Assembly: GCA_028718785.1 (NCBI GenBank)
Contig: JAQULB010000002.1
Location: forward strand, 84,750 to 148,749
Origin: Minisyncoccota bacterium
GTDB lineage: Bacteria > Patescibacteriota > Minisyncoccia > Minisyncoccales > CG1-02-41-26
Reading direction: 5' to 3'
DNA length: 64,000 nucleotides
Notes under the pieces: model-generated
Databases searched by the model: none
What the model saw: only the letters and a program-made list of their open reading frames with translations
What the model was told of the DNA's origin: nothing
Shown: positions 1 to 64,000 of the stretch, piece after piece
Layout: every line of letters starts with the position of its first letter
Position numbering within the stretch: the stretch's first letter is position 1
Translations under genes and position numbers: made by a program

Positions 1-44
1 GGGTGGGGGATAATAACAATACAGAGTATAAATTAAAAAGTAAG

Positions 45-138
45 TAGGACACGACCTGCCTTCGCATAAAGCTTCGGCAAGGCAGGTAGGACATAGCTTC
101 GCCGTCGCTAAAGCTATGGCGGACAAGATAGGACATAG
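45..138 (+). promoter_or_regulatory. phased TAGGACA repeats and two GC-rich hairpins upstream of / overlapping the sigma gene start
   Basis: TAGGACA at 45-51, 87-93 and 129-135, exactly 42 nt apart; the last two are TAGGACATAG. Hairpins acctgcctt/aaggcaggt (54-62/79-87) and catagctt/aagctatg (92-99/111-118). Confidence 0.5.
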
Positions 139-655
139 TTTTACTATAAATATGGCAAGTCCAGAAAACAAAAAGTTTGCTAAAATTTACGATAAACATA
201 TAGATAAAATCTATAGGTTTATATTTTTAAAGACAGGAGTAAAAGAGGTGGCCGAAGACATCACTAGCCAAGTTTTTACTAAGGGCTGGAGAAAATTTAA
301 GCTACAGGGCTGTGAGGTTAAAAATATGTCCGCTTATCTTTTTCAAATTGCCCGAGCTGAGGTGGCCAATCACTATAGAGAAAAAAACAAGTTTCAAATT
401 ATATCCGCACAAGCAGTGGAAATAATTGATGACCAGCCAAACCCAGAAACAACCCAAGAAATAGTGGTCAATACTCAAGACGCCCAAAGTGCCTTAAGGG
501 AATTGGAAGATGGCCTGCAAGATATTTTAATTTGGCATTATGTGGAGGGAATGAGCTTTAAAGAGATTGGCGGTTTATTAAGCCGGCCAGAGGGCACGGT
601 GCGAGTAATGGCGCACAGGGCTTTGAAAGAATTACGTGAAAAAATGGAAGAATAA
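116..655 (+). CDS. ECF-type sigma-70 family RNA polymerase sigma factor
   Basis: 179-aa ORF. Region-2-like IYRFIFLKTGVKEVAEDITSQVFTKGWRKF and region-4 HTH ILIWHYVEGMSFKEIGGLLSRPEGTVRVMAHRALKELREKM. Alternative start is the ATG at 152 (MASPENKK). Confidence 0.85.
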   Translation: MADKIGHSFTINMASPENKKFAKIYDKHIDKIYRFIFLKTGVKEVAEDITSQVFTKGWRKFKLQGCEVKNMSAYLFQIARAEVANHYREKNKFQIISAQAVEIIDDQPNPETTQEIVVNTQDAQSALRELEDGLQDILIWHYVEGMSFKEIGGLLSRPEGTVRVMAHRALKELREKMEE

Positions 656-808
656 AAATGTATCAATCTGCGCCGACTCGCCTTGCTGGAGCCTTCGGCG
701 TAGCGCAGGTCGGCCAACTTTGATACGCTTTTTTGAGAGACGAAGGTTGGCCTTGTCTATTTTTGTAACGAATTGGTGATTTTTGCGTCATAATAATAAT
801 CAGGATAT

Positions 809-1525
809 ATGCAGGAAAAGCAAATCATCTCACAATTAAAAGGGCTAAAAACTATAAAACCAGCCAAGGACTGGGCTGTTTTAGTTAAAAAAGACCTGCT
901 TTTTGAGCCACTTGAATTACAAAACATTAAAGAAAAAAATAGTTTTGGAGAATCAGTATTTTCATTTTTTGCCAAACCAGCTTTTGTGGTTAGTTCTATC
1001 GTGGTGGTTGGTTTGATGATTATGGGTTCTTTGGCTTATTTTGGCTTGCAAAAACAAAATTACGATTTACAGGCCTATGTGGATAGCTTTGCTCCTCAAA
1101 CAGAAGAAAACAAACAAGCGATTGCTGGCTTGCAAGATATCCAAAACAAAATGGACGAAGTTAAAGCGGCTTTGGTGGCTTTAAAATCATCTAACAACCC
1201 AAAAGAAATTTTATCAGTGGCTGGAGTTGTAAAAAATGTGGCCAAAAATAGCCAAACAGCCATAGAACAAATTAAAAATTCCAATACTAACTTATCAAAG
1301 CAAGGACAGGCCTTGGCTAGTTTGGTAAAAGAAAGTTCTCAAGAAATAGTGAACACAACAGCCGACTTGCAAGTTGAAATGTTTAAAGCGCGATTAGCGG
1401 AGCTAAAAACAAAAACATTAACGCCAGAAGATCAGGAAAGATTAATTGCGGCGGAAAAATATTTCAATGAAGGCAATATTGACAGCGCCATTACTTTAAT
1501 TGTTAGAATTGGGGAAACAAACTAA
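809..1525 (+). CDS. single-pass membrane coiled-coil protein, putative anti-sigma partner (DUF5667-like by recollection)
   Basis: 238 aa. One TM helix (PAFVVSSIVVVGLMIMGSLAYFGL) follows a short cytoplasmic N-terminus; the C-terminal part is long and helical. Lies directly downstream of the sigma gene. No zf-HC2 motif, so the anti-sigma role is inferred from position only. Confidence 0.45.
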   Translation: MQEKQIISQLKGLKTIKPAKDWAVLVKKDLLFEPLELQNIKEKNSFGESVFSFFAKPAFVVSSIVVVGLMIMGSLAYFGLQKQNYDLQAYVDSFAPQTEENKQAIAGLQDIQNKMDEVKAALVALKSSNNPKEILSVAGVVKNVAKNSQTAIEQIKNSNTNLSKQGQALASLVKESSQEIVNTTADLQVEMFKARLAELKTKTLTPEDQERLIAAEKYFNEGNIDSAITLIVRIGETN

Positions 1526-1535
1526 TAGAACTGTT

Positions 1536-1648
1536 CTAATTATTCTAATTGCTCTAATTATTCTAAATAAGCACCAAGCTCCAATTGGGAATTGGTTATT
1601 GGGATTTATTTAGGTTAATTAATATAATTAGGTCAATTAGGTTAATTT
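1536..1648 (+). repeat. ~110-bp intergenic repeat, copy 1 (forward)
   Basis: ctaattattctaaataa...aattgggaattggttattgggatttatttaggttaattaatataattaggtcaattaggttaattt. The reverse complement of 9090-9204 aligns along nearly its whole length. Confidence 0.85.
1599..1628 (+). promoter_or_regulatory. promoter-like element inside repeat copy 1
   Basis: TTGGGA (1599-1604), 18-nt spacer, TATAAT (1623-1628), pointing at the giant surface-protein gene. Confidence 0.45.
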
Positions 1649-1768
1649 TAAAGTTTAGGGCAGTCAATAGTAATAATTGATAATTATTGTTGTTGTTTGC
1701 CCTGAAATGTCGTTTGGGGCAATTTATTTAGTAATCCAAGCCAGGCATTAGTTTAAGGAAATTTTTCT

Positions 1769-1786
1769 TCGCTAAAGCTATGGCGG
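1769..1786 (+). promoter_or_regulatory. 18-nt motif shared with the sigma-factor gene start region
   Basis: tcgctaaagctatggcgg occurs at 105-122 and 1769-1786, and both copies include an ATG. At 1780 it opens a 9-codon uORF (MAGNKGRKK) 23 nt before the surface-protein ATG. Confidence 0.5.
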
Positions 1787-1831
1787 GTAATAAAGGTCGA
1801 AAAAAATAAAATAGATTATAAAATTAAAAAA

Positions 1832-4800
1832 ATGAGTAAATTAGCAAAGAAATTCGCAACAATTGCAACAATCATCACGGTTGTGGCAATGGTTGTGGGT
1901 CCTGTTGCTCCAGCTCAAGCGCAAACCACAGCTGAGCTTCAGGCCCAAGTAGCCGCTTTGCAAGCTCAATTAACTGCTCTACTTGCCCAGCTTAACGCAA
2001 CAACTGGTGGCACCACCGGCACAACCGGAACATTGCCATCTGGCTGTTCTTTTGACAGAAATTTAAAGCAAGGCATGTCTGGAGCGGATGTAAAATGCTT
2101 GCAACAGGTTTTAAACTCTGACGCTGACACGCGAGTGGCAGTTTCTGGAGTGGGATCTGCTGGTAATGAAACAACGTATTTTGGCTCCTTAACCACAGCC
2201 GCTGTTAACAAATACCAAGTAAAACAAGGTATCGTGGCAGTGGGAACGGGTTTTGTGGGTCCTCTTACCAGAGCTAAATTGAACGCAGGTACTACAGGAG
2301 GCGCCACAGGCACAACATTGCCTGCAGGATGCACCACAAATTCGGGCTATAGCCCAACAACAGGCCAGCCATGTGGAAGCGGAACAGCTGTGGTTATTCC
2401 AACCACTGGCGTTGTTACTGCTTCTTTAGCCAGCGACAATTCAGCTTCGGCTTCTATTGTTACTGATTCAACAGCAGGCGACGGCGCGCAGTCGTTAATT
2501 CCAATGCTTAAAGTTAATTTAAGCAATGGAACAGCTAGCCCAATAACTGTAACCTCAATGAAGTTCACTCGAAGCGGTATTTCCGATGACAGTGATATTT
2601 CACAGGCCTACCTTTACGATGGGGATACCATGTTAGCTGACTATAGTTCTTTCTCGTTGACTGTTTTAACCTTTAATTCAGCTTCGTTGATAACAATTCC
2701 AGCTAATACTGTTAAAACAATTACCTTGAAAGTTGACTTGGCTGATACAACAGACGCAGGTGGAAAAACTATCAGGTTTGGCATAAACGCCGCTTCTGAT
2801 ATTGTTTCTAATGCTTCTTCAATTGGGGGAGTATTTCCACTTACTGGCAACTATATGACAACTGCTCAAACAAGCAGTTTGGGAAAGTTGACTGTGGCTG
2901 TTCAAGCAACAAATCCAGCCGCTCCTGATCCAGGCGCTGGCGTTGAAGTGATGAAATTCACTTTAGCTGCTGCTGATCAAAATATTCAGGTTAAAAAATT
3001 AGTGTTCACTGATGTTGGAACTGTGGCTTACACTGACTTAACCAACTTCACTTTGTTTGATGCCGCTACCCCGATTGGTTCGGTTGTGGCTTCAGCCAAT
3101 TCTGATAAAACAGTTGTAATGGATTTGTCAGCAAGTCCTATCTTGATTGAAAAAGGCAACACCAAGAATATGACCTTGAAGGCCGATATTGTCGGGGGCA
3201 CAAGCCGAGATTACACATTCAAGTTCCAGAATATGTATGACATTGTGGCCTATGACACTCAATACGGCATTTATGTTAAGCCAAATCAGTCAGATACTTG
3301 GACAATTTTAAGCGGCGCGAAAGGAACCATTAATAATGGTACCGTAACCGCCACTAGAGCAACCGATTCTCCAAGTGGCAATATTTCGGCCTCTTCAACC
3401 AATCAGGTTTTGGCTAAGTTTGTCTTAAAAGCCAGTGGCGAAGATGTCAAAATTTCTGATTTAACTTTAAAGATTTATGGTTCTATTGGCGTTGTCGGTA
3501 TGTATCAAACCAGTGTTTATTATAATGGCGCCCAAGTGGGGCAAACAACCACTACAATGGATACTCAGGCAACCGCAGGAGCTACTGAGGGTGTAATTTT
3601 TAGCTTTGGCAATACCTTAATTCTTCCAGCTGGAAGTGAGAAGGTTTTGGAAATTAGGTCTGATGTTAAAAACGCTTCAGGAGGTTCAATTGCGGCTGGT
3701 TCAACTTTAACCGCCCAGGTTTCTTCCTTTACGGCAACTGGAAAAACATCAGGAGCAAGCGTTACAATCGGCTCGGTGACTGGTTATCAATTAACCGTGT
3801 CAGCAGGCACGCTTGTTGTAACGGAAAATCAAGCTGTTCCTGATTGGTCTTCTTCAACTCCAACAGGAGTGGCAGGAGCCACCAATGCTTTGATTGGTTC
3901 GTTTATTCTTACAGCTGGTTCTGGAGAAGGAGCTAGTGTAACCGCGCTTACAGCGCAGATTATTGGCACAGCTAACACAGAATACCAAAATGTTCGAATC
4001 TACAAAGGAACATTAGCAAGCGGTGTCCAACTTGGCGCTGCTTTGAATAATGGGGGAACTCCAACTGTGGCAACTGACTATACCGTATATCCAAGCCCAT
4101 ATCTTAGTTTGAACGCTGGAGAGCAAGTTGTGTTAAATGTTTATGCTGATATTTTAACCGGCGCTTCCACAGCCACAATTAAGAATGTTAAAATGGGCGT
4201 TGTTTATGGAACAGGCAAAGTAACCAACACCTCAGTTAACAGTTCTGGAACAGTAACCGGCCAAAACTTAGTTGTTTCTTCTGGCGGTTATGTGGGCGTG
4301 TTTGCTGATACAAACACCCCATCGGCTGGATTAGTGGTGATGGGAACAACTGGCGTTGAGTTTGCTAAATTTAAATTATCAGCAAGCTCTTCACCAGAAG
4401 CAATGACAATTTCTGGCCTTGTGGCAACAACCACTCTTAATGCAGGAACTGCTTTGGCCCCAACAAGTTCTGTAAGTAGCATTACATTGACTTCAGCTCT
4501 TAATCCTTCTTGGAGTGTAATACTACCAAGTTTGAGTTCTGCTGGTGTTGCTGACTTCACTGGTTTGATGACAGCAAATCCATTAGTTATCCCAGCGGGC
4601 GAAGAAGATGTTATCACCTTGAAAGCCAATATAGGTGTTTATGGAGCTGCTGATTCTAATTCATATATTGTTTTTGGATTGGCAACTACAACCTATAGAG
4701 GAGAATCAGGCAGTCCAACTACCATAGCTCCAGCTTACAGGGTGGCGGGCACCGCTCAATATATCTACAAGAGCAAGCCAACCGTTACTTTAATTGCTCA

Positions 4801-5365
4801 GCCAACTGCTGGATCTACATTCTCTGATGGCACGCAAACCTTGATTAAATTCAGGGTGGCCGCTGATTCCAAGGGCGCTATTGACCTTAACAGGGTTAAT
4901 ATTAAGGTGGCAATTAATGATATTGCCACTTCAACAAGCAACTTGTATCTTTCGGGAATTAGTTTGTATCAAATTGGCAATAGCACTGTTTTAAATAGCG
5001 CTGTGAGCATCAACGCAACAAGCTCAACAAGCTATATTGATTACTCAGCAAGTTCAACTGTGTCCGCTTCTAAGTTTGGAGGCGCTTTAACTGGCGATCC
5101 TTTATCAAAGACAGGTAACATTTTGTTGTCAAATACAGATGGAACTGCTTTGAAACAAATTGGAGCTGGCAACTACGTTGACTTTGAAGTAAAAGCAACT
5201 GTTACGGGTTCGGCTCAATACGATACAATGACCTTTAGCTTGGACAACCTTGGCTCGTCTTCAACAGACACTAATGCCATTAAGTGGGGTGATACCATTA
5301 CCAATGTTATTCCTGCCACCTATGTGACCGGTTTGCCAACTGACACTTGGTCATATACTAGATAG
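1832..5365 (+). CDS. giant secreted cell-surface protein (candidate S-layer/surface-array protein) with N-terminal coiled-coil + peptidoglycan-binding anchor
   Basis: 1177 aa. Signal peptide MSKLAKKFATIATIITVVAMVVGPVAPAQA; coiled coil AELQAQVAALQAQLTALLAQL; PG_binding_1-like LKQGMSGADVKCLQQVLN...YFGSLTTAAVNKYQVKQG...GPLTRAKLN. Then ~1000 aa rich in T/S/A/V with about six diverged ~150-aa beta-type modules. Confidence 0.8.
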   Translation: MSKLAKKFATIATIITVVAMVVGPVAPAQAQTTAELQAQVAALQAQLTALLAQLNATTGGTTGTTGTLPSGCSFDRNLKQGMSGADVKCLQQVLNSDADTRVAVSGVGSAGNETTYFGSLTTAAVNKYQVKQGIVAVGTGFVGPLTRAKLNAGTTGGATGTTLPAGCTTNSGYSPTTGQPCGSGTAVVIPTTGVVTASLASDNSASASIVTDSTAGDGAQSLIPMLKVNLSNGTASPITVTSMKFTRSGISDDSDISQAYLYDGDTMLADYSSFSLTVLTFNSASLITIPANTVKTITLKVDLADTTDAGGKTIRFGINAASDIVSNASSIGGVFPLTGNYMTTAQTSSLGKLTVAVQATNPAAPDPGAGVEVMKFTLAAADQNIQVKKLVFTDVGTVAYTDLTNFTLFDAATPIGSVVASANSDKTVVMDLSASPILIEKGNTKNMTLKADIVGGTSRDYTFKFQNMYDIVAYDTQYGIYVKPNQSDTWTILSGAKGTINNGTVTATRATDSPSGNISASSTNQVLAKFVLKASGEDVKISDLTLKIYGSIGVVGMYQTSVYYNGAQVGQTTTTMDTQATAGATEGVIFSFGNTLILPAGSEKVLEIRSDVKNASGGSIAAGSTLTAQVSSFTATGKTSGASVTIGSVTGYQLTVSAGTLVVTENQAVPDWSSSTPTGVAGATNALIGSFILTAGSGEGASVTALTAQIIGTANTEYQNVRIYKGTLASGVQLGAALNNGGTPTVATDYTVYPSPYLSLNAGEQVVLNVYADILTGASTATIKNVKMGVVYGTGKVTNTSVNSSGTVTGQNLVVSSGGYVGVFADTNTPSAGLVVMGTTGVEFAKFKLSASSSPEAMTISGLVATTTLNAGTALAPTSSVSSITLTSALNPSWSVILPSLSSAGVADFTGLMTANPLVIPAGEEDVITLKANIGVYGAADSNSYIVFGLATTTYRGESGSPTTIAPAYRVAGTAQYIYKSKPTVTLIAQPTAGSTFSDGTQTLIKFRVAADSKGAIDLNRVNIKVAINDIATSTSNLYLSGISLYQIGNSTVLNSAVSINATSSTSYIDYSASSTVSASKFGGALTGDPLSKTGNILLSNTDGTALKQIGAGNYVDFEVKATVTGSAQYDTMTFSLDNLGSSSTDTNAIKWGDTITNVIPATYVTGLPTDTWSYTR

Positions 5366-5414
5366 AAAAGGAATAGCTAATAGTAAGTAGCAGACAGTTA
5401 GATAGAACGAACAA

Positions 5415-5450
5415 ACCCCTTCCGTCTTTGGCGGGGGGGGTTTTGGTTTT
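5415..5450 (+). terminator. possible intrinsic terminator
   Basis: cccc...gggggggg followed by ttttggtttt, just after the stop of the giant gene. The stem is short. Confidence 0.45.
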
Positions 5451-5509
5451 GGCCTGCCGTTCGGCTGAGCTCACGATGAAGCCCTGAGCGAGCGAAGCGA
5501 GTCGAAGGG

Positions 5510-5547
5510 TTATCCACAGGGGTTGACAAGAAATTATGTTGTATAAT
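5510..5547 (+). promoter_or_regulatory. DnaA-box 9-mer + TTGACA + TATAAT (non-canonical spacing)
   Basis: TTATCCACA (5510-5518), gggg, TTGACA (5523-5528), only a 13-nt spacer, TATAAT (5542-5547). Promoter function is uncertain because of the short spacer. Confidence 0.35.
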
Positions 5548-5601
5548 AAATAAATCTTAAAAATTATAAAAAGGTCGGAAAATTATTGTTTTTGATTTTC
5601 A

Positions 5602-5674
5602 CCCCCACACCAATCTTTTTTAAGTTTAAGTTGTATCAAGTAAGTAAAAGATCTTGATCGGATTGGCGTGGGGG
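5602..5674 (+). promoter_or_regulatory. long stem-loop in the leader of the small repeat-protein gene
   Basis: cccccacaccaatc (5602-5615) pairs with gattggcgtggggg (5661-5674) at 13 of 14 positions. Inner stem atcaag/cttgat. Ends 25 nt before the ATG at 5700. No T-run, so not a terminator. Confidence 0.55.
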
Positions 5675-5699
5675 TTAATAAAAAATTTTAAATTAAATT

Positions 5700-6254
5700 A
5701 TGCAAAATAAAAAACAAACTATTGCTTTAATTGTAAGCGTGGTTTTAGCGGTTGGTTTGATTGTTGTTGGGGTTAACGCTGTTACCACAGTTGGAAACAA
5801 TGTTTCGGTTGGAGGCACTTTGGCTGTTGGTGGCACAGTAGCTTCTGTTGGGAATCTCAGCGTTGGCTCAAAAGCCACCACAACCGCAGCTTCTGGTAAT
5901 TTTGCCACATTGGGAACCATAACAAGCACAGGCGATTTATATGTTGGCGCCAAAGCCACTACCACAGCCGCAAGCGGAAATTTTGCCACTCTTGGGAGTA
6001 TAACTGGCAATGGAGATTTGTATGTAGGTGCTAAAGCCACCACTACCGCTGCTTCTGGAAATATTGCCACCCAAGGAACAATTACCTCAGCAAGAGCCAC
6101 TGATATTGGCTGGGCCGTGGCGTCATCAACAAATGCGGCTTGCAATACCACTTGCACAAGCGCTTGTGTTTTTGGTTGGGATGAAACTGATGCTGTTATC
6201 ACGAATTGCACTGAAGCTACAGCCGATGTTTGTGTGTGCGCTGGATCTAATTAA
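5700..6254 (+). CDS. small secreted repeat protein with Cys-rich C-terminal domain
   Basis: 184 aa. Signal/TM MQNKKQTIALIVSVVLAVGLIVVGVNA; three 27-aa repeats VGAKATTTAASGNFATLG.IT..GDLY; C-terminus has 7 Cys (ACNTTCTSACVFGWDETDAVITNCTEATADVCVCAG). Confidence 0.7.
   Translation: MQNKKQTIALIVSVVLAVGLIVVGVNAVTTVGNNVSVGGTLAVGGTVASVGNLSVGSKATTTAASGNFATLGTITSTGDLYVGAKATTTAASGNFATLGSITGNGDLYVGAKATTTAASGNIATQGTITSARATDIGWAVASSTNAACNTTCTSACVFGWDETDAVITNCTEATADVCVCAGSN
5862..6092 (+). repeat. three tandem 81-nt (27-codon) coding repeats
   Basis: Units at 5862-5942, 5943-6023 and 6024-~6092. The amino-acid sequence is nearly identical between units while many synonymous positions differ (e.g. gcagcttctggt vs gccgcaagcgga). 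Confidence 0.85.
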
Positions 6255-6268
6255 CGATTATTATTTAT

Positions 6269-7204
6269 ATGGCAAAACTTTTAGTTAAGAAAATTGTAGT
6301 TTTGCTCTTGTTTGTTGTTTTGGGTTTTTCAGCAAGCTCTGCATTGGCTGTTTACAATGATGTGCAGTACACTGCTGGAGATAATGTAATTATTTACTTA
6401 AGTGGCGAAGCGCTTAACTTAACAGTAATAAGCGGGAATGTTGCTTCAACAACTGTTAACGCTAGCAATGTTGTGTTTAGAATGGTTCCCAGCTCCACAA
6501 TCTCGCTTACTTCAAGCAACAGAAAAATAATGTCCAATTCTTTGGGCATTAATACAGTTTGCACCAATTCTGAATCGCAGATTTATTTGCAAGCAACGAG
6601 CACCACATTAGCTGATATTACAGTAACTATTGGAGGAGATTGTCCAGCGGTTAATACGGGAGGAGAAACGCAATCACCTGTTGTGACTATTACAACGCCA
6701 GTCACCTCAACAACTTCATCGCAGGAAGCTACAACAACCACAACAACCGAAACAGTCACCCCAACAACCACAGCGCAAGCAACCACAACTATAACAGTTC
6801 CAGCTGTTACCTCTTCGACAAGTTCAGGGCAAGCAAAGCCGATTTCAGAAATGACTGTTTCTGAATTGCAGGCAGAAATTACCAGAATTACCGCTTTGAT
6901 TAGTCAATTAACCGCCAGTATTGGAGGAGGAACAACAGAAACAGCCAGCAAAATTACCAAGGTTTTAAAAATGGGGATGAAAGACACTGAAGTTACATTA
7001 TTACAAACATGGTTGGCAAAAGATGCGACCGTTTATCCTGAGGCAAAAATAACTGGTTATTTTGGACCCTTAACCTTTGGAGCGGTTGTTAAATTTCAAG
7101 AAAAATACGCCAGCGACATCCTAACTCCATTGGGATTGTCAAGCGGGACGGGTTTGGTGGGAGCTTCAACAAGAGCAAAGCTAAATAGCTTATTTGCCCC
7201 GTAG
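6269..7204 (+). CDS. secreted Thr-rich protein with C-terminal coiled-coil + peptidoglycan-binding domain
   Basis: 311 aa. Signal peptide ...GFSASSALA; Thr/Ser linker TTPVTSTTSSQEATTTTTTETVTPTTTAQATTT; coiled coil VSELQAEITRITALISQL; PG_binding_1-like LKMGMKDTEVTLLQTWLAKD...GYFGPLTFGAVVKFQEKY...STRAKLN. Confidence 0.75.
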   Translation: MAKLLVKKIVVLLLFVVLGFSASSALAVYNDVQYTAGDNVIIYLSGEALNLTVISGNVASTTVNASNVVFRMVPSSTISLTSSNRKIMSNSLGINTVCTNSESQIYLQATSTTLADITVTIGGDCPAVNTGGETQSPVVTITTPVTSTTSSQEATTTTTTETVTPTTTAQATTTITVPAVTSSTSSGQAKPISEMTVSELQAEITRITALISQLTASIGGGTTETASKITKVLKMGMKDTEVTLLQTWLAKDATVYPEAKITGYFGPLTFGAVVKFQEKYASDILTPLGLSSGTGLVGASTRAKLNSLFAP

Positions 7205-7250
7205 TGAGCTATGCTCTATTACTGGGGTTTGGAAATTAAGTTAGTTAAAA

Positions 7251-7295
7251 CAAAAACGCTTTTGTAATTTTATTTGCTAAGCGTTTTTGTTTTTG
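7251..7295 (+). terminator. intrinsic terminator
   Basis: Perfect 11-bp stem caaaaacgctt / aagcgtttttg followed by tttttg. Confidence 0.8.
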
Positions 7296-7380
7296 CTAAA
7301 ATAATAATATTAAATCTCGAATTGCAAATTTTCTAAACCATGGATTTAAATAAAGGTAAAAGGAATATTTGATATTTAAT

Positions 7381-9081
7381 ATGCATATAAAACAAAAATT
7401 AATTTTGGCAGTTTTTATTTTTGGTTTAGTTTTTTCTTTTGCGCCGAGATTTTTTGTGTTAGCGAAAAGCGAAGGAGACAGGGAAATCTTTTTTGTTGAA
7501 AAATTATACGACCAAAACCAAAGAAGCCAAGTTGAGTTCCGCTTGGTGAAAATTTCCAACAATGCCTACTTTTATGTTGAAAGCAATTGGTATTTAACCA
7601 TAACTGATCAAGAAAGAGGGTTAATAAATCAAAATTTAGCTATTTTAGCAAGTAGTTTTGATAAGGAAATTTATCCAAAATTAACAAATTTTTGGGGAAG
7701 CGAGTGGAATCCGGGGATTGATAGTGACTCAAAAATAACAGTTGTTTTTGAACAGTTAAACAAAGGAGTGGCTGGTTATTTTAATGATGCTAATGAATAC
7801 CTAAAACAACAGTCGCCTTTTTCTAACCAAAGAGAGATGGTTTTTTTATCAACAGATGTTCTAAAAAGCAGTTTAGCAGAAAGTTATTTAGCTCATGAAT
7901 TTACCCACTTAATTACTTTTAATCAAAAAGACCGGCTTACTGGAACAAGCGAAGATGTTTGGCTTAATGAAGCCCGGGCTGAGTACTCTCCTTTTTATTT
8001 GGGTTATGATGGTCAGCAGAATCAATACAGTAATTTGCAACAAAGAGTAAATGATTTTAGCAACAAGCCATCTGACTCTTTGGTTATTTGGAATGGAGAA
8101 GAAAGCGATTATGGAGTAGTGGATATTTTTATCCAATATTTAGTTGAAAAATATGGCCAAAATATTTTGGTTTCTTCGTTGCATTCAAAAAAAACAGGCG
8201 TTGACTCAATTGACGAAGCATTGTTAAGCAGGGGAGAGGGTAAAAGTTTTTTGCAGATTTTTAACGACTGGGCAACAGCTGTTTTTTTAAATGATTGCTC
8301 TTTGGGGGATGTTTATTATTATAAAAGCAAAGAGTTGATGAATTTACGTTTGCCAGCTAATTTAATTGTTTTGCCTTCAATTGGAAAAACAAATTTATCG
8401 CTTAATTATTCTTTAATGCCATGGTCAAGCAACTGGTATAAGTTTATTGGCTCTGAAGGGGATTTAAAGCTTACTTTCAATTTTGATTCCAAAGCGCTTT
8501 TTGCTTTAAAGTATGTTTTATGCGAAATAAAAGACGGGTGTTCGGTTTTTGGTTTTGATGTTTCTGACTCAAAAAAAGAGTTGGTAATTAATAACTTTAG
8601 CCAGCATTATTTAAGCTTAACCTTAATACCATCAGTTAAACCAAGATTTTCAAATGCAGCTGGACTGGGAGATGTTTATTCTTTTTCAGTTGTGGCTCAA
8701 ACCAGCAACGAGCCATCAAAGTTTCAAGAAGAAGAGTTAATTAAATCGCTTTTAGCGCAGATCGAGCAATTAAAAATTCAAATAGCCAAAGTTCAGGCCC
8801 AGCTTTTAGCAATGGGAAAAACAAACCTTGTGTGTTCTGGCTTTCAAACAAACCTTTATTTTGGCTTGAGTTCAAGCCAAGTTAGTTGTTTGCAAGAATT
8901 TTTAAAAAATCAGGGCCCCGATATTTATCCACAAGGCATTGTTTCTGGATATTTTGGAAATTTAACTAAAACGGCTGTTATTAATTTTCAAGAAAAATAC
9001 GGGATTGCAAGCACTGGGTATGTGGGAGTGTTGACAAGAGCGAAAATTAATCAAATGCTATTGCCAACGCAGCAAAAATAG
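7381..9081 (+). CDS. secreted HExxH metallopeptidase-like protein with C-terminal coiled-coil + peptidoglycan-binding domain
   Basis: The ORF track starts at a TTG (7369); the ATG at 7381 gives MHIKQKLILAVFIFGLVFSFAPRFFVLA (signal). HExxH in YLAHEFTHLITF; coiled coil LLAQIEQLKIQIAKVQAQLLA; PG_binding_1-like LSSSQVSCLQEFLKNQG...GYFGNLTKTAVINFQEKY...LTRAKIN. Confidence 0.7.
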   Translation: MHIKQKLILAVFIFGLVFSFAPRFFVLAKSEGDREIFFVEKLYDQNQRSQVEFRLVKISNNAYFYVESNWYLTITDQERGLINQNLAILASSFDKEIYPKLTNFWGSEWNPGIDSDSKITVVFEQLNKGVAGYFNDANEYLKQQSPFSNQREMVFLSTDVLKSSLAESYLAHEFTHLITFNQKDRLTGTSEDVWLNEARAEYSPFYLGYDGQQNQYSNLQQRVNDFSNKPSDSLVIWNGEESDYGVVDIFIQYLVEKYGQNILVSSLHSKKTGVDSIDEALLSRGEGKSFLQIFNDWATAVFLNDCSLGDVYYYKSKELMNLRLPANLIVLPSIGKTNLSLNYSLMPWSSNWYKFIGSEGDLKLTFNFDSKALFALKYVLCEIKDGCSVFGFDVSDSKKELVINNFSQHYLSLTLIPSVKPRFSNAAGLGDVYSFSVVAQTSNEPSKFQEEELIKSLLAQIEQLKIQIAKVQAQLLAMGKTNLVCSGFQTNLYFGLSSSQVSCLQEFLKNQGPDIYPQGIVSGYFGNLTKTAVINFQEKYGIASTGYVGVLTRAKINQMLLPTQQK

Positions 9082-9089
9082 GGCAGAAT

Positions 9090-9204
9090 ATTATTAAATT
9101 AACCTAATTAACCTAATTATACTAATTAACCTAAATAAATCCCAATGACTAATTCTCAATTGGGATTTGGGGTTTGGTTATTATTTAGAATAATTAGAAT
9201 AATT
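9090..9204 (-). repeat. ~110-bp intergenic repeat, copy 2 (inverted)
   Basis: Its reverse complement reads ...ctaattattctaaataataaccaaaccccaaatcccaattgagaattagtcattgggatttatttaggttaattagtataattaggttaattaggttaattt. The same TTGGGA-N18-TATAAT is present on the minus strand (9145-9116). Confidence 0.85.
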
Positions 9205-9206
9205 TT

Positions 9207-10127
9207 ATGAAAGTTTTAGTAACTGGCGGAGCTGGGTTTATCGGCTCTCATTTAGTGGATAAATTAGTGGAGTTGGGCCACTCTGTTTTGGTTTTGGATA
9301 ATTTAAGCAATGGCAAAAAAGAAAATATCAATCCCAAAGCCGAGTTTCACCAAGTTGATATTTGCGACTTTGAAATAATGTGTTTGTATTTTAAAGATAT
9401 TGATTATGTTTTTCATTTAGCGGCTTTACCAAGAATTCCTTTTTCCATTCAAAATCCAATAGGCACTTCTAATGTTAATATAATGGGAACTATCAATGTT
9501 TTTGAAGCGGCAAAACAAAACAAAGTTAAAAGGGTAATTAGCACCTCATCTTCTTCGGTTTATGGCAATCAAGATAAACTGCCCCTAAAAGAGGATATGG
9601 CGCTTAACCCAATAAGTCCCTATGGATTGCAGAAATGGGTTGGAGAGCAATTTGCTAAACTTTATACTGAAATATACAATTTGCCAGTTGTTTCTATAAG
9701 ACCCTTTAATGTTTACGGGCCTCGTCTTGATGTTGAATCAGATTATTCTTTGGCCTTGGGAAGATTTTTAAAATTAAAATCTCTCAACAAGCCCTTAACT
9801 ATAAATGGGGATGGAGAACAAACAAGAGGGTATTGTTATGTTGAAGATTTAGTTGAGGCGTTTATTTTGGCAATGCAAAGTCAAAAAGTAAAAGGCGGAG
9901 AAGTTATAAACGCGGGAAGCAACAAGGCCTACTCCATTAATTTTTTAGCTGATTTAATCGGGGGAGAAAAAGTTTATGGTCCAGAAAGGCAGGGAGATAT
10001 AAGACACACTCAAGCGGATGTTTCTTTGGCAAAAGAGCTGTTGGACTGGGAACCGAAGATGGATTTTACAGAAGGAGTAAAGAAAACAATTGAATGGTTC
10101 AACGAACAAACGAAAAACGAAAAATGA
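9207..10127 (+). CDS. NAD-dependent epimerase/dehydratase (extended SDR, UDP-sugar epimerase/decarboxylase-like)
   Basis: 306 aa. VLVTGGAGFIGSHLV Rossmann motif; YGLQK-type YxxxK (SPYGLQKWVGE). Confidence 0.85.
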   Translation: MKVLVTGGAGFIGSHLVDKLVELGHSVLVLDNLSNGKKENINPKAEFHQVDICDFEIMCLYFKDIDYVFHLAALPRIPFSIQNPIGTSNVNIMGTINVFEAAKQNKVKRVISTSSSSVYGNQDKLPLKEDMALNPISPYGLQKWVGEQFAKLYTEIYNLPVVSIRPFNVYGPRLDVESDYSLALGRFLKLKSLNKPLTINGDGEQTRGYCYVEDLVEAFILAMQSQKVKGGEVINAGSNKAYSINFLADLIGGEKVYGPERQGDIRHTQADVSLAKELLDWEPKMDFTEGVKKTIEWFNEQTKNEK

Positions 10128-10191
10128 AAAACCACAAGTAAAAATCAAAAATGAGCGAACTTTTTCACTTTTAATTTTTAATTTTATTTAT

Positions 10192-11040
10192 ATGTTAAAC
10201 AAAAAAATTAACGAAATTACAATTGGGATAATGGGCGTTGGCATGGTGGGAGGAGCTTTAAGGGATTATTTTGAAAAAAAAGGCAAGGCGGTTGGGAAAG
10301 ATTTATTTTTATATGACCCGTTTAAGGGTTTTGATTCTGTTGATGAAATCAACAAAGCGGATGCTATTTTTATTTGTGTACCCACTCCTTATTTGAAAGA
10401 TGGCAAGGGATTTGATTTATCTTATGTTGAAGACGCTTTTTCTAAAATAAAAGGAGAAAAAATAATAGTTATAAAATCAACTGCCCTGCCCGGAACAACG
10501 CAAAAGTTTCAAGATAAGTATCCCCAGCATAAAGTTTTGTTTAACCCAGAATTTTTAACAGAGTTAACCGCTGAGCAAGATATGAGTTATCCGGACCGTC
10601 AAATAATTGGCGCAACAGAACAAAGTTTAAATGTGGCTAAAGATATAATGATGCTTTTGCCGTTGGCGCCTTATGAAAAAATAATGCCCTCAACAGAGGC
10701 GGAAATGGTAAAATACTTTGGCAATAATTGGTTTGCTGTTAAGGTGGCTTTTGCCAATCAAATGTATGATGTTTGCTCTAAGTTGGGAATAAACTACGAT
10801 ATTGTTATGGAGGCCGCCGCCGCTGACAAACGCATTGGTCCGTCGCATTTAGTGGCTTTACATAAAGGATATCGGGGTTATGGGGGCAAGTGCCTTCCAA
10901 AAGACATTAAGGCGTTTATTCAGTTTGGGGATTCTTTGGGAGTTGATTTAAAAGTTCACAAAGCCACCGAGGCGGTTAATAATGATTTAATGAAAGCTCA
11001 AAATATTGAAGACCCAGAAAAGTATTCAAAAAGAGAATAA
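10192..11040 (+). CDS. UDP-glucose/GDP-mannose dehydrogenase family protein, short form
   Basis: The ATG at 10192 (MLNKKINEITIGIMGVGMVGGAL) is preferred over the upstream in-frame ATG at 10090 that overlaps the previous gene. Has an NAD-binding GxGxxG and the catalytic-Cys motif GGKCLPKD. Only ~45 aa follow that Cys, so the usual C-terminal UDP-binding domain appears absent. Confidence 0.65.
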   Translation: MLNKKINEITIGIMGVGMVGGALRDYFEKKGKAVGKDLFLYDPFKGFDSVDEINKADAIFICVPTPYLKDGKGFDLSYVEDAFSKIKGEKIIVIKSTALPGTTQKFQDKYPQHKVLFNPEFLTELTAEQDMSYPDRQIIGATEQSLNVAKDIMMLLPLAPYEKIMPSTEAEMVKYFGNNWFAVKVAFANQMYDVCSKLGINYDIVMEAAAADKRIGPSHLVALHKGYRGYGGKCLPKDIKAFIQFGDSLGVDLKVHKATEAVNNDLMKAQNIEDPEKYSKRE

Positions 11041-11061
11041 AATAATAAAAGAAATAAATGT

Positions 11062-11745
11062 ATGACAAAATATGACGCAATAACAAATTTTTTAACTACT
11101 CAATCAACGCAAATTTCAATTACAGGCTTTGTTGTTGGCTTGATTTTAACGGCTGTTCTTTCGTTTGCGCTTGGATTTATTTACATTAGATATGGAAGAT
11201 CTATTTCTAATAAAAGAGCGTTTGCTAAAAATTTTATTTTAGTGGCCATGACCACAATGTTTATTATTACAGTGGTTAAGGTTTCTTTGGCTTTATCTTT
11301 GGGATTGGTGGGGGCTTTGTCTATTATTAGATTTAGAACAGCCATTAAAGAACCAGAGGAATTAGCTTATCTATTTTTGGCTATTAGTATTGGTTTGGGA
11401 TTTGGGGCTGGGCAAATTTTAATTACTTTAATCGCTTTTTTAGCTATAGTTTTGGTTATTTTTATAACTGCTTTTTCTTATAAAAAAGAAAAAAATCAAA
11501 ACCTTTATCTTACAATCTCCGCTGAAAATTTAATTAATGTTTCTTTGGAAAAAATTGTGGAGATTCTTAAAAAATATTGTTCGGGCGTTGTTTTAAAAAG
11601 ATTTGATGAAACAAAAGAAATTTTAGAGGCCTCTTTTTTGGTTGAGTTTGCCAATTTTGAACAACTAAATAAAAGCAAGGCGGAATTGAGGGGGCTTGAC
11701 GATTCTTTAAAGATTAATTTTTTGGATAATAAGGGCGTTCAATAA
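11062..11745 (+). CDS. DUF4956-like integral membrane protein
   Basis: 227 aa with several TM helices. The motif LSIIRFRTAIKEPEELAYLFLAISIGLGFGAGQ matches my recollection of DUF4956. Sits directly upstream of the CotH and VTC genes. Confidence 0.65.
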   Translation: MTKYDAITNFLTTQSTQISITGFVVGLILTAVLSFALGFIYIRYGRSISNKRAFAKNFILVAMTTMFIITVVKVSLALSLGLVGALSIIRFRTAIKEPEELAYLFLAISIGLGFGAGQILITLIAFLAIVLVIFITAFSYKKEKNQNLYLTISAENLINVSLEKIVEILKKYCSGVVLKRFDETKEILEASFLVEFANFEQLNKSKAELRGLDDSLKINFLDNKGVQ

Positions 11746-14420
11746 TGGAAATAAAGAGAGCAGAAAAAAGAATATTCGCGCGTTTTTTCGTTAATAATTT
11801 TAAAAAATTAGTGTTAAAGCGCAAGAGGATAAAATGGCTAATTTTGTTTGTGGTGAGCTTTTTTGTTTTATTGAGCATTGTTTTGTTAAGTATTTATTAT
11901 GGAATGATTTTGCACAGGTCGGGAACAGCTGTTAATATGAAAGAATTTATTTTGGGAGTTTATAAAGAAAATTTTAAAATTATTCCCAATTATTTAAGTG
12001 GAGTTTTTTTAGCCAAACCAGAAAAAATTTTAATTGATATATCTTTTAAAAATTATCAGAAATTAGCTTCTGCCCGTTTTATAGCTTTAGAAACCGGAAG
12101 TTTGCCAAGCTCTCCAGATTATGAGGTGCCCTGTTCCATAAGATATAAAGATAAAACTTATAAGGCCAAAATTCAAGTTAAGGGCACCAGCAATGACAAT
12201 TGGATCCAAAAAAGCAAATGGTCTTTTTCAGTGAAAATTGAAAATAATGAGGCATTGTTTGGGATGACCGAGTTTGCCTTGCAATTACCAAGAATTAGAG
12301 ATTACTTAAATTGTTGGACCTTGCATCAAATGCTTGCTGATTTTGGACTGCCTCATTTAAGATACAATTTTATTGACGCTACTATTAATGGCATTCATCT
12401 TGGCATTTATGCCATGGAGGAACATGCCACCAAGCAATTGGTTGAGAGTAGCGGTTTTTATGAGGCGCCAATTATCCGGTTTGACGAATCGCTTCTTTGG
12501 CAAAGAGAGTTGCCTTTTATTGATGATAATGAAACTTATTCACAAAGCGCGATTGATGGATTTCAAACCAACAAGCTGATAAAAAATGAAGAGCAGTCAA
12601 AAATGTTTGAAAAAGCCAGAAACCTGTTAGAGTCATTTAGAAGGGGGATTTTGCCAGTTAGCAAAGTTTTTGACACAGAAAAATTAGCCAACCTTTTTGC
12701 AGTGATTGATTTGAGCGGGCATCACCATTCAACTGGTTTTGGGGTTATAAGATTTTATTATAACCCGGTTACTTCCTTGCTTGAGCCCATTGGCTATAAT
12801 AACCAAATGATTATTCCTTTGGAGTTTCAGGGTTTGCGGAGCGAAATAAATGCCAACGAGGTTGAGCCAATAGAGCTTATCCAAAGCAAACATTTAAATT
12901 TTCAAAGCGCTTTTTTTAAAGACAAAGAATTTTTTAAACAATATGTGAGAGCTTTAAATAAAATTTCTCAAAAAGAGTTTTTAGATAATTTTTTTACCAA
13001 ACACAAAAAGGACATGCAGGATAAATTGCGAATTTTGTATCAAACTTATCCCGGTTATAAATTTGACAACAAAAAAATTCTTTATAAAAATCAGGACTAC
13101 ATAAAAGTAATTTTAAATCCCAAACAGGCCTTTCAGGCCTATTATAAAAGTTTTTCGCGGGGCTCTTTAATTCTGCAATTGGGCAATATTCAGTCCTTGC
13201 CTGTTGAAATATTGGGAGTTTCTTTTGAAGATAATGAATTTTTTAAACCAGAAAAAGAAATAATTCTTCAGCCAAAAAATACTCATCAAGTAATTGATTT
13301 TGGAGAGTTTATTTTTAAAACGCCAAACGATTTTAACTTTTCTTCTGTGGATCTTGCCAAAATGAAGGTGCAGTATAAAATTCTTGGATTAGACGATGTA
13401 AAAACAGAGTCAATTGACAACTGGCCGTATTTTGACCAAAGTTTTCTTAATGGCGATTTAATTAGACAGAATCCCAACTGGAAAATGTTTTCTTTTTTGC
13501 AAACAGACGAGCTATCAAAAGTTATTTATATAAAACCCGGTTTTTGGAATATTAAGCAAAATTTAATTTTTCCTTCAGGATACACCATAGTTGCTGATAG
13601 AGAAACAACTTTGAATTTGTCTAATAAGGCAACTATTTTATCTTTTTCTCCGTTGCGGTTTTTGGGAGAAGCAGACCATCCAATTATTATTGAATCTCAA
13701 GATAAAACTGGATTTGGCGTGATTGTTTTAAATGCTAAAGAAAAGTCATTTTTACAGAATGTTCATTTTGAAAATTTGTCTGCTCCTGCCGCCTCTTTTG
13801 ATGGCAATTGGTTAATGACGGGCGCTGTTAATTTTTACCAATCGCCGGTTGAATTTTCTTTTTGCAATTTTGGGGCTAATTTGGCCGGGGACGACAATTT
13901 ACATTTAATCCGCACTCAAGTGAATATTTTTGATTCTGTTTTTAACATGAGTTTGGCTGATTCTTTGGACGCTGATTTCACGCAGGGCAAAATAGCCAGG
14001 ACTTCTTTTTATAACTGCGGGTTAAAAGATAGTAATGGAGATTGTCTTGATTTTTCTGGAAGCAATATTGAACTTGAAGATGTTTTTATTAATAAGGTTG
14101 GGGACAAGGGCATAAGCATTGGGGAAAACACTAATATTTTTGGAGATAGAATAAAAATTCAGAATGCTTCTATTTGCGTGGCTAGCAAAGATAAGTCAGT
14201 GGCGGTTTTTAACAATATTTCAATTTTAAATAGTAAAATTGGGTTGGCTGTTTATCAAAAAAAATCAGAGTTTGGTCCAGCCCAGCTTTCGATTAAATAT
14301 TTGAATAAAATAAATATCAAAAGGCCATATTTAGTGGAAGAGGGCTCAATAATGAAAGTTGATGAAAAAAATATTAAGCCCAATGATAAAAATGTTGCTG
14401 AAGAATTATATGGAAAATAA
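11745..14420 (+). CDS. CotH kinase family protein with C-terminal right-handed beta-helix region
   Basis: 891 aa with an N-terminal TM anchor. CotH-like core KIQVKGTSNDNWIQKSKWSFSVKIE...LRYNFIDATINGIHLGIYAMEEH. C-terminal repeats (NLHLIRTQVNIFDSVF, GDCLDFSGSNIELEDVFI, GDKGISIGENTNIFG) are typical of parallel beta-helices. Overlaps the previous stop by 1 nt (TAATG). Confidence 0.75.
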   Translation: MEIKRAEKRIFARFFVNNFKKLVLKRKRIKWLILFVVSFFVLLSIVLLSIYYGMILHRSGTAVNMKEFILGVYKENFKIIPNYLSGVFLAKPEKILIDISFKNYQKLASARFIALETGSLPSSPDYEVPCSIRYKDKTYKAKIQVKGTSNDNWIQKSKWSFSVKIENNEALFGMTEFALQLPRIRDYLNCWTLHQMLADFGLPHLRYNFIDATINGIHLGIYAMEEHATKQLVESSGFYEAPIIRFDESLLWQRELPFIDDNETYSQSAIDGFQTNKLIKNEEQSKMFEKARNLLESFRRGILPVSKVFDTEKLANLFAVIDLSGHHHSTGFGVIRFYYNPVTSLLEPIGYNNQMIIPLEFQGLRSEINANEVEPIELIQSKHLNFQSAFFKDKEFFKQYVRALNKISQKEFLDNFFTKHKKDMQDKLRILYQTYPGYKFDNKKILYKNQDYIKVILNPKQAFQAYYKSFSRGSLILQLGNIQSLPVEILGVSFEDNEFFKPEKEIILQPKNTHQVIDFGEFIFKTPNDFNFSSVDLAKMKVQYKILGLDDVKTESIDNWPYFDQSFLNGDLIRQNPNWKMFSFLQTDELSKVIYIKPGFWNIKQNLIFPSGYTIVADRETTLNLSNKATILSFSPLRFLGEADHPIIIESQDKTGFGVIVLNAKEKSFLQNVHFENLSAPAASFDGNWLMTGAVNFYQSPVEFSFCNFGANLAGDDNLHLIRTQVNIFDSVFNMSLADSLDADFTQGKIARTSFYNCGLKDSNGDCLDFSGSNIELEDVFINKVGDKGISIGENTNIFGDRIKIQNASICVASKDKSVAVFNNISILNSKIGLAVYQKKSEFGPAQLSIKYLNKINIKRPYLVEEGSIMKVDEKNIKPNDKNVAEELYGK

Positions 14421-15093
14421 TTACAGGTTTGAAAAAAAGTTTTTTATTTTCCAACTAACTAAACAAGAAGTGGAAAACAATATAAAGTTTCACCCCGCTG
14501 TTTTTTCAGAGATATATTATGAACGATTTATAAACAATATTTATCTTGATTCTTTTGATTTGCGCAATTATTTTGATAACGCCAATGGCGTTAGCGAGCG
14601 ACGTAAATTAAGGATTAGGTGGTATGGAAATATGTTAGGTAGGGTGGAAAAACCTGTTTTAGAAATAAAAACCAAAATTAGTAATTTGGGATATAAAATT
14701 TCTTATCCATTAACTGAATTTTTTCTTGATAAAGATTTTACAATTAAAACATTAAAAGATATTTTTATTAAATCTCAACTTTCTCAAACATTAAAAAATG
14801 AGCTTTTTTCTTTGGAATTCACTTTACTCAACCGGTACAAGAGAAAGTATTTTCAAAGCAAGGATAAAACATTTAGAATTACCCTTGACTCTGAAATGCA
14901 ATTTTATTCTCTTTTATCTAACTGGAATAATTTTTTAAATAAAAGAACTAGTCAAGAAAATATCATTTTGGAGTTAAAGTGTAATAGTAAGCAGAAGCAA
15001 GAAACAATAAGTTTTATTACTAATTTTTTACCCCATAGAGCGACTAAAAGCTCTAAATACGCTCTTGGGGTGGAAGCATTAAATCCATGGTAA
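14410..15093 (+). CDS. VTC (polyphosphate polymerase / triphosphate-tunnel) domain protein
   Basis: The ATG at 14410 gives MENNYRFEKKFFI...; the ORF-track start at 14359 is a TTG inside cotH. VTC-like pattern RFEKKF...NNIYLDSFDL..Y......RRKLRIRWYG....PVLEIKTK. Confidence 0.75.
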   Translation: MENNYRFEKKFFIFQLTKQEVENNIKFHPAVFSEIYYERFINNIYLDSFDLRNYFDNANGVSERRKLRIRWYGNMLGRVEKPVLEIKTKISNLGYKISYPLTEFFLDKDFTIKTLKDIFIKSQLSQTLKNELFSLEFTLLNRYKRKYFQSKDKTFRITLDSEMQFYSLLSNWNNFLNKRTSQENIILELKCNSKQKQETISFITNFLPHRATKSSKYALGVEALNPW

Positions 15094-17279
15094 ATTTTAA
15101 TCAAAAAAAATTGGGTTTGTTTTTTTCTCATGGCATTTCATTAAAAAATTGGGAAGACATTGGCCATTTAAACCGCGAGATTGCGTTTTATAAAAGAATA
15201 GCCGATAATTTTGAAGAAATTATTTTTTTTACTTATGGCGGGAAAAATGATTTAAGGTATCAAGAAAATTTGGGACCCAAATCTAATATTAAAATTATTC
15301 CCAAACCCTGGGGGCTGCCAAAAATATTATATGGTTTTTTATTGCCTCTTATCCATTGGGTTAAATTAAAAGATATTAGTGTTTTAAAAACCAATCAAAT
15401 GTCTTCTGCTATTCCAGCGGTTATTGCCAAATTATGCTGGAGGAAGAAAAAATTGATTATTAGAAACGGCTACGAATGGCTGAAAATTTTAGAAAATGAA
15501 AAAAAGCCGTTTTGGAAAAAAATTGTTGTTTATTTATGGGAGAAAATTGCCTATAAGGTTGGGGATATTGTTGTTTTTACTTCCCAAAAAGATAAGGATT
15601 TTGCTCAGAAAAAATTTAAAATACCAGAAAGAAAGATTAGGTTTGTGCCAAATTATATTGACACAGAGCTTTTTGGGCCCTTGAACATTCCAAAAGAAAA
15701 AAATTCTGTGATTTATGTTGGCAGGTTGTCTAAAGAAAAAAACCTTTTCAATTTAATATCTGCCATGACTGGATTAAACGCAAAGTTGGCTGTGGTGGGG
15801 CAGGGGGATTTGCAAGGCGAGTTAGAAAAGCTGGCTAAAGAAAAAGAAGTTTTAGTGGAGTTTAAAGGAAAAATAGACAACAAGGATTTACCCAAGGAGC
15901 TTTCAAAAGCTGAGGTTTTTGTTTTACCAAGCTTGTACGAGGGCTGCCCTAAGGCGTTATTGGAAGCAATGAGTTGTGGTTTGGCTTGCATTGGAACAGA
16001 TGTTGAAGGCATTAAAGAGGTGATAATTCATAAAGAAAATGGATATTTATGCCAAACCGACAGCCAGTCAATTCACCAGGCGTTGAAAGATGTTTTGAAT
16101 GATAAAGAATTAAGAGAAAAAATTGGCGAAAAAGCTAGGAAAAGCATTTTAGAAAATTTTTCTTTTGAAAAAATAATCCAAAAGGAAAGCTCTTTTTTTT
16201 CAAATCTGAAAGTCTTGATTTTAGCTGGGGGTAGGGGAGCTCGGCTTTGGCCATTGAGTCGAACAGGCAGGCCAAAGCAGTTTCAAAGATTAACCAGCGC
16301 CAAAACAATGCTCCAAGAAACTGTTTGGCGGTTGTCTCCAGATATTGCTTGGGGAGACATTTTTATTTCAACAAATAACCTTTACGAAAAAGAGATTGCA
16401 AAAGAGCTGCCAAAATTACCAAAAGAAAATATTATAGTGGAATTATTTAATAAAGAAAGATTGGCTGCTTTGTTGCTTTTTTTAGTTCATTTGCCAGAAA
16501 GATTTTATAATGAGCCACTTTTGATTTTACCATCTGATTACAATATTCCCAATGCGGATTTGTTTAAAAAGGTTGTCTTAACGGGTGAGAATTTTATTAA
16601 AAGAAATCCTGATTACATTTTTATGATTGGTTCAAAACCGGATTTTCCAAATACCGGGCTTGGCTATATTAAAAAAGGCCAAGTAAAAGAACAGGAGGGC
16701 TTTAATATATTTGAGGTTGATAATTTTATTGAAAAACCAAGCATTGAGAGGGCCGTTTCGTTTGTGGAGCAGGGGAACTATTTTTTTAATATTCCTGTTT
16801 ATGTTTTTTTGCCTCAGTTGATTTTAACCCTAATTAAGCAGTACTTGCCAAACAGCTTTGCGAAATTCCAAGAAATTAAAAAAGCGATTGGGAGATCGGA
16901 TTTTAAAAATATTTTAGCAAAAGAATATCCAGAAATTGAAGAAACCTCTTTAGAAAATAGTATTTTTGCAAAATATAAAAAAATTGTTGTTTTGGAAATT
17001 AAAGATAATTGGAGCGATTTAGGCTCATGGGATTCTTTGAGGGATTTTTTATCAAATAAAGATGAAAATTTTACCATAGGAAATCATATTGATTTGGATT
17101 CAAAAAACATATTAGTTTTCAGTCAAAATAACGAACAGTTAGTGGCAACAATTGGAGTGAGTAATTTAGTTATTGCTGTTAGCAAGGATGTTATTTTGGT
17201 TTGTAACAAAAACGATTCCCAAAAAGTTAAACAAATAGTTGAAATTTTAAAAAAAGAAAATAAATCTAAATACTTATGA
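15087..17279 (+). CDS. fusion protein: GT4-type glycosyltransferase (N) + sugar-1-phosphate nucleotidyltransferase, ManC-like (C)
   Basis: 730 aa. GT-B C-terminal signature PSLYEGCPKALLEAMSCGLACIGTDVEGIKEVIIHKENGYL. From ~16200 an NTP-transferase signature VLILAGGRGARLWPLSRTGRPKQF. No cupin/PMI domain at the end. Confidence 0.8.
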   Translation: MVNFNQKKLGLFFSHGISLKNWEDIGHLNREIAFYKRIADNFEEIIFFTYGGKNDLRYQENLGPKSNIKIIPKPWGLPKILYGFLLPLIHWVKLKDISVLKTNQMSSAIPAVIAKLCWRKKKLIIRNGYEWLKILENEKKPFWKKIVVYLWEKIAYKVGDIVVFTSQKDKDFAQKKFKIPERKIRFVPNYIDTELFGPLNIPKEKNSVIYVGRLSKEKNLFNLISAMTGLNAKLAVVGQGDLQGELEKLAKEKEVLVEFKGKIDNKDLPKELSKAEVFVLPSLYEGCPKALLEAMSCGLACIGTDVEGIKEVIIHKENGYLCQTDSQSIHQALKDVLNDKELREKIGEKARKSILENFSFEKIIQKESSFFSNLKVLILAGGRGARLWPLSRTGRPKQFQRLTSAKTMLQETVWRLSPDIAWGDIFISTNNLYEKEIAKELPKLPKENIIVELFNKERLAALLLFLVHLPERFYNEPLLILPSDYNIPNADLFKKVVLTGENFIKRNPDYIFMIGSKPDFPNTGLGYIKKGQVKEQEGFNIFEVDNFIEKPSIERAVSFVEQGNYFFNIPVYVFLPQLILTLIKQYLPNSFAKFQEIKKAIGRSDFKNILAKEYPEIEETSLENSIFAKYKKIVVLEIKDNWSDLGSWDSLRDFLSNKDENFTIGNHIDLDSKNILVFSQNNEQLVATIGVSNLVIAVSKDVILVCNKNDSQKVKQIVEILKKENKSKYL

Positions 17280-18193
17280 AATATTTATTAACAGGGGGAG
17301 CGGGGTTTATTGGTTCAAATTTAGTTGAGTATTTGCTTGAAAAGGAAAGCGATGTTTTGGTTATTGACAATCTCACAACAGGCAATAAAGAAAATTTAAA
17401 AGGATTTGAAGACAAAATTGAATTTATTCAGGCCTCTTCTGGGGAATGCTTAAACATACCTCAAATTAAAGACATTGATGGCATTTTTCATTTGGGAATG
17501 CCTTCATCTTCGCCTTTATATCATAATGACCATAATATTTTTGGTCAAGCTATAAATGATTTTATTGCTATTTTGGATTTAGCAAAAAGAGAAAACTGCA
17601 AGGTGGTTTTTGCTTCAACTTCTTCAATTTATAACGGCAATCCCTTGCCATGGAAAGAAGATATGCCCGTTTTTGTAAAAGATTTTTATTCAGAGGCAAG
17701 GTATTTTATGGAAAGATTGGCTTTTATGTATAATAATCATTGGGAAGTTGATTTTGTGGGGTTGAGGTTGGCCAGTGTTTTTGGTCCTAAAGAACGCAAC
17801 AAAAAAAGATTGGCTAATATGGTTTCTCAAATTTTATGGTGGATTTTAGATGATAAAAGCCCAATTCTTTATGGTGACGGAACGCAAACTCGGGATTCAA
17901 TTTATGTTAAAGATGTTGTGAGAGCTTTTTTAATAGCTATGGAATCAAATGTTGAAGCGGATATTTTTAATGTTGGTTGCGGAGAGAATAAAACTTTGAA
18001 TGAAATAACCCAAATAATCTGCCAAATTCTTGGTAAAAATATAAAACCCGAATATCAAAAAGTGCCCATAAAAAACTATATTGCCAACCAGTTGGCTGAT
18101 ACCACAAAGGCAAAAAATATTTTAGGTTTTATTGCCCAGTATTCGTTAGATCAAGGAATAAAAGAACTTATTGCTTATGAAAAACAAAAGTAA
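17276..18193 (+). CDS. NAD-dependent epimerase/dehydratase (extended SDR)
   Basis: 305 aa. YLLTGGAGFIGSNLV; ATGA-type overlap with the upstream gene. Confidence 0.85.
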   Translation: MKYLLTGGAGFIGSNLVEYLLEKESDVLVIDNLTTGNKENLKGFEDKIEFIQASSGECLNIPQIKDIDGIFHLGMPSSSPLYHNDHNIFGQAINDFIAILDLAKRENCKVVFASTSSIYNGNPLPWKEDMPVFVKDFYSEARYFMERLAFMYNNHWEVDFVGLRLASVFGPKERNKKRLANMVSQILWWILDDKSPILYGDGTQTRDSIYVKDVVRAFLIAMESNVEADIFNVGCGENKTLNEITQIICQILGKNIKPEYQKVPIKNYIANQLADTTKAKNILGFIAQYSLDQGIKELIAYEKQK

Positions 18194-18830
18194 CCCGCTA
18201 TTTGATTTTTTGTTAAAAATTACTCTGGCTGTTCACAGTTATTTATACAAAGCTATTTCTTTTTTGGCTATAAGGAAAGAAGGTGGAAAACATCCAAAAC
18301 ATCGAATTTTAAATTACCATCAGTTTTTCTTGGAAAATATATTATCCCAAAGCAGGGTTTTGGATGTTGGCTGTTCAAGCGGAGAACTAACTTTTGATTT
18401 AGCAAAAAAAGCGAGAAAAGTAGTTGGTATTGATCTAAATGAAAAATATCTCCAAAAAGCCAAACAAAAAAATAATGCCCACAACATAGAATATATTTTG
18501 GGAGATGGGGCAAGCTATGATTTTAAAGAAAAATTTAATTTTGCGGTTTTATCCAATGTTTTAGAGCATATTGAAAAAAGAGAAGATTTTTTAAAGAAAA
18601 TAAGCTCAATTGCTGATAAAATATTAATAAGAGCGCCGCTTTTAACAAGAGATTGGCTTTCTGTTTATAAAAAGGAAACGGGCGTTTGGTACAAATTAGA
18701 CAAAACACATTTTATTGAATACACGAAAGAACAATTTATTTGGGAAATTGAAAAGGCCGGGCTTAAAATAGAAAAAATGGAAATAAATTTTGGAGAAATT
18801 TATGCAATTATCAGTAAAAAAAATAATTAG
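18177..18830 (+). CDS. class I SAM-dependent methyltransferase
   Basis: Motif I VLDVGCSSGELTFDLA; VVGIDLN; LSNVLEHI. The ATG at 18177 is preferred to the TTG at 18171. Confidence 0.8.
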   Translation: MKNKSNPLFDFLLKITLAVHSYLYKAISFLAIRKEGGKHPKHRILNYHQFFLENILSQSRVLDVGCSSGELTFDLAKKARKVVGIDLNEKYLQKAKQKNNAHNIEYILGDGASYDFKEKFNFAVLSNVLEHIEKREDFLKKISSIADKILIRAPLLTRDWLSVYKKETGVWYKLDKTHFIEYTKEQFIWEIEKAGLKIEKMEINFGEIYAIISKKNN

Positions 18831-19881
18831 CAAGGGACTTGCTGTAAAAGACAATATTTTTTCTAATAAAAAATACAAGCTTTCTTATATTGTTGAAAAT
18901 AAAGATTGGATTGTGAGCCGGATTGGAGAAAAATTGGTTGAATGTTTGAGTAATTTAGGATTTAAACAAGCCAAAACAACTATAACTTCTTTGGGCTTGC
19001 GAAATCAAATAATTCATTTTGGCTCAGTGCACACTTTTTTAAAAGAAAAAGGATTTAAAAAATTTCATATTTCAAATCAAGCTGTTTTAACTTGGTTTCA
19101 TTTTGTTGCTGAAGATAAAAGAATTAAGCATCTTTTGGAAGCTCAAAAATATTTAAAAATAATCCACACATCTTGTAGTATTACAAAGCGCAATTTGATT
19201 GATTTTGGCGTAGATAAAAATAAAGTTTTGGTCATTCCTTTGGGGGTTGATTTAAATTTATTTAAAATAGTTAATGAGCAAAAAAAACAAGAAATAAAAG
19301 AGGCCCTATCTATTCCCAAAAATGTTTTTGTGATTGGTTCTTTCCAAAAAGATGGAGTTGGCTGGGGGGATGGCGGGGAGCCAAAATTAATAAAAGGGCC
19401 GGATATTTTTGTTAAAGCGGTTGAAAAGATATCAAAAAATTTTCCAGTTTTTGTTTTGTTGACAGGACCATCAAGGGGGTATATAAAAAAAGAGCTTGAA
19501 AAAAGAAATATTCCCTATAAAAGCGCGGGTTTTTTAGATGACTATAAAGAAGTTGCTTATTATTACAATGCTTTAGATTTATATATTGTGGCCTCTAGAA
19601 TCGAGGGGGGGCCTGAGGCGATCGTGGAGTCGATGGCTTGTGGAGTTCCGTTAATTTCAACAAATATGGGAATGGCCCCTGATATTATTATTGATGGAGA
19701 AAATGGATTTTTAGCTGAAGTGGAAAATGCCAGTGAAATTGCCCAAAAAGCTATGCTGGTTTTTACCCAAACAGAGCTCAAAGAAAAAATAATTAAAAGT
19801 AGCCAAGAAACAATTCAAGAATATTCTTGGGAAAAAATAGCTAAACGCTATTTTGATGAAATATATGCAAAACTCTTATAA
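18802..19881 (+). CDS. glycosyltransferase, GT-B fold (GT1/GT4-like)
   Basis: C-terminal signature ASRIEGGPEAIVESMACGVPLISTNMGMAPDIIIDGENGFL. The ATG at 18802 is preferred to the TTG at 18790. Confidence 0.8.
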   Translation: MQLSVKKIISKGLAVKDNIFSNKKYKLSYIVENKDWIVSRIGEKLVECLSNLGFKQAKTTITSLGLRNQIIHFGSVHTFLKEKGFKKFHISNQAVLTWFHFVAEDKRIKHLLEAQKYLKIIHTSCSITKRNLIDFGVDKNKVLVIPLGVDLNLFKIVNEQKKQEIKEALSIPKNVFVIGSFQKDGVGWGDGGEPKLIKGPDIFVKAVEKISKNFPVFVLLTGPSRGYIKKELEKRNIPYKSAGFLDDYKEVAYYYNALDLYIVASRIEGGPEAIVESMACGVPLISTNMGMAPDIIIDGENGFLAEVENASEIAQKAMLVFTQTELKEKIIKSSQETIQEYSWEKIAKRYFDEIYAKLL

Positions 19882-20815
19882 TAAATTTGATAATGTTTTT
19901 TTAAATATAAAGGAAGAATTTGAAAAGCAAAATCAACTTCTTTCTAAAAAACCAAAAAATGGGAAAGAAAGTAATTTTTTGTTTAATATTTTATCAGTTA
20001 TGTTTGGTCTATTTTTGGCTTTGCTTTATAAATGTGGCATTTTACAAAAGCTTTTTTATTCCAATATGCGCTTGAAATGGTTCTTTGATTTTAAAAAATT
20101 TTGGGTGGATTATTTGGGAAATCGCAATATTGATGTTATTGATTTTCATTTTTTAAGAGATTCTTACAGGGCAAAATTTCAAGATGTTTCTTTAGAGCAT
20201 ACAGACGAAAAAAATCCAGAAAAATTTTTAGCTTCTTGGCAAGGCCAAGGAAATATATTTTATCTTTTTCAATCAGTTTGGAATTATAGCAAAAAAGCCT
20301 ATTTGGACTGTTGGCTTTTTGTTAAGTTTATTAAAAAGAACAGTCATGTTTTAGAATACGGGTGTTCAGTGGCTCCCATAACTCAAGGGCTTATAAAATA
20401 TTTTGGCTATAAAAATTTAAAGTTTACCATTGCCGATATTCCCCAAATTGCTTTTTTGTATGCAAGGTGGAAACTAATGACCAATAAAAGGGTTGGGTCA
20501 ATTGTGCTGAATCCAAGCCAAAAGAATAATTTGCCCCAAAATGTAAAGTATAACACTATTGTTTGTTTAACGGTTTTTGAACATTTACCAAACCCCATAG
20601 AAGTTGTTGAGGGCTTTTTGAGCCATTTAGAGAAAGGCGGGGTTTTAATTTTTGATTACATAAAAGGAGAGGCTGGGGGACTCAACAGCATTGCTGGAGA
20701 AAAAGAAAGAATAGAGGTTTTAAAAATAATTGAAAGAAATTTTAAAGTTTTAAAAGGCAAAATTGATTTTGAAAATTCAATGGGCCTGACCATAGCGCAA
20801 ATAAAGAATGACTAA
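19856..20815 (+). CDS. putative SAM-dependent methyltransferase
   Basis: Weak motif I VLEYGCSVAPITQGL; VFEHLPNP; LEKGGVLIFDY. Start is ambiguous (ATGs at 19856 and 19865). Confidence 0.5.
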   Translation: MKYMQNSYNKFDNVFLNIKEEFEKQNQLLSKKPKNGKESNFLFNILSVMFGLFLALLYKCGILQKLFYSNMRLKWFFDFKKFWVDYLGNRNIDVIDFHFLRDSYRAKFQDVSLEHTDEKNPEKFLASWQGQGNIFYLFQSVWNYSKKAYLDCWLFVKFIKKNSHVLEYGCSVAPITQGLIKYFGYKNLKFTIADIPQIAFLYARWKLMTNKRVGSIVLNPSQKNNLPQNVKYNTIVCLTVFEHLPNPIEVVEGFLSHLEKGGVLIFDYIKGEAGGLNSIAGEKERIEVLKIIERNFKVLKGKIDFENSMGLTIAQIKND

Positions 20816-20818
20816 CCA

Positions 20819-21844
20819 ATGAGGATACACATTTTATTTTCATTTAAAGATAGTCCATCAGGAGGAGGAAACCAGTTTTTAAAGGCCATGAGAGATAGCT
20901 TGCGAAATTTTGGGGTATATGAAGAACGAGCAGAAAACGCTGATGTTATTTTATTTAACAGCCACCACGAATTAAAAAAAGTTTTTTGGCTAAAGAAAAA
21001 GTTTCCTGAAAAAGTTTTTGTCCACCGATTAGATGGCCCCATTCAATTATACAGGGGAAAAGATAAATCAATTGATAATTTAATATTTAAAATCAACAAG
21101 CTTTTAGCTGATGGGGTAATATTTCAATCAAATTGGTCAAGAGAACAAAACCGCAAAATACATCAAAATTTTCCCAAGTACCAAACTGTTATTTACAACG
21201 CCCCTGATTTAAGTATTTTTAACAAAATCGCAAAAAAAGAGTTTAGCGCTTTTAGAAAAATTAAATTAGTGGCTGTGAGCTGGTCTAATAACCTCAAAAA
21301 AGGTTTTGATGTTTATAAATATTTAGATGAACATTTAGATTTTAAAAAATACGAGATGGTTTTTATTGGTAATTCGCCTGTTGATTTTAAAAATATTAAA
21401 ACAATAAAGCCAGTTGGTTCAAAAGAATTAGCTGTTATTTTAAAACAAAATGATATTTACATAACTTCCAGCCAAAAAGATCCTTGTTCTAACGCTTTGA
21501 TTGAAGCGTTATCATGCGGTTTGCCTGCGGTGGGTTTAAATGATGGGGGGCACCCAGAATTAATAAAAAAAGGGGGAGAGTTGTTTTGGGGAACAGGAGA
21601 TATTATTTCAAAAATTGAAAAAGTGGCCAATAACTATTTATATTATCAAAATAAATTGTCAGAGTTTTCTTTAAAAAAGGCAAGCGAGCAATATTTTTAT
21701 TTTTGCTTGAAAATTTTTGAAGACGCTAAAAACGGATATTATTTTCCCCGTCAGGTGGGTGTTGTGTCAAAAATTTCTTTTTATTTTAGCGTTATTGGTA
21801 ATTTGTTAGACAGAGCAAGTAAAAGATTTTTCAAAAAAGTATGA
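20819..21844 (+). CDS. glycosyltransferase, GT-B fold (GT1/GT4-like)
   Basis: 341 aa. SSQKDPCSNALIEALSCGLPAVGLNDGGHPELIKKGGELF resembles the E-x7-E region of GT4 enzymes. Confidence 0.6.
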   Translation: MRIHILFSFKDSPSGGGNQFLKAMRDSLRNFGVYEERAENADVILFNSHHELKKVFWLKKKFPEKVFVHRLDGPIQLYRGKDKSIDNLIFKINKLLADGVIFQSNWSREQNRKIHQNFPKYQTVIYNAPDLSIFNKIAKKEFSAFRKIKLVAVSWSNNLKKGFDVYKYLDEHLDFKKYEMVFIGNSPVDFKNIKTIKPVGSKELAVILKQNDIYITSSQKDPCSNALIEALSCGLPAVGLNDGGHPELIKKGGELFWGTGDIISKIEKVANNYLYYQNKLSEFSLKKASEQYFYFCLKIFEDAKNGYYFPRQVGVVSKISFYFSVIGNLLDRASKRFFKKV

Positions 21845-22512
21845 TTAAAAAAGGCATTTTTAAAAATTATTTTTCTTTTTCTTATAGAAGAAAAGCTTTG
21901 GATAAGTTATTGGAAAAAAATAAAAATTATTACAAAGGAATTGTTTTGGATGTTGGGGGAAGAGACAGGGGAAATTTTGAAAAGCCAAAAACCAAAGTGG
22001 AAAAATGGATTTTTGCTGATATTATCTCAGAGCACAACCCAGATGTTGTTTTGGATGTTGCTAATATGCAAGGAATTGAGTCAGAAACAATTGATGTTGT
22101 TAATGCCATTGAGCTTTTTGAGCATGTGGAGCAAATTGAAAGTGGATTAAAAGAATGTTATCGGGTTTTAAAAAAAGGCGGGGTAATGATTTTGTCTTGT
22201 CCGTTTTTAACTCCTTTGCATGGCGACCCTTTTGATTTTCAAAGATGGACTGAAACTAAATGGAAAAATAAATTAAAAGAAAATGGTTTTGTTGTTGAAA
22301 AATTTGAAATAACCGGGTTTTATTTTACAATTTTGGCTGATTTTAAAAAAGCGCTTATTAGAAGCTTGCCAAAAGTTGTTTCTTATTTTTGCAAATTATT
22401 TTACCCTTTGTTGGATTTGGTTATTTCGCTTGATAAAACCAGATGGGTTTTAAAAAATCCCAAATTAAACAAATTCCATAACGGGTATTTTATTGTTGTT
22501 AGAAAATTATAA
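21841..22512 (+). CDS. class I SAM-dependent methyltransferase
   Basis: VLDVGGRDRG; NAIELFEHV; LKKGGVMILSCPF. ATGA overlap with the upstream gene. Confidence 0.7.
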   Translation: MIKKGIFKNYFSFSYRRKALDKLLEKNKNYYKGIVLDVGGRDRGNFEKPKTKVEKWIFADIISEHNPDVVLDVANMQGIESETIDVVNAIELFEHVEQIESGLKECYRVLKKGGVMILSCPFLTPLHGDPFDFQRWTETKWKNKLKENGFVVEKFEITGFYFTILADFKKALIRSLPKVVSYFCKLFYPLLDLVISLDKTRWVLKNPKLNKFHNGYFIVVRKL

Positions 22513-22516
22513 AAAA

Positions 22517-22549
22517 AATTCTCTGGCAAGTTTGGGTTGCCAGAGAATT
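22517..22549. terminator. bidirectional intrinsic terminator between convergent genes
   Basis: Perfect 13-bp stem aattctctggcaa / ttgccagagaatt with a 7-nt loop, flanked by an A-run and a T-run. Confidence 0.8.
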
Positions 22550-22552
22550 TTA

Positions 22553-23239
22553 TTATGAAGGGAAAAAAAGAGTGGCTATCAACATTCCTGTTGCATTGGT
22601 TGTTGGCATGTCTGCAAGTTTCATGGCTTCACGCCATGGAATAAACTTACAGCCCATTATTTTTTCTGCAACAGAAGAAATGGGTTTGAGAACTTCAGGT
22701 TTAAACTGATAGATTGTCCCCGAGCACCAGTTTAAATCTGTTGTTTGTTCTAATTCTGTGGGAGAAATTAGGAGAGAGAAAGTTTGGATTCCTTTTCCAT
22801 CAACCGTGTTAAAGTAACCACTGTCTTGGTTTTGGGGGGCGTGAGAGAGTTGTTTGATTCGTTTTAAGTTTGTAAAATTAAAACGAGTTTCCTCCTGGTT
22901 TTCTCGAACAGCCGCTTGGAAGTGGTTTTCATTTAAGTTCATAAATCCTCGGGGGATATTAAGAACCCATCCTCCCATATTGTATCGAAGCTGTCTTAAA
23001 ACTCCGATATGGAGGGTTTCTTCCATAATACAATAAGGGGCTATATTTGCTCCTCCAATTTCGGTTACAACAATACTGTCATAACCGTGGGTAAGCATTC
23101 CATAGTCCACAGCGATACCTATATTTCTATTTTCCATGTGAACGCTTTTAACATTTTGGATTGGTTCTTGATTTATACTTACATCCCAATCCTGTTTTTC
23201 TCCATCCCTTATTTCTCTTATGATATTTGGATTTAGCAT
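22553..23239 (-). CDS. NUDIX-family hydrolase (possible nucleotide-sugar hydrolase)
   Basis: 228 aa. Near-complete Nudix box GFMNLNENHFQAAVRENQEETRF (GX5EX7REUXEEXGU with the last G replaced by R). Preceded by a strong SD (AAAGGAGGT, 5 nt before the ATG), unlike most neighbours I inspected. Confidence 0.65.
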   Translation of the reverse strand: MLNPNIIREIRDGEKQDWDVSINQEPIQNVKSVHMENRNIGIAVDYGMLTHGYDSIVVTEIGGANIAPYCIMEETLHIGVLRQLRYNMGGWVLNIPRGFMNLNENHFQAAVRENQEETRFNFTNLKRIKQLSHAPQNQDSGYFNTVDGKGIQTFSLLISPTELEQTTDLNWCSGTIYQFKPEVLKPISSVAEKIMGCKFIPWREAMKLADMPTTNATGMLIATLFFPS

Positions 23240-23325
23240 TGCGACCTCCTTTTCAGGGCTAAAGGTGAAGGTTTAAATTTTTAATGAATGTATTACAATA
23301 CGATATAAACTAATCTATGTCAAGG

Positions 23326-23353
23326 TTGGCAAAAGATTAAAAATTGGTATAAT
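23326..23353 (+). promoter_or_regulatory. sigma-70-type promoter
   Basis: TTGGCA (23326-23331), 16-nt spacer, TGgTATAAT (extended -10; TATAAT at 23348-23353). Lies 25 nt upstream of the ATG at 23378. Confidence 0.6.
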
Positions 23354-23377
23354 AACTCATTATAAAAACTAAAAGAT

Positions 23378-24409
23378 ATGGACGACAAAAAAACAATTTT
23401 AATAACCGGTGGGGCTGGTTATGTTGGCTCAAAATTAGTGGAAGCTCTTTTAGAAAGGGGCTATAATATAAGAATCCTTGATAAAGGATATTTTGGTTTT
23501 GATTCTTTGCCAAAAGGAGTTGAAGTTTTGCGGGGGGATTGCAGAAGGCCATTTGAAGGTTTAATGCAGGGAGTATGGGCGGTTATTCATTTGGCGGCTT
23601 TTTCCAACGACCCAACCGCCGACTACGACCCAGAAGCCAATTGGCAGATAAACTTTGAAGGCACAAAGGCCTTAGCTGATTTGGCTAAAAGATCGGGTGT
23701 TAAAAGGTTTATCTACGCTTCTACTTGTTCCACTTATTATCAAACAGGCAAACTATTGCAGGAGATATTTGATGAAAATTCCGAGTTGGTTTGCGAAGCA
23801 CCATACCCAAAATCTAAATTAGCCGCAGAGAAATACTTGTTTTTAATAGCTAATGAAGATTTTCAACCAACCATTTTAAGAAAAGGCACAATTTATGGCA
23901 AGTCCCCCAGAATGAGATACGACTTGATTTTAAATACCTTTGTTAAAGACGCTTTTTTAAAAGGTGAAATTAAAGTTCACGCTGAGGGCAAGCTGTCTCG
24001 GCCAATGCTTTCTTTAACTGAAGCTGTTGATGTTTATTGCCAAATGATTGAAGCTCCTTTAGAAGAAATTGGCAAACAGATAATTAATGTTCCTGGAGCA
24101 AATTATCAAATTATGGAAGTGGCTTTTGAGGTTTACCAAACGCTTTTAGAAAAAAGAGGGGTGAGGATTAAGTTGGATATTTGGAGGCATAATGAGGGGG
24201 TAATTAGAAGTTATCAGGCTAGCGATGTAAAGCTAAAAGACATTTTACCCAATAGGAAAAAGCAAAGTTTGTCAGAGGCAGTCCTTGAAATATGGGATGA
24301 CATTGTGCGCAAGTATGACCCAAACGACCCAATTTACTACAACATTCGCAACTTAGAAGAACTTAAAAGATACGAACAGCGTTTAAAAGATTTGGGTGGT
24401 GTTTTGTAA
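23378..24409 (+). CDS. NAD-dependent epimerase/dehydratase family protein
   Basis: 343 aa. ILITGGAGYVGSKLV; YPKSK YxxxK motif. Confidence 0.8.
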   Translation: MDDKKTILITGGAGYVGSKLVEALLERGYNIRILDKGYFGFDSLPKGVEVLRGDCRRPFEGLMQGVWAVIHLAAFSNDPTADYDPEANWQINFEGTKALADLAKRSGVKRFIYASTCSTYYQTGKLLQEIFDENSELVCEAPYPKSKLAAEKYLFLIANEDFQPTILRKGTIYGKSPRMRYDLILNTFVKDAFLKGEIKVHAEGKLSRPMLSLTEAVDVYCQMIEAPLEEIGKQIINVPGANYQIMEVAFEVYQTLLEKRGVRIKLDIWRHNEGVIRSYQASDVKLKDILPNRKKQSLSEAVLEIWDDIVRKYDPNDPIYYNIRNLEELKRYEQRLKDLGGVL

Positions 24410-24436
24410 AAAATAAAAATAAAATTTATAAAATTT

Positions 24437-25612
24437 ATGGCAAACTCAAAAATGCAGATAGTAAAAGAAAAGCCCTATAAAATTCCGCTTTTTTATCCAT
24501 ATATTTCTCCCAATGCTGTTGGGGAAGCGGTGAAGGTTCTTTTAAGCAAATTTGTGGGCCAGGGTCCGCTTATCCCAGAATTTGAAATGGAGTTTGCCAA
24601 AAAATTTAAAGTTGATTATGCTGTGGCTTTAAACTCTTGCACTTCAGCTTTGCATTTAGCTTATATTTTAGCTGGCGTTAAGCAAGGAGATGAAGTAGTG
24701 GGGCCGTTGATGACATGTTCGGCCACATGGCATCCTGTTTTACAGCTTGGGGGAGTGCCGGTTTTTGTGGATATAAAAGATGATTTTACTTTAGATGTTG
24801 ATGACTTGGAAAAGAAAATTACCAAAAAAACAAAAGCTATTGTGGTGATGCATTATGGAGGGTGTTTGTGCGATATGGACAGGGTGATGGCAATAGCTAA
24901 AAAATATAAACTGATTGTTATTGAAGACACAGCTCAGGCCTTGGGAGCTTATTATAATGGCAAAACAATAAAAGGATATGCTGGAACCATTGGGGATTAT
25001 GGCTGTTTTTCTTTTCAGGCCATTAAATATTTAACCACTATTGACGGGGGAATGTTAACAATGAAAAATCAGGATAAGTTTGAAAAAGCTAAAAGAATAA
25101 GATGGTTTGGGATTGACAGAGATTTAAAAATTAAAAAGGGTTGGGCGCAGTTTAAGGACTGGGAAAAAAGAGAAATGACTTATGATGTGTGGGAGGTGGG
25201 GTATAAATACCATATGAATAATTTTAACGCAGCTATTGGGTTGGTTCATATAAAGGAAATAAACGACATCCTTGGCCACTGCAAGCAGTTAAACGACCTT
25301 TATCGCAAACTTCTTTCTAATGTGAATGGGGTTAAACTTTTACCTCAAAAAAGGGGAGACACCAGCTGGTTGATGACGGTTTTATTAGATAAGCGGGACA
25401 GGGTTGCCCAAAAATTAAAAGAAGCCGGGGTGGAAACAAACAGCGTGCATATTAGAAGCGATGTTTATACAATTTTTAAGCCGTTTGCTAAAAATCAAAA
25501 ATTTTCCAATATGGATAAAGTGGAGCTAAAATATTTATGTTTGCCCATCCATTATAAAATTACCACAGAAAATGTTGAAAAAATTTGCCAGATTATAAAA
25601 GAAAATGCCTAA
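24437..25612 (+). CDS. DegT/DnrJ/EryC1/StrS-family PLP-dependent sugar aminotransferase
   Basis: 391 aa. NSCTSALHLAY; EDTAQALGA; SFQAIKYLT (PLP lysine context). Confidence 0.85.
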   Translation: MANSKMQIVKEKPYKIPLFYPYISPNAVGEAVKVLLSKFVGQGPLIPEFEMEFAKKFKVDYAVALNSCTSALHLAYILAGVKQGDEVVGPLMTCSATWHPVLQLGGVPVFVDIKDDFTLDVDDLEKKITKKTKAIVVMHYGGCLCDMDRVMAIAKKYKLIVIEDTAQALGAYYNGKTIKGYAGTIGDYGCFSFQAIKYLTTIDGGMLTMKNQDKFEKAKRIRWFGIDRDLKIKKGWAQFKDWEKREMTYDVWEVGYKYHMNNFNAAIGLVHIKEINDILGHCKQLNDLYRKLLSNVNGVKLLPQKRGDTSWLMTVLLDKRDRVAQKLKEAGVETNSVHIRSDVYTIFKPFAKNQKFSNMDKVELKYLCLPIHYKITTENVEKICQIIKENA

Positions 25613-26411
25613 TGAAAAAATAACAATTTGCGTGGTGAGTTTCAACGATTATGGGTTTATTGAAAACACTTTATATTGTTTAAGAAAAATTACAAAAAAT
25701 CCCTATAAGGTTGTTATTTTAGATAATGGCTCAAGATTAAAAAATTATAAAAAGCTTGTTTCTTGCGTTAAAAAATATCCAGAAGCAACTTTATTTAGAA
25801 AAACAACAAATTTACGAGGTAGTGCGGCTCATGGAACAGCTATGAATGATTTGACAATGATGGTTGACACTCCGTATTTTGGTATTTTGGACGCTGATGC
25901 TGTTTGGCTTATTAAAAATTGGGATGAAATTTTGCTGGCGCGTTTTACAGAAAAATTAAAAGTTATAGGCACTCAAGATGTGGTGGGGGGAAATCGTTTT
26001 TTAGATTTTCCAACAACCTTTGCAATTTTGTTTGAAAGTGAAACTTTTAAAAAATTGAAAATTGATTTAAGAGCAAGAGATATTGCCAAAGGAGAAGACA
26101 CTGGCTATGAGATGAAGGGGAAATATTTAAGCGCTGGTTTTTTGGGAGAAATTATTGAAATGAAAAACACAAGGAATTACAAAGAAGGGCCTTTTGGGGA
26201 TTTAGTTGGCGTTGGGGAATATTATCTTTTTGGATATAATCATATTTTTGCTTCTCATTTTGGCCGGGGTTCAAGTTTGGGAGCGGCAAAATACACCAAG
26301 GGAAATTTTATTTTTAAACTGCCCGTGATTGGAAAGTTTTTTCGCCAAATAAAAGGCGCAAAAGAAAAAAAGAAGTGGATTGAAACATGCCACAACATTG
26401 TTAATAGTTAA
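25605..26411 (+). CDS. glycosyltransferase family 2-like protein
   Basis: ITICVVSFNDYGFIENTLYCL...VVILDNGS and a DxD-like GILDADAVW. Confidence 0.6.
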   Translation: MPNEKITICVVSFNDYGFIENTLYCLRKITKNPYKVVILDNGSRLKNYKKLVSCVKKYPEATLFRKTTNLRGSAAHGTAMNDLTMMVDTPYFGILDADAVWLIKNWDEILLARFTEKLKVIGTQDVVGGNRFLDFPTTFAILFESETFKKLKIDLRARDIAKGEDTGYEMKGKYLSAGFLGEIIEMKNTRNYKEGPFGDLVGVGEYYLFGYNHIFASHFGRGSSLGAAKYTKGNFIFKLPVIGKFFRQIKGAKEKKKWIETCHNIVNS

Positions 26412-26429
26412 TATTTTAAATTGTAAAAT

Positions 26430-27461
26430 ATGATAGAAATAAACGCGGATGAATTCAATAAGTTGAAAATCTGCCCAAACCCTGAATGTTGCTCATCGGG
26501 GATATTTTTTTTATTTTCTTGTCCGGACCGATTAACTAATTCACCGGGTGAGTTTTCAGTGTATAAATGCAAAAATTGCGGATTTGTTTTTCAAAATCCT
26601 AGAATTAATTTAGAATGCCAAGAAACTTATCATCCCAAAAAAATTTGGCACAGCATATCTAATATTGAAAGTTTGCTCAAAACAAATCAAAATAATTCTC
26701 TAAAAGATTTTTTTAAAAAGCAGGCCTTGATCAATCATTTCAATTATTCTTTTGCTAAGAAAAACATCTTTTACTTTTTTTTATCCTGGCCATTTAGGAG
26801 GATTTTAAAAACTTTTTGCTTTCCCAATTTCCAGCAAGGTGGAAAATTGCTGGAGATTGGCTGTTCAAACGGATATTTTTTAAAAGAAATGCAAAATCTT
26901 GGCTGGGAAACAAAAGGAGTTGAGCCAGATCAAGAAAGTTCTTTTGTAGCGAGCAATAGTTGTGGATTATGTGTTGAAAATAAAAAAATAGAGAATTGCA
27001 ATTTTAAAGAAAGTGAATTTGACGCAATTGTGGCCAGAATGGTTTTGGCCCATCTATACAATCCTTTTGAAACATTGCAAACAATCACCTCTTGGCTCAA
27101 GAAAGACGGACAACTAATATTTTCTATTCCTTATTTTTTTGGTGTGGAGTTTAAGTGGTTTAAAAATTTTTGTTATGGCTTGCAACTGCCAACAATGATT
27201 TCTTTTTTTTCAAAAAAGATGTTAAGGGATAATTTAAAAAAAATAGGTTATGACCAGATAAAGTTTTATCATCATTATTTTGATAGAGACATTGTGGCTT
27301 CAGCAAACTATAAATATCAGGCCACAGGCAAGCTGTTTTATAAACTATTGTCTGAAAATAAGTCGGTTCGTTTGTTGATAATTAGGCCATTATCGGTAAT
27401 ACTTGGTGTAATGGGTTTAACAAGCCGGGTGAGCGTTTACGCTACATTATTAAAAAAATAA
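26430..27461 (+). CDS. SAM-dependent methyltransferase with N-terminal zinc-ribbon
   Basis: CPNPEC...YKCKNCGF (4-Cys ribbon), then motif I LLEIGCSNGYFLKEM...GVEPD. Confidence 0.72.
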   Translation: MIEINADEFNKLKICPNPECCSSGIFFLFSCPDRLTNSPGEFSVYKCKNCGFVFQNPRINLECQETYHPKKIWHSISNIESLLKTNQNNSLKDFFKKQALINHFNYSFAKKNIFYFFLSWPFRRILKTFCFPNFQQGGKLLEIGCSNGYFLKEMQNLGWETKGVEPDQESSFVASNSCGLCVENKKIENCNFKESEFDAIVARMVLAHLYNPFETLQTITSWLKKDGQLIFSIPYFFGVEFKWFKNFCYGLQLPTMISFFSKKMLRDNLKKIGYDQIKFYHHYFDRDIVASANYKYQATGKLFYKLLSENKSVRLLIIRPLSVILGVMGLTSRVSVYATLLKK

Positions 27462-27471
27462 ATTTAAAATA

Positions 27472-28263
27472 ATGAATTATTCTTTGACCTTGCAAAATAA
27501 AATAATTTCTTATTATGAAAGATATTACAAAATATGCGGGCTTTTGGATTTTAAAGAAAGAGCAAAGAATCGCCTTAATGAAGAAGAAAGAGACGCTAAT
27601 CAATTAAGAGACCTAAAGAATATTTTTAATTTTGATTTTAATAATAAAAAACATTTAGTTGTGGGAGCAGGAACAGGGGGATTGGGGGTTGTTTTGAAAA
27701 GAGAATACAACGGAGAAGTTTTTGGCATTGAGCCCAATGAACAAGAACTTGAAATTATAAAAGAAAAGTGCAGTGAAATGGGGCTTGATTTTTCAAATTT
27801 TAAAAAAGAAGTTGCTGAAAATATTTCTTTTAGCGATAATTTTTTTGATTTTGTTTTTTGTATTACGGTTTTAGAGCATGTCCAAAATGTGGAACAATCT
27901 ATTAAAGAAATGGTCAGAGTTTTAAGGCCTGGCGGTTTTTTGTATATTAATACTCCCAATAGCTTGTTTCCAGTTGAAAAGCATTATAAAGTTATTTTTC
28001 CCACCTTTTTACCAAAAATTTTTGGGAAAATTTATTTGTTTTTTCGGGGAAAACCGACTGCGTTTATTGGCTCAATTAATTTTTTCACAGAGAGAAAGAT
28101 TAATAAAATTTTGTCAAAACAAGGCGATATAGTTTGGACAAGAATTTATCAATCAGGGTATATGAGCGATAAGAGCGGTTTAAAGGGATTTATGTTGAGG
28201 TTTATAATTAAAAAATTATTTATCTACCCTGACCAAGAAATTGTAATTAAAAAGAATAGTTAA
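27472..28263 (+). CDS. class I SAM-dependent methyltransferase
   Basis: HLVVGAGTGGLGVVL; FGIEPN; TVLEHV; LRPGGFLYINTPN. Confidence 0.75.
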   Translation: MNYSLTLQNKIISYYERYYKICGLLDFKERAKNRLNEEERDANQLRDLKNIFNFDFNNKKHLVVGAGTGGLGVVLKREYNGEVFGIEPNEQELEIIKEKCSEMGLDFSNFKKEVAENISFSDNFFDFVFCITVLEHVQNVEQSIKEMVRVLRPGGFLYINTPNSLFPVEKHYKVIFPTFLPKIFGKIYLFFRGKPTAFIGSINFFTERKINKILSKQGDIVWTRIYQSGYMSDKSGLKGFMLRFIIKKLFIYPDQEIVIKKNS

Positions 28264-28265
28264 AA

Positions 28266-29519
28266 ATGAAAATTGCGTTTTTAATTGAACGGAATACCTA
28301 TTTTCGGTTTTTGGGGGTAATTATTGATGAGGCGTTGAGAAGAGGCCATGAGGTTTTTTGTTTACATGATTATAGCCAGCCAAAAGTTGGCTCAAAAGGT
28401 TATCAATTTCCCGATATAGCCCAAACTCCCCATTTTAAGAACGGCAAGTTGGTTTCTTTATCTTATCAAAACCAAAGCGAGTTAAAAGAAAAAATTTTAC
28501 AAAAAGAAATTAAGGCAGTAGTCTCTTTGGAAGTTCCGGCTATTATTTTAAATTTACAAAAAGAGCTAAAAGAAAAAGGCGTTTATTGGGTTTGTTTGCA
28601 GAATAGTTTTGACATTGCTTTCTCTGGAATTAATATGGACAAGCCCGATAGGTTTTTTGCTTATACTTTAACTTGGACAGATTGGCTTTTTGAATATTTT
28701 AAAAAAACAGGCAAGGCCTCAAGGGAAAAAATTGATGAGCTAAAAAAGATTGTCGGCGCAAAGGTTAAATTTGTTGGTTTTTGGGGTTTTGGTCAAAGCA
28801 ATGCAATTGACAAAAATGAGATAAGAAGAAAGTGGGGGATACCTCAAAGCAAAAAAGTTTTTTTATTGGTGCCTTTTCCTTTCGATTCCAGCTTAAAGCA
28901 TTTTTGGGCAAGGTTTGTTTATGGCATGGATAATAAGTTTTTACAGCTTTTTTTAAATTTGTTTAATAAAACAAATAAAAATAGGTTTGTTTTGCAAATA
29001 AAAAATAGAGAAAACGATAGGCAGCTGGTTGGGTCAATAAGGGAGTTTTGTGATAAAAATAACGCTTTTTTACTTGTTAAATCAAGAGTAAAAGATCCTG
29101 TAAGAAAGTATTTAGCAAAAATGGCTGATAAAGTTTTATATGATGAAAGTTTTTATCCAACAACTATAATGGAGTGTTTAGCTGTTTCGGATATTTGTTT
29201 AAGTTTTTATTCAACCGTGGCAATGGAGTCAGCTTGTTCTGGGGTGCCTCATATTTGTGTGGCTCCCGCAAAAGAGGATTGGAGGGATTTGCAAAGTCCT
29301 TATTTTGAAACAATTTTTGAAAAAATGGGCGATTTTTTTAACTTTCCAGGTGTTTCTTGGAAGTTGTCTATTCCCCAAGCAATAAAAAAATTAGAAGGAG
29401 CAAGCTTTTTAGATTTCATTTTAAATGAAAACCAACTTGAGAAGTATCATCAAAAGTTTATTGGAGATTTGTCTGGGAATTATGCGGCCAATGTTGTTGA
29501 TGAAATTGAATCTCTTTAG
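28266..29519 (+). CDS. hypothetical protein, possibly GT-B-fold sugar-processing enzyme
   Basis: 417-aa ORF. The only weak cue is LAVSDICLSFYSTVAMESACSGVPHICV, which resembles the C-terminal half of GT-B enzymes (MurG/PseG-like). Function not supported further. Confidence 0.3.
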   Translation: MKIAFLIERNTYFRFLGVIIDEALRRGHEVFCLHDYSQPKVGSKGYQFPDIAQTPHFKNGKLVSLSYQNQSELKEKILQKEIKAVVSLEVPAIILNLQKELKEKGVYWVCLQNSFDIAFSGINMDKPDRFFAYTLTWTDWLFEYFKKTGKASREKIDELKKIVGAKVKFVGFWGFGQSNAIDKNEIRRKWGIPQSKKVFLLVPFPFDSSLKHFWARFVYGMDNKFLQLFLNLFNKTNKNRFVLQIKNRENDRQLVGSIREFCDKNNAFLLVKSRVKDPVRKYLAKMADKVLYDESFYPTTIMECLAVSDICLSFYSTVAMESACSGVPHICVAPAKEDWRDLQSPYFETIFEKMGDFFNFPGVSWKLSIPQAIKKLEGASFLDFILNENQLEKYHQKFIGDLSGNYAANVVDEIESL

Positions 29520-29542
29520 TAATTTTGTTAAAATCCATATAT

Positions 29543-30508
29543 ATGTCTAATCAATCATTACCATTAACAGATCGAATTGAGAAAAAAAATATTGACGAAG
29601 TATTTTTTAAAGAATTTGGCCAGGAGTATTTGGATTATCGGGAAAATTGGAAAAAATCTGGGAAAGATTATATTCCAGATTTTCCTGTTAATTTGGATAT
29701 TGAGTGCGCTGACGATTGTAACTATAGGTGCAATTTTTGCTATAGAAACGCTAACTCAAAAATTACCGAGGATATTAATACTGGGGTGAGGTTTAATATG
29801 GATTTATATGAAAAGATTTTAAAAGAGGGTCAAGAAAACAACTTAAAAGCTATAAATTTTGGTTTTTCAGGAGAGCCCTTAATAAATCCCAACTTGGCGG
29901 AAATGGTTAAAATGGCCAGAAAGTATGGCATTATTGATGTTAGGATAATTAGCAACGGGGGCTTGTTGACCCAAGAAAAAATTGAAAAGCTTTTAATAGC
30001 AGGAGTTACATTTTTTTCTCTTTCAATTGACGCTATTAACGAGGAAACATATTTTAAAGTTAAGGGTTCAAAACTTTTTTATAAAGTGATAGAAAATTTA
30101 AAATTTTTATATGAAACAAGAGAAAAAATGGGGAAGTCATTGCCCGTAATAAGGGCAAGCTTTTATTCAAATCCAGAAAATAAGGGCCAAGAGGAGCAGT
30201 TTATAAAAATGGTTTCACCCTTTACTGATTTTGTTGATATTCAGGCGTTTTCTGATATAAAAGATAAAAGCCGGAAATTAAAAAGAGTGTATGATTGCGA
30301 CATGCCATTTAGAAGAATGGGCATATTTGCCAACGGAAAGGTTTGTCCCTGTTGTTCTTTTTACAGCAAGCTTTTGATAGTGGGGGACGCAAACAAAAAC
30401 ACAATAAAAGAAATTTGGAATTCTCAAGCTGTTAAAGGGGTTAGGGACTCATTTATTAACCAAAAACCAAATGAAGTTTGTCTTAGGTGCTTGTCGGCTG
30501 TTTGTTAA
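29543..30508 (+). CDS. radical SAM protein with SPASM-like C-terminal Cys cluster
   Basis: CNYRCNFC (CX3CX2C) near the N-terminus; GFSGEPLINP; C-terminal CDMPF...GKVCPCC...CLRC. The ATG at 29543 is preferred to the TTG at 29525. Confidence 0.8.
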   Translation: MSNQSLPLTDRIEKKNIDEVFFKEFGQEYLDYRENWKKSGKDYIPDFPVNLDIECADDCNYRCNFCYRNANSKITEDINTGVRFNMDLYEKILKEGQENNLKAINFGFSGEPLINPNLAEMVKMARKYGIIDVRIISNGGLLTQEKIEKLLIAGVTFFSLSIDAINEETYFKVKGSKLFYKVIENLKFLYETREKMGKSLPVIRASFYSNPENKGQEEQFIKMVSPFTDFVDIQAFSDIKDKSRKLKRVYDCDMPFRRMGIFANGKVCPCCSFYSKLLIVGDANKNTIKEIWNSQAVKGVRDSFINQKPNEVCLRCLSAVC

Positions 30509-30521
30509 AAAAATAAAAATT

Positions 30522-31490
30522 ATGCTAAACAATAAAAAAATTTTATTAACTGGCGGAGTGGGTTCTTTTGGCTCAAAGTTTGTCGAAATAGTTTTAAAAA
30601 ATTACAACCCTGCTGTTTTAAGGGTTTTTGATAATAACGAATACAAGGAAGTGGAAATGGAAAGGAAATTTAAAGACGAAAGATTAAGGTTTTTTATTGG
30701 GGATATAAGAGATTTTGACCGCTTAAAAATGGCAATGAGGGGTGTTGATATTGTGGTTCACGCGGCCGCTTTAAAGCACATTACGGTTTGTGAATATAAC
30801 CCAATAGAGGCCATAAAAACAAATATTGATGGGGCTATTAATATTGTAAAAGCCGCTTTAAGTGAAGGGGTGGAAAGGGTTATTGCCTTGAGCACTGATA
30901 AAGCTGCCTACCCGGTAAATCTTTACGGGGCAAGTAAAATGGTAATGGAAAAAATATTTATTCAGGGGAATACTTATTCAGCTAAACAAAACATTCGTTT
31001 TTCTTGCACTCGGTATGGAAATGTAGTTGGTTCGTCTGGTTCGGTTGTTCCTTTATTTAAAGAGCAGGCCAAGACCGGAAAAATCACCATAACTGATGAA
31101 AATATGACAAGGTTTTGGATAACATTGGAGCAGGGAGTAGAGTTTGTTATTAAATCTATTGAAAGAATGGAGGGAGGGGAGATATTTGTTCCCAAGATTC
31201 CTTCAATGAAAATTATGGATTTAGCCAATCTTATAGCTCCAAAAGCAAAAAAAGAAATTATTGGAAAGCGACCAGGTGAAAAGTTGCATGAAGTTTTAAT
31301 TACCAAAGAAGAATCCACTCACGCAAAAGAACACGATAATTATTATACTATTGAGCCAGATTTTCCATTCTGGCCTTATAATGAAGATAGGGGCGGAAGG
31401 GAATTGTCAGAGGGGTTTTTTTATTCAAGCGATACGAATACCCAGTGGTTAAAAGAAGAAGACCTGGGGGAGATAATTACTAATTCCTAA
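30522..31490 (+). CDS. pseB: UDP-N-acetylglucosamine 4,6-dehydratase (inverting), PseB/FlaA1 type
   Basis: Collinear with my recollection of Campylobacter PseB: KKILLTGGVGSFGS, HAAALKHI..CEYNP.EAIKTNI.GA.N, LSTDKAAYPVNLYGASK, TRYGNVVGSSGSVVP, MTRFWITLEQGV, GGEIFVPKIPSMKI.DLA, GEKLHE. Confidence 0.9.
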   Translation: MLNNKKILLTGGVGSFGSKFVEIVLKNYNPAVLRVFDNNEYKEVEMERKFKDERLRFFIGDIRDFDRLKMAMRGVDIVVHAAALKHITVCEYNPIEAIKTNIDGAINIVKAALSEGVERVIALSTDKAAYPVNLYGASKMVMEKIFIQGNTYSAKQNIRFSCTRYGNVVGSSGSVVPLFKEQAKTGKITITDENMTRFWITLEQGVEFVIKSIERMEGGEIFVPKIPSMKIMDLANLIAPKAKKEIIGKRPGEKLHEVLITKEESTHAKEHDNYYTIEPDFPFWPYNEDRGGRELSEGFFYSSDTNTQWLKEEDLGEIITNS

Positions 31491-31537
31491 TTTCTAATAA
31501 CTAAAATGGGAACAGGGATTTTTATTCATTGAGGTCT

Positions 31538-31575
31538 GGTTATTGGGATTTATTTAGGTTAATTAGGTTAATTTA
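31538..31575 (+). repeat. third (partial) copy of the intergenic repeat family seen at 1536-1648 and 9090-9204
   Basis: ggttattgggatttatttaggttaattaggttaattt shares the 27-nt core ttattgggatttatttaggttaatta with the other two copies. Confidence 0.85.
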
Positions 31576-31582
31576 TTTTTTT

Positions 31583-32752
31583 ATGTTTGATAAAAAATTT
31601 ATAATTCCATATGGAAAACAATGGATTGACCAAAGCGATATTGAGGCGGTGGTTGAGGCGCTAAAAAGCGATTGGCTCACTTGCGGGCCCAAAGTGGATG
31701 AGTTTGAAAAATCTATTGCCAATTACTGCAATGTAAAGTATGCGGTGGCTTTTTCTTCTGGCACAGCGGCTTTGCATGGGGCATATAATGCTTTGGGCAT
31801 AAAACAGGGCGATGAAGTTATCACCACGCCCTTGACTTTTTCTGCCACTTCAAATGGAGTGGTTTACTGTGGGGGAAAACCAGTTTTTGTGGAGATAAAG
31901 CCAGAAACATTAAATATTGACCCAGAAAAAATTGAAGAAAAAATAAATTCAAAAACAAAAGCTATTGCCATTGTAGATTTTGCTGGTCAACCCTGTGATT
32001 TCAATGCCATTGAGGCAATTGCCAAAAAACACAATTTACCAATTGTGGAAGATGGGGCGCATGCTTTGGGTTCTGAGTATAATGGTTCGGAAGGCTCACC
32101 ACAAAAAGTTGGCTCTTTGGCTGATCTAACAATTTTAAGTTTTCATCCCGTGAAAACAATTTGTTCTGGGGAGGGGGGAATGGTTTTAACCAACAATCAA
32201 GATTTTTACGAGAAAATGAAAATTTTTAGGCATCATGGCATTGTAAAAAAACCAGAGGGCGGGCCTTGGTATTATGAAATAGAAGAATTGGGATATAATT
32301 ATCGCTTAACAGATATTCATTGCGCTTTGGGGATTTCCCAGTTAAAAAAATTAGATAAGTTTGTGGATAAACGACGCGAAATTGTGGCAAAATACCAAAT
32401 TGCTTTTAAAAACATACCAGAGATTATTTTGATAAAAGAGGAAAGTTTTGCTAAAAGCGCTTGGCATATTTATCCTGTTCAGTTTAATTTATTAAAATTA
32501 AAAATTAACAAAAAAGAAATTTTTGAAAAATTATCAGAAAAAGGAATAAAGTGCCAGGTGCATTATGTGCCTGTTCATTATATGCCTTTTTATCAAAAAA
32601 CATTTGGCTATAAAAAGGGGGATTTTCCAATTACCGAGCAGTATTATGAAAGAGCCATTACCTTGCCCTTATTTCCAAAATTAACTGATGAAGAACTTGA
32701 CTATGTAATTGAATCTGTAAAGGAAATTGTGAATTATGCAAAAAAGCAGTAA
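31583..32752 (+). CDS. pseC: UDP-4-amino-4,6-dideoxy-N-acetyl-beta-L-altrosamine transaminase, PseC type
   Basis: IPYGKQWIDQSDIEAV, SGTAALH, TPLTFSATSN, DGAHALGS, LSFHPVKTI..GEGG, HGIVKK, LGYNYRLTDIHCALGISQLKKLD. These match my recollection of PseC. The ATG at 31583 is preferred to the TTG at 31529. Confidence 0.9.
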   Translation: MFDKKFIIPYGKQWIDQSDIEAVVEALKSDWLTCGPKVDEFEKSIANYCNVKYAVAFSSGTAALHGAYNALGIKQGDEVITTPLTFSATSNGVVYCGGKPVFVEIKPETLNIDPEKIEEKINSKTKAIAIVDFAGQPCDFNAIEAIAKKHNLPIVEDGAHALGSEYNGSEGSPQKVGSLADLTILSFHPVKTICSGEGGMVLTNNQDFYEKMKIFRHHGIVKKPEGGPWYYEIEELGYNYRLTDIHCALGISQLKKLDKFVDKRREIVAKYQIAFKNIPEIILIKEESFAKSAWHIYPVQFNLLKLKINKKEIFEKLSEKGIKCQVHYVPVHYMPFYQKTFGYKKGDFPITEQYYERAITLPLFPKLTDEELDYVIESVKEIVNYAKKQ

Positions 32753-33743
32753 CAAGATTTTAGTGGTGGGAGTTGGATCAATTGGCCAAAGGCATTTAAA
32801 AAATTTAAAAACATTGGGTGTTGATAATTTAGGTATAGTTGAGCCAAACAGCAAAGGCCTAATTTCTGCTCAATTAGCAGAAGTTAAACCTTTGTTAATT
32901 TTCAGTGATTTAAAAACAGCGTTAAAAGAAAAATGGAATGCGGTTTTTGTTTGCTCTCCAAGCTCAACGCATTTAAAGATTGCTTTGGAAGTGGCAAAAA
33001 TAAAAACTCCGATGTTTATTGAAAAGCCATTAAGCCATAATTTGCAAAATTTATTGCAATTGCAAAAAGCAATTAAAAATATTAAGCCAGTAATGGTTGG
33101 CTATAATATTGATTTTCATCCTCAATTTAAAAAAGTTCAAAAAATTATCAAAAGAAAAATTTTAGGAAAGATTTTGGGAGTTAAAGCGGAATTTGGCTAT
33201 TATTTGCCTGATTGGCGAGAGAAAACAGATTACTCAAAAACATATTCTGCTAAAAGAGAGTTGGGCGGGGGAATTTTGCTTGACGATATTCACGAAATAA
33301 ATTCGGTTTATAATTTGTTTGGCCCTATAAAAAAAGTTTTTGGAGTAACAGCCAGAGTAAGCAATTTAAAAATTAACACTGAGGATTATGTGGAAGCAAT
33401 AGTGTGGTTTGAAAATGGAATGATTGGGCAAATTCATATGGATTATTTGCAAAGAAATTATTCTAGAAGTTTAAAAATTATTGGAGAAAAAGGTTCGTTA
33501 ATTTGGGATTTAAATGAATCAAAGATAAGTTTATATACAGCTTTTAGCAAAGAGTGGAAAGTAACTGATAAAATTGCCAAATTTGATTGGAACGAAACTT
33601 ATTTAGAGGAAGTAAAAGAGTTTTTGCAATGTTTACAAAAAAAGAAAAATCCAGAAAGCGATTTTCAAAGGGGTTTTGAAACTTTAAAAATCGCTCTTGC
33701 CATTAAGCAATCTTCTGTTTTAAATAAAACTGTAAATTTATAA
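32736..33743 (+). CDS. Gfo/Idh/MocA-family NAD(P)-dependent oxidoreductase
   Basis: ILVVGVGSIGQRHLKNL Rossmann start; VFVCSPSSTHLKIALEVAK...MFIEKPL (EKP motif). Confidence 0.8.
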   Translation: MQKSSNKILVVGVGSIGQRHLKNLKTLGVDNLGIVEPNSKGLISAQLAEVKPLLIFSDLKTALKEKWNAVFVCSPSSTHLKIALEVAKIKTPMFIEKPLSHNLQNLLQLQKAIKNIKPVMVGYNIDFHPQFKKVQKIIKRKILGKILGVKAEFGYYLPDWREKTDYSKTYSAKRELGGGILLDDIHEINSVYNLFGPIKKVFGVTARVSNLKINTEDYVEAIVWFENGMIGQIHMDYLQRNYSRSLKIIGEKGSLIWDLNESKISLYTAFSKEWKVTDKIAKFDWNETYLEEVKEFLQCLQKKKNPESDFQRGFETLKIALAIKQSSVLNKTVNL

Positions 33744-33787
33744 CAAATCTTAATTCCTGATTCTTAATTCACAATTCTTTTTTCACT

Positions 33788-34543
33788 ATGATAGGCGCCA
33801 TTATTCAAGCAAGGGTTGGGTCAAGCCGATTATCTAAAAAAGTTCTCAAGCCAATTTTGGGGAAAACAGCCATTGAAAGAGAAATAGAAAGAGTAAAAAA
33901 ATCGGTCTTATGCCAAAAAATTATTTTGGCAATTCCCCAAAGCAAAGAAAACAATGTTTTAGAAAAAATTGGCCAAAAAGCCGGGGTTTTGGTTTTTCGG
34001 GGAGCAGAGGAAGATGTTTTGAGCAGGTTTTATGAGGCAGCCAAAACTTTTGAATTAAAAGATATTATTCGTCTTACCGGGGATTGTCCTTTGTTTGATT
34101 GGCAGGTTTGCGATGAAGTGATTAGTTTCTATTTAGACAATAAATTTGATTATGTGAGCAATGTGAGGCCCCCAACCTTTCCTGACGGAATGGATGTTGA
34201 AATGTTTAGTTTTAAAGCATTGGAAGAATCGCATCAAAACGCTAAGTTAAAATCAGAAAGAGAGCATGTTAGTTTATATATTGCTAATCATCCAGAAATT
34301 TTTAAAATTGGAAACTTAATAAGAAATGGGAATGATTTGTCTGAGTTAAGGTTAACTTTAGACGAACAAAAGGATTTGGTTTCAATAAGAAAGATCTATG
34401 GAGCTTTATACAAAAAAAAGAGATATTTTACTTTGGCTGATATTTTGAAAGTTTTTCAAGAAAATCCTGAGTTTGTAAAAATAAATAAAAAAATTAAGCG
34501 CAACGAGGGCCTAATTAAATCATTGCGTGAGGATAATTTATGA
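33788..34543 (+). CDS. cytidylyltransferase, SpsF/CTP_transf_3-like (candidate CMP-nonulosonate synthetase)
   Basis: MIGAIIQARVGSSRLSKKVLKPILGK...FRGAEEDVLSRFYEAA...IIRLTGDCPLFD matches the SpsF-type acylneuraminate cytidylyltransferase pattern. Confidence 0.78.
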   Translation: MIGAIIQARVGSSRLSKKVLKPILGKTAIEREIERVKKSVLCQKIILAIPQSKENNVLEKIGQKAGVLVFRGAEEDVLSRFYEAAKTFELKDIIRLTGDCPLFDWQVCDEVISFYLDNKFDYVSNVRPPTFPDGMDVEMFSFKALEESHQNAKLKSEREHVSLYIANHPEIFKIGNLIRNGNDLSELRLTLDEQKDLVSIRKIYGALYKKKRYFTLADILKVFQENPEFVKINKKIKRNEGLIKSLREDNL

Positions 34544-35865
34544 ACCTTCAAGAAAAAAATAAAAAAGGTGTTGCTCTTTATAAAAGAGCCAAAGAGATAA
34601 TTCCCGGAGGAACACAGCTGTTAAGCAAAAGGCCAGAGATGTTTTTGCCAAATTTATGGCCAAGTTATTATCAAAAAGCCAAGGGCTGTTATGTTTGGGA
34701 CTTAGATGGCAATAAATACCTTGATTTTTCTTATATGGGCATTGGCGCTTGCATTTTGGGTTATAGCGACGATGATGTTAATGGGGCGGTAAAAAAAGCG
34801 ATAGATAACGGCTCAATGAACACCTTAAATTGTCCAGAAGAAGTGGAATTAGCCGAACTATTGTTAAAGATTCATCCTTGGGCTGGTATGGTTCGTTACG
34901 CTCGAACTGGCGGGGAATCAATGGCAGTGGCAATGAGAATTGCTCGGGCTTATTCTGGTAAAGATAAGGTGGCATTTTGCGGGTATCACGGATGGAGCGA
35001 CTGGTATTTGTCAGCCAACTTGGCGGATGATAAAAATTTAGACGGTCATTTATTGGCTGGATTGGAACCAAACGGGGTGCCTCGAGGATTGGTGGGAACA
35101 ATGTTGCCTTTTCATTACAATAAAATTGAGGAATTAGAAAAAATTGTGGCAGAAAATAGCGATATTGGCGTTATTGTGATGGAGCCGATGAAATTTCAAG
35201 AAGGTCAAGACAATTTTGTAAAAAAAGTTCGGGAGGTTGCTGACAAAATAAATGCTGTTTTAATTTTTGATGAAATAACAGTGGGCTTTAGGTTTAATAT
35301 TGGGGGGGCGCATTTGAAATTAGGCGTTAATCCCGATATAGCGGTTTTTGCTAAAGGCATTTCTAATGGATTTCCAATGGGGGCTATTATTGGCAAAAAA
35401 GAAATTATGCAATCAGCTCAAACAAGTTTTATATCAAGCACTTATTGGACAGAACGAATTGGCCCAACTGCCGCTATTGCCACAATTGCTAAAATGCAAA
35501 AAGAAAATGCGCCAGCATATTTAGAAAAAACTGGGCTGGAAATTAAAAGAGGGTTGTTTGAAATGGCTCAAAAGCGCAACATAAAAATTCACATTGAGGG
35601 GTTTCCAGCCATGTTGCATATTTCATTTGATTATCCTAATTCACAGGCCATTAGAACTTTATACACTCAAGAAATGTTGAAAAAAGGAGTGTTGGCTTCT
35701 GGGGGAATATATGTTTCTTTGGCTTTCAAAGAAGGGCATATAAAAGAGTTTTTAAAAGCAGTTGATGATGTTTTTTTAACTTTAAATAAAGCCATAACAG
35801 AAAACAAAGTGGAGCAAATGCTGGAAGGTCCAATAGCTCACGCCAGTTTTCAACGGCTAAATTAA
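34540..35865 (+). CDS. class-III PLP aminotransferase, glutamate-1-semialdehyde aminomutase-like
   Basis: 441 aa. RYARTGGESMAVAMRIARAY, IFDEITVGFR, AVFAKGISNGFPMGAIIG (PLP lysine context). ATGA overlap with the upstream gene. Confidence 0.82.
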   Translation: MNLQEKNKKGVALYKRAKEIIPGGTQLLSKRPEMFLPNLWPSYYQKAKGCYVWDLDGNKYLDFSYMGIGACILGYSDDDVNGAVKKAIDNGSMNTLNCPEEVELAELLLKIHPWAGMVRYARTGGESMAVAMRIARAYSGKDKVAFCGYHGWSDWYLSANLADDKNLDGHLLAGLEPNGVPRGLVGTMLPFHYNKIEELEKIVAENSDIGVIVMEPMKFQEGQDNFVKKVREVADKINAVLIFDEITVGFRFNIGGAHLKLGVNPDIAVFAKGISNGFPMGAIIGKKEIMQSAQTSFISSTYWTERIGPTAAIATIAKMQKENAPAYLEKTGLEIKRGLFEMAQKRNIKIHIEGFPAMLHISFDYPNSQAIRTLYTQEMLKKGVLASGGIYVSLAFKEGHIKEFLKAVDDVFLTLNKAITENKVEQMLEGPIAHASFQRLN

Positions 35866-35875
35866 TTTTAATACC

Positions 35876-36328
35876 ATGAAAATCATTCTTAAAAAAGCGG
35901 ATTTTACTGATATTGAGTTTTTGTTTTATTTGCGCAATATCCCCCAGTATTATAAATATTACACCCATCCAAGGCCTGTTGAATGGGAAGAGCATATTAA
36001 TTGGATAATGCCAATTTTGCTTGAAGTGGACAAAAGGGACTTATATATAATAATGGCTGATGATATAAAAGCTGGGCAAATTAGAATTGACTACACAGCT
36101 GATATGGCTGAGATAAGTGTTGCTTTAGTGGAGCACTTTAGGGGTAAAAACATTGCTTCTATGGCTTTAGAAAAAGCCATAGAAAAAGCTAAAAAAGAAA
36201 ATAAAGTAAAAACTTTTAGAGCTCATGTGCACCAAAATAATATTGCTTCTCAGAAATTATTTGAAAAACTTGGCTATCAAATTGAAATGCAAGATGGCGC
36301 TTGGATAAAATACGTTAAAAATGTTTAA
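35876..36328 (+). CDS. pseH: GNAT N-acetyltransferase, PseH-like
   Basis: 150 aa. N-terminal FLFYLRNIPQ..KY resembles the PseH W/YRN motif. GNAT core FRGKNIASMALEKAIEKAKKE..VKTFRAHVHQNNIASQKLFEKLGY. Sits immediately upstream of pseI. The symbol is assigned from context. Confidence 0.55.
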   Translation: MKIILKKADFTDIEFLFYLRNIPQYYKYYTHPRPVEWEEHINWIMPILLEVDKRDLYIIMADDIKAGQIRIDYTADMAEISVALVEHFRGKNIASMALEKAIEKAKKENKVKTFRAHVHQNNIASQKLFEKLGYQIEMQDGAWIKYVKNV

Positions 36329-37352
36329 ACAACTTAAAAAAACTTTAATTATTGCTGAAATTTCCGCTAATCATAATGGCGATTTTCAAAAAGCCAAAGA
36401 GCTTGTAAATCAGGCCTGTTTAGCTGGAGCTGATGTGGTAAAAATTCAAACTTACACGCCAGACACAATGACATTGGATTCAGAAAAAGATTATTTCCAA
36501 GTAAAAGTCAACGATGCTTGGAAGGGCCAAACTTTGCATAGTTTGTATCAAAAAGCTTGCACTCCTTGGGAGTGGTATGATGAGTTAGAAAAAATAGCCA
36601 AAGAAAATGGCTGTCTTTTTATTGGCACACCCTATGATTTAACTTCGCTTAGTTTTTTGGAAAACAAAAACTGTCCATTTTATAAAATTGCTTCTTTTGA
36701 GGCCACAGACATTGAGCTTTTAAGGGCGGTGGCTAAAACCAAAAAACCAGTGGTAATATCCAGAGGAATGGCAAGTTTTGAAGAATTGTCTTGGGCCATA
36801 AAAATTTTGAAAGAGAATGGCGCGATAGATATTGCTATTTTGCATTGTGTGAGCGCTTATCCAACAAAAATTGAGGATTTGAATTTATTGACTATCCCAG
36901 AAGTTCAAAAAGGATTTCCTGATGTGGTTGTGGGGCTTTCTGATCATAGTTTGAGTATTGTTTCTGGAGCGGTGGGGGTTAGTTTGGGAGCTAAAATAAT
37001 TGAACGACATTTTATTTTAAAAAGAATCGACGGAGGGCCAGACGCGGCTTTTTCTTTAGAGCCAAACGAGTTTTTTTTAATGGCTAAACAAATCAGAGAA
37101 ACAGAAAAAATGCTGGGTGAGCCGTTCTTAAAAACAGCAGAAAGCGAAAAAGAAAACAAGCAATTTAGAAGGTCGTTGTGGGTTGTAAAAAATATAAAAA
37201 AAGGCGAGGTTTTCACCAAAGAAAATATTGGCAGTTTTCGCCCGGCTGTTGGGCTGGAGCCAAAATATTTAGATGAGGTTTTAGGCAAACAAGCTTTAGA
37301 GGATATTGAGTTTGGAACACCTTTAACGAAAGAATTAGCTGGTGGTTTGTAA
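36321..37352 (+). CDS. pseI: pseudaminic acid synthase (NeuB family with SAF domain)
   Basis: IIAEISANHNGDFQKAKELVNQA..AGADVVKIQTYTPDTMTLDS, YKIASFEATD, KPVVISRGMA, ILHCVSAYPT..EDLNL, VGLSDHS, IIERHF, C-terminal SAF-like RRSLWVVKNIKKGEVFTKENIGSFRP. Collinear with my recollection of PseI. Confidence 0.9.
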   Translation: MFKQLKKTLIIAEISANHNGDFQKAKELVNQACLAGADVVKIQTYTPDTMTLDSEKDYFQVKVNDAWKGQTLHSLYQKACTPWEWYDELEKIAKENGCLFIGTPYDLTSLSFLENKNCPFYKIASFEATDIELLRAVAKTKKPVVISRGMASFEELSWAIKILKENGAIDIAILHCVSAYPTKIEDLNLLTIPEVQKGFPDVVVGLSDHSLSIVSGAVGVSLGAKIIERHFILKRIDGGPDAAFSLEPNEFFLMAKQIRETEKMLGEPFLKTAESEKENKQFRRSLWVVKNIKKGEVFTKENIGSFRPAVGLEPKYLDEVLGKQALEDIEFGTPLTKELAGGL

Positions 37353-37428
37353 AATTTTGGCTTTTGCATTTTAATTCTTGGTAGCAACGCTTTATGGGGC
37401 AATGGGAGCTGGTTCGATTTTTTATATT

Positions 37429-38208
37429 ATGTTTAAATACGGAATTAAAATTTGGAGCGTCAATAAGGATTGGTTTAGTGAGGTTGTTGAATTAATCAAG
37501 CAAGGCAAAGCTGATTTTGTGGAAATATATTTAGTTCCAAGTTCTTTTAAATTGAGCGATTTTGATATTTTTAAGCAAAATAATATCCAAGTTTCCTTGC
37601 ATTGTCCTCACACTTCCCATAATTTTGATGTTTTTAACTTAACAAAAAAAAGTTTGGATATTTGGAATAATCAAGTTGTAAAAACTGCTGACTATTTGAA
37701 TAGCCAATTTATTATTCTTCATCCCGGAATTGGAGAAAACAAAGAAACTTTTAAAAGGGAATCTCTTAAAATAAAAGATTCGCGAGTTTTAATGGAAAGT
37801 ATGGTTAAAGTTGGCTTTGTGGGCGTGGAAGAGGGTGGGGTTATGTGTTTTGGTTATTCTAAAGAGGAATTAGAATTTATTCACAAAGATTGTGGCTTTG
37901 ATATTTGTTTTGATGTTTGTCACTCTTTGGCTTCGGCTGCTTGGCAAAAGATTGATTCTTATGATTTTATTAGCGAGTGCATTGATTTGTTAAAGCCGAG
38001 ATATTTTCACTTAGCTGGGGGTAATATTGAAGACGAGACAGATAGGCATTTGGATTTATGGGAGGGTAATTTTGATTATAAATTTATAAAAGAAAAGCTT
38101 GCGAAAGCGCAGCAAGCAGAGGATATATATTTATCTTTTGAGGTTCCCAAAAAAGGCGATGGCTTGGAGAACGATTTAAAAAACATAGAGTATTTTAAGA
38201 ATCTTTAA
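37429..38208 (+). CDS. putative sugar-phosphate isomerase/epimerase (xylose-isomerase-like TIM barrel)
   Basis: The ORF track starts at a TTG (37378); ATGs at 37402 and 37429 are possible. Only weak family cues (FIILHPG, HLAGGN...DRHLDLWEG). Function is tentative. Confidence 0.4.
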   Translation: MFKYGIKIWSVNKDWFSEVVELIKQGKADFVEIYLVPSSFKLSDFDIFKQNNIQVSLHCPHTSHNFDVFNLTKKSLDIWNNQVVKTADYLNSQFIILHPGIGENKETFKRESLKIKDSRVLMESMVKVGFVGVEEGGVMCFGYSKEELEFIHKDCGFDICFDVCHSLASAAWQKIDSYDFISECIDLLKPRYFHLAGGNIEDETDRHLDLWEGNFDYKFIKEKLAKAQQAEDIYLSFEVPKKGDGLENDLKNIEYFKNL

Positions 38209-38210
38209 AA

Positions 38211-38235
38211 ATACAAGGCACTCAGTGCCTTGTAT
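38211..38235. terminator. bidirectional intrinsic terminator between convergent genes
   Basis: Perfect 11-bp stem atacaaggcac / gtgccttgtat, 3-nt loop, A-run before and T-run after. Confidence 0.8.
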
Positions 38236-38236
38236 T

Positions 38237-39484
38237 TTAAGTAATTCTTTTAAACTGCCAATATTGCAAAATAAAAGTTATAAATTCCAATAATAAGAAA
38301 GAAGCAATAGCCCCCCAAATGCCTAAAGTTGGGGTTAAAACTAAAAGTAAAACCCAATAAACAGGAGACAAAACCAAAGCGCCGATGTAAAGTTCTTTGG
38401 TTTTTTGTTTGGCGGTTAAAACAGAACCAGATAAAATTCTGGGATAGGTTAAAAGAATTAAAGCGTAAAATTGGGAATACATTACATACTGGACATATTG
38501 GGGGAAAAACCACTTAAAGACCAAAGGAACTATTAGAATATATAAAATCATTATTGGGAAAGATAAAGCAAAAAGTTGAAGGGTTTTTTGGGGGATTGTT
38601 TTTTTTAGCTCTAAAATTGGCCTTACCACTAATTTTGGCATTGCCAAAGAGCCAATTATTTTTAAAATTTCTTTTATTTTATCAGGCATCATCATCACCA
38701 CAGAATAAATTGCCAAAGGAGCTGGTCCCAAAAAGTGCCACAAGATTATTTTGTCAACTTGGCTGTTTAAATTAGCAAGTCCGCCCAATAAGCTTAAATG
38801 TTTGCCAAAAGCAAGCGTTTCTTTGCTGGCTTGATTATTGAATTGGAATTTCTTTTTAACTAAAATAAAAAAAATAATATAGCATAAAGTTAAAGGTAAA
38901 AAGTAGGCCAGTAAAATTAAAAAAATATTATTAGTAAAAAATAAAGTAAAAGCCATTGCTGATAGCGAAACAATCTGAACCAATATGTTGAGCTTATTTT
39001 GCAAATCAAATTTTTTTTTGCCAGCTAAAAAGCTGTCATACAAAGAAAAGCTATTGAAAAATGGCAAAAAACAAGCCACAATTAAAAAGCAAATAGACAG
39101 GGCATTGTTCCCTTGGAAAAAGTAATATCCAGCCACAATTAAAGAAGCTAATGTTCCCCAAAGTCCCCATTTTAATTTTAACTGGAAAGCTCTCAAAAAA
39201 GAGCCATCTTCGTTTTTTGAAGCGGCATTCAGAACAGCTGAGTTTAGTCCAGACAGAGAGGGTATTGATAAAATTCCCAAAAGCGATAGAACATACTTAT
39301 ATGTGCCAAAAGTTTCTTTGGATAACCAATTAGTAAAAATTATTATCAGCAGAAAATTGGCCAAAAATCCAACTGCTTGGCCAATAAAAAGCCAAAAGCC
39401 CCCTTTGGCCACATAGAGCATATCAGTTTGGGTGTATTTTTGGCTCCACAAAAGCCAATCCTTAATTTTGTTTTTTATTTCCAT
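38237..39484 (-). CDS. oligosaccharide/polysaccharide flippase (Wzx, MOP superfamily)
   Basis: 415 aa with ~12 predicted TM helices. Size and composition are typical of Wzx, and it lies inside the glycan cluster. Confidence 0.75.
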   Translation of the reverse strand: MEIKNKIKDWLLWSQKYTQTDMLYVAKGGFWLFIGQAVGFLANFLLIIIFTNWLSKETFGTYKYVLSLLGILSIPSLSGLNSAVLNAASKNEDGSFLRAFQLKLKWGLWGTLASLIVAGYYFFQGNNALSICFLIVACFLPFFNSFSLYDSFLAGKKKFDLQNKLNILVQIVSLSAMAFTLFFTNNIFLILLAYFLPLTLCYIIFFILVKKKFQFNNQASKETLAFGKHLSLLGGLANLNSQVDKIILWHFLGPAPLAIYSVVMMMPDKIKEILKIIGSLAMPKLVVRPILELKKTIPQKTLQLFALSFPIMILYILIVPLVFKWFFPQYVQYVMYSQFYALILLTYPRILSGSVLTAKQKTKELYIGALVLSPVYWVLLLVLTPTLGIWGAIASFLLLEFITFILQYWQFKRIT

Positions 39485-39505
39485 TTCTTTATCATATTGT
39501 AAATT

Positions 39506-40303
39506 ATGGCAAATTTCAATCCAAAAATCTCAGTGATTATGGCAACCCATAATGGGGAGCGATTTATTGAAGAGGCGATAGATAGTATTTTGGGACAGAC
39601 CTATGGGGATTTTGAATTTTTGATTATTAACGATGGTTCAACTGACTTAACTGCGGTTATGCTGGACGAGTATGCTCAAAAAGATAAGCGGGTAAAAATA
39701 ATTACAAATCCCCAATGTTTTGGCTTAACCAAGTCCCTAAATATTGCCCTTAAAAAAGCAAGAGGCGAATATATTGCTCGCCAAGATGACGATGATATCT
39801 CATCAAAGAATCGCTTTGCTTTACAGGTTGAATTTTTAGATAAAAATCAAGAAGTTTCTTTATGTGGGGCTTTGGGAGATGTTATTAATGAAAAGGGTGA
39901 AGTAATAAGGGAGAAGAATTTGGCTTTAAGTTATCGCGATATTAAAGAAAAGCTTTTGTTCAATAATCAATTCATACACTCATCTTTGATGATGCGAAAA
40001 ATAATTTTAGACAAAGAAGGTTTTTATGATGAGAAATTTAAAAAAGCTCAGGATTATGAATTAGTTTTACGATTAGGGAGAAAATACCAAATGGTTAATT
40101 TGCCAGATCGGCTGATAAAATGGAGGTTTTTGCCAAGCTCAATTTCTAACAAGAACAAAGAACAGCAAAAATTTGCTATTAAAGCAAGATGGTTGGCTAT
40201 TACAAAGTATGGATACCCAAAGATACGGGGGCTACTTCAAATTATCTTAAGGGTTGCGTGGTTATATGTACCCAAGAAAATAAAGATGGCACGATATCAT
40301 TAA
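39506..40303 (+). CDS. glycosyltransferase family 2
   Basis: ISVIMATHNGERFIEEAIDSILGQTYGDFEFLIINDGSTD and RQDDDDIS (DxD). Confidence 0.85.
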   Translation: MANFNPKISVIMATHNGERFIEEAIDSILGQTYGDFEFLIINDGSTDLTAVMLDEYAQKDKRVKIITNPQCFGLTKSLNIALKKARGEYIARQDDDDISSKNRFALQVEFLDKNQEVSLCGALGDVINEKGEVIREKNLALSYRDIKEKLLFNNQFIHSSLMMRKIILDKEGFYDEKFKKAQDYELVLRLGRKYQMVNLPDRLIKWRFLPSSISNKNKEQQKFAIKARWLAITKYGYPKIRGLLQIILRVAWLYVPKKIKMARYH

Positions 40304-40418
40304 TTTTTAATTTCCAATTTTTAATTTTTAAATAATTTTTAATGTCTTAATGTTTAAAAATTTAGATTTGAGATTTATTTAAAAATTACAAAATTAAAAA
40401 TTCAAAAATTGTTTTACT

Positions 40419-41552
40419 ATGAGGCAGAAGATTTTACAGATAATAACACTTTCAAATTGGGGGGGAGCTCAAAGGGTGGTTTTTGATTTGGCGGATAATT
40501 TAGATAAAGAAAAATTTGAAGTGGAGGTGGCCTGTTCTCCAAATGGTTTATTGGTTGAAAAGTTAAGGGCTCGGAATATAAAAGTTTATGAAATAAAAAA
40601 TCTTGTCCGCCATCTTTCACCCATTGATGATACAAAGGCCTTTTTTACTTTAAAAAAAATAATAAAAAAAGGAAAATATGATATTGTTCACTGCCATTCA
40701 GCTAAAGCTGGGTTTTTGGGTAGAATGGCTGGAAAGTTAGCTGGGGTAAAAAAAATTTATTACACTGTTCATTCCTGGAGTTTTTACAACAAAGGAGAAT
40801 ATGGCTTTGCGGAAAAGGTCTTTTTGTTAATGGAAAAAATCGGTTCTTTGGGAGTTTCAAAAATTATTTGCGTTTCCAATAGGGTGATGGCTGATGGAGT
40901 GAGAAATAAAATCGCCAAGCCCAAAAAGTTTTTGTTAATTAAAAACGGAATTGATTTTAATGTGGAAAACAAGCGAGATGAAATTAGGGTAAGTTATGGC
41001 ATTAAATCAAAAGAAATTGTTGTTGCTATGGTTTCAAGATTAGCTTATCCAAAAGACCCGTTTTTATTTTTACAAATTGCTTGTGAAATTTTAAAACAGG
41101 AAAAAAATATTAGGTTTATTTTGGTGGGTGATGGCTCTTTGTCTAATAAATGCCATGATTTTGTTGCTAAAGAAAAATTAGAGGAAAAGATTTTGCTTGT
41201 GGGTGAAAAGTCCCCCATTGAAGCTAGAGAGTTGTTTTTGGCCTTTGATATTTTTGTTTTACTTTCTCAATTTGAAGGCCTGCCCATTACAATTTTGGAA
41301 GCAATGTTTGCTGGCTTGCCAGTTATAGCAAGCAATGTTGGGGGTATTTCTGAATTGATTGACAGCGAAAAAGGAGGCTTTTTGGTGAGAAATAATTACT
41401 TTAAAGAAATAAAAGAATCTATTTATTATTTAATAAAAAATCCCCGAATTAGAAAACAAATGGGGGATTATAACTCCCAGAAAGCTAAAGCCAGTTTTAC
41501 CTTAGAAAAAATGATCAGAGCGTACACAACCCTGTATTTGGAAGGAGTTTAA
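40419..41552 (+). CDS. glycosyltransferase family 4 (GT-B)
   Basis: LLSQFEGLPITILEAMFAGLPVIASNVGGISELIDSEKGGFLV. Confidence 0.85.
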   Translation: MRQKILQIITLSNWGGAQRVVFDLADNLDKEKFEVEVACSPNGLLVEKLRARNIKVYEIKNLVRHLSPIDDTKAFFTLKKIIKKGKYDIVHCHSAKAGFLGRMAGKLAGVKKIYYTVHSWSFYNKGEYGFAEKVFLLMEKIGSLGVSKIICVSNRVMADGVRNKIAKPKKFLLIKNGIDFNVENKRDEIRVSYGIKSKEIVVAMVSRLAYPKDPFLFLQIACEILKQEKNIRFILVGDGSLSNKCHDFVAKEKLEEKILLVGEKSPIEARELFLAFDIFVLLSQFEGLPITILEAMFAGLPVIASNVGGISELIDSEKGGFLVRNNYFKEIKESIYYLIKNPRIRKQMGDYNSQKAKASFTLEKMIRAYTTLYLEGV

Positions 41553-41562
41553 CTCCTTCCCT

Positions 41563-42873
41563 CTATTCGGTTTTGAAGAATAACAAAAAGGTTTTAAGCA
41601 AAATGCCCAGATCCAGTAAAAAGGATCTATTTTTTATATAGTATAAATCGTATTGAAATTTCTCATGGCTTTCCTCTTTGCTTCTGGCGTATTGGATAAA
41701 TCGCGTTTGCGCCCAGCCCGTAAACCCTGGTTTTATTATATGGCGTAGATGATAATGGGGAATTTCTTTTTCTAATTGTTTTACAAATTCTGGGCGTTCG
41801 GGTCGGGGGCCGGTTAAAGAAAGCTCGCCCTTTAAAACATTAAGCATTTGAGGAAATTCATCAATGTGGAACTTTTTTAAAACTGCGCCAACTGCTGTAA
41901 CTCGAGGGTCTTTTTTTTCAGCCCACACCGCTCCTTTTTTTTCAGCGTTCACAACCATTGACCTAAATTTAAAAATTAAAAAGTTTTTTCTGTTTTTTCC
42001 AACTCTTTCTTGTTTATAAAAAATTGGACCCCTGTCATCAAGCTTTATGGCAATTGCTGATATAAGCCAAATAGGGGAGGTTATAATAATTAAAACAACA
42101 GCTATAATAAAATCAGTTAGGCGTTTAATTTTGTCGTAGGTGGACTTTTCGTTTTCTGACAGGTTTTTTAAAAACCAGGCCTGGTTCACAAAGTCAATAG
42201 GTATTTTACCCAAAATTTCTTCATAAGCTTTATCTAAAGATAAAAAAGTGGTTTTTAGCCCCAAGCATCCATAAAGCTGTCCTGCTAAAGCGGAATTTTT
42301 TTCAATATTTTCACTAATAACCAAAACGCTAATTTTATATTTTTTAATTTGGGCTGAGAGAGCGATTTTTTCACTTAAAAAACCAATTAATTTATAACCA
42401 AGCTGGGGCTGGCTTTTTATTTCATTTAACAAACTTAAAGCTAACGGCGCTTTGCCCAAAAAAGCTATGTTAGCTCGATATACTGATGAAAAAAGAGCGT
42501 AAAAGAGTTTGCGCCATAAGAATATAAAAGTAGCGAAAATCCCAATATCTAAAAGCAGATTTGTTTTTGGAGTAATGCCGAAAAAAGGTATTAAGTAAAA
42601 GAAAGCTAAAGCAACAATCAAGCAAACTGAAAAGCATTGGAGCATTCTTTTTGGCAATTCTCCTTTTGGGCCAATTATCTTTAAATCGTAAAGTCCAAAA
42701 ATATAAAAGAATATAATCCAAACAAAATAAATAATGCCAAAAGGTATTAAGTGTTGATTTAAAATATTGGAATTAAAGTTGTTCAAATAGCGGATATTTA
42801 AAGCTGAAAGCAAAGCTAAAAAGGCCAATACAATATCGCCAATAGTTAAAATAAATTGTCGTAGTTTAATCAT
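41563..42873 (-). CDS. polyprenyl-phosphate glycosyl-1-phosphate transferase (bacterial sugar transferase, WbaP/WcaJ-like priming enzyme)
   Basis: 436 aa. N-terminal TM helices and a C-terminal catalytic domain PIFYKQERVGKNRKNFLIFKFRSMVVNAEK...DPRVTAVGAVLKKFHIDEFPQMLNVLKGELSLTGPRPERPEF. Confidence 0.85.
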   Translation of the reverse strand: MIKLRQFILTIGDIVLAFLALLSALNIRYLNNFNSNILNQHLIPFGIIYFVWIIFFYIFGLYDLKIIGPKGELPKRMLQCFSVCLIVALAFFYLIPFFGITPKTNLLLDIGIFATFIFLWRKLFYALFSSVYRANIAFLGKAPLALSLLNEIKSQPQLGYKLIGFLSEKIALSAQIKKYKISVLVISENIEKNSALAGQLYGCLGLKTTFLSLDKAYEEILGKIPIDFVNQAWFLKNLSENEKSTYDKIKRLTDFIIAVVLIIITSPIWLISAIAIKLDDRGPIFYKQERVGKNRKNFLIFKFRSMVVNAEKKGAVWAEKKDPRVTAVGAVLKKFHIDEFPQMLNVLKGELSLTGPRPERPEFVKQLEKEIPHYHLRHIIKPGFTGWAQTRFIQYARSKEESHEKFQYDLYYIKNRSFLLDLGILLKTFLLFFKTE

Positions 42874-42880
42874 GTCTTAG

Positions 42881-43138
42881 AAGTCGTTAATAAGCGAAGC
42901 GAATTTACGAATTCTTAGATCCTGTTAAACGCTCCTCTCAGAGAGCGTTTAATCGGGATATTCCTTAAGTCGTTAATAAGCGAAGCGAATTTACGAATTC
43001 TTAGATCCTGTTAAACGCTCCTCTCAAAGAGCGTTTAATCGGGATATTCCTTAAGTCGTTAATAAGCGAAGCGAATTTACGAGTTCTTACACCCCGTTAA
43101 ACGCAACCTCAAGGAGCTGTTTAGCTGGGGTATTATTT
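42881..43138. repeat. three tandem 86-bp repeats, each with an internal hairpin
   Basis: Units at 42881-42966 and 42967-43052 differ at 1 of 86 positions. The third (43053-~43138) is diverged in its distal half. Each contains ttaaacgctc-N8-gagcgtttaa (e.g. 42925-42952) extended by atcc/ggat. Confidence 0.9.
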
Positions 43139-43156
43139 ATACTACAACAAAAAAAG

Positions 43157-43185
43157 TTGAAATTAAATAATAAAACGAGTAATAT
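43157..43185 (+). promoter_or_regulatory. sigma-70-type promoter
   Basis: TTGAAA (43157-43162), 17-nt spacer, TAATAT (43180-43185). Lies 28 nt upstream of the ATG at 43214. Confidence 0.45.
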
Positions 43186-43213
43186 GGGGATTAATAACTA
43201 ATAATAAATAAAT

Positions 43214-45295
43214 ATGGGAAAACAATCGCGAATTAAAAAAGAAAGGAAAACGCAAATTCAAGAGGGAGAAAAAAGCCCAAAAGAGGAAAAGCAAATTTCT
43301 TTTGGCTGGGAAAAGTTTTTAAAAACAATAATTTTTTGGGGCGCTTCTATCGCGCTTTTAACCCCCTTAATTTACAGCTCTAAATATTATTTTCCATTTG
43401 TGGGTCCCAAAAGTTTATATTTTATGTTTTTTTGCCAAGTAATATTTTTTGCTTGGCTAATTTTGGCTCTTTATGATAAAAAATATCGACCCAAAATGAA
43501 TACTGTAATTTTAGCTTTTGGCTTGTTTTTATTTTTTATGACTGTGTCAAGCGTTTTCGGCGTTGATCCCTCTAGATCTTTTTGGTCTAAGTTTGAAAGA
43601 ATGTCAGGGCTTTTGATGTGGCTTAATATGGCTGGGTTTATTTTGGCTGTTTCTTCAACTTTAAAAAATGTTGATGAGTGGAAAAAAATATTTTTTGTTT
43701 CTTTGGGCGTGGCTTTTTTTGTTTCTTTGTTTGGCATATTGGAAAGATTGGGGGTAAAAGCAGTAACATTTTCTGATAGAATGGGGGTTACTTTGGGGAA
43801 TACTTCTTTTTTAGGGTCTTATTTAGTTTTTAATTTTTTTATTGCTGTTTATTTATTTTTTCAGGAAAAGAAAAATTTAATTTTGAAAATTTCTTTAGGG
43901 TTTGTTGCGGTTTTGGCGGTGGTGGCTATCTTTCTTCAAGAAGCTAGGGCGGCTTTGGGGGTTTGTTTTGGAGGTGTTTTATTGATCGGTGTTTTATACT
44001 TAGCTTTTAAGGTAAAAAACAAGGGGGTTAGATTAGGCGGTAAAGTGGCTCTTGTTTTGGGGTCGTTGGCGGTTGTTGTTTCGGTTATTTTGGTATATTT
44101 GCCCAATAATCCTGTCCATAACTTATTTGGCAAAATGGCCACTGAAGGAAGGTTTGCTAATTGGGAAATTGCCCAAAAAGGATTTTTGGAAAGGCCATTT
44201 TTTGGCTGGGGACCTGAAACATACGATATTTTATTTCCAAAATATTTTAACCCTTGCTTGTTTACACAAAAATGCGGAGGAGAGTTTTGGTTTGACAGAA
44301 CCCATAATATTATTTTAGACACATTAGTTGGGACAGGAGCTTTTGGTTTTTTAGCGTATTTGGGAATATTTTTTGCTTTAATATGGGTTTTGCGAAAAAA
44401 ATATTTTAAAGACAAAACAATTGATTTTTGGACATTTGCTGTTTTTATTGCTTTGCCCGTGGCTTATTTTATCCAAAACCTAACTGTTTTTGATATGGTG
44501 GGCAGTTTAATGATGTTTTCTTTAGTTCTGGCTTTTGTTGCCTTTTTAGCTGTTTGGGGTAGCCAGAAAAAAAATGAAAATCGTTATATTCCAAAAAGCA
44601 AATGGCCCATGGTTATGGCTTTGATTTTTGGATTTTTAGTTATTTATTATTTTTCGTATAAACCTTGGCAATTGGACAAGGGCGTTATTTTGGCAGTTCA
44701 AAACCAATATCAAAACGACAGATTACAGGCCTATCAAAAGTGTTTAATGACTTCTTCTTTGGGAAAATATCAAATAACGGATTTTTTCTCTGATTTTTCT
44801 CAGAACATTGTTCAAAACAACCTTGAAAAAGCCCCAAAAGAAGATTTAATTAGAGAAATTGAGGCAGTGGCGAAACTTTCCGAGGAAAGAAAGAAGGACT
44901 CTCCGCTTGATTATCGCATTACTTTAAAATTAGCTCAGATTTACAATACATATGTTTTATTAGACCCTTCAAAAATTGATTTAGCTGAGCAATATGGCAA
45001 AGAAGCAATGAGTCAGTCCCCAAATAATCAGCAGTCATATTGGGTTTTGGCGCAAACAGAGCTTTATAAACAAAACATTGAAGAGGCCAATAAATTGGCT
45101 CAACAGGCAATTGATTTGGAGCCGGGTGTTTTAAAGTCATACCAAATAGCGTCTCAAGTGGCAGCAATTTCTGGCAATCAAGAAAAGGCCATAGAGATTG
45201 CGAAAAAAGCGGTTGAGATAAATCCGGACTGGTTGAAAGATTTTAGCATATTGCCTCAATCACAAGCCACAAGCGCAGAGTCATTGACAAAATAA
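43214..45295 (+). CDS. O-antigen ligase/Wzy_C-domain membrane protein with C-terminal TPR repeats
   Basis: 693 aa with ~12 TM helices. A periplasmic-type loop (RFANWEIAQKGFLERPFFGWGPETYD) is typical of WaaL/PglL/PilO-family proteins. C-terminal ~170 aa are TPR-like (YWVLAQTELYKQNIEEANKLAQQAIDLEP...). Confidence 0.78.
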   Translation: MGKQSRIKKERKTQIQEGEKSPKEEKQISFGWEKFLKTIIFWGASIALLTPLIYSSKYYFPFVGPKSLYFMFFCQVIFFAWLILALYDKKYRPKMNTVILAFGLFLFFMTVSSVFGVDPSRSFWSKFERMSGLLMWLNMAGFILAVSSTLKNVDEWKKIFFVSLGVAFFVSLFGILERLGVKAVTFSDRMGVTLGNTSFLGSYLVFNFFIAVYLFFQEKKNLILKISLGFVAVLAVVAIFLQEARAALGVCFGGVLLIGVLYLAFKVKNKGVRLGGKVALVLGSLAVVVSVILVYLPNNPVHNLFGKMATEGRFANWEIAQKGFLERPFFGWGPETYDILFPKYFNPCLFTQKCGGEFWFDRTHNIILDTLVGTGAFGFLAYLGIFFALIWVLRKKYFKDKTIDFWTFAVFIALPVAYFIQNLTVFDMVGSLMMFSLVLAFVAFLAVWGSQKKNENRYIPKSKWPMVMALIFGFLVIYYFSYKPWQLDKGVILAVQNQYQNDRLQAYQKCLMTSSLGKYQITDFFSDFSQNIVQNNLEKAPKEDLIREIEAVAKLSEERKKDSPLDYRITLKLAQIYNTYVLLDPSKIDLAEQYGKEAMSQSPNNQQSYWVLAQTELYKQNIEEANKLAQQAIDLEPGVLKSYQIASQVAAISGNQEKAIEIAKKAVEINPDWLKDFSILPQSQATSAESLTK

Positions 45296-45347
45296 CATTT
45301 ATTTGCTATCATACAAGCATAAAGTGAGCGAACTTCAAATGTGGCTG

Positions 45348-45372
45348 AAACCCCCTTTCGGGGGTTTTTGCT
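45348..45372 (+). terminator. intrinsic terminator
   Basis: aaaccccc-tttc-gggggttt followed by ttgctttc. Confidence 0.8.
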
Positions 45373-45436
45373 TTCTTATGGTAGAATTTTGACAAATTAT
45401 TTATTCGCTAAAGGCGTTTGAAATTTTACAACGGGG

Positions 45437-45466
45437 TTGCTCCACTCTATTTATTAGTGTTATACT
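45437..45466 (+). promoter_or_regulatory. sigma-70-type promoter with extended -10
   Basis: TTGCTC (45437-45442), 18-nt spacer ending in TGt, TATACT (45461-45466). Confidence 0.5.
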
Positions 45467-45558
45467 AAAATTGGATGGGAGCTGGCACTCACTTTATAAC
45501 ATTTGGAGTATAACCCTCCCGTCCATTGGCAAAAAACTATTTTTATAGTTTTTTGCCA

Positions 45559-46458
45559 ATGGACAATAAAACGAACAAAATGCAAAAGAATATTTTGTTA
45601 AAGGATTTAACCACTTTTAAGATTGGAGGTGTGGCAAAATATTATTGCCAGGCCAGTAGCCAAGAAGAAATTATTGAGGCCGTAAAATGGGTGCAAGAAA
45701 AAGGCGCGCCGTTTTTTGTTTTAGGCGGGGGAAGCAATGTGTTGATAGGCGATAAAAAATATAAAGGATTAGTGATACAAATAAAAAATCAAATCTTAAA
45801 AATCAAAAACACAGATCAAAACTCAAAAATTATAGAAGTGGGGGCAGGGGTTCCTTTGGGAAAGTTGGTTGGAGTTGCTTTGCAAGAGGGATTAACTGGA
45901 ATGGAGTGGGCAATGGGAATTCCCGGCACAGCGGGAGGGGCTGTTTATGGGAACACGGGAGCGTTTGGCCAGTCAATGGGAGATATAGTAGAAGAGGTGG
46001 AAGCAATAGATATATCAAATATCAAATATCAAATATCAAATATCAAAAAGGAAGGTTGCAAGTTTGGATATAGAGATTCTATTTTTAAAAGAAGTAAAAA
46101 CTTAATAATTTTGTCAGTTAAAATAAAATTGCAAAACGGAGAAAAAGCAGAAATTGAAAACAAAATGAAAGAATTTTTTCAAAAGAAAAAACAAACTCAG
46201 CCCTTAGAGTTTTTTTCTGCTGGATCAATTTTTAAAAATGGCGAAAATTATAAAGCCGCGGACTTGATTGAAAAAGTTGGGCTAAAAGGCAAACGTATTG
46301 GAGGGGTGGAAGTTTCTCAAAAACACAGCAATTTTATTGTTAATAACGGCCGGGGCAAAGCCAGAGATGTAAAAAAATTGATTGATTTAATTAAAAAACA
46401 AGTCAAGAAAAAATTTAATATGGAACTTCAAGAGGAGATCCAATATCTTGGGTTTTAA
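45559..46458 (+). CDS. murB: UDP-N-acetylenolpyruvoylglucosamine reductase
   Basis: LKDLTTFKIGGVAKYY, FVLGGGSNVLI, GIPGTAGGAVYGNTGAFG, FGYRDSIF, SAGSIFKN, GGVEVSQKHSNFIVN. Start is the ATG at 45559 or 45580; the ORF-track start at 45526 is a TTG inside a hairpin. Confidence 0.85.
   Translation: MDNKTNKMQKNILLKDLTTFKIGGVAKYYCQASSQEEIIEAVKWVQEKGAPFFVLGGGSNVLIGDKKYKGLVIQIKNQILKIKNTDQNSKIIEVGAGVPLGKLVGVALQEGLTGMEWAMGIPGTAGGAVYGNTGAFGQSMGDIVEEVEAIDISNIKYQISNIKKEGCKFGYRDSIFKRSKNLIILSVKIKLQNGEKAEIENKMKEFFQKKKQTQPLEFFSAGSIFKNGENYKAADLIEKVGLKGKRIGGVEVSQKHSNFIVNNGRGKARDVKKLIDLIKKQVKKKFNMELQEEIQYLGF
46022..46056 (+). repeat. five perfect tandem copies of the heptamer ATATCAA inside murB
   Basis: 46022-46056 reads (atatcaa)x5. 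It is translated as ISNIKYQISNIK. Confidence 0.95.
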
Positions 46459-46484
46459 AAATTATAAAATTAAAAATTTTATAC

Positions 46485-46523
46485 TTATCCACATGTTGAC
46501 ACATTGCGTTAAAGTGCGAAAAT
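46485..46523 (+). promoter_or_regulatory. promoter with abutting perfect DnaA-box 9-mer
   Basis: TTATCCACA (46485-46493), tg, TTGACA (46496-46501), 16-nt spacer ending in TGc, GAAAAT (46518-46523). Confidence 0.5.
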
Positions 46524-46572
46524 AAATAAAGGATGGCAGCATAGTCGACTGTCAAAAAAAGATACTAAAACG

Positions 46573-46617
46573 ATGCCAGCAAAAAAAAAGAAGAAAGCAA
46601 CAAAAAAGAAGAAATAG
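46573..46617 (+). CDS. possible 14-aa lysine-rich micropeptide (MPAKKKKKATKKKK)
   Basis: ATG...TAG lies between the promoter at 46485-46523 and the terminator at 46638-46696. No clear SD. It could equally be a non-coding RNA. Confidence 0.3.
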   Translation: MPAKKKKKATKKKK

Positions 46618-46637
46618 TTTTTCTTTTGTTGAAACAG

Positions 46638-46696
46638 ATCCCCGCCACGCCAGAGCTTAAAATTTTTTGAGCTTTCGTGTGGCGGGGATTTTCGTT
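46638..46696 (+). terminator. intrinsic terminator (long-loop hairpin)
   Basis: 11-bp GC-rich stem atccccgccac (46638-46648) / gtggcggggat (46679-46689), followed by tttcgttt. Confidence 0.6.
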
Positions 46697-46784
46697 TGAC
46701 TGGCAGTTGTTTTTTAAGTTTTAGTATGCTAACAATAAAGCAGGTTTTGATTATTAAGTTTTAATCTTAAAAAGGAGAAATAAG

Positions 46785-47195
46785 ATGCAACCAGATATAG
46801 CGATTGCTTTGAAAGGGCTAATGTTTATAGTAATTCCATTTGTTCTATTTTTTGTTTTTATAGCAAAGGTTTATCCTAGGATAGTTGACAGGAGAGAGTT
46901 CAAAGATTTCTTTGGGTTTACTTATAATTGTTTTAATGTTGAACAATTATTAAAGGAAAGAACCCTGTTTCTTGAAGGAGAATTTCGCACCCTGTTGATG
47001 AGCACAATTGAAATTTTTAAACCCTTAGCTGATATGGATATTTCTAGTAGCGATACAGATTTTTTGCTGGCTATGTGGAATGAGCAAACAAAAATAGTTC
47101 AAAGAAAAGCAAGAGAACTTGAGAGAGCCAGGACCCTTGCTGAAAAATTTGGTTTCAAAAATGAAAAATTCTTAGTAAGCACATCGTTGGATTAA
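46785..47195 (+). CDS. hypothetical membrane-anchored protein
   Basis: 136 aa. One N-terminal TM helix (IALKGLMFIVIPFVLFFVFIA). Preceded by an AAAGGAG SD. No recognisable family. Confidence 0.55.
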   Translation: MQPDIAIALKGLMFIVIPFVLFFVFIAKVYPRIVDRREFKDFFGFTYNCFNVEQLLKERTLFLEGEFRTLLMSTIEIFKPLADMDISSSDTDFLLAMWNEQTKIVQRKARELERARTLAEKFGFKNEKFLVSTSLD

Positions 47196-47207
47196 AAATA
47201 AAATAAT

Positions 47208-47246
47208 AAAAAGCGCGCAAGGAGGTGAAACCAGCGCGCTTTTTTA
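47208..47246 (+). terminator. intrinsic terminator
   Basis: aaaaagcgcgc ... gcgcgcttttt with a T-run. Confidence 0.8.
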
Positions 47247-47277
47247 ATGGTTTTATGGTAAAATGTTATTAAAATAA

Positions 47278-47345
47278 ACAAAAACTCCGCCTTTCGGCGG
47301 GTTCCTGCGAGTTTAACTCGAAACAAAATCTGGATTGTCACCCAT
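47278..47345 (-). ncRNA. predicted ~68-nt small RNA, antisense-complementary to the adjacent tRNA-like gene
   Basis: Delimited by a near-consensus promoter (47350-47377) and a CCGCC-GAAA-GGCGG + U-run terminator (47300-47271, minus strand). Nucleotides 47342-47329 (GGUGACAAUCCAGA) are complementary to the RNA encoded at 47453-47440. Contains an inner hairpin CGAGU-UAA-ACUCG. Confidence 0.5.
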
Positions 47346-47349
47346 ATTT

Positions 47350-47396
47350 AGTATATCATTAAGTATCTTTTTGTCAATGTAGAAAATTGTGGATAA
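47350..47396 (-). promoter_or_regulatory. near-consensus sigma-70 promoter with upstream DnaA-box 9-mer (minus strand)
   Basis: Minus strand reads TTATCCACA (47396-47388), 10 nt, TTGACA (47377-47372), 16-nt spacer ending in TGa, TATACT (47355-47350). Confidence 0.65.
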
Positions 47397-47406
47397 AGAA
47401 ATATGT

Positions 47407-47474
47407 TGGAGGTACGGGGAGTTGAACCCCGAAACTCTAGGTGACAATCCAGAGTTTGCTACCGAGCTACCCCC
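47407..47474 (-). tRNA. atypical 68-nt tRNA-like gene (anticodon region contains GUC/UGU; identity unresolved)
   Basis: Minus strand reads GGGGGTA GCTCGGTAGC AAACTCTGGATTGTCACCTAGAGTTT CGGGG-TTCAACT-CCCCG TACCTCC A. It has a 7-bp acceptor stem and a canonical T arm. The D arm is truncated to 3 bp with a 4-nt loop, there is no U8, and the anticodon arm has an 8-nt loop or a bulged U. A possible TGaTATAAT -10 lies at 47494-47486 (minus). Confidence 0.55.
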
Positions 47475-47501
47475 AACACAATCGAATTATATCATAAACA
47501 T

Positions 47502-50090
47502 ATGGGATTATTAAGTAAAATTTTAGGGGATCCAACAGAAAAGTTTTTAAAAAAGGCCTGGGTGGATGTTGAAAAAATAAATTTTTTTGAAGAAAATTTT
47601 TCAAAATTTTCCGCTGAAGAATTAAAGCAAAAAACTTTTCAATTTAAAGAACGATTAAGCAAAGGGGAAACATTAGATGATATTTTGCCCGAGGCCTTTG
47701 CTTTGGTTAGAGAAGGAGCAAAAAGAACTCTTAATCAAAGGCATTTTGATGTTCAGCTTATTGGGGCTATGGTTTTGCATCAAGGGAAAATTGCGGAAAT
47801 GAAAACCGGAGAAGGAAAAACCTTAACTTCAACTTTGGCTGTTTATTTAAACGCATTAGGGGATGAGGGAGTTCATGTGGTGACAGTTAATGATTATTTA
47901 GCTAAAAGGGATTCGGTTTGGATGGGGCAGATATATAATATACTTGGTTTAAGTGTGGGGTGTATCGTTAATGACGCTTCGTTTTTATACGATGAGGAAT
48001 ACGAGCAAAAAATTTCTAATAACGAATTTCTAATTTCTAAACAAATTCAAAAATCAAATGTCAAAAATCAAAAAGATGAGGAAAGGGACATAAAGGGCAG
48101 TTTTAAAGTGGAGCAAAGTTTTTTAAAACCATGTCAAAGAAAAGAGGCCTACACAGCTGACATTACCTATGGCACAAACAATGAATTTGGCTTTGATTAT
48201 TTAAGAGATAATTTAGTTTTTAATTTAGAGGATAAAGTTCAGAGGGATTTTAATTTTGCTATAGTAGATGAAATTGACTCAATTTTAATTGATGAGGCCA
48301 GAACACCTCTTATTATTTCTCAGCCCGACCTTGAATCATCGGTTTTGTATAAAGATTTTTCAAAAATTGTTCCCAAATTAAAAGAGCCAGTTGATTACAA
48401 TTTAGATGAAAAATTAAAAACTGCCTCATTAACCGAAGAAGGCATAAATAAGATTGAAAATATTTTAGGCGTGGAAAATATATATGAAAGCAAGGGCATA
48501 AAATATTTGCATTTTTTGGAGCAGTCCTTGAGAGCAATGGTTTTTTTTCAAAAAGACAAGGATTATATTGTTAAAGACGGGCAAATTATTATTATTGATG
48601 AATTTACAGGCAGAATGTTGCCTGGTCGACGATACTCTGGGGGCTTACACCAAGCCATTGAGGCCAAAGAAAAAGTGGAGGTTCAGCCAGAATCAAAAAT
48701 TTTAGCCACCATTACTTTTCAAAATTATTTTCGGTTTTATAAAAAACTATCCGGAATGACAGGCACGGCTTTAAGTTCAGCAGAGGAATTTGACAAGGTT
48801 TATAAGTTAATGGTTGTGGCTGTGCCCACAAACAAAAAAATGATAAGACGGGACTTGCCTGATTTAATTTACAAAACCGAAAAAGCCAAGTTTAAGGCCG
48901 TGGTGGAAATAATAAAAGCCAAGCAAAAAATTGGCCAGCCCGTATTGGTGGGCACAAAATCAGTTGAAAAAAATGAGTATTTGAAACGGCTTTTGGAGCG
49001 AGAGGGAGTAAGGCATGAAATTTTAAACGCTAAAAACCACGAACGAGAAGGAGAAATCATTGCTCAAGCTGGTAAAAAGGGTGCGGTAACTGTGGCCACA
49101 AATATGGCTGGAAGAGGAGTGGATATTATGCTTGGCGGAGTGCCCCCAAGCAGAATTAAATATCAAGTATCAAATATTAAAAACAACGAAGAAGAGATTA
49201 TAAGCGAACAGTACAAACAATGGGAAAAACAAAGAGATGAAATTTTAGCTTTGGGCGGGCTTTGCGTTGTTGGCACAGAAAGGCATGAAGCCAGAAGAAT
49301 TGACGACCAGTTAAGGGGCAGGGCAGGCAGGCAGGGAGATCCGGGCTCGTCTCAATTTTTTGTTTCTTTGGAAGATGATTTAATGAGGATTTTTGGAGGA
49401 GATAGATTAAAAGCGGTTATGAACACCTTAAAAGTAGATGAAAATCAACCCATTCAAGCGGGGATAATCTCTAGGGCTATTGAAAAAGCTCAAATTAGGG
49501 TTGAGGGATTTAATTTTGACGGAAGAAAGCATGTTTTAGAGTATGATGATGTTATTTCAAAGCACAGAAACGCTATTTATTCAAAAAGAGAAGACATTTT
49601 GAAGCAAAACTATGACGAGTTAAAAGAAAATGTTTTATTAATCTTAAAAAAAGAGCTTGAAAAAATTACAAGCATTTACTCAAATAGCGACACCTCTCAA
49701 ACAGAAGCTATTATTGAAGAAATTAAAACTATTTTTCCCTTAAGCGTTCAAGACATTGAAAGAGTTAAAGTTTTAAAAGATGGAGAGGAGATATTGAAAT
49801 TTTTAAGCGAAGCGTTAGAGAGGTTTTATTTGGCCAAAGAAGCCCAAGACGGGAAAGAAAGCTTTCAAAAACTTTTAAAATTTATTTGTTTGAGAACAAT
49901 TGATTTTTTCTGGACAGAACATTTGGTTTCTTTGGATTACTTAAAAGAGTCGGTTGGGTTAAGGGCCTATGGGGGAAGAGATCCGTTAGTTGAATATAAA
50001 TCCGAAAGCCACAAGCTTTTTAGAGAATTGCAAGATTCTATCAATGCTCAAATTTCAAGAACCGCTTTAAAGGTTTCAATGAACAAGTAA
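47502..50090 (+). CDS. secA: preprotein translocase ATPase SecA
   Basis: 862 aa. MKTGEGKTLT Walker A, ITYGTNNEFGFDYLRDN, VDEIDSILIDEARTPLIIS, TGMTGTA, TNMAGRGVDI, GTERHEARRIDDQLRGRAGRQGDPGSS. Confidence 0.95.
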   Translation: MGLLSKILGDPTEKFLKKAWVDVEKINFFEENFSKFSAEELKQKTFQFKERLSKGETLDDILPEAFALVREGAKRTLNQRHFDVQLIGAMVLHQGKIAEMKTGEGKTLTSTLAVYLNALGDEGVHVVTVNDYLAKRDSVWMGQIYNILGLSVGCIVNDASFLYDEEYEQKISNNEFLISKQIQKSNVKNQKDEERDIKGSFKVEQSFLKPCQRKEAYTADITYGTNNEFGFDYLRDNLVFNLEDKVQRDFNFAIVDEIDSILIDEARTPLIISQPDLESSVLYKDFSKIVPKLKEPVDYNLDEKLKTASLTEEGINKIENILGVENIYESKGIKYLHFLEQSLRAMVFFQKDKDYIVKDGQIIIIDEFTGRMLPGRRYSGGLHQAIEAKEKVEVQPESKILATITFQNYFRFYKKLSGMTGTALSSAEEFDKVYKLMVVAVPTNKKMIRRDLPDLIYKTEKAKFKAVVEIIKAKQKIGQPVLVGTKSVEKNEYLKRLLEREGVRHEILNAKNHEREGEIIAQAGKKGAVTVATNMAGRGVDIMLGGVPPSRIKYQVSNIKNNEEEIISEQYKQWEKQRDEILALGGLCVVGTERHEARRIDDQLRGRAGRQGDPGSSQFFVSLEDDLMRIFGGDRLKAVMNTLKVDENQPIQAGIISRAIEKAQIRVEGFNFDGRKHVLEYDDVISKHRNAIYSKREDILKQNYDELKENVLLILKKELEKITSIYSNSDTSQTEAIIEEIKTIFPLSVQDIERVKVLKDGEEILKFLSEALERFYLAKEAQDGKESFQKLLKFICLRTIDFFWTEHLVSLDYLKESVGLRAYGGRDPLVEYKSESHKLFRELQDSINAQISRTALKVSMNK

Positions 50091-50184
50091 TGGGGCTTGA
50101 AATAAGAAGGGTTTTTTGGTATGTTAAAAAATATATTTATGCTTGAATAGCGTTAATTCAATTTAGGAAAATTTTAGCAATCTC

Positions 50185-51501
50185 ATGGATAGTAGAGTTA
50201 AAAATAATTTAATATTTGTTGGAATTTTAACCATAGTTGTTTTTTGTTTGGTTTTTCCCAATATTCCTGACAGGGGCATTTCTTTTTTAAAAGAAAAACA
50301 GATTCCTGTGTTGGAAAAAATTCCTTTGATAAAAAATATTCCTTTTAAATTGGGGCTTGATTTGGTTGGGGGGAGTCATTTGGTTTATCAAGCGGACTTC
50401 GCCAGCACCACTCAAGATCAAAAAGAGGCCATGGCGGGCTTGCGAGATGTTATTGAAAGAAGGGTTAACTTGTTTGGCGTGTCAGAGCCTCAGGTGGCCA
50501 CGCAGGAAGTGGGGGGCAATCAAAGGTTGGTGGTTGATTTATCTGGGGTTAAAGATGTTAATCAGGCCATTGAAATGATTGGCAAAACGCCTTATTTGGA
50601 CTTTAGAACCCAAACCGCTGACTTCAACCCAGAAAACCCCACATTTGAGCCAACCCAGCTAAATGGAAAGTATTTGAAAAAGGCGGATTTGGGGTTTAAT
50701 CAGCAAACAATGGCTCCTGAAATTTTGTTAGAATTTAACCAAGAGGGGGCTGATTTGTTTGGGGAGATAACAGCTCAAAATATTGGCAAAAGATTGGCTA
50801 TTTTTATTGACAATGTTCTAATTTCCGCTCCAAATGTTAACGAAGCCATTACTGGGGGAAAAGCTCAAATAACGGGCCAGTTTTCAGTCCAGGAGGCCAG
50901 GGATATGGTTCGCAATTTTAATTCTGGCGCTTTGCCTGTGCCCATAACCTTAATATCTCAAAATACAATTGGCCCAAGCTTGGGAATGGTATCTTTAAAC
51001 ACATCGTTGAAAGCTGGAATTTTTGGATTTTTGGCTGTGTGTATTTTTATGATTGGGTTTTATAGGTTTTCGGGTTTGTTGGCCTCTGTGGCTTTGGCTA
51101 TTTATGGGTTAATTTTGTTGTCTTTATTTAAAATGATTCCAGTTACTTTAACTTTGGCGGGAGTGGGGGCGGCTATATTGTCAGTGGGTATGGCGGTTGA
51201 CGCTAATGTTTTAATTTTTGAACGGTGCAAAGAGGAAAGAAGAAAGGGAGAAAGCTTTAAAATTGCTTTAGAAAACGGATTTACAAGAGCTTGGCCTTCC
51301 ATTAGAGACAGCAATTTAACCACCTTGCTTATTGCTTTGGTAATGTTTATTTTTGGGTCAAGTTTTGTAAAGGGGTTCGCTGTGGCTTTGAGTTTGGGTG
51401 TTTTGGTGAGTATGTTTTCTGCCATTATTATTACTAAAAATTTAATGAGAGCTTTTATTGGCACAAGATTAGAAAAAATTAAGTGGCTGTGGAGACAGTA
51501 G
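50185..51501 (+). CDS. secD: protein translocase subunit SecD
   Basis: 438 aa. LGLDLVGGSHLVYQAD, a periplasmic domain, then six C-terminal TM helices with the VDANVLIFER motif. Confidence 0.9.
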   Translation: MDSRVKNNLIFVGILTIVVFCLVFPNIPDRGISFLKEKQIPVLEKIPLIKNIPFKLGLDLVGGSHLVYQADFASTTQDQKEAMAGLRDVIERRVNLFGVSEPQVATQEVGGNQRLVVDLSGVKDVNQAIEMIGKTPYLDFRTQTADFNPENPTFEPTQLNGKYLKKADLGFNQQTMAPEILLEFNQEGADLFGEITAQNIGKRLAIFIDNVLISAPNVNEAITGGKAQITGQFSVQEARDMVRNFNSGALPVPITLISQNTIGPSLGMVSLNTSLKAGIFGFLAVCIFMIGFYRFSGLLASVALAIYGLILLSLFKMIPVTLTLAGVGAAILSVGMAVDANVLIFERCKEERRKGESFKIALENGFTRAWPSIRDSNLTTLLIALVMFIFGSSFVKGFAVALSLGVLVSMFSAIIITKNLMRAFIGTRLEKIKWLWRQ

Positions 51502-51528
51502 AACAAAATGAAGAATTTAATTTGAAAT

Positions 51529-52431
51529 ATGAATTTTGATTTTATAAAATACAGACGAATATTTTATGGGTTTTCAATAATCTTAACTGTTTTAACTGTT
51601 ATTGTAGTTGCTTTGTTTGGGGTGAAGTGGGGGATTGATTTTACCGGGGGAACAGTTTTATCTATTTCTTATCAAGATAGTTTGCCAACAGCTCAGCAGG
51701 TTAACGACGGACTTTTAAGTTTGGGATTAAAAGAAGCAGTTGTTCAGCAACAAGGCGAAAAAACTCTTATTATAAAAATGCAGGACATTGATGAGCCAAC
51801 CCACCAAATGGTTATTGAAAAACTAAAAACCCTTGGGAACATTGTTGAGGGGTCAGAGGGTTTTGAGTCAATTGGCCCGGTTATTGGCAATGAATTAAAA
51901 AGCAAAATTAAAACAGTGGTTGTTTTAGCTTTGCTTTCCATATTAATTTACATTGCCATTGCTTTTAGAAAAATTTCCTATCCTGTGAAATCATACATAT
52001 ATGGTTTAACTGGCATTGTTGCTTTGTTTCACGATGTTATGATACCAGTTGGGGTTTGGGCGGTTTTGGGAAAATACTATGGCTATGAAATAACTATTCC
52101 CATTATCACAGCCCTATTAACCGTGTTTGGTTATTCCATTAATGATTCCGTGGTGGTTTTTGACAGAATTAGAGAGAATTTATCCAAAGAAAGAGCTACT
52201 GATTTTAAAGATATAGTCAATAAAAGTTTAAATCAAACGTTTGCTCGTTCGGTTAACACTTCAGCGACAGTGTTGATTGTTTTGTTGGCTTTGTTTATAT
52301 TTGGAGGGATAACCTTAAAGCCGTTTGCTTTGGTTTTATTAATTGGCATTTCTTTGGGAACATATTCTTCGGTTTTTTTGGCTTCTCTTTTGGTGTATTC
52401 TTTCTATCAAATTAGACGAAGAAAAAGTTAA
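51529..52431 (+). CDS. secF: protein translocase subunit SecF
   Basis: 300 aa. GIDFTGGT, ALFHDVMI, GYSINDSVVVFDRIREN. Confidence 0.9.
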   Translation: MNFDFIKYRRIFYGFSIILTVLTVIVVALFGVKWGIDFTGGTVLSISYQDSLPTAQQVNDGLLSLGLKEAVVQQQGEKTLIIKMQDIDEPTHQMVIEKLKTLGNIVEGSEGFESIGPVIGNELKSKIKTVVVLALLSILIYIAIAFRKISYPVKSYIYGLTGIVALFHDVMIPVGVWAVLGKYYGYEITIPIITALLTVFGYSINDSVVVFDRIRENLSKERATDFKDIVNKSLNQTFARSVNTSATVLIVLLALFIFGGITLKPFALVLLIGISLGTYSSVFLASLLVYSFYQIRRRKS

Positions 52432-52444
52432 TTTTTTATTATTA

Positions 52445-52490
52445 AAAACAAAACTCCTGATTGTGGCAAACAGACAGGAGTTTTGTTTTA
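52445..52490 (+). terminator. intrinsic terminator
   Basis: Perfect 15-bp stem aaaacaaaactcctg / caggagttttgtttt with a 15-nt loop and trailing T-rich tract. Confidence 0.85.
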
Positions 52491-52516
52491 TGTTAAAATA
52501 GTTAAACTCATTTTAT

Positions 52517-52534
52517 TTATTAACGACTTCTAAG
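52517..52534 (+). promoter_or_regulatory. 18-nt leader element shared with the priming glycosyltransferase gene
   Basis: ttattaacgacttctaag ends 2 nt before the ATG at 52537. The identical 18-mer (minus strand, 42893-42876) ends 2 nt before the ATG at 42873. Confidence 0.6.
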
Positions 52535-52536
52535 GT

Positions 52537-55212
52537 ATGCAGAAAAATTGGCACGAAATTTCATTGACGAAAATTTACTCAATATTGAAAACCCATCCCA
52601 ATGGGTTAAGCATAGAGGAGGCGAATTTTCGGTTACAAAAAAATGGCAAAAATGTTTTGCCTTCAACAAAACCGCTTTCTAAAAAAAAGCTTTTTTTTAG
52701 CCAGTTTAACAGCCCTTTAATGTATATTCTTTTAACAGCGGTTGTTGTTTCTTCTTTTTTAAAGCATCTTTCTGACACTATTTTTATTGTTGTGGTTTTG
52801 TTTATTAACACCACTGTGGGATTTTATCAAGAAAACAAAGCCAACAAATCTTTGGTTGCTTTAAAAAATATGATAAAGATAAAAGCCAAAGTTTTGCGCG
52901 ATAGCAATGAAAAAGAAATCGACAGCGAGGATGTGGTTGTGGGGGATGTGGTTATATTAAAAACGGGAGATAAAGTTCCTTGCGATGGCCGAATTATTGA
53001 ATCAAAAAATTTAAAAGTTGATGAAGCCAGTTTAACTGGGGAATTTATGGCGGTGAAAAAGGATATAGCGCAAAAAATACCAGAAAAAGCGTCTCTTGCT
53101 GAGCAGCTTAATATGGTTTTTATGGGCACAATTGTTGAGGAAGGAGAGGCCAAGTTAATAACCACAGGAATTGGCCTTAACACAGAAATTGGCAAAGTTG
53201 TTAAGTTGTTGAAAGAAACTAAAGAAAGAAGAACACCTCTTCAAAAGAAAATCCTCACGCTTTCAAAGCAAACCGCTGCTTTTATTTTAGCTATTATTTT
53301 GGTTATTATTTTAATTGGGCATTTTACAGAAAAATCTTTTAATGACATATTAGTGGCTTCGTTGGCTTTGGCTGTTTCAGCCATTCCTGAAGGTCTCTTG
53401 CCAGCTATTACTGTTATATTAACTTTGGGAATGCGTCGGATTTTTAAACAAAAAGGATTGGTGAGAAAATTAATTGCCACTGAAACTTTGGGGAGCGTAA
53501 CTGTTATTTGCGCTGATAAAACAGGCACTTTAACTGAGGGCAAAATGCAAGTGAGCGATATTTTAACAAGCACGACAGAATTGTTGAACGGCAATTTTAA
53601 GGGAATTTTACAAAACAAAAATTCAAACGGGGTTGAGTCGCATATTCTTGCTTTAAAAATTGCCACTTTGGTTAATGAAGCGTTTGTGGAAAATCCCGAT
53701 CAAGAATTAGAGAAATGGGTAATAAGGGGAAGGCCAACCGACCAGGCCTTGTTGATAGCTGGAATGCAAGCTGGTTTATATAAAAAAGAGCTGGAGGTTC
53801 AGTATCCTTTAATTGACAGAATTAATTTTGAATCTGGCGCAAAATATGCCACCACTTATCGTAAACTTAACAATAAGAAAAATATTTTATACGCTTTGGG
53901 CGCCCCGGAAATAATTATTGAAAAGTCAACTCATTTGGATATTGATGGCAAAAAGAAAAAGTTAAGTTCTGTTGCTTTAAACAAACTCCTTCTTAGGGTT
54001 GATAATTTAACTAAAAAGGGCTTAAGGGTATTGGCTTGTAGCTACAAAGAATACCCTTTATCCACAAAGTATAAAAATTTAAATGAGTTAAGAGAAAAAA
54101 CAATATTGGTTGGTTTTATTGCCATTAAAGACCCCTTAAGACCTGATGCCTCAGAATCTATTGAAATTACTAAAAAAGCTGGCATCCGCGCAGTTATTAT
54201 CACAGGGGACCACAAATTAACAGCCCAAACAATTGCTTTGGAGGTTGGGCTTGAAGCAGAAAAAGAAAATATTTTAGAAGGAAAAGAAATTGATGACTTG
54301 AGCGATGCGGACTTAAAAGAAAAAGTTAAATTTGTTTCAGTTTATGCGCGGGTTTCTCCCAGCCATAAGCTTCGTATTGTAAAAGCTCTTCAAGATAACA
54401 ACGAGGTTGTGGCTATGGTGGGAGATGGAGTCAATGATGCTCCAGCTTTAAAAATTGCTGATATTGGCATTTCTTTGGGCTCTGGAACGGATGTGGCAAA
54501 AGAATCTGCGGATTTGGTTTTACTTGATAATAATTTTAAAACCATTATTAAGGCCATTGAACAAGGGAGGGTTGTGTTTGGAAATATAAGAAAGGTTTTT
54601 ACCTATTTAGTGGCTGATGACTTTTCGGAGCTGTTTTTATTTTTGGGTTGTATGATAATGGGATTTCCCTTACCGCTCCTACCAGCTCAGATTCTTTGGA
54701 TAAATTTAGTGGAAGATGGATTCCCTGATATTGCCTTAACAACTGAGCAGGAAACAAAAGGCATAATGGACGAGCCCCCCAGAGACCCCAAAGAGCCAAT
54801 TTTAAACAAACCCTTAAAAAAATGGATGGCTTTTATTTTTTTAATCTCTGGATTGGCGGCTTTTCTTGCGTTTTTGCTTTTTTGGAAAATTTTTGGGCAA
54901 TTAGAAAAAGCCAGAACAATGACTTTTGCTTTAATGTGTTTTGACTCTTTAGCGTTTGCTTTTTCTGTGAGGTCGTTTAAAAGAACGATTTTTAGAAAAG
55001 ATATTTTCTCTAACAGGTATTTGGTTTTTGGCGTTGCGTTGGGGCTTGTTTTGTTGTTTGGAGCTATTTACTTTCCACCCTTACAAAAACTTTTAGCCAC
55101 TCAACCTTTAGGCAGTATTGATTGGCTGATGATTTTTGGCATTAGCTTAACAGAAATTATTTTAATAGAAACTGCCAAGAAACTGGTTTTTGGCTTTAAA
55201 AAAATAAAATAA
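52537..55212 (+). CDS. P-type cation-transporting ATPase (P2, Ca2+/Mg2+-type)
   Basis: 891 aa. TGE region, phosphorylation site CADKTGTLTEG, ITGDHKLTA, VGDGVNDAPALKIADIGISLG, about 10 TM helices. Confidence 0.9.
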   Translation: MQKNWHEISLTKIYSILKTHPNGLSIEEANFRLQKNGKNVLPSTKPLSKKKLFFSQFNSPLMYILLTAVVVSSFLKHLSDTIFIVVVLFINTTVGFYQENKANKSLVALKNMIKIKAKVLRDSNEKEIDSEDVVVGDVVILKTGDKVPCDGRIIESKNLKVDEASLTGEFMAVKKDIAQKIPEKASLAEQLNMVFMGTIVEEGEAKLITTGIGLNTEIGKVVKLLKETKERRTPLQKKILTLSKQTAAFILAIILVIILIGHFTEKSFNDILVASLALAVSAIPEGLLPAITVILTLGMRRIFKQKGLVRKLIATETLGSVTVICADKTGTLTEGKMQVSDILTSTTELLNGNFKGILQNKNSNGVESHILALKIATLVNEAFVENPDQELEKWVIRGRPTDQALLIAGMQAGLYKKELEVQYPLIDRINFESGAKYATTYRKLNNKKNILYALGAPEIIIEKSTHLDIDGKKKKLSSVALNKLLLRVDNLTKKGLRVLACSYKEYPLSTKYKNLNELREKTILVGFIAIKDPLRPDASESIEITKKAGIRAVIITGDHKLTAQTIALEVGLEAEKENILEGKEIDDLSDADLKEKVKFVSVYARVSPSHKLRIVKALQDNNEVVAMVGDGVNDAPALKIADIGISLGSGTDVAKESADLVLLDNNFKTIIKAIEQGRVVFGNIRKVFTYLVADDFSELFLFLGCMIMGFPLPLLPAQILWINLVEDGFPDIALTTEQETKGIMDEPPRDPKEPILNKPLKKWMAFIFLISGLAAFLAFLLFWKIFGQLEKARTMTFALMCFDSLAFAFSVRSFKRTIFRKDIFSNRYLVFGVALGLVLLFGAIYFPPLQKLLATQPLGSIDWLMIFGISLTEIILIETAKKLVFGFKKIK

Positions 55213-55237
55213 TTTGCTATAATGCAATTAAATAATC

Positions 55238-55260
55238 AAGCGCCAAAAAAGCGCTTTTTA
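55238..55260 (+). terminator. short intrinsic terminator
   Basis: aagcgc-caaaaaa-gcgctt followed by a T-run. Confidence 0.55.
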
Positions 55261-55281
55261 TTATATTTATAAATTCTATTT

Positions 55282-56451
55282 ATGAAAATTCTTTATATTC
55301 ATCAAGATAGAAAACTAAAAACAGGCGCTCACTATATAAATGATATTCTTATGAAAGGCCTAAAAAGAGCCGGGGTGGAGGTGGAAAATGTTTACCCTGA
55401 AGAAGATTTGGGATATTTTCACCCGCTTTTAAAGGGCATTAGAAATATTCTTTTCTTTTTTTCTTTAATTGAACGAAAAAAAGACATTGCCTCTTATGAT
55501 ATTATTCAGGGGACAACCTATACTCCTTTAGCTTTTTTGCATAGCAACATTCCAGTTTTTTCAATTTTTGGCTCAACCTCTTATGGTTTTTTAAAAGCTG
55601 TTCCCAATTCAAAGGCTTTGAATAAAGAACATTCAGAGCTTTTTAAAATATTAAGTGAGTTAAAAGAAAGAGGCGTTTTAAGTTGCGTTGGATCTTTTAG
55701 TCAGCCAGTTAAGGATGTGAGCCGAATTGAATTTCATACAGCAAAAAATAGTCGCAGGGTGGTAGCCACCTCCCAAGGCGTAAAGTCAGAACTTGTTAAA
55801 AATGGAGTGCCCCAAGAAAAAGTAGCGGTTGTTTGGAATGGCATAGAAAATTTTTGGTTTAAAACAAAACCAAAAAAACGGCTTAAAAAAACCGCTGGTC
55901 TTGTTTATTTGGGCAGAATGGGAGAGGATAGCTTTACCGTTAAATTAAAGGGAATAAATAGAATGATTTATATTTTAAGGTCTTTTCCCAACTTAGAAAA
56001 AGTTATTATTGGCTTAACCGAAAAAAAAGATATTTACAGTCAGGTTTTTCATGCCGTTCCCAAGACCACATTTTATCCCAATTTAAAAAGAAGGGCAATG
56101 CCAAAAATATTAAAGAAAAGTTATGGAGATATCTTTATAAACCCCAGTCGCTATGAAGGATTTTGTTTATCTTTAGTGGAGGCAATGTCTCAAGGATTAA
56201 TTCCCATTAGTTTTTCAGTGGGAGTGGCTCCTGAAATTATTAAAAATGGCCAAAATGGATTTTTAGTAAATAGTGTTCGCCAGATGATTTTTAAGATAAA
56301 CAAATTATCTCAAGACAAGGAAAAAAGAGCTCAAATGGCAAAAGCGGCTTTTGAAACAGCTAAAATGTTTAAAGCTGAAATAATGGTTAAAAAGTATATT
56401 GAACTTTATGAATCTGAATTGCCCCCTAAAGCTCCCTGTTGTGAAGTATAA
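55282..56451 (+). CDS. glycosyltransferase family 4 (GT-B)
   Basis: NPSRYEGFCLSLVEAMSQGLIPISFSVGVAPEIIKNGQNGFLV. Confidence 0.8.
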   Translation: MKILYIHQDRKLKTGAHYINDILMKGLKRAGVEVENVYPEEDLGYFHPLLKGIRNILFFFSLIERKKDIASYDIIQGTTYTPLAFLHSNIPVFSIFGSTSYGFLKAVPNSKALNKEHSELFKILSELKERGVLSCVGSFSQPVKDVSRIEFHTAKNSRRVVATSQGVKSELVKNGVPQEKVAVVWNGIENFWFKTKPKKRLKKTAGLVYLGRMGEDSFTVKLKGINRMIYILRSFPNLEKVIIGLTEKKDIYSQVFHAVPKTTFYPNLKRRAMPKILKKSYGDIFINPSRYEGFCLSLVEAMSQGLIPISFSVGVAPEIIKNGQNGFLVNSVRQMIFKINKLSQDKEKRAQMAKAAFETAKMFKAEIMVKKYIELYESELPPKAPCCEV

Positions 56452-56505
56452 TGGGAAAAGCGTTATAATTTTCTTGTTTTTTTTTGTTGGGTACAGGGCT
56501 TTGTA

Positions 56506-56534
56506 TTGACAATAATTGGCTTTTATGATTTAAT
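56506..56534 (+). promoter_or_regulatory. sigma-70-type promoter giving a near-leaderless transcript
   Basis: TTGACA (56506-56511), 17-nt spacer, TTTAAT (56529-56534). The ATG at 56544 is only 9 nt after the -10. Confidence 0.5.
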
Positions 56535-56543
56535 ACGGATTGT

Positions 56544-57563
56544 ATGGTGGAAATAGATTATCAAACAATTTGTAAGGATCTCTTGGAGAATTTGCCTCAA
56601 AGACAAAAACAGGTTTTATTAAGAAGGTTTGGTTTGGGTCAAGGTGAATCTGAAACATTACAGAGAATTGGCAATGATTTGGAGATAACAAGAGAAAGGG
56701 TGAGACAGCTTGAAAAGAGCGGTTTTTTGCGTTTAAAAGATTTTCAAAATGATAAAAATTTGAAAAAGATCTTTGATTATTTTGAAGAATTCTTAAATAA
56801 AAACGGCGGCTTAAAAAGAGAGGACATTTTGTTAAATGAATTATCTAAAAAAGATGAGAAAAATTTTATTTATTTTTTGTTAGTTTTGGGAGATAATTTT
56901 TACAGAATGGGCGACAATGAAATTTTATTGCCTTTTTGGTCAAATCAAAAAGAAAAAGCAGGAATTGTGGAAGAAACTGTTAAAAGGGTAAAGGAATTTT
57001 TCCATCAAGAAAAGAAGCCAGCAACATTTGATAATTTGTCAAAAAGTTTGAAAATAGAAGACAAGAATTTTTTAAGCGCTTGTTTGGAGATTGCCCGCGA
57101 TATTGAAGCGGGTCCATTGCAAAATTATGGTTTATCAATTTGGCCCGAAATAAAACCAAGAGGGGTGAGAGATGCTGCTTATTTAGTTTTAAAAAAAGCA
57201 GAAGAGCCCTTGCACTTTAGGGTCATTGCCACAAAAGCCGGAGAGCTTTCTGGGGACTTGTTTTCCAAAAGAAAAATGCTCCCCCAAACAATTCATAATG
57301 AACTGATAAGAGACAAAAGATTTATTTTGGTTGGCAGGGGAATTTATGGTTTAAGCGATTGGGGATATTCCACAGGCACTGTAAAAGATGTAATCTGCAA
57401 AGTGCTTCAAGCTAACGCTCCAATGGGAAAAGAAGAAATATTAACAGCTGTTCAAAAACAACGCCTTGTTAAACCAAACACGGTTTTTCTTAATTTGTCT
57501 GATAAGACCCTTTTTTCAAGGAATCAAGATGGAAAATATATTTTAAAAATTAAAACCGCTTGA
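56544..57563 (+). CDS. DNA-binding protein: sigma-70 region-4 HTH (N) + HARE-HTH-like domain (C)
   Basis: N-terminal LPQRQKQVLLRRFGLGQGESETLQRIGNDLEITRERVRQLEKSGFLRLK (region 4.2-like). C-terminal AYLVLKKAEEPLHFRVIA...IHNELIRDKRFILVGRGIYGLSDWGY resembles the RpoE-delta/HARE-HTH fold. No sigma region 2. Confidence 0.6.
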   Translation: MVEIDYQTICKDLLENLPQRQKQVLLRRFGLGQGESETLQRIGNDLEITRERVRQLEKSGFLRLKDFQNDKNLKKIFDYFEEFLNKNGGLKREDILLNELSKKDEKNFIYFLLVLGDNFYRMGDNEILLPFWSNQKEKAGIVEETVKRVKEFFHQEKKPATFDNLSKSLKIEDKNFLSACLEIARDIEAGPLQNYGLSIWPEIKPRGVRDAAYLVLKKAEEPLHFRVIATKAGELSGDLFSKRKMLPQTIHNELIRDKRFILVGRGIYGLSDWGYSTGTVKDVICKVLQANAPMGKEEILTAVQKQRLVKPNTVFLNLSDKTLFSRNQDGKYILKIKTA

Positions 57564-57676
57564 AATATCTAATAACATAAAACTAATAATAAATAACATT
57601 AAAAATTTATCCCCTTGAAAGGGGGTATTTTTTTTAGTATTGTAGAAGAATAGCTTTTAAATAAAACTTTATTTCA

Positions 57677-58984
57677 ATGGATCCCGTTTATTTTGCTCAA
57701 ATTACAAAAGGAATATTAGGAATTTTGTGGTCAGTTTTTAAAGTTTGGTGGTGGCTTCCTTTGCCTTTTATTATTTTTCCAAAGTTAAAGTTTATATACG
57801 AATGGTATATGAACGATGTGTATTGGGGAAAAGCTAATTGGATGGTTTTGGAGGTTAAAATACCCAAAGAAATTGACAGACCATTAAAAGCAATGGAGCA
57901 GGTTATCTCTAACTTTTGGACTTTGTATGATCCTCCTGATTTTAAGGAAAGATGGTTTGAGGGAAAGTATTTGTTAAATTTTTCTTTGGAAATTGCTTCA
58001 ATTGATGGAAAAATTCATTTTTATATTTATTTACCCGGAGCTATGAGAAAAGCGTTTGAGTCAGCTATTTATTCTCAGTACCCAGAAGTGGAAATTGAGC
58101 AAGTAATGGATTATACTCGCATGGTTCCCCAAGACATTCCTAATAAGGACTGGGATATGTGGGCTTGCAACTTTAAGATGATGAAAAAAAGGTGCTATCC
58201 CATTAAAACTTATCTTAGTTTTTTTGAACCAACTCAAGAAATTGAAGAAGAAAGAAGAGTTGACCCACTAGCTGTTCTTTTAGAAGGAATGTCGCGTTTA
58301 AGACCCGGGGAGCAATTATGGTTTCAAGTTATATTAAAGCCAATTTTGTTAGATAGTGAAAACGATTGGAAGGTGGAAGGCCGGGAGGAATTATCCAAAC
58401 TTTTAAAAAGGCCTTTGCCAGTAAAAGACAATAAAACAATTGTGGGAGAGGCGTATAATCTTTTGGTTCATGACAAAGAGCCATTTAAAGGTGAAGAAAA
58501 AGTTGAGCCCTTATTGCCCCCTGAACTGCATTTAAGCCCGGGTGAAAGAGAAATAGTGCAAGGCATTGAAAATAAAATGTCAAAACATGGTTTTGAAACA
58601 ATAATAAGAATGATTCTTTTGGGGAAAAAGGATGTTTTTTTCAAGCCCAATTTGCGCTTGGTTTTAAATTTATCAAGCGGTGTTTCCACTATAAATTTAA
58701 ACGGCTTAAAGCCATTTATGACAACCAAGGTGGTTGCTCCAGCTTTTTACAGGGATAAAAGGCTTTATATTAAAAAGAGAAAACTTTTTAGAAGATATTT
58801 AAGCAGGTGGGCTTATTTTTTCCCAAAAACTGTGCCCGGACAAAGTCATGGCCACTTAGTTTTAAATCCAGAGGAAATAGCCACTTTGTGGCATTTTCCA
58901 GGCAAAGCAGCCATGCCAGCGGCCGGATTGGAAACAATTGAATCAAAGAAAGCTGGCCCACCAGCCAATCTACCCATTGGGTAA
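57677..58984 (+). CDS. hypothetical membrane protein (partner of the downstream VirD4/TraD-like ATPase)
   Basis: 435 aa. An N-terminal Trp-rich hydrophobic segment, one or two TM helices (ILGILWSVFKVWWWLPLPFIIFP), then a large soluble domain. No family recognised. Confidence 0.5.
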   Translation: MDPVYFAQITKGILGILWSVFKVWWWLPLPFIIFPKLKFIYEWYMNDVYWGKANWMVLEVKIPKEIDRPLKAMEQVISNFWTLYDPPDFKERWFEGKYLLNFSLEIASIDGKIHFYIYLPGAMRKAFESAIYSQYPEVEIEQVMDYTRMVPQDIPNKDWDMWACNFKMMKKRCYPIKTYLSFFEPTQEIEEERRVDPLAVLLEGMSRLRPGEQLWFQVILKPILLDSENDWKVEGREELSKLLKRPLPVKDNKTIVGEAYNLLVHDKEPFKGEEKVEPLLPPELHLSPGEREIVQGIENKMSKHGFETIIRMILLGKKDVFFKPNLRLVLNLSSGVSTINLNGLKPFMTTKVVAPAFYRDKRLYIKKRKLFRRYLSRWAYFFPKTVPGQSHGHLVLNPEEIATLWHFPGKAAMPAAGLETIESKKAGPPANLPIG

Positions 58985-59118
58985 ATCTTAATATCTAAAT
59001 CCTAAATCCTAAACAAATCCAAATGACCAAAACCCAAAATCCAAAACAAAAAAGACAAACTGAGCCATTTTGGATTTAAAACATTTTGGCTTTGAGTTTA
59101 TTTAGAGTTTAAACATCT

Positions 59119-60912
59119 ATGGAGGAAATTACATTTTTTGGCGAGACCTCATTTCGCAACGAGCGTAAAAGATTTGGTATTAAGCTTGATGACAGGCGTA
59201 AGCATGTTTATGTTATTGGAAAAACTGGAATGGGAAAGACCCAACTTTTAAAAAATATGGCCATTCAGGATATTCAAAATGGCCATGGCCTTGGGTTTGT
59301 TGACCCACACGGAGAAGCAGCCAGCGAGCTTTTGGACTATATTCCCAAAGAAAGAATTAAAGATGTTATTTATTTTAATCCTGCTGATTTAGATTATCCA
59401 ATTAGTTTTAATGTAATGGAAAAAGTGGATGTTGAGTTTAGACATCTTGTGGCTTCTGGTTTAATGGGTGTTTTCAAAAAAATATGGCCTGATGTTTGGT
59501 CAGCTCGAATGGAGTATATCTTAAATAATTGCATTTTATCTTTGTTAGAATATCCCAATTCAACTCTGCTTGGCGTTAACAGGATTTTAGCTGATGAAGA
59601 ATATCGGGCCAAAGTGGTTGAGGTAATAAAAGACCCAATTGTTAAATCATTTTGGCTTAATGAGTTTGCGAGATATTCTCAAAAATATGAAACTGAAGCA
59701 ACTGCTGCCATTCAAAATAAAATAGGCCAGTTTATTTCTTCCCCGCTTATTCGCAATATTATTGGCCAAACAAAATCGTCTCTTGATATGAGAAAAATAA
59801 TGGATGAAGAAAAGATTTTAATTATGGACCTTTCAAAGGGCAGGATAGGGGAGGACTCTTCAAAATTATTGGGCGGACTTTTAATCACCAAACTGCAGTT
59901 AGCGGCTATGTCGAGAGTGGATATTCCAGAAGACGATAGAAAGGACTTCTTTTTGTATGTTGACGAATTTCAAAATTTTGCCACAGAATCATTTGCTAAT
60001 ATTTTATCAGAAGCAAGAAAATATCGATTGGGCTTAACTTTGGGGCATCAATATATAACCCAAATGGATGAAACCGTTAGAGATGCTGTTTTTGGCAATG
60101 TGGGCACAATGATTGTTTTTAGGGTGGGAGCAGAAGACGCTGAGTTTTTAGAAAAAGAGTTTGCGCCTAATTTAACAGCAAATGATATTGTAAATTTGGG
60201 GAAGTATAATATTTACACAAAATTAATGGTTAATGGCATTGCCTCAGATCCTTTTTCAGCTGATACTCTTCCCCCCCTAGATATGCCAGCAAAATCGTTT
60301 AAAGAAGAAATAATTGAGTCCTCAAGAAAAGCGTATGCGGGCATTCGTGAAAAAATAGAGGGAGATATCTCTAAATGGACTGGGGATTTTGTATTGCAAA
60401 AAGATTTTAAAAAGCCAATCGAGCTTTATGATGCGGTGTGCGAGGGTTGTAAAAAAAATACCAAAGTGCCGTTTAAGCCAGACAATAAAAGGCCGGTTTA
60501 TTGCAAGGCCTGTTTAAAAAAAATGGAAACTGAATCTTCCCCAGAAGAAAAAAGTGATAATTTAAAAGAGCGCGCTTCTGTTGTTTCAAATTTATCCGCA
60601 GAAAAACTAAGCGTTCCGCCCGTTGTTAAAAAAGAAATTCCCCGAAAAGAAGTTGAGCCAAAAGAGGAATATAGCGAGGAAAAGGGAACTGTTTCTTTAG
60701 AAGAGCTTTTATTGAGAAATACTGTTCCTTTTGGGAAAAAACAAAAAGAGGAACAGAAAAAAGCCAAACAAGAAATTAACAAAGAGAAGCTAAAAGAGGC
60801 CATTAAAGAATCATTAAAAGATATTGAAATATCAAAAAAAGAAGAGGAAAAGAAAAAACAAGATAATTTGCCAAAAGAAATAAGCCCGGGGGAAGTTATA
60901 AAATTTGAATAA
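59119..60912 (+). CDS. VirD4/TraD/TrwB-like (type IV coupling protein-like) P-loop ATPase with C-terminal zinc ribbon and K/E-rich tail
   Basis: 597 aa. Walker A VIGKTGMGKTQL, Walker B FFLYVDEFQNFAT, GHQYITQ. Zn ribbon CEGCKKNTKVPFKPDNKRPVYCKACLKK, then ~110 aa of K/E-rich low complexity. Confidence 0.7.
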   Translation: MEEITFFGETSFRNERKRFGIKLDDRRKHVYVIGKTGMGKTQLLKNMAIQDIQNGHGLGFVDPHGEAASELLDYIPKERIKDVIYFNPADLDYPISFNVMEKVDVEFRHLVASGLMGVFKKIWPDVWSARMEYILNNCILSLLEYPNSTLLGVNRILADEEYRAKVVEVIKDPIVKSFWLNEFARYSQKYETEATAAIQNKIGQFISSPLIRNIIGQTKSSLDMRKIMDEEKILIMDLSKGRIGEDSSKLLGGLLITKLQLAAMSRVDIPEDDRKDFFLYVDEFQNFATESFANILSEARKYRLGLTLGHQYITQMDETVRDAVFGNVGTMIVFRVGAEDAEFLEKEFAPNLTANDIVNLGKYNIYTKLMVNGIASDPFSADTLPPLDMPAKSFKEEIIESSRKAYAGIREKIEGDISKWTGDFVLQKDFKKPIELYDAVCEGCKKNTKVPFKPDNKRPVYCKACLKKMETESSPEEKSDNLKERASVVSNLSAEKLSVPPVVKKEIPRKEVEPKEEYSEEKGTVSLEELLLRNTVPFGKKQKEEQKKAKQEINKEKLKEAIKESLKDIEISKKEEEKKKQDNLPKEISPGEVIKFE

Positions 60913-60913
60913 T

Positions 60914-62071
60914 ATGTTTAGAAGTTTAAATGATTACAATTTTTTTAATAAAAAGGTTTTAGTGAGGTGCGATTTTAATGTGGCAATTGAAAGGGGCAAG
61001 GTTGTTGATGATTTTAAAATAAAAAGAGCCCAAAAAACCATAGAGTATTTAAAAGAAAGCGGGGCAAAAATAATTTTGGCCAGTCACTTAGAAAAAGACA
61101 ATTTTTTTGATAGAGCGAGTTTGAGGCCAGTTTCTGTGGTTTTAGAAAAGTTATTTAGTGAGAAAACACTATTTTCTCCAAAATGTATTGGGAAAAAAGC
61201 TAAAAGAATGGCTGAAAATCTAAAACCTGGCCAGATTTTACTTTTAGAAAATTTACGCTTCAATAAGGGTGAAAAGAAAAATAGCGAAAAGTTTGCCAAA
61301 GAGCTTGCGGGATTGGCTGAAATTTATGTTGGGGAGGCCTTTAGTTGTTGTCATAGAGACCATGCTTCTATTGTTTCTTGTCCAAAACTTTTACCTCATT
61401 TTATTGGGCTCGAATGTGAGAGGGAAATAAGCGTTTTAAGTTCTTTGATGGAAAAACCAGAAAGACCGTTAGTTGTTTTAGTTGGGGGGGCCAAGGTGGA
61501 GGCAAAATTAAAAATGATTAAAAAGTTTTTGCCATTGGCTGATCATTTGCTTTTTGGGGGGAAGATTGCTAATGTTTTGCTTTCAGTGAAGGGTATTGTG
61601 GTTGAAAATTCAGAGATTAGCTCTCAAACAAAAAGAATTTTATCTCAAATTAACTTAACTGATCCTAAAATCCATTTACCTTTAGATGTTTTAGCATCTT
61701 TGGGCGGTAAAAACGATAATGTAAGGCAAGTGGCTTTGGGAGGTATAAGAAAAGAAGAAGAAATTTTTGACATTGGAGAGGCAACCCAAGAAAAATTTTC
61801 AGAAATTTTGAAAACAGCTAAAACTATTTTTTGGTCTGGAGATTTAGGGCTTGTTGAGAATCCAAAATTTAGAAATGGCACATCGGAAATTGTTAAAGCA
61901 ATAGGGAAGAACAAGAGCGCTTTAAGGGTGGCTGGGGGAGGAGATACGGTGGCCTTTATAAGGAGCGAGGGTATGGAAGGCGATTTTTCTTTTCTGTCGA
62001 TTGGAGGAAGCGCTTTATTGGAGTTTATAGCCAACGGAACCCTGCCTGGCGTTGAAGCGCTGAAAATATAA
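60914..62071 (+). CDS. pgk: phosphoglycerate kinase
   Basis: KKVLVRCDFNV, ILASHL, LLENLRFNKGEKKN, GEAFSCCHRDHAS, GGAKVEAKL, GGGDT. The ATG at 60914 is preferred to the TTG at 60905. Confidence 0.9.
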   Translation: MFRSLNDYNFFNKKVLVRCDFNVAIERGKVVDDFKIKRAQKTIEYLKESGAKIILASHLEKDNFFDRASLRPVSVVLEKLFSEKTLFSPKCIGKKAKRMAENLKPGQILLLENLRFNKGEKKNSEKFAKELAGLAEIYVGEAFSCCHRDHASIVSCPKLLPHFIGLECEREISVLSSLMEKPERPLVVLVGGAKVEAKLKMIKKFLPLADHLLFGGKIANVLLSVKGIVVENSEISSQTKRILSQINLTDPKIHLPLDVLASLGGKNDNVRQVALGGIRKEEEIFDIGEATQEKFSEILKTAKTIFWSGDLGLVENPKFRNGTSEIVKAIGKNKSALRVAGGGDTVAFIRSEGMEGDFSFLSIGGSALLEFIANGTLPGVEALKI

Positions 62072-62269
62072 AAAGATATAGAATGGTAGCGCTTCCGCAA
62101 GGAGGGGTCGGGAGGAATGCAATTCCTCCCGTGTAGGAAAACAGGCCACCTTTGGTGGCCGTTAGAAACCAAGGGTTTCTAAAGAGCGAGAGAAGCGAGC
62201 GATGGAAGCGCTTTATTGGAGTTTATAGCCAACGGAACCCTGCCTGGCGTTGAAGCGCTGAAAATATAA
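62006..62269 (+). repeat. perfect 66-bp direct repeat (62006-62071 and 62204-62269) flanking a 132-bp GC-rich palindromic insert
   Basis: Both copies read ggaagcgctttattggagtttatagccaacggaaccctgcctggcgttgaagcgctgaaaatataa (the last 21 pgk codons plus stop, with 2 nt of the preceding codon). The insert carries three perfect hairpins (62109-62131, 62144-62160, 62162-62182). Confidence 0.95.
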
Positions 62270-62405
62270 CAGCCTTAAACCCAAAATCCAAATAACAAAT
62301 GTCAAATCAAACCAAAAATCCAAATAACCAAAAAGGTTTTTTCTTGGGTTTTGAATTTTGAATTTGAATTGAAATTTGGATCTTGAAATTTGGATTTTTT
62401 TATTT

Positions 62406-63563
62406 ATGTTTCACGAAATAAAAAATTTAAAAAAAGCGGCTAAAAGAATCAAGCAGGCCGTTAAAAATAGCGAAAGAATAGTTATTTTTGCCGATGCTGA
62501 TTTAGATGGCACAACTTCCGCTATTATATTAGAGGAAACAATCAGTAATTTATCAGGAAAGGTTGACTTAGTTTTTTTCCCCGATAGAGGAGAATGCGGG
62601 TATGGTTTAAGCGAAAAAGCGGTTGATAGTTTTTCAAATATAGCGCCTGGTTTATTAATAATTTTGGATTGTGGTATTGGCAGTTTTGAGGGAATAAAAA
62701 AGGCCTCAGAGCTTGGTTTTGATGTTATTGTTATTGACCACCATGAGATTTTAGGAGAATTACCCAAACCAGCTTTAATTGTTGACCCAAAACAATCAAA
62801 AGACAAGTATCCTTTTAAGAAATTAGCTAATGTAAGCTTAACTTATAAATTAAGCGAGGAAATTTTTGGTAAAAAAATGCCCAACATTGTTCAAAAAGGA
62901 TTTTTTGAGTTAGCAGCTTTAGGAGCGATTGCTGATATGATGCCAGAGGAAGATTATAATAAAAAAGTCATTGAAGAAGGACAAAAGTGCTTAAAAGAAA
63001 CATTTAGGCCTGGCTTTATAGCTCTTATTGATTATTTTAAAGAGCAAAAAGAAGGCGAAGAAAGCCAAAGGGCTATTTTTTCAAAAATTGTCACAATTTT
63101 AAATATAACTAACTTAAAAAACAATTTAACTGAAAGCTATCTTTTTTTTAAAGAAAATAACCTCTCAAAAGCCAGGGAAATGATAAGAATGCTGTCAGAG
63201 GAGGCAACAAAAAGACAAATGCGAATTCAGGAAATAACCGAACAAATTGTTGCTAATGATAATTCAAGCGAAAGCATAGTTTTTCAAGGCAATGAAATGT
63301 GGGAACAAGTTTTAACAGGACCTGTTGCTTCAAGGGTTTGCAATAAAACGAAAAAACCAACATTTGTATATAAGGTAGGTAAAGAAAAGTGCAGGGGCTC
63401 TGTAAGAATGCCCGACAAAAGAGATGGGGTTATGGCTATGAAGGCCTGCGAGAGCTTTTTAGAGGTTTATGGGGGCCATCCCCCAGCAGCTGGATTTACC
63501 TGCGATAAATCGCAAGTGGAGGGACTGAAGAAGTGTCTTGAGGAATACTTCGAGACAATTTGA
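62406..63563 (+). CDS. DHH/DHHA1-family phosphoesterase, short RecJ-like exonuclease
   Basis: IVIFADADLDGTTS, VIVIDHHE (DHH motif), GGHPPAAGF (DHHA1 GGH motif). The ATG at 62406 is preferred to the TTG at 62376. Confidence 0.75.
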   Translation: MFHEIKNLKKAAKRIKQAVKNSERIVIFADADLDGTTSAIILEETISNLSGKVDLVFFPDRGECGYGLSEKAVDSFSNIAPGLLIILDCGIGSFEGIKKASELGFDVIVIDHHEILGELPKPALIVDPKQSKDKYPFKKLANVSLTYKLSEEIFGKKMPNIVQKGFFELAALGAIADMMPEEDYNKKVIEEGQKCLKETFRPGFIALIDYFKEQKEGEESQRAIFSKIVTILNITNLKNNLTESYLFFKENNLSKAREMIRMLSEEATKRQMRIQEITEQIVANDNSSESIVFQGNEMWEQVLTGPVASRVCNKTKKPTFVYKVGKEKCRGSVRMPDKRDGVMAMKACESFLEVYGGHPPAAGFTCDKSQVEGLKKCLEEYFETI

Positions 63564-63673
63564 AATATTAAATATAAAATTGCAAATGTCTGTGTTTAAA
63601 ACAAAATTTAAAATATATTTAAAATTTAAGATGTAAATTTTAGATTTGCAATTTAAGATTTGAGATTAATTTT

Positions 63674-64000
63674 ATGCCTAAAATTATTATTAATACTGAC
63701 GGAGGTTCGCGTGGTAATCCCGGAGAAGGGGCAATTGGCGTTGTTTTAAACGATGAAAGAGGAACTGTTATTAAAAGGTATGGTGAAAGGATTGGTTTTT
63801 GCACCAATAATGAAGCAGAATACAAGGCCTTAATTTTTGGTTTAAAAAAGGCTAAGCAGATTGTTGGCAAAGATAAAATAAAGGGTTATGAAATAGAGGT
63901 TAGGTCTGATTCTGAGCTTTTAGTTAATCAAATGAATGGGAAATATAAAATTCAAGACGAAAAAATAGGCAAGCTTTTTTTAGAAGTTTGGAACTTAAGA
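63674..64000 (+). CDS. rnhA: ribonuclease HI (partial, runs off the window end)
   Basis: Not in the ORF track because it has no stop. The ATG at 63674 gives MPKIIINTDGGSRGNPGEGAIGVVL...CTNNEAEYKALIFGLKKA...VRSDSELLVNQMNGKYK, a type-1 RNase H pattern (D..E..D). Confidence 0.8.
   Translation, partial: MPKIIINTDGGSRGNPGEGAIGVVLNDERGTVIKRYGERIGFCTNNEAEYKALIFGLKKAKQIVGKDKIKGYEIEVRSDSELLVNQMNGKYKIQDEKIGKLFLEVWNLR

Follow-up and report, generated by a model that had tools for sequence, protein, structure and literature searches.

Translated heptanucleotide arrays in the murB gene of a Paceibacteria clade and their probable concerted evolution

The window analyzed in this study is the whole stretch of 64,000 nucleotides from contig JAQULB010000002.1 (positions 84,750 to 148,749) of a Minisyncoccota bacterium, numbered from its first letter. 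Tandem arrays of seven-nucleotide units lie in murB and in the neighbouring secA gene, as follows.

45559 to 46458, plus strand: murB, encoding a type II UDP-N-acetylenolpyruvoylglucosamine reductase (identified by Pfam, 1hsk and the structure model).
45779 to 45830, plus strand: site 1, a degenerate (AAAAATC/AAATCAA)x7.6 array with 67% match (TRF).
46012 to 46047, plus strand: site 2, a perfect (ATATCAA)x5.1 array (TRF and sequence reading).
46455 to 46478, plus strand: site 3, a non-coding (TTAAAAA)x3.3 array starting from the murB stop codon (TRF).
47502 to 50090, plus strand: secA, 862 residues (Pfam SecA_DEAD, SecA_PP_bind, P-loop_SecA and SecA_SW).
48006 to 48074, plus strand: secA insertion 1, about QKISNNEFLISKQIQKSNVKNQ (TRF and alignments).
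49152 to 49223, plus strand: secA insertion 2, RIKYQVSNIKNNEEEIISEQYKQW, 24 residues (alignments, and TRF at 49158-49181).

The public annotation starts murB at 45559 with a product of 299 residues, and the residue numbers used here count from the ATG at 45580 (292 residues). The product has the Pfam domains FAD_binding_4 (PCMH; 4.5e-33) and MurB_C in this order, both over their cut-offs (87.3 bits against 26.4 and 113.8 bits against 27), and matches the S. aureus MurB structure 1hsk with E=6e-49. An earlier sequence-only reading had named the host gene murB, and these matches bear it out. A protein named UDP-N-acetylmuramate dehydrogenase of Ca. Pacebacteria (P0001) is 100% identical to the product. 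The AF2 model (pLDDT 89.8) has 1hsk as its best Foldseek match (TM 0.90, rmsd 2.2, 292 columns), and the predicted fold has the three domains of MurB without the type-I loop. Across 34 homologues, C160, F162, Y164, S167, G215, E285 and E286 are invariant, and R165 and S216 are at least 90% conserved. The conserved motif positions (FGYRDS, the Ser of GS and the C-terminal Glu) align to 1hsk; the catalytic roles of the Arg in FGYRDS, of the Ser and of the Glu are those given in the established MurB literature. The genome belongs to the Paceibacteria (CPR), and its murB is genuine and of type II. MurB is a single-copy essential housekeeping enzyme; the synteny of murB is kept in all relatives examined, and no second murB was seen at the locus.

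At site 2, TRF found a period of 7 with 5.1 copies, 100% match and the consensus ATATCAA, and the letters can be read directly as five whole units at 46012-46046 plus one A. The five perfect units of the sequence-only reading are real, but its coordinates (46022-46056) are 10 nt too high; that interval covers only about 3.6 units and overshoots the array by 10 nt. Its translation of the array, DISNIKYQISNIKK, is correct. Site 2 encodes ISNIKYQISNIK, which corresponds to I145-K156 and forms a hairpin turn (145-150) and the second strand of the hairpin (151-156). The hairpin is located directly before the catalytic FGYRDS motif, and C160, F162, Y164 and R165 all come after the segment. The segment had been described as a variable loop between domains. 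It does lie between the two Pfam matches (20-144 and 191-289) and varies among relatives, but it is modelled as a beta-hairpin with a pLDDT of 86-93. The model thus predicts, with confidence, a hairpin that is folded protein within the normal MurB fold. Nor is it an inserted segment: its length is unchanged in relatives, and S. aureus MurB falls short of it by only 3 residues.

Is the repeat a matter of DNA or of protein? Under a third-order Markov model, the window should contain 0.02 exact lag-7 runs of 14 nt or more, and the observed run is 29 nt. Synonymous re-codings of the site 2 peptide with the codon usage of the window reach this run at a frequency of 3e-6, and the array twice has ATC, a rare codon that makes up 7% of the Ile codons. 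Thus, the DNA repeat at site 2 is not a by-product of the protein sequence. A search for known RNA families at murB (Rfam, 45200-47600) gave nothing credible. A structured RNA at the array was also rejected, as the folding energy equals that of shuffled sequences (z=0.03), and by the same measure the heptamer arrays have no inverted-repeat hairpin potential. Antisense genes at the arrays were rejected because of stop codons in the reverse frames of the units. No minus-strand copy of the ATATCAA or AAAATCA unit family was found in the 64 kb.

The site 1 array encodes IKNQILKIKNTDQNSK, a beta-meander in the AF2 model with strands at 61-68, 73-77 and 82-88. Relatives have perfect or near-perfect arrays at this site, namely (GAATCAG)4.6, (AAGATTC)5.3, (AAAGTTC)4.9 and (CAGGAAT)5.0, and further ones such as (AAAATTG)5.6, (AAAATTC)5.6 and (AAATACT)5.4. 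Site 3 is upstream of a conserved TTATCCACA-TG-TTGACA motif, and L001, L005, L006, L007, L021 and L022 also have arrays at this position. Besides site 2, murB thus has arrays at residues ~68-85 and right after the stop codon, and also in the long-form loop. The arrays in murB are arranged at steps of roughly 215 nt. In 220 kb, 35 period-7 arrays were found, 27 of which are in or adjoining murB. A general heptamer habit of the genome was considered and found to be partly true only: intergenic DNA has a lag-7 autocorrelation of 0.336 versus about 0.30, and the ~50 other proteins of the window have no lag-7 excess. Some intergenic period-7 arrays are part of a different dispersed element. The perfect TTATCCACA box after murB raised the possibility of a replication origin or DnaA-related array; this was rejected, since the cumulative GC skew rises monotonically across the window. 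The box occurs once, against the -35-like TTGACA of a small downstream transcription unit.

The cross-species pattern of site 2 was observed directly. The identical ATATCAA array is present in three assemblies (L005, L010 and L019) of a species whose murB is 79% identical in nucleotides and has different flanks, and the proposal that the perfect repeats reflect a recent expansion is not supported. Ten other relatives have a segment of the same length with a heptamer of their own (AATTTYA, AAGAATY, AATTTTC and others), and homologous arrays with other units were found in L001, L006, L007, L009, L013, L014, L017 and L020. Representative site 2 units are as follows.

L006: AATTTTA AATTTCA AATTTTA AATTTTA
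L009: AATTTTA AATTTCA AATTTCA AATTTTA
L017: AATTTTC type
L001, L013 and L014: AAGAATY type
L020: (AAGATTT)4.6

Site 1 also has lineage-specific units at the same place, with several perfect arrays of 4.5-5.6 units. At a homologous murB site, units from one array or lineage resemble each other more closely than they resemble those of other lineages. The distance between units of different sites is 2.05 within a genome and 2.63 between genomes (permutation p=0.008), and L014 has ARGAATY units at sites 1, 2 and 4. The murB genes of L014 and L017 are 86% identical and their flanks match right up to the arrays, while all units of site 1 differ at 4/7 positions and site 2 differs as well. The length classes of site 1 among lineages differ by 15 nt, which is no whole number of three-unit steps. 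Lag-7 repeats were found in 7/150 diverse MurB representatives (40-58% identity) versus ~45/120 nearest homologues. Thus, these repeats are limited to a clade, and the idea of a phylum-wide feature was rejected. Within relatives, the arrays persist down to about 50% MurB identity.

Between the window and L005, none of the 13 identical-residue codons of site 2 has a synonymous difference, compared with 32% for the remainder of the gene, and site 2 is the sole 13-codon window of the gene without a synonymous difference. Likewise, site 1 of L001 and L014 shows 0/13 synonymous differences against 36% elsewhere. The imperfect site 2 of the same pair has 4/13, equal to the background. The DNA identity of the arrays exceeds what the protein requires, as indicated by both the re-coding frequency and the absence of synonymous differences in the two pairs.

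It had been pointed out that a change in unit number shifts the reading frame. In simulation, site 2 arrays of 3, 4, 6 or 7 units lead to a stop codon that lies 3-22 codons further on and ahead of the catalytic YR, Ser and Glu. As also proposed, a three-unit change keeps the frame, and simulated arrays of 2 or 8 units stay in frame. Neither of these alleles was seen in any relative. Stop codons constrain the units themselves. (AATTTTA)n would read TAA, and relatives have a C at exactly that position. L020 has AAAATTG AAAATTG TAAATTG twice, in which the T makes TGT out of TGA in every third unit. This 21-nt super-period implies an earlier duplication of three units, and since relatives show no length variant, three-unit slippage is read here from this super-period only. 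About 20 murB loci were examined, and all are in frame bar one point nonsense change. The exception is the split murB of L019 (P0121/P0122). It was considered as a proof of slippage and rejected, since its cause is a TTA-to-TGA point mutation, two codons ahead of an array whose five units are intact. The sequence-only reading had asked whether the repeat number is invariant and the segment ordinary conserved sequence in all relatives. In the window, L005, L010 and L019, a small sample of assemblies, the number is invariant at five units, but the segment is replaced wholesale between lineages and is not ordinary conserved sequence.

The secA product is ~50-90 residues longer than in most relatives because of lineage-specific insertions. 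Insertion 1, which is not present in L001, L006, L007, L009, L012 and L013 according to the alignments, contains (AATTTCT)4.3 at 48011-48040 and (AAAATCA)4.6 at 48043-48074. The latter is the unit family of murB site 1. In the window, the AAAATCA family is confined to murB and this insertion, and the best local match of the insertion is murB. The corresponding insertion of the sister species L010 has (AAAGTCA)x4, which is L010's own murB site-1 unit. Insertion 2 comes after the GRGVDIMLGG motif and opens with the degenerate ATATCAA GTATCAA ATATTAA. The coordinates 49160-49180 given earlier for this array hold; ATATCAAGTATCAAATATTAA has 2 mismatches to (ATATCAA)3 and encodes IKYQVSNIK. Matches with at most 3 mismatches are expected 0.02 times by chance. 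The claim that the murB element is also translated in secA is supported, as this is the best match in the 64 kb and lies in an insertion without counterpart in six relatives. The identity of insertion 2 to the murB array is 26/29, including the 3' edge of the array. Its position is common to L010, where the array part is (ACAAATA)~5; ACAAATA equals ATAACAA, 1 nt from ATATCAA. The murB array and the secA array each include minority units of the other type.

It is probable that these arrays are an old family of coding heptanucleotide microsatellites, which undergoes concerted evolution at fixed, structurally tolerant beta-hairpin positions in murB across a clade of Paceibacteria. Since 7 is coprime to 3, the peptide repeats with a period of 7 residues, one period per three units (21 nt), and the ATATCAA array yields the same cyclic peptide, ISNIKYQ, in whichever frame it is read. 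This period suits the strand plus turn of a hairpin or beta-meander, and therefore the array can replace ordinary sequence without changing the length. Replication slippage, together with short-range template switching or gene conversion, would keep the units of an array identical. Only three-unit changes would survive, since MurB is truncated by a gain or loss of one or two units, and units that create a stop codon in any phase would hold a fixed interruption. Each base of a homogenised unit would pass through all three codon positions from copy to copy, so that no silent position is left and perfect arrays may be frozen for long periods. Now and then, one array would be replaced as a whole, apparently with a copy of another array from the gene or genome, and the same copying may have seeded or rewritten the two secA insertions 2-3 kb downstream. 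Array change would be limited by the reading frame, the avoidance of stop codons and the hairpin length. The anatomy of the arrays, their pattern across species, the constraints of frame and stop codons, the absence of synonymous change and the unit families common to several sites were observed; that slippage, conversion and template switching are behind them, and that they have no regulatory role, I infer.

The other explanations account for parts of these data. Short repeats in metagenomes are prone to mis-assembly, but an assembly or sequencing artefact is exceedingly improbable here, because one NCBI MAG and three JGI contigs, drawn from different samples, all have the five-unit array, the ORFs are all intact, and the 36-nt array is shorter than a sequencing read. 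Selection at the protein level only would mean that a 7-residue periodic peptide is favoured in hairpins and that the DNA periodicity comes from AT-rich codon bias. The arrays do encode strand-turn units of beta-hairpins and this MurB clade is rich in lag-7 peptide repeats, yet the result of the re-coding test (3e-6), the double use of a rare codon, the DNA-perfect arrays in several species and the one non-coding array make this reading very improbable. A contingency locus, as in Haemophilus and Neisseria, would switch murB on and off or change its length by slipped-strand mispairing. A perfect non-triplet array in which a one-unit change causes a frameshift would suit such a phase-variation switch, and heptanucleotide switches are known from hmw1A of H. 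influenzae (PMC8262952). However, about 20 murB loci are in frame, the four ATATCAA assemblies all have five units, and the lone split murB is a TTA-to-TGA point change. As murB is a single-copy housekeeping gene and the array length is conserved across species, I consider such a switch highly unlikely.

Two explanations deserve more weight. Exchange between species, in which the mosaic arises from short-tract homologous recombination among co-occurring relatives, is unlikely. The arrays of L014 equal those of L001, whose gene is just 76% identical, while the flanks of L014 match L017; P0127 resembles a hybrid of an L014-type N-terminal half and an L017-type C-terminal half; the arrays of the window and L005 are identical between diverged flanks. 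Such exchange would require several tracts of ~40-50 nt ending exactly at the array edges, and it leaves the unit families shared by different sites of one genome and the tracking of murB arrays by secA unexplained. Exchange between species and copying within a genome are not mutually exclusive, and the mosaic among species could result from the former instead of the latter. Alternatively, the arrays may be cis-acting elements, that is, sites in DNA or RNA at which a protein or small RNA would read heptamers, with units co-evolving with the trans partner in each genome. Array positions are fixed while the letters change, one array is non-coding and lies just past the murB stop codon, the specificity for murB is strong with a spacing of ~215 nt, the murB and secA units co-vary within a genome, and perfect arrays show zero synonymous change. 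Nevertheless, this is markedly improbable, considering that the RNA structure score is z=0.03, no Rfam family was found at murB, no complementary unit copy was found in the 64 kb, no candidate partner was found, and several relatives have degenerate arrays or palindromic inserts without visible loss of the gene. Homogenisation and coding constraints cover every observation.

The concerted evolution of a microsatellite family, preferred here, has its own difficulties. The location of 27/35 arrays at murB is not explained by a purely mutational model, and the long persistence for a microsatellite could point to selection for the arrays themselves. The sharing of units between murB and secA could partly be the sorting of ancestral mixed arrays. 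It is decidedly unlikely, but conceivable, that the arrays are a maintained and co-evolving genome-internal family at fixed and roughly evenly spaced murB positions, which is able to spread, as to secA. One version is that a trans-acting factor could read or copy heptamer arrays. Another is that arrays could be selected for the single-step rewriting of surface hairpins, for example against a MurB-binding inhibitor. A single substitution spread through the unit alters three residues in each period of 7 and leaves both frame and hairpin geometry intact.

The usual view is that non-triplet repeats are hazards purged from essential genes or switches in dispensable ones. Here, a clade-wide family of 7-nt repeats in an essential enzyme encodes folded beta-hairpins, which are frozen for long and then replaced wholesale. 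The murB arrays would be a clean natural case of concerted evolution in translated repeats that are coprime to the frame, and repeats can yield lineage-specific protein segments and insertions, as in secA, with function retained. Annotators should note that a low-complexity stretch of K/N/I/Q in a CPR housekeeping protein can be a structural element encoded by repeats and no error. These results raise the question of why murB is an array hotspot.

Heptamer arrays in Patescibacteria or in murB are not described in the literature that was searched. For coding simple sequence repeats that evolve by slippage, a general framework regards the indel load as an expected cost (PMC3315296). Like those of other prokaryotes, the present arrays are perfect inside an ORF, with units identical within a lineage and different between lineages, and perfect murB arrays behave unlike interrupted ones. 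They differ in having a 7-nt unit, outside the range of 1-6 nt and not divisible by 3, in residing in an essential enzyme of single copy, in occupying homologous positions at constant length across many species, and in sharing unit families among several arrays of murB and neighbouring secA. In H. influenzae, 7-nt promoter repeats upstream of the surface adhesin genes hmw1A and hmw2A vary in number between isolates and tune expression (PMC8262952). The murB unit is likewise 7 nt with slippage as the expected mutational mode, whereas the murB arrays are translated, invariant in copy number in all data and located in a housekeeping gene. The cyanobacterial STRR sequences of Anabaena, Nostoc and Calothrix are reportedly tandem heptanucleotides (Mazel et al. 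1990), with G+C-containing units such as CCCCAGT, mostly intergenic and in many copies genome-wide; they are not known to have an established function. They resemble the arrays of the murB type as tandem heptamers, and perhaps as a family dispersed within a genome. The present arrays would differ in being A-rich, concentrated in murB and translated, and their units appear unrelated to those of STRR.

The variable (VAR) region of SecA NBD2, between GRGxDI and GGLxVIGTERHE, differs in length naturally among bacteria. The secA insertion 2 falls in this interval. What sets it apart is the murB-type heptamer array at its start and its restriction to the window and its sister species. Rickettsia palindromic elements (RPE) are said to be selfish repeats inserted in frame into essential genes (Ogata et al. 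2000); they are about 100-150 bp and form hairpins. The present arrays are similar in that repetitive DNA is translated into surface segments, added or substituted, of conserved housekeeping proteins that keep their function, and the secA insertions 1 and 2 fit this picture. The heptamer arrays, in contrast, are not palindromic, measure 25-50 nt and, in murB, take the place of other sequence and add none. True palindromic in-frame inserts do exist in relatives at the same spots of murB and secA; those of L002, L011 and L012 at the site of the array are clearly palindromic.

In the window, a perfect array of the heptamer ATATCAA (5.1 units; TRF 100% match, score 72) lies inside a gene at 46012-46047. 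The sequence-only reading had recognized this repeat but placed it 10 nt too far right, at 46022-46056. It had correctly named the host gene as murB: in the ORF 45559/45580-46458, both Pfam domains pass their cut-offs and S. aureus MurB (1hsk) is matched with E=6e-49. The genome, a MAG, belongs to the Paceibacteria (CPR), and its murB product is 100% identical to MDD5738628.1. The translation of the array, (D)ISNIKYQISNIK(K), was also as described. The repeat far exceeds chance: a 3rd-order Markov model gives 0.02 exact runs per window that repeat at a distance of 7 positions (lag-7) and are at least 14 nt long, while the observed run is 29 nt. When the peptide is fixed and local codon usage is applied, only 3e-6 of synonymous re-codings reach this run. 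The array also uses ATC, a rare Ile codon (7%), twice. Thus, the repetition belongs to the DNA itself and does not simply follow from the encoded protein. The murB gene of the window has three array sites:

45779-45830: site 1, a degenerate array (residues ~68-85, a three-strand beta-meander)
46012-46047: site 2, the perfect (ATATCAA)x5.1
46455-46478: site 3, non-coding, after the murB stop codon, as in six relatives

An AlphaFold model of the window MurB (34 homologues; pLDDT 89.8) superposes on S. aureus MurB with a TM of 0.90. With residues numbered from the ATG at 45580, site 2 encodes I145-K156. In the model, these residues form the turn (145-150) of a hairpin and its second strand (151-156), the first strand being 137-144. 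Directly after the hairpin comes the catalytic FGYRDS motif with its invariant C160, F162, Y164, and R165. The segment had been called a variable loop; its sequence does vary, but in the model it belongs to the ordered fold rather than to an inserted floppy loop, and it is only 3 residues longer than in S. aureus.

The murB DNA of ~20 relatives was gathered, among which the gene order Wzy_C - murB - x - secA - secD - secF is kept. In the array-bearing relatives, site 2 has an equal length and a heptamer specific to each lineage.

Site 2 of murB in the window and in the loci of relatives (L numbers)
Window, L005, L010, L019: (ATATCAA)5
L006: AATTTTA AATTTCA AATTTTA AATTTTA
L007: AATTTTA AATTTAA AATTTTA AGTTTTA
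L009: AATTTTA AATTTCA AATTTCA AATTTTA
L017: AATTTTC type
L001, L013, L014: AAGAATY / AGGAATT
L020: (AAGATTT)4.6
L002 (10412-10470), L011 (2588-2640), L012 (5454-5510): palindromic in-frame (REP/MITE-like) insert at the hairpin in place of the array

The perfect identity of the units had been read as a sign of recent expansion. However, the species of L005, L010, and L019 has a murB only 79% identical at the DNA level to that of the window, with flanks diverged up to the array edges, and yet 13 array codons are without difference, the sole such stretch in murB. Thus, recent expansion is unsupported. In-frame palindromic inserts at the site-2 hairpin were also seen in the MurB homologues P0005, P0014, P0016, and P0018; examples are GCGGAGCCCAGCCCTCC..GGAGGGCTGGGCTCCGC (translated AQPSKKLELSSGEGWAPQ), 'LRHPERSEGSLNRDSSAALSGLRMTDAV', 'QTSPELGAQAFRRFA', and 'PVVKGFTLTTGQAI'. 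The L002 SecA has the palindromic insert 'VTLSEAKGLGRDSSLGAQND' at the place of the first secA insertion. Several kinds of repeat DNA apparently share these loops as hotspots.

Is this common in other parts of murB and in other genes? Site 1 is perfect or near-perfect in relatives: (GAATCAG)4.6, (AAGATTC)5.3, (AAAGTTC)4.9, (CAGGAAT)5.0, (CAAGATA)4.4, (AAAATTG)5.6, (AAAATTC)5.6, (AAATACT)5.4, and, in a 44%-identity relative, (GAAGYAA)~7. A fourth array (site 4) in long-form MurBs encodes KNQELGIKNQELLEKFP. In 220.5 kb (the window and 16 loci), 7 was the commonest TRF period (35 arrays with a score of at least 40), and 27 of these lie in murB or at most 40 nt away, while murB makes up 7% of the DNA. 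Exact lag-7 peptide repeats number 52 among the 120 closest MurB homologues (any other lag, 0-11) and are found in only 7 of 150 more diverse MurB representatives; ~50 other window proteins have no lag-7 excess. Thus, the feature is one clade's and, so far, essentially one gene's. In the window and relatives, the arrays sit at roughly regular distances from the murB start, at about 0 (L006, L012), then ~+205, +425, and +640, in steps of ~215 nt; this spacing may be coincidental.

Arrays also occur in secA (47502-50090, + strand). As the sequence-only reading stated, it carries ATATCAA GTATCAA ATATTAA at 49160-49180, translated as IKYQVSNIK. It was revealed that the window SecA has two insertions (48006-48074 and 49152-49223) absent from six relatives, and that heptamer arrays begin or sit inside both, with their best match in the 64 kb in murB. 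The unit of insertion 1, AAAATCA, belongs to the site-1 family, which is found elsewhere only in murB, and that of insertion 2, ATATCAA, belongs to the site-2 family. In the sister species L010, SecA carries insertions at both positions as well. The first is a perfect (AAAGTCA)x4, built from the murB site-1 unit of L010 itself, which occurs in that locus only here and at murB site 1; the second, (ACAAATA)~5, differs from ATATCAA by one base. Thus, the idea of one DNA element translated in two unrelated proteins is supported and extended. Inside a given genome, the murB and secA arrays track each other. Since each contains minority units of the other's type, part of this could stem from the sorting of mixed ancestral arrays.

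In two species comparisons, perfect arrays have 0/13 synonymous differences, while 32-36% of the other identical-residue codons differ; an imperfect array has 4/13, the same as the background. This stasis fits homogenization that removes single-unit variants. It also fits the absence of silent positions in a homogenized heptamer, since successive copies place every base at codon positions one, two, and three. L014 and L017 have 86% identical murB genes with matching flanks, while their site-1 units differ at 4/7 positions in every copy and their site-2 arrays differ too. (AATTTTA)n would yield TAA, and relatives carry C at exactly that position. (AAAATTG)n would yield TGA, and L020 has T in every third unit; the resulting 21-nt super-period implies a past three-unit duplication. 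L014 uses ARGAATY at sites 1, 2, and 4, and the unit distance between sites is 2.05 within a genome vs 2.63 between genomes (permutation p=0.008, without phylogeny correction). The MurB P0127 (cluster of P0013) is of L014 type in its N-terminal half, arrays included, and of L017 type in its C-terminal half, a pattern suggestive of recombination between the two lineages.

The best-supported reading is an old family of coding heptanucleotide microsatellites under concerted evolution. Slippage or template switching would homogenize the units within each array, and copying between arrays, or short-tract recombination between species, would occasionally overwrite an array. Change would be limited by the need to keep the frame, to avoid stop codons, and to preserve the length of the hairpin. 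The match of 3 x 7 nt, or 7 residues, to one strand-plus-turn explains the tolerance of these hairpins for arrays. Phase variation of murB by unit number is disfavored. Simulated arrays of 3, 4, 6, or 7 units do truncate MurB within 3-22 codons, and those of 2 or 8 units stay in frame, as had been predicted for changes of one or two units and of three. However, all murB loci are in frame as to unit number, and all four assemblies bearing ATATCAA have five units. The only split murB, that of L019 (JGI assembly, sister species; 165-aa and 140-aa ORFs), stems from a TTA-to-TGA point change at 2085-2090, two codons before an intact 5-unit array; the change may be genuine (a nonsense allele), a sequencing error, or a matter of recoding.

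Why does murB host the arrays? The arrays may have a cis-acting role: mutation alone does not account for their murB specificity, for the non-coding array past the stop codon, for how long the arrays have persisted, or for the steps of ~215 nt between the first of them. On the other hand, RNA structure is absent, there is no Rfam hit, and no complementary copy or candidate partner was found. Among known systems, the arrays behave as a coding SSR in concerted evolution does. Cyanobacterial STRR sequences are heptanucleotide repeats, sharing only the unit length with the murB arrays. Unlike contingency loci, the ATATCAA array shows no copy-number variation (four assemblies), and its host is a housekeeping gene. 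RPE-/REP-type in-frame elements are palindromic, while the heptamer arrays are not; such palindromic elements sit in the same murB and secA loops of relatives. The H. influenzae hmw repeats have a heptanucleotide unit (PMC8262952), the sole feature in common. No description of heptamer arrays in Patescibacteria or murB was found in the literature searched.

Other elements were found in the window and in a distant relative (L004):

46483-46700: ~210-nt unit directly 3' of murB, conserved in nine species
45521-45564: perfect 44-nt palindrome GTCCATTGGCAAAAAACTAT..ATAGTTTTTTGCCAATGGAC between Wzy_C and murB, overlapping the annotated murB start
42881-43123: 86-nt tandem repeat (2.8 copies, 93% identity) between the minus-strand gene 41563-42873 and the Wzy_C gene
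40300-40410: intergenic (TTAATTT)8.6
62349-62398: intergenic (TTTTGAA)7.6
63617-63667: intergenic (ATTTAAA)6.6
1534-1650, 9097-9205, 31474-31575, 58982-59053: dispersed intergenic element with the core GGTTATTGGGATTTATTTAGG
L004, 19597-19648: intergenic (TAAGGAG)x7.4, 93% match, with Shine-Dalgarno-like heptamers

The ~210-nt unit, which has no match in Rfam, includes CTTATCCACATGTTGACAC, a perfect DnaA-box consensus TTATCCACA against a -35-like TTGACA; the box occurs once in the window. Next come the invariant GTGCGAAAATAAATAAAGGATG.CAGCATAGTCGACTGTC, a tiny Lys-rich ORF (about 46575-46619, MPAKKKKKATKKKK), and then a hairpin terminator (about 46641-46695) showing compensatory changes between species. 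Relatives have a similar hairpin ahead of murB, translated as AKNHLNGFLPMD in over-extended ORFs. Window intergenic DNA overall has a lag-7 autocorrelation peak (0.336 vs about 0.30). The core GGTTATTGGGATTTATTTAGG has 4 copies, with 0 expected by chance, and is flanked by short 7-9 nt tandem arrays in opposite orientation (CTAATTA.. / ..TAATTAG), which account for several non-murB period-7 and period-9 arrays of the window.

What the first reader, a model, noticed from the sequence alone, without database searches (positions are those of the whole stretch)
46485..47396. All three perfect DnaA-box 9-mers (TTATCCACA) in the window sit immediately upstream of a TTGACA -35 hexamer
I found TTATCCACA three times:
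- 5510-5518 (+), 4 nt before TTGACA;
- 46485-46493 (+), 2 nt before TTGACA;
- 47396-47388 (-), 10 nt before TTGACA.

On the order of one perfect 9-mer would be expected by chance in 64 kb on both strands. Having all three abut a consensus -35 is not expected.

The associated transcription units are all small or unusual: the Cys-rich repeat protein with a structured leader, the 14-aa Lys-rich mini-ORF, and the small RNA complementary to the tRNA-like gene. The 9-mer is the strongest E. coli-type DnaA box. DnaA is also known as a transcription factor.

This may therefore define a small DnaA-controlled (replication or cell-cycle coupled) regulon, or a binding site for another factor or an UP-like element. 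There is no dnaA/dnaN, box cluster or AT-rich unwinding element here, so I do not interpret it as oriC.
Basis: partly seen in the sequence, partly recalled or inferred. Interest (0 to 1): 0.6.

Follow-up and report, generated by a model that had tools for sequence, protein, structure and literature searches.

The report
Conserved DnaA-box sites at Paceibacteria promoters
A 9-base sequence identical to the binding site of the replication initiator DnaA sits just upstream of several strong promoters in this tiny-genome (CPR/Paceibacteria) bacterium and is conserved there in related genomes, so it is a real regulatory site, most likely tying a few highly expressed small genes to DnaA.

Summary
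The sequence facts are right but incomplete. TTATCCACA occurs six times in the window, not three (0.68 expected). Three copies are intragenic, explained by codons and not conserved. The other three lie 4, 2 and 10 nt upstream of TTGACA, as reported (P about 1.5e-6).

The window comes from a Candidatus Pacebacteria MAG and contains no dnaA, dnaN or GC-skew switch.

Conservation in relatives:
- **P2** (46485, a stand-alone Lys-rich 10-15-codon gene): the 9-mer is kept in all 10 orthologous loci. Nine are perfect and one is TTTTCCACA, while the upstream flank is scrambled.
- **P1** (5510, a secreted repeat protein): kept in all five lineages, with spacing to the -35 changing from 4 to 12 nt and one TTATTCACA variant.
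- **P3** (47396, a small RNA): not kept in its single ortholog.

More promoter-proximal boxes turned up in relatives. Variation occurs only at positions 3 and 5, the degenerate positions of the DnaA consensus TTWTNCACA. The site is asymmetric, single, and almost always oriented towards the promoter.

Best reading: high-affinity DnaA boxes acting as promoter-proximal regulatory sites, as at E. coli nrdAB. Binding by DnaA is inferred, not shown. This is a new member of a known kind, of moderate interest.

The parts
5510..5518 (+). P1 box, TTATCCACA
   Evidence: Retained upstream of the homologous gene in L013, L014/15/16, L017 (as TTATTCACA) and L018.
5523..5528 (+). P1 TTGACA hexamer, 4 nt after the box and only 13 nt before the TATAAT
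   Evidence: The same 13-nt spacer occurs in L013 and a 14-nt spacer in L014. This geometry is not canonical for a sigma-70-type promoter.
5542..5547 (+). P1 -10 hexamer, TATAAT
   Evidence: The block TTGTTGTATAATAAA is conserved in L013 and L014.
5700..6254 (+). Gene driven by P1: a 184-aa protein with a signal/anchor segment, Ala/Thr/Gly-rich repeats and a Cys-rich C-terminus. A PG_binding_1 protein follows it.
   Evidence: Translation, no Pfam hit, homologues. The gene pair is conserved in L013, L014, L017 and L018.
46485..46493 (+). P2 box, TTATCCACA, 27 nt after the murB stop codon
   Evidence: It is the 5' edge of a conserved block in 10 orthologous loci.
46496..46501 (+). P2 -35 hexamer, TTGACA (TTGACAC is invariant)
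46515..46523 (+). P2 extended -10, TGCGAAAAT, with a 16-nt spacer from the -35
   Evidence: Assigned by position and conservation, with no transcription start data.
46534..46554 (+). 5' hairpin of the P2 transcript, with a nearly invariant loop containing AUAGUCGA
   Evidence: 7 pairs, with compensatory changes in L002 and L012.
46573..46617 (+). Lys-rich mini-ORF, MPAKKKKKATKKKK*
   Evidence: An ATG-to-TAG frame of 10-15 codons is kept in all 10 orthologs despite insertions and deletions.
46637..46697 (+). Intrinsic terminator of the P2 unit
   Evidence: a long GC-rich hairpin followed by a T run, carrying most of the 15 pairs that show compensatory changes.
47388..47396 (-). P3 box, TTATCCACA on the minus strand
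   Evidence: It is not present at the orthologous promoter in L005.
47372..47377 (-). P3 -35 hexamer, TTGACA
   Evidence: It lies 10 nt after the box.
47350..47355 (-). P3 -10 hexamer, TATACT, with a 16-nt spacer
47278..47342 (-). Small RNA of about 65 nt driven by P3. Its 5' end is complementary to the neighbouring tRNA-like element, and it ends in a hairpin plus a U run.
   Evidence: Fold. The complementarity covaries in L005. The ends are inferred.
47407..47474 (-). tRNA-like element with a reduced D arm, a 9-bp anticodon stem and an 8-nt loop
   Evidence: It is not called by ARAGORN or by Rfam at gathering score.
8925..8933 (+). Intragenic copy, probably incidental. It encodes part of the IYPQ motif of a PG_binding_1 domain.
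   Evidence: It is not a box in the L014 ortholog.
32362..32370 (-). Intragenic copy in the DegT aminotransferase gene, probably incidental
   Evidence: No ortholog was available for comparison.
54058..54066 (+). Intragenic copy in the P-type ATPase gene (codons for PLST), probably incidental
   Evidence: The residues differ in L001 and L004, and no box is present there.

Best explanation
The intergenic TTATCCACA copies are high-affinity, single DnaA boxes used as promoter-proximal regulatory sites in this Paceibacteria lineage.

A DnaA monomer (domain IV) would bind the asymmetric 9-mer, which lies 2-20 nt upstream of the -35 region and nearly always points towards the promoter. From there it could help RNA polymerase, as an activator bound at about -40 to -60 does. 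When DnaA-ATP is abundant it could instead spread over the -35 and repress.

Either way, output of a small set of strongly expressed units would follow DnaA availability and therefore replication status. Those units are the secreted repeat protein (P1), the stand-alone Lys-rich micro-ORF gene (P2), a small RNA (P3) and, in relatives, giant surface proteins and a tRNA-like RNA.

Shown: the sites exist, are non-random, are conserved at orthologous promoters, and vary only where DnaA boxes vary.

Inferred: that DnaA is the binder, and the direction of the effect. The three intragenic copies are incidental.
For: 1. Enrichment and adjacency. There are 6 copies against 0.68 expected. Three of six lie next to TTGACA, with P = 1.5e-6.

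2. Conservation at P2. The loci were retrieved through SecA homology or through a pattern in the transcribed region that excluded the box. All 10 keep the 9-mer 2 nt before TTGACAC. L007 has TTTTCCACA. The 45 nt upstream are not conserved, and the conserved block begins at the box.

3. Conservation at P1. The box is kept in the window, L013, L014, L017 (TTATTCACA) and L018, across proteins only 34-74% identical. The distance to TTGACA changes from 4 to 12 nt, and two lineages lack TTGACA altogether. The box therefore behaves as an independent element.

4. Further promoter-proximal instances in relatives:
- L004 12797 (inverted)
- L017 -9403 and -8292
- L020 19423 and L021 19304, which are orthologous and lie upstream of a giant surface protein
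- L021 19237
- L020 4435

5. Variation. Across 12 independent promoter groups, positions 1, 2, 4 and 6-9 are invariant. Position 3 is A or T. Position 5 takes all four bases. This is the DnaA consensus TTWTNCACA.

6. Distribution. In 283 kb of related sequence, 17 of 23 perfect copies are intergenic, while intergenic DNA is 8.8% of the sequence. The box ranks first for intergenic count among all 1680 same-composition 9-mers.

7. Binding mode. The site is non-palindromic with no conserved second half-site, which suits a monomeric binder such as DnaA domain IV.

8. Literature. DnaA is encoded in Paceibacterota. DnaA acts as activator or repressor from boxes at promoters such as nrdAB. E. coli sites bound in vivo show a partly similar flank preference for G before and after the box. 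Here G precedes the box in 7 of 12 promoter groups and follows it in 4 of 12, with A following in 6.
Against: - No dnaA gene, oriC or DnaA protein of this lineage could be retrieved. It is therefore untested that its DnaA recognises TTATCCACA. No dnaA lies in the window or within 10 kb to its right in two relatives.
- In E. coli, ChIP-seq shows that most in vivo binding needs a pair of boxes 2-3 bp apart, and only 13 of 32 perfect single boxes are occupied. Here no second box is evident.
- The P3 box is not conserved in L005.
- Distances from the box to the -10 range from 23 to 43 nt without clean helical phasing (my tabulation). This is unlike a strict class II activator.
- The core promoters already have consensus -35 hexamers, so activation may not be needed.
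- P1 has a 13-14 nt spacer that this model does not explain.
Confidence: 0.6

Rival explanations
1. The 9-mer is the operator of a different, lineage-specific DNA-binding protein that binds as a monomer, and its identity to the DnaA box is coincidental or convergent. One candidate is the conserved Sigma70_r4 + HARE-HTH protein encoded at 56544-57563. Others are the ECF sigma factor (116-655) and, just beyond the window's left edge (L008), the DeoR-type HTH protein.
For: - Conservation shows only that something binds.
- No second box is present, unlike most E. coli sites bound by DnaA in vivo.
- A weak extra 5' preference (A-A-A-G) is seen in several instances.
- The promoter of the Sigma70_r4/HARE-HTH gene itself carries a box in L020 and one further upstream in L009, as an autoregulated factor might.
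Against: - The conserved block coincides exactly with the 9 bp of the DnaA box, and the tolerated changes are exactly those of TTWTNCACA.
- G flanking the box is also seen at E. coli DnaA sites.
- Any cell with a canonical DnaA would occupy a perfect box anyway.
- The window's own copy of the Sigma70_r4/HARE-HTH promoter has no box.
Confidence: 0.2
2. The boxes do bind DnaA, but they serve as titration or reservoir sites of the datA/DARS type that control free DnaA. They lie in intergenic DNA only because that does not damage genes, and they have no role in transcription.
For: Perfect boxes bind DnaA in either nucleotide state (established knowledge). E. coli has such non-transcriptional sites.
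Against: - 11 of 12 promoter groups share one orientation relative to transcription.
- Most boxes lie 2-20 nt from a -35-like hexamer. A pure titration role would not constrain either feature.
- They are single boxes, whereas datA and DARS are clusters.
- They are tied to particular genes across genomes, even when the neighbourhood changes.
Confidence: 0.1
3. The 9-mer is part of the promoter itself, read by RNA polymerase as an UP-like or extended -35 element, or as the -35 of an alternative sigma factor.
For: It always lies upstream of a promoter and usually next to a consensus -35 hexamer.
Against: - It is not A/T-rich like an UP element.
- The distance to the -35 varies from 2 to 20 nt and one copy is inverted.
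- Most promoters in these loci, including other TTGACA-N16-18-TAnnnT promoters, lack it.
Confidence: 0.05

Closest known systems
E. coli nrdAB promoter, where high-affinity DnaA boxes immediately upstream of the -35 give DnaA-dependent activation or repression
   Same: Consensus TTATCCACA sits directly upstream of the promoter. The proposed logic is also the same: bound DnaA stabilises RNA polymerase at low DnaA-ATP and occludes it at high DnaA-ATP. G flanks the box in both cases.
   Different: - nrdA has a double box (TTATCCACAaagTTATGCACT) plus an ATP-DnaA-specific box. Here there is a single box with no partner.
- The target genes have no evident link to nucleotide or DNA metabolism.
- The relative orientation at nrdAB is recalled from memory and was not checked here.
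[quoted passage not shown]
   Same: The replication initiator is reused as a transcription factor through its origin-type 9-mer at a handful of promoters.
   Different: - The known targets concern replication, nucleotide supply, repair, sporulation checkpoints and cell-cycle regulators.
- Here the targets are surface proteins, a Lys-rich micro-ORF and small or tRNA-like RNAs.
- B. subtilis uses box clusters, not single boxes.
- No experimental data exist for any CPR organism. Literature searches found none.
datA / DARS DnaA-box loci
   Same: They contain perfect TTATCCACA copies outside oriC.
   Different: They are clusters or double boxes with no fixed relation to a promoter. The sites here are single and locked to promoters.

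Membership tests
DnaA box (DnaA regulatory binding site) | Sequence matches the 9-bp consensus TTATNCACA / TTWTNCACA | tested here: met
   Perfect TTATCCACA at 5510, 46485 and 47396. Ortholog variants are TTTTCCACA, TTATTCACA, TTATGCACA and TTATACACA only.
DnaA box (DnaA regulatory binding site) | Under selection: retained at orthologous positions while the flanks diverge | tested here: met
   P2 is retained in 10 of 10 loci and P1 in 5 of 5 lineages. P3 is absent from its single ortholog.
DnaA box (DnaA regulatory binding site) | The genome encodes DnaA | not testable with these tools
   There is no DnaA domain in the window or within 10 kb to its right in L020 and L021. The literature reports dnaA in Paceibacterota. 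The rest of the 162-kb source contig could not be fetched.
DnaA box (DnaA regulatory binding site) | The same 9-mer builds oriC in this lineage | not tested
   No oriC or dnaA locus was retrieved, because the collection scans and look-ups were exhausted.
DnaA box (DnaA regulatory binding site) | Physical binding by DnaA and an effect on transcription | not testable with these tools
   This needs EMSA, DAP-seq or reporter assays.
E. coli-type 'double DnaA box' (the in vivo binding unit) | A second box with at least about 5 of 9 matches, 2-3 bp from the first | tested here: not met
   The 9-mers 2-3 bp upstream or downstream of the P1 and P2 boxes match the consensus at 3 or fewer positions. The upstream flank is unconserved (compared with the table).
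Replication origin (oriC) | A box cluster, an AT-rich unwinding element, a GC-skew switch, and usually dnaA/dnaN nearby | tested here: not met
   The boxes are single, GC skew is positive across the whole window, and there is no dnaA or dnaN.
UP element | An A/T-rich tract at -40 to -60 at fixed distance from the -35 | tested here: not met
   The motif has four G/C positions. The distance to the -35 varies from 2 to 20 nt and one copy is inverted.

The most novel reading that the evidence does not exclude
In Paceibacteria, which have very few transcription factors, DnaA may have been recruited as a main regulator of the most strongly expressed envelope and small-RNA/micropeptide genes. These include repeat and giant surface proteins, a poly-Lys micro-protein, and tRNA-like/antisense RNA modules. 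It would act through single consensus boxes locked in orientation to the promoter. The cell-surface or episymbiotic programme would then be coupled directly to replication-initiation potential. Single boxes would suffice, unlike in E. coli.
Probability: 0.25. Interest if true: 0.65.

Novelty: new member of a known kind. Interest (0 to 1): 0.45.

Why it matters
Gene regulation in CPR/Patescibacteria is almost unknown, and no promoter or regulon study of DnaA boxes in these organisms was found in the searchable literature.

A conserved, easily recognised cis-element with an obvious candidate binder gives a testable entry point. DnaA from a MAG can be expressed and tested against P1 and P2 DNA.

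The element also marks out which units these minimal cells regulate: major surface proteins, a conserved poly-lysine micro-ORF gene, and small RNAs. If DnaA is the binder, it would extend the transcription-factor role of the initiator to a very different set of targets, and would show that single boxes are functional outside E. coli.

Tried and rejected
- **oriC reading.** Rejected: no GC-skew switch, no dnaA/dnaN, no box cluster.
- **Repeated mobile promoter cassette.** Rejected: P1, P2 and P3 share nothing beyond the 9-mer and TTGACA.
- **Intragenic copies as functional sites.** Rejected for 8925 and 54058: they follow from the codons (IYPQ, PLST) and are not boxes in the orthologs. Copy 32362 could not be compared.
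- **Double-box architecture.** Looked for and not found.
- **Helical phasing of box position.** Box-to-(-10) distances are 23-25, 28-35 and 42-43 nt, which is too scattered to claim.
- **Invertible-promoter reading of the inverted repeat around P3.** Not supported, because in L004 the promoter lies outside the repeat.
- **Extending the source contig.** Look-ups of window-edge proteins returned only 2-kb Logan contigs or nothing.
- **Walking 10 kb to the right in two relatives.** No dnaA was found.
- **ARAGORN and Rfam at gathering score.** Nothing found in the window.
- **Literature searches** for DnaA boxes in CPR, Patescibacteria or Saccharibacteria, and for CPR promoters. Nothing relevant was found.

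Full report
**Observation**

TTATCCACA occurs six times in the window, not three. Dinucleotide shuffles predict 0.68 copies, and none of 100 shuffles reached six.

Each is followed by TTGACA after 4, 2 and 10 nt. The other three copies, at 8925+, 32362- and 54058+, lie inside genes for a PG_binding protein, a DegT aminotransferase and a P-type ATPase. None has a -35-like hexamer beside it.

A random position has TTGACA 0-12 nt downstream with probability 0.0043. Three of six therefore has P = 1.5e-6. Using only intergenic positions as the null gives 3e-6. No other 9-mer recurs three times upstream of TTGACA in the window.

**Context**

The window is 34.7% G+C, with almost all genes on the + strand and positive GC skew throughout. 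Its SecA is identical to a protein from a 'Candidatus Pacebacteria' MAG contig of 162 kb.

Pfam scans of 50 of the 51 ORFs I took as genes show the following; the remaining one, 62376-63563, is a DHH-family phosphoesterase:
- a large glycan-biosynthesis cluster
- murB, secA and secDF
- a P-type ATPase
- a Sigma70_r4/HARE-HTH protein
- a type IV secretion-like ATPase
- pgk
- no DnaA or DnaN

This is not an origin.

**The three transcription units**

P1 reads TTATCCACA-GGGG-TTGACA-N13-TATAAT (5510-5547). It precedes a 184-aa secreted, repeat-rich and Cys-rich protein. The spacer between the -35 and -10 hexamers is only 13 nt.

P2 (46485-46523) has the box, 2 nt, TTGACAC, a 16-nt spacer and TGCGAAAAT. 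It drives a self-contained unit made of a 5' hairpin, a 14-codon Lys-rich ORF and a long intrinsic terminator.
- In ten orthologs the ORF stays in frame at 10-15 codons despite insertions and deletions.
- The hairpin and terminator show compensatory changes in 15 pairs.

P3 (47396-47350, minus strand) has the box, 10 nt and TTGACA-N16-TATACT. It drives a terminated RNA of about 65 nt whose 5' end is complementary to the anticodon arm of the adjacent tRNA-like element.

**Conservation**

Relatives were obtained in ways that did not use the box:
- SecA homology in genome contigs
- a pattern from the transcribed part of P2 in metagenome contigs
- look-ups of homologous SecA, repeat-protein and DHH proteins

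At P2, all ten independent loci keep the 9-mer 2 nt before TTGACAC. Nine are perfect and L007 has TTTTCCACA. The 45 nt upstream are essentially unconserved, and the conserved block starts at the box.

At P1 the box is kept in:
- L013, with spacing 4
- L014/15/16, with spacing 12
- L017, as TTATTCACA and with no TTGACA
- L018, perfect and with no TTGACA

The downstream proteins in these lineages are only 34-74% identical. The pairing of the gene with a PG_binding_1 gene is conserved.

At P3 the single ortholog (L005) keeps the promoter and the RNA complementarity but has no box.

Two of the three intragenic copies could be compared with orthologs. Neither is conserved, and both follow from the encoded residues.

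**A wider pattern**

Further boxes appear upstream of promoters in relatives:
- an inverted copy 6 nt before TTGACA-N16-TATAAT, driving a tRNA-like RNA in L004
- TTATTCACA-N10-TTGACA and TTATGCACA-N8-TTGACG-N17-TATGAT in L017
- an orthologous pair upstream of a giant surface protein in L020 and L021, plus a second perfect copy in L021
- TTATACACA-N12-TTGACA before the Sigma70_r4/HARE-HTH gene in L020

Across 12 independent promoter groups, positions 1, 2, 4 and 6-9 never vary. Position 3 is A or T. Position 5 takes all four bases. Eleven of the twelve groups share one orientation relative to transcription.

In 283 kb of non-redundant related sequence, 17 of 23 perfect copies are intergenic, against 8.8% intergenic DNA. 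The box ranks first for intergenic count among all 1680 same-composition 9-mers. These counts are inflated by orthologs, but they remain skewed after orthologs are removed. In the earlier 253-kb tally of TTATNCACA, 7 copies are then intergenic and 8 coding.

Most promoters in these loci are of the extended -10 type (by eye, from the sequences) and lack the box. It is therefore not a general promoter element.

**Interpretation**

The element is a conserved, asymmetric, single 9-bp site whose boundaries and tolerated substitutions coincide with the DnaA box TTWTNCACA. DnaA is encoded in Paceibacterota. From established knowledge, its domain IV recognises this 9-mer across phyla.

DnaA is a known activator and repressor from promoter-proximal boxes. 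At nrdAB, bound DnaA stabilises RNA polymerase at low DnaA-ATP and occludes it at high DnaA-ATP. E. coli sites bound in vivo show a G before and after the box, and the sites here show this partly: G precedes the box in 7 of 12 promoter groups and follows it in 4 of 12.

I therefore favour DnaA-dependent control of these promoters, with confidence 0.6. Binding, and the direction of the effect, are inferred.

Points against this reading:
- E. coli ChIP-seq indicates that most binding needs double boxes 2-3 bp apart, and none is present here.
- Box positions are not phased.
- P3 is not conserved.
- No dnaA or oriC of the lineage could be retrieved.

The rivals are a lineage-specific monomeric factor (0.2), DnaA titration sites without a transcriptional role (0.1), and an RNA-polymerase-read element (0.05).

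**Novelty and score**

DnaA as a transcription factor is well known. The lineage, the target set and the single-box, orientation-locked architecture are new, and nothing on this was found in the literature. I rate it a new member of a known kind, with interest 0.45.

Noticed in passing
window 47278-47474 (minus strand); L005 830-1050; L004 12555-12800: A tRNA-like element (47474-47407) is followed by a promoter and a small RNA of about 65 nt. The element has a reduced D arm, a 9-bp anticodon stem and an 8-nt loop AUUGUCAC, and tRNA finders miss it. The first 14 nt of the small RNA are complementary to the element's anticodon arm. L005 has the same module with a different sequence but keeps 16 nt of complementarity, which is covariation. 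L004 has a different tRNA-like RNA whose own 5' leader is complementary to its anticodon arm. The function is unknown. In relatives, toxin-antitoxin pairs occupy the same intergenic slots.
   Followed up: partly
window 46530-46697: A stand-alone conserved gene for a 10-15-residue poly-lysine peptide (MPAKKKKKATKKKK). It has a nearly invariant 5' hairpin loop containing AUAGUCGA, its stop codon sits in a purine/pyrimidine hairpin, and it has its own terminator. It is usually placed between murB and secA. It could be a micro-protein or a leader-type sensor.
   Followed up: partly
window 5523-5547; L013, L014; L021 19257-19281: Consensus TTGACA lies only 13-14 nt from a consensus TATAAT or TATATT. 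This spacing is conserved across lineages and is too short for a normal sigma-70-type promoter.
   Followed up: no
window 5571-5580; L013, L014, L017 and L018 leaders; window 46541-46548: A short motif, AAGGUCG(A/G) or AUAGUCGA, recurs in the 5' leaders of the P1-family genes and in the loop of the P2 hairpin. It may be a shared RNA-level signal.
   Followed up: no
window 56544-57563: A 339-aa protein with an N-terminal sigma-70 region 4 domain and a HARE-HTH domain is conserved next to a type IV secretion-like ATPase in all relatives. Its promoter carries a DnaA-type box in L020 (12 nt before TTGACA) and one about 60 nt upstream in L009, but none in the window.
   Followed up: partly
window 42874-43213: Three tandem copies of a unit of about 100 nt (GTCGTTAATAAGCGAAGCGAATTTACGAATTCTTAGATCC..., each with an internal hairpin) lie in the divergent intergenic region between the sugar transferase gene and the Wzy-like gene.
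   Followed up: no
window 1526-1831, 9082-9206, 58985-59118, 62272-62375: Several intergenic regions are built from short A/T-rich near-repeats (TAATTA/CTAAT, AAATCC/AAAACC) that form inverted arrangements flanking genes.
   Followed up: no
L011 1674-2093: A bAvd-family gene (accessory protein of diversity-generating retroelements) lies near the glycan cluster of a close relative and is absent from the window.
   Followed up: no

What the first reader, a model, noticed from the sequence alone, without database searches (positions are those of the whole stretch)
47270..47500. Atypical tRNA-like gene next to an independently promoted ~68-nt RNA that is a perfect 14-nt complement of its anticodon arm
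The minus strand 47474->47407 has a 7-bp acceptor stem (one G-U) and a textbook T arm (CGGGG-UUCAACU-CCCCG). The rest is not a normal tRNA.
- Total length is 68 nt.
- There is no U8.
- Only a 3-bp stem with a 4-nt loop (GCU-CGGU-AGC) stands where the D arm should be.
- The anticodon arm folds either as 6 bp with an 8-nt loop AUUGUCAC or as a 7-nt loop with a bulged U. The 8-nt version is ...GUCAC as in tRNA-Asp plus one extra U, the geometry known from +1 frameshift-suppressor tRNAs.

Fifty-odd nt downstream on the same strand is the best promoter in the window: TTGACA-N16-TGaTATACT, preceded by TTATCCACA. The transcript it predicts runs to a CCGCC-GAAA-GGCGG U-run terminator. Its first nucleotides, GGUGACAAUCCAGA (47342-47329), pair perfectly over 14 nt with the tRNA-like anticodon stem-loop UCUGGAUUGUCACC (47453-47440).

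A 14/14 match between two adjacent, separately delimited small RNAs is very unlikely by chance. It suggests an anti-tRNA / sponge-type pair, or a decayed tRNA whose arm was copied in inverted orientation. The short RNA also begins with an ATG at about the predicted start site (10-codon leaderless ORF MGDNPDFVSS); I consider that reading less likely.
Basis: partly seen in the sequence, partly recalled or inferred. Interest (0 to 1): 0.82.

Follow-up and report, generated by a model that had tools for sequence, protein, structure and literature searches.

The report
tRNA-like RNA with antisense partner RNA
Just upstream of secA, an uncultured Pacebacteria (CPR) genome carries a small module of two RNA genes, a stripped-down tRNA look-alike and a neighbouring short RNA whose first nucleotides pair with the look-alike's anticodon arm; two related genomes carry the same layout with different, co-varying sequences, so this looks like a real and so far undescribed RNA-against-tRNA control system.

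Summary
Minus strand 47474->47407 folds as a 68-nt tRNA-like four-way junction that ARAGORN and Rfam do not call. A consensus promoter and an intrinsic terminator delimit a ~65-nt RNA whose nt 2-15 are a perfect complement of the anticodon loop and stem (15 contiguous pairs with one G.U; imperfect pairing over about 33 nt).

Two related genomes (L085, L093) carry the same architecture on the same strand beside secA: a TTATCCACA-type box, a consensus promoter, a terminated sRNA, an extended -10 promoter and an atypical (allo-tRNA-like, 8/4) tRNA. Their core sequences differ. Four duplex positions changed on both partners and none lost pairing. Cognate seeds pair at -25 to -33 kcal/mol against -7 to -16 for non-cognate ones.

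A third relative (L084) has a broken copy, inverted at the 14-nt core, in which the sRNA promoter now drives secA. ParE toxin-antitoxin genes fill the same two intergenic slots in other relatives. The window's tRNA-like RNA has G3.U70 and A73, the AlaRS identity set.

Best reading: an antisense sRNA masks or unfolds a mis-decoding tRNA-like RNA, possibly as an RNA toxin/RNA antitoxin pair. Expression and function are untested.

The parts
47486..47514 (-). Promoter-like site of the tRNA-like gene: -35 TTAATA (47514->47509, inside secA codons 3-5), 17-nt spacer, extended -10 TGaTATAAT (47494->47486). The predicted start is near G47479.
   Evidence: 10/12 plus TG. The same element is present in L084. 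L085 has TGaTATAAT and L093 has TGtTATAAT in front of their tRNA-like genes.
47407..47474 (-). 68-nt tRNA-like RNA. Acceptor 47474-47468 / 47414-47408 (G3.U70), discriminator A47407. D-like hairpin 47467-47458. 9-bp anticodon-like stem with the 8-nt loop AUUGUCAC, 47457-47432. T arm 47431-47415.
   Evidence: fold, z = -3.44; not a callable tRNA; unique T-arm-type hairpin; minus strand -35.0 against plus strand -28.5 kcal/mol, because two G.U pairs become A.C on the other strand.
47439..47453 (-). Target segment in the tRNA-like RNA (nt 22-36, UCUGGAUUGUCACCU): the last 5 nt of the 5' strand of the anticodon stem, the whole loop, and 2 nt of the 3' strand.
47388..47396 (-). TTATCCACA box (DnaA-box consensus) 10 nt upstream of the sRNA promoter's -35.
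   Evidence: 6 copies in the window against 0.68 expected. (3 of the 6 lie directly upstream of an intergenic TTGACA). The inverted form TGTGGATAA sits 6 nt upstream of the sRNA promoters of L085 and L093.
47350..47377 (-). sRNA promoter TTGACA-16-TGaTATACT.
   Evidence: 11/12 plus TG; joint best in the window. It is the orthologue of the secA promoter in L084.
47278..47343 (-). Antisense sRNA of about 65 nt: seed nt 1-15 (47343-47329), small hairpin CGAGU-UAA-ACUCG (47320-47308), terminator CCGCC-GAAA-GGCGG (47300-47287) plus a U run (47284-47276).
   Evidence: (z = -3.64). The body resembles the tRNA-like 3' half (p about 0.01).
47256..47264 (+). Candidate secA promoter: extended -10 TGgTAAAAT, 10 nt after the T run of the upstream terminator. 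If it is used, the whole RNA module lies antisense inside a secA leader of about 235 nt.
   Evidence: it sits at the same position as the TGcTATAAT secA promoter of L082.
47208..47244 (.). GC-rich bidirectional terminator hairpin after the 136-aa ORF. It is the left boundary of the variable slot and is shared with relatives.
   Evidence: (I20).

Best explanation
The locus is a compact module of two RNA genes on the minus strand.

Gene 1 is an atypical tRNA-like RNA of 68 nt. It has a 7/5 acceptor/T branch with G3.U70 and A73, a 3-bp D-like hairpin, and a 9-bp anticodon-like stem whose loop contains U-GUC-A.

Gene 2 is a short RNA of about 65 nt with a TTATCCACA box, a near-consensus promoter and its own terminator. 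Its extreme 5' end base-pairs with the anticodon loop and the adjoining stem of gene 1. Weaker complementarity continues across the whole 5' half of gene 1.

Proposed action: pairing nucleates at the exposed anticodon loop and spreads into the stem. The tRNA-like RNA can then no longer present its anticodon or keep its cloverleaf, and the duplex may be cut by a double-strand RNase.

My preferred role (inferred): the tRNA-like RNA is a mis-decoding adaptor. In the window it would be charged with alanine through G3.U70/A73 while reading Asp-type or four-base codons. In L085 and L093 it is an allo-tRNA-like RNA with an Ile-type anticodon. Such an RNA is harmful when free, and the strongly promoted antisense RNA is its antidote. 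That makes the module an RNA toxin / RNA antitoxin pair that can be gained and lost.

Shown here: the sequences, the folds, the promoter- and terminator-like signals, the complementarity, its recurrence, and the compensatory changes.
Inferred: transcription, pairing in vivo, which RNA regulates which, aminoacylation and toxicity.
For: 1. Anatomy of the window pair.

2. The architecture recurs with different sequences.
- L093: box, TTGACA-16-TATTAT (11/12 plus TG), a 63-nt terminated sRNA, TGtTATAAT, and an 87-nt tRNA-like gene. The inverted repeat is 15/16 with the one mismatch a G.U, and the spacer is 101 nt.
- L085: box, TTGACA-16-TATAAT (12/12), a terminated sRNA, TGaTATAAT, and an 89-nt tRNA-like gene that ARAGORN misses. 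The complement is 14/14.
- The window's spacer is 97 nt.
- All four T-arm-type hairpins in the 569 kb I held belong to such pairs.

3. Specificity and covariation.
- Seeds pair at -33.4, -24.6 and -30.7 kcal/mol with their own partner, against -7 to -16 with the others.
- Contiguous pairs number 15, 14 and 17; 4, 0 and 0 of 2000 shuffles reach those values.
- Between L085 and L093, four duplex positions changed on both partners, two changed on one side to G.U, and none was lost.

4. The type-B cloverleaf is itself under selection: 96.8% of cells are paired and 8 of 31 pairs changed on both sides, against 32-43% paired and 0-2 such pairs in the slid controls.

5. Strand sense: the non-Watson-Crick positions are G.U on the predicted transcripts. 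The window cloverleaf is 6.5 kcal/mol better on the minus strand.

6. Accessory-module behaviour.
- The pair is present in 3 of 12 distinct related genomes and broken in 1.
- The murB-secA slot holds ParE TA genes in L086 and L087.
- The secA-secD slot holds a ParE/YafQ TA pair in L094.

7. Literature (PMC5389517).
- Allo-tRNAs with non-cognate anticodons are active in E. coli, and their induction kills the cells.
- Those with G3:U70 are charged by AlaRS.
- Their genes are often near TA loci.
- The commonest anticodons include GUC (Asp) and UAU (Ile).
- RNA toxin / antisense RNA antitoxin pairs (type VIII) are known (PMC8610362).
Against: - There are no expression data for any of the RNAs. Promoters and terminators are consensus matches only.
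- Only three intact instances exist. The window's type-A tRNA-like RNA is not a detectable homologue of type B, so the covariation evidence comes from the L085/L093 pair and bears on the window by analogy of architecture.
- DNA-level homogenisation of an inverted repeat could also produce matching changes in the two arms.
- Gene order differs: tRNA-like then sRNA in the window, sRNA then tRNA-like in type B.
- In the window nothing terminates transcription between the two genes. A read-through transcript would hold both arms in cis.
- The 5' half is 31/31 identical in L084 although the tRNA-like gene is destroyed there. The pair model alone does not explain this.
- Aminoacylation of such a reduced body (no 8-9 linker, no variable loop) is uncertain.
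Confidence: 0.55

Rival explanations
1. Evolutionary debris. A decayed tRNA gene and a partial inverted or flipped-loop duplicate of its anticodon and T arms lie in a rearrangement-prone spacer. The complementarity is a by-product of the duplication, and any transcripts have no function.
For: - The sRNA body looks like a degenerate copy of the tRNA-like 3' half.
- Outside the 14-nt core the two arms are only about 65-75% alike.
- The spacer varies among relatives, and L084 carries a rearranged version with a MITE-like insertion.
Against: - The same layout, with intact promoter, seed at the sRNA's 5' end, and terminator, occurs in L085 and L093 with different sequences and compensatory changes.
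- The type-B cloverleaf shows 8 compensatory pairs.
- Neutral decay would not keep three cores perfectly paired.
Confidence: 0.13
2. The roles are reversed, or the target lies elsewhere. The tRNA-like RNA would be a decoy or sponge that titrates the sRNA. The sRNA's real targets would be genuine tRNAs (for example tRNA-Asp, through the GUGACA match to the anticodon loop) or mRNAs.
For: - The complementarity is symmetric, so the sequence alone does not say which RNA is the regulator.
- The anticodon-like loops mimic real Asp (UUGUCAC) and Ile (YUGAUAC) loops.
Against: - The pairing extends into stem sequences specific to each tRNA-like RNA rather than only the loop.
- The sRNA promoters are the stronger ones, which fits the sRNA being in excess over its partner.
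- No other target could be examined.
Confidence: 0.12
3. A cis-antisense device for the sec genes. The module lies antisense inside the secA leader (window) or the secA-secD spacer (L085, L093). It would act by convergent transcription or by pairing with sec mRNA. A small upstream ORF that overlaps the secA start may be involved.
For: - Every instance flanks secA on the opposite strand.
- The window keeps an upstream secA promoter at the position used in L082.
- In L084 the sRNA promoter drives a 25-codon ORF that overlaps secA.
- The plus-strand leader folds with z = -4.6.
Against: - It does not explain why the sRNA seed matches the anticodon arm in each case, nor the tRNA-like folds.
- Most relatives have no module at all.
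- In L085 and L093 a terminator hairpin separates secA from the module.
- The upstream ORF shows 4 non-synonymous against 2 synonymous changes.
Confidence: 0.1
4. An invertible promoter switch. The inverted repeats at 47324-47349 and 47433-47458 would be recombination sites, and flipping the roughly 100-bp segment would turn the strong promoter toward secA, as in L084.
For: - The inverted repeat flanks a strong promoter.
- L084 has that promoter in the opposite orientation, with the joint exactly inside the 14-nt core.
Against: - No recombinase appears among 40 ORFs of the window.
- L084 has no second repeat.
- Two independent assemblies show the same orientation.
- In L085 and L093 the repeat sequences differ from the window and from each other, and the promoter lies outside the repeats. 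Neither fact fits a site-specific switch.
Confidence: 0.06
5. A genuine decoding tRNA of unusual shape (for example a +1 frameshift suppressor or the organism's tRNA-Asp), with an incidental complementary neighbour.
For: - Canonical T arm, GG in the D-like loop, a U-GUC-A loop context, and a 12-bp acceptor/T branch.
Against: - Neither ARAGORN nor Rfam calls it.
- It has no 8-9 linker and no variable loop.
- It is absent from the closest relative (L082/L083) and broken in L084, so it is dispensable.
- The complement recurs in other instances.
Confidence: 0.04

Closest known systems
Allo-tRNAs (Mukai et al. 2017, Nucleic Acids Res 45:2776; PMC5389517)
   Same: - Non-canonical bacterial tRNAs whose anticodon does not match their charging identity.
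- The L085 and L093 elements share the 8/4 acceptor/T branch, the 6-bp D stem, the long anticodon stem and the long variable arm.
- The window element shares the G3:U70 AlaRS determinant and a GUC-type loop.
- Allo-tRNA genes are reported near TA loci and can kill E. coli.
   Different: - The window element has a 7/5 branch, a 3-bp D-like stem and no variable arm.
- The type-B covariance model does not detect it.
- Allo-tRNAs were reported from Clostridia, Proteobacteria and Acidobacteria, not from CPR.
- That paper describes no antisense partner RNA (0 occurrences of 'antisense' or 'complementary').
Type VIII toxin-antitoxin systems (RNA toxin with RNA antitoxin, e.g. SdsR/RyeA; CreT/CreA)
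   Same: Both components are small RNAs encoded together, and the antitoxin acts through base pairing (PMC8610362). CreT also acts on the tRNA pool (my own knowledge).
   Different: - SdsR/RyeA overlap on opposite strands, whereas here the genes are side by side on one strand.
- CreA works through Cascade on a promoter.
- In neither known system is the toxin a tRNA-like RNA whose anticodon is masked.
- Toxicity is untested here.
Classical antisense-RNA control that starts at a loop (CopA/CopT, RNA I/RNA II, Sok/hok)
   Same: A short, strongly expressed RNA whose seed contacts an exposed hairpin loop of its target and then extends the duplex (established knowledge). The seed lies at the very 5' end.
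   Different: The targets in those systems are mRNAs or replication primers. Here the target is a tRNA-shaped non-coding RNA.
tRNA-like small RNAs (mascRNA/MEN-beta, viral TLS, tmRNA tRNA-like domain)
   Same: An acceptor/T minihelix with a reduced D region. The best Rfam resemblance is mascRNA at 23.6 bits. G3:U70 is also found in tmRNA (established knowledge).
   Different: - All matches are below the family thresholds.
- The mascRNA and viral TLS families are eukaryotic or viral.
- The element has no mRNA-like domain (ARAGORN finds no tmRNA).
Invertible promoters (invertons such as fimS)
   Same: Inverted repeats flank a promoter-bearing segment of about 100 bp. A relative has the opposite orientation.
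   Different: No recombinase was found, the repeats are not conserved across instances, and in type B the promoter lies outside the repeats.

Membership tests
Canonical bacterial tRNA | Called by tRNA detectors (ARAGORN; Rfam tRNA clan at gathering score). | tested here: not met
   ARAGORN finds 0 genes in the window. Rfam has no gathering hit. At E<=10 on 451 nt no RF00005 row is listed; the best match from the tRNA clan is tmRNA at 10 bits.
Canonical bacterial tRNA | Standard cloverleaf: 8-9 linker, D stem of 3-4 bp with a 7-11-nt loop, 5-bp anticodon stem with a 7-nt loop, variable region of at least 4 nt, 7/5 acceptor/T branch. | tested here: not met
   Only the 7/5 branch and the T loop conform. 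There are no linkers, the D loop is 4 nt, the anticodon stem is 9 bp with an 8-nt loop, and the variable region is 0 nt.
Allo-tRNA (Mukai 2017) | 12-bp acceptor branch arranged as 8/4 or 9/3. | tested here: not met
   The window element is 7/5. L085 and L093 are 8/4.
Allo-tRNA (Mukai 2017) | Long variable arm and a tRNA-Sec-like long D stem with a tetraloop. | tested here: not met
   The window element has no variable arm and a 3-bp D-like stem with a tetraloop. L085 and L093 have both features. The best Rfam family for L093 is tRNA-Sec at 31.8 bits, below the 47-bit gathering score.
Allo-tRNA (Mukai 2017) | Charging identity uncoupled from the anticodon (for example G3:U70 with a non-Ala anticodon). 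| tested here: inconclusive
   G3.U70 and A73 are present together with a GUC-containing loop. Aminoacylation itself cannot be tested here.
Type VIII (RNA/RNA) toxin-antitoxin | Two adjacent small RNA genes with antisense complementarity. | tested here: met
   The same holds in L085 and L093.
Type VIII (RNA/RNA) toxin-antitoxin | One RNA is toxic when expressed alone, and the other neutralises it. | not testable with these tools
   The support is indirect only: reported allo-tRNA toxicity and slots shared with ParE TA genes.
Type I toxin-antitoxin | The antisense RNA targets an mRNA for a small, usually hydrophobic, toxic peptide. | tested here: not met
   The only short frames are MGDNPDFVSS and the acidic leader frame ...GDNPEFATELPPTQSNYIINIWDY. 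Neither is hydrophobic. The L085 and L093 sRNAs have no start codon at the predicted start site.
Inverton (invertible promoter) | Inverted repeats flanking a promoter. | tested here: met
   (window only).
Inverton (invertible promoter) | A cognate invertase or recombinase, and repeat sequences conserved among family members. | tested here: not met
   No recombinase domain appears in 40 window ORFs. The repeat sequences differ among the three instances.
Inverton (invertible promoter) | Both orientations present in one population. | not testable with these tools
   Two assemblies, the window and L001, show the same orientation. Reads were not available.
+1 frameshift-suppressor tRNA | An otherwise normal tRNA with an 8-nt anticodon loop. 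| tested here: inconclusive
   The MFE fold has an 8-nt loop. A 7-nt loop with an A.C mismatch or a bulged U can also be drawn, and the body is not that of a normal tRNA.
mascRNA-type or viral tRNA-like structures; tmRNA | Match to the family covariance model at its gathering score. | tested here: not met
   23.6 bits against a 42.5-bit gathering score; 18.6 against 40; 10 against 47.

The most novel reading that the evidence does not exclude
These modules would be a new class of toxin-antitoxin or abortive-type system. The toxin would be a mis-charging or mis-decoding tRNA-like RNA: Ala on Asp-type or four-base codons in the window, an allo-tRNA-like RNA on Ile codons in L085 and L093. The antitoxin would be a short, strongly transcribed antisense RNA that masks the anticodon and unfolds the cloverleaf. 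Loss of antitoxin transcription would release proteome-wide mistranslation. This reading would also explain why allo-tRNA genes sit among TA loci and are lethal when expressed alone.
Probability: 0.3. Interest if true: 0.92.

Novelty: new variant of a known kind. Interest (0 to 1): 0.8.

Why it matters
Non-canonical tRNAs with mismatched identity (allo-tRNAs) are a known puzzle. They are active and lethal in E. coli and lie near toxin-antitoxin genes, yet how their hosts tolerate them is unknown. An adjacent antisense RNA aimed at the anticodon arm gives a concrete, testable answer. It would also add a tRNA-shaped RNA to the short list of RNA toxins.

The finding shows that CPR bacteria carry such elements. 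It gives a simple search rule for finding more: an atypical tRNA-like gene, plus a neighbouring promoter-proximal complement to its anticodon arm on the same strand. An anticodon-masking RNA could also serve as a switch for engineered suppressor tRNAs.

Tried and rejected
1. Invertible-promoter hypothesis.
- It was prompted by L084, where the same promoter faces secA and the joint lies in the core.
- I rejected it as the main reading. No recombinase was found, L084 has no second repeat, and the type-B instances have different repeats with the promoter outside them.

2. Leader-peptide (upstream ORF) reading of the conserved 31-nt block.
- The frame is open in both genomes, but substitutions are mostly non-synonymous.
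- The block is conserved at the nucleotide level.
- It is kept only as a side observation.

3. Leaderless peptide MGDNPDFVSS: not conserved in type B.

4. Integration-site relic (att): no integrase was found, the repeats are inverted rather than direct, and viral scans for either half found nothing.

5. Searches for more copies.
- The genome-contig scan with the SecA N-terminus was swamped by a universal motif.
- The metagenome 20-mer scan gave one chance hit in a high-GC coding region.
- A search with the SecA N-terminal 200 aa found no relative closer than 75%.
- The 136-aa neighbouring ORF is on only one other contig.
- The type-B covariance model found only its two training sequences.
- nhmmer with all three modules found only the L084 remnant.

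6. A control with ordinary tRNA genes was not possible: ARAGORN finds none in 60 secA loci from other bacteria.

7. Relation to L093's 'tRNA-Ile': it shares only the T arm and the acceptor 3' end with the window element.
Full report
OBSERVATION

The region reads as the first-stage reader described it. The minus strand 47474->47407 folds, as both MFE and centroid, into a four-way junction without any linker nucleotide. It has a 7-bp acceptor, GCU-CGGU-AGC, a 9-bp stem with the 8-nt loop AUUGUCAC, and the T arm CGGGG-UUCAACU-CCCCG. The energy is -29.8 kcal/mol and z = -3.44 against dinucleotide shuffles.

It is not a callable tRNA. ARAGORN finds nothing in the whole 64 kb. Rfam has no gathering-level hit. 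The best sub-threshold resemblances are mascRNA-menRNA (23.6 bits) and the tymovirus tRNA-like element (18.6 bits). A T-arm-type hairpin (paired stem, G53-C61, TTCRANY loop) occurs once in the window on both strands, against 0.1 expected.

The element is not an assembly artefact. An independent Logan contig, L001, is identical over 231 nt. Making it a standard tRNA would need several separate insertions.

- The single acceptor G.U is at 3:70 and the discriminator is A73.
- The element has its own promoter-like site, TTAATA-17-TGaTATAAT, at 47514->47486.

The downstream promoter TTGACA-16-TGaTATACT scores 11/12 plus TG. It is joint best in the window with three others. The terminator CCGCC-GAAA-GGCGG with a U run is confirmed.

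The 14/14 complement is real, and there are only two copies in the window. It is the only perfect inverted repeat of 14 nt or more whose spacer exceeds 40 nt. It grows to 15 contiguous pairs with one G.U, which 4 of 2000 shuffles reach. It extends to 26 nt at 85%. In a cofold it reaches about 33 imperfect pairs covering the whole 5' half of the tRNA-like RNA, at -78.4 kcal/mol against -54.6 for the two RNAs apart.

CONTEXT

The window comes from a Candidatus Pacebacteria MAG. The gene order is wzy/TPR, murB, a small ORF, the element on the minus strand, then secA, secD and secF. I fetched the secA neighbourhood of twelve distinct related genomes, with SecA 66-85% identical. Synteny is kept, but two spacers vary: murB-secA and secA-secD.

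The closest relative (L082/L083, 85%) has no trace of the element. There the shared GC-rich terminator is followed directly by a TGcTATAAT promoter and secA. The window keeps TGgTAAAAT at the same position (47256-47264). So secA can plausibly be transcribed from there through a leader of about 235 nt, with the whole module antisense inside it.

A BROKEN COPY IN L084

L084 (79%) has, on the secA strand, gTGACA-16-TGATATACT-AAATAT-GGATGACAAGCCAGAGTTTGCTACCGAGCTACCCCCAACAC...ATG.
- The window's sRNA promoter is therefore the secA promoter in L084.
- The window's tRNA-like 5' half is the antisense of the secA leader in L084, 31/31 identical.
- L084 has no T arm, no 3' acceptor strand and no second copy of the core.
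- The joint lies exactly inside the 14-nt core.
- A MITE-like repeat that recurs in L084's other spacer abuts the -35.

I first read this as an invertible promoter. I now read it as a one-off inversion between the two complementary cores followed by an insertion, that is, a destroyed module. It implies that the inverted repeat predates the split of the two lineages.

TWO MORE PAIRS

ARAGORN called a 'tRNA-Ile(gat)' in L093 that Rfam does not accept; its best family is tRNA-Sec at 31.8 bits, below the 47-bit threshold. Reading around it showed the same module on the minus strand between secA and the next gene:
- a TGTGGATAA box;
- TTGACA-16-TATTAT (11/12 plus TG);
- a 63-nt RNA ending in a strong terminator;
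- TGtTATAAT;
- an 87-nt tRNA-like gene.

A 16-nt inverted repeat has a single mismatch, which is a G.U in RNA, and its spacer is 101 nt against 97 nt in the window.

I then screened all held sequence (569 kb) for T-arm-type hairpins with a nearby same-strand complement. It returned only the window, its duplicate L001, and L085. Only four such hairpins exist in all, the fourth being L093's.

L085 has the homologous module in the secA-secD spacer:
- the box;
- TTGACA-16-TATAAT (12/12);
- a terminated sRNA;
- TGaTATAAT;
- an 89-nt tRNA-like gene that ARAGORN missed;
- a 14/14 complement.

COVARIATION

The L085 and L093 modules align at 81% identity. Their tRNA-like genes fold with an 8/4 acceptor/T branch, a 6-bp D stem, a 6-bp anticodon stem and a long variable arm. 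On this fold 96.8% of cells pair and 8 of 31 pairs changed on both sides. When the 3' partners are slid, 32-43% of cells pair and 0-2 pairs show such changes. The D stem is almost wholly rewritten yet still pairs.

Between sRNA seed and anticodon arm, four positions changed on both partners, two changed on one side to G.U, and none lost pairing. Cognate seeds (first 25 nt) bind at -33.4, -24.6 and -30.7 kcal/mol. Non-cognate combinations bind at -7 to -16. In all three genomes the seed lies within nt 1-19 of the predicted sRNA and covers the whole anticodon-like loop.

The window cloverleaf is 6.5 kcal/mol more stable on the minus strand than on the plus strand, because two G.U pairs become A.C.

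The window's element is not a detectable homologue of type B. A covariance model of type B finds only its two training sequences. What is shared is the architecture and geometry: 12 bp in the acceptor/T branch, and 12 bp in the D plus anticodon stems (3+9 in the window, 6+6 in type B).

ACCESSORY BEHAVIOUR

The pair is intact in 3 of the 12 distinct related genomes and broken in one.
- murB-secA slot: ParE toxin-antitoxin genes in L086 and L087.
- secA-secD slot: a ParE/YafQ pair in L094.
- Both slots are empty in L095.

LITERATURE

Mukai et al. (PMC5389517) describe allo-tRNAs as follows:
- They have an 8/4 or 9/3 branch, a long variable arm and a tRNA-Sec-like D arm.
- Their anticodons are mostly non-cognate, with UAU, GCG and GUC the most common.
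- They are active in E. coli, and induction causes growth arrest and death.
- Those with G3:U70 are charged by AlaRS.
- The genes are often near toxin-antitoxin loci.

That paper mentions no antisense partner. RNA toxin / antisense RNA antitoxin pairs are known as type VIII systems (PMC8610362). Searches for an antisense RNA that masks a tRNA or tRNA-like anticodon, for tRNA-like RNAs in Patescibacteria, and for invertible promoters in CPR found nothing relevant.

MECHANISM

Shown here:
- two adjacent RNA genes, each delimited by promoter- and terminator-like signals;
- a stable tRNA-like fold;
- specific complementarity between the sRNA's 5' end and the anticodon arm;
- recurrence and compensatory change in relatives.

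Inferred:
- The sRNA nucleates on the exposed loop and invades the stem and the 5' half. This masks the anticodon, unfolds the cloverleaf and may create a substrate for a double-strand RNase.
- The tRNA-like RNA is a mis-decoding adaptor and hence harmful when free. In the window it would take Ala through G3.U70/A73 on an Asp-type or four-base anticodon. In type B it is allo-tRNA-like with a GAU anticodon.
- The sRNA, which has the stronger promoter, is the antidote.

I give the pairing-based two-RNA system, including this role, a confidence of 0.55. The toxin-antitoxin reading on its own I put at about 0.3.

RIVALS

- Neutral debris (0.13). The sRNA body does look like a decayed copy of the tRNA-like 3' half, which probably tells how the gene arose.
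- Reversed roles or other targets (0.12).
- A cis-antisense device for the sec genes, perhaps with the small ORF that overlaps the secA start (0.10).
- An inverton (0.06).
- A genuine decoding tRNA (0.04).

UNEXPLAINED

The 31/31 identity of the 5' half between the window and L084 is unexplained. The first 300 nt of secA differ at 60 positions, and the tRNA-like gene is broken in L084. Possible reasons are a recent rearrangement, horizontal spread of the module, or a second function of that block as the secA leader or upstream ORF.

VERDICT

The module is a new variant that combines two known themes, non-canonical tRNAs and RNA/RNA antisense control. It is worth experimental follow-up.

Noticed in passing
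window 47383-47514 (+); L084 492-569 (+): An open frame on the secA strand runs through the conserved block and ends 13 nt inside secA. In L084 it is MDDKPEFATELPPTQINYIINPWDY*, starting at an ATG 5 nt after the -10. In the window it is ...GDNPEFATELPPTQSNYIINIWDY*, with a candidate TTG start at 47422 that lies 9 nt after GGAGG. It could be a coupled leader peptide or chance. Codon changes are 4 non-synonymous against 2 synonymous.
   Followed up: partly
window 5510, 8925, 32362, 46485, 47388, 54058: The perfect DnaA-box consensus TTATCCACA occurs 6 times against 0.68 expected. Three copies lie in intergenic DNA 2-10 nt upstream of a TTGACA -35. The sRNA promoters of L085 and L093 carry the inverted form. 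It looks like a recurrent regulator site on strong promoters in this lineage.
   Followed up: partly
window about 46485-46620 (+); also L082, L085, L088, L094: A conserved unit lies just downstream of murB. It has its own TTATCCACA-TTGACA promoter, a TGACAG...CTGTCA hairpin, a lysine-rich mini-ORF of about 14 codons (MPAKKKKKATKKKK-like), and a strong terminator.
   Followed up: no
window 45521-45564: A 20-bp perfect hairpin overlaps the TTG start listed for the murB ORF at 45526. The true murB start is probably further downstream.
   Followed up: no
L084 about 380-460 and 3110-3290: A MITE-like repeat (TTTTGTCACCCTGAGCGATTAGCGAAGGGTC ... CTCAGAATGACA) is present in both variable spacers of L084. 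One copy abuts the -35 of the secA promoter.
   Followed up: partly
L085 5649-5638 (-); L093 about 3629-3618 (-): In both type-B modules the conserved leader TTGCGGAGGT precedes an ATG that opens a 3-codon frame (ATG GGA GGY TGA) lying over the 5' acceptor strand of the tRNA-like gene. That is a Shine-Dalgarno-like site plus a mini-ORF on a tRNA precursor.
   Followed up: no
L086 2514-2995, L087 2516-2995, L094 5436-5968: ParE or ParE/YafQ toxin-antitoxin gene pairs occupy exactly the two intergenic slots that hold the RNA pairs in the window, L085 and L093.
   Followed up: yes
window 47256-47264 (+): An extended -10, TGgTAAAAT, lies 10 nt after the terminator's T run, at the position of the secA promoter of L082. 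The equivalent site in L084 has decayed to TGTTACTTT, and there the strong promoter has taken over.
   Followed up: partly
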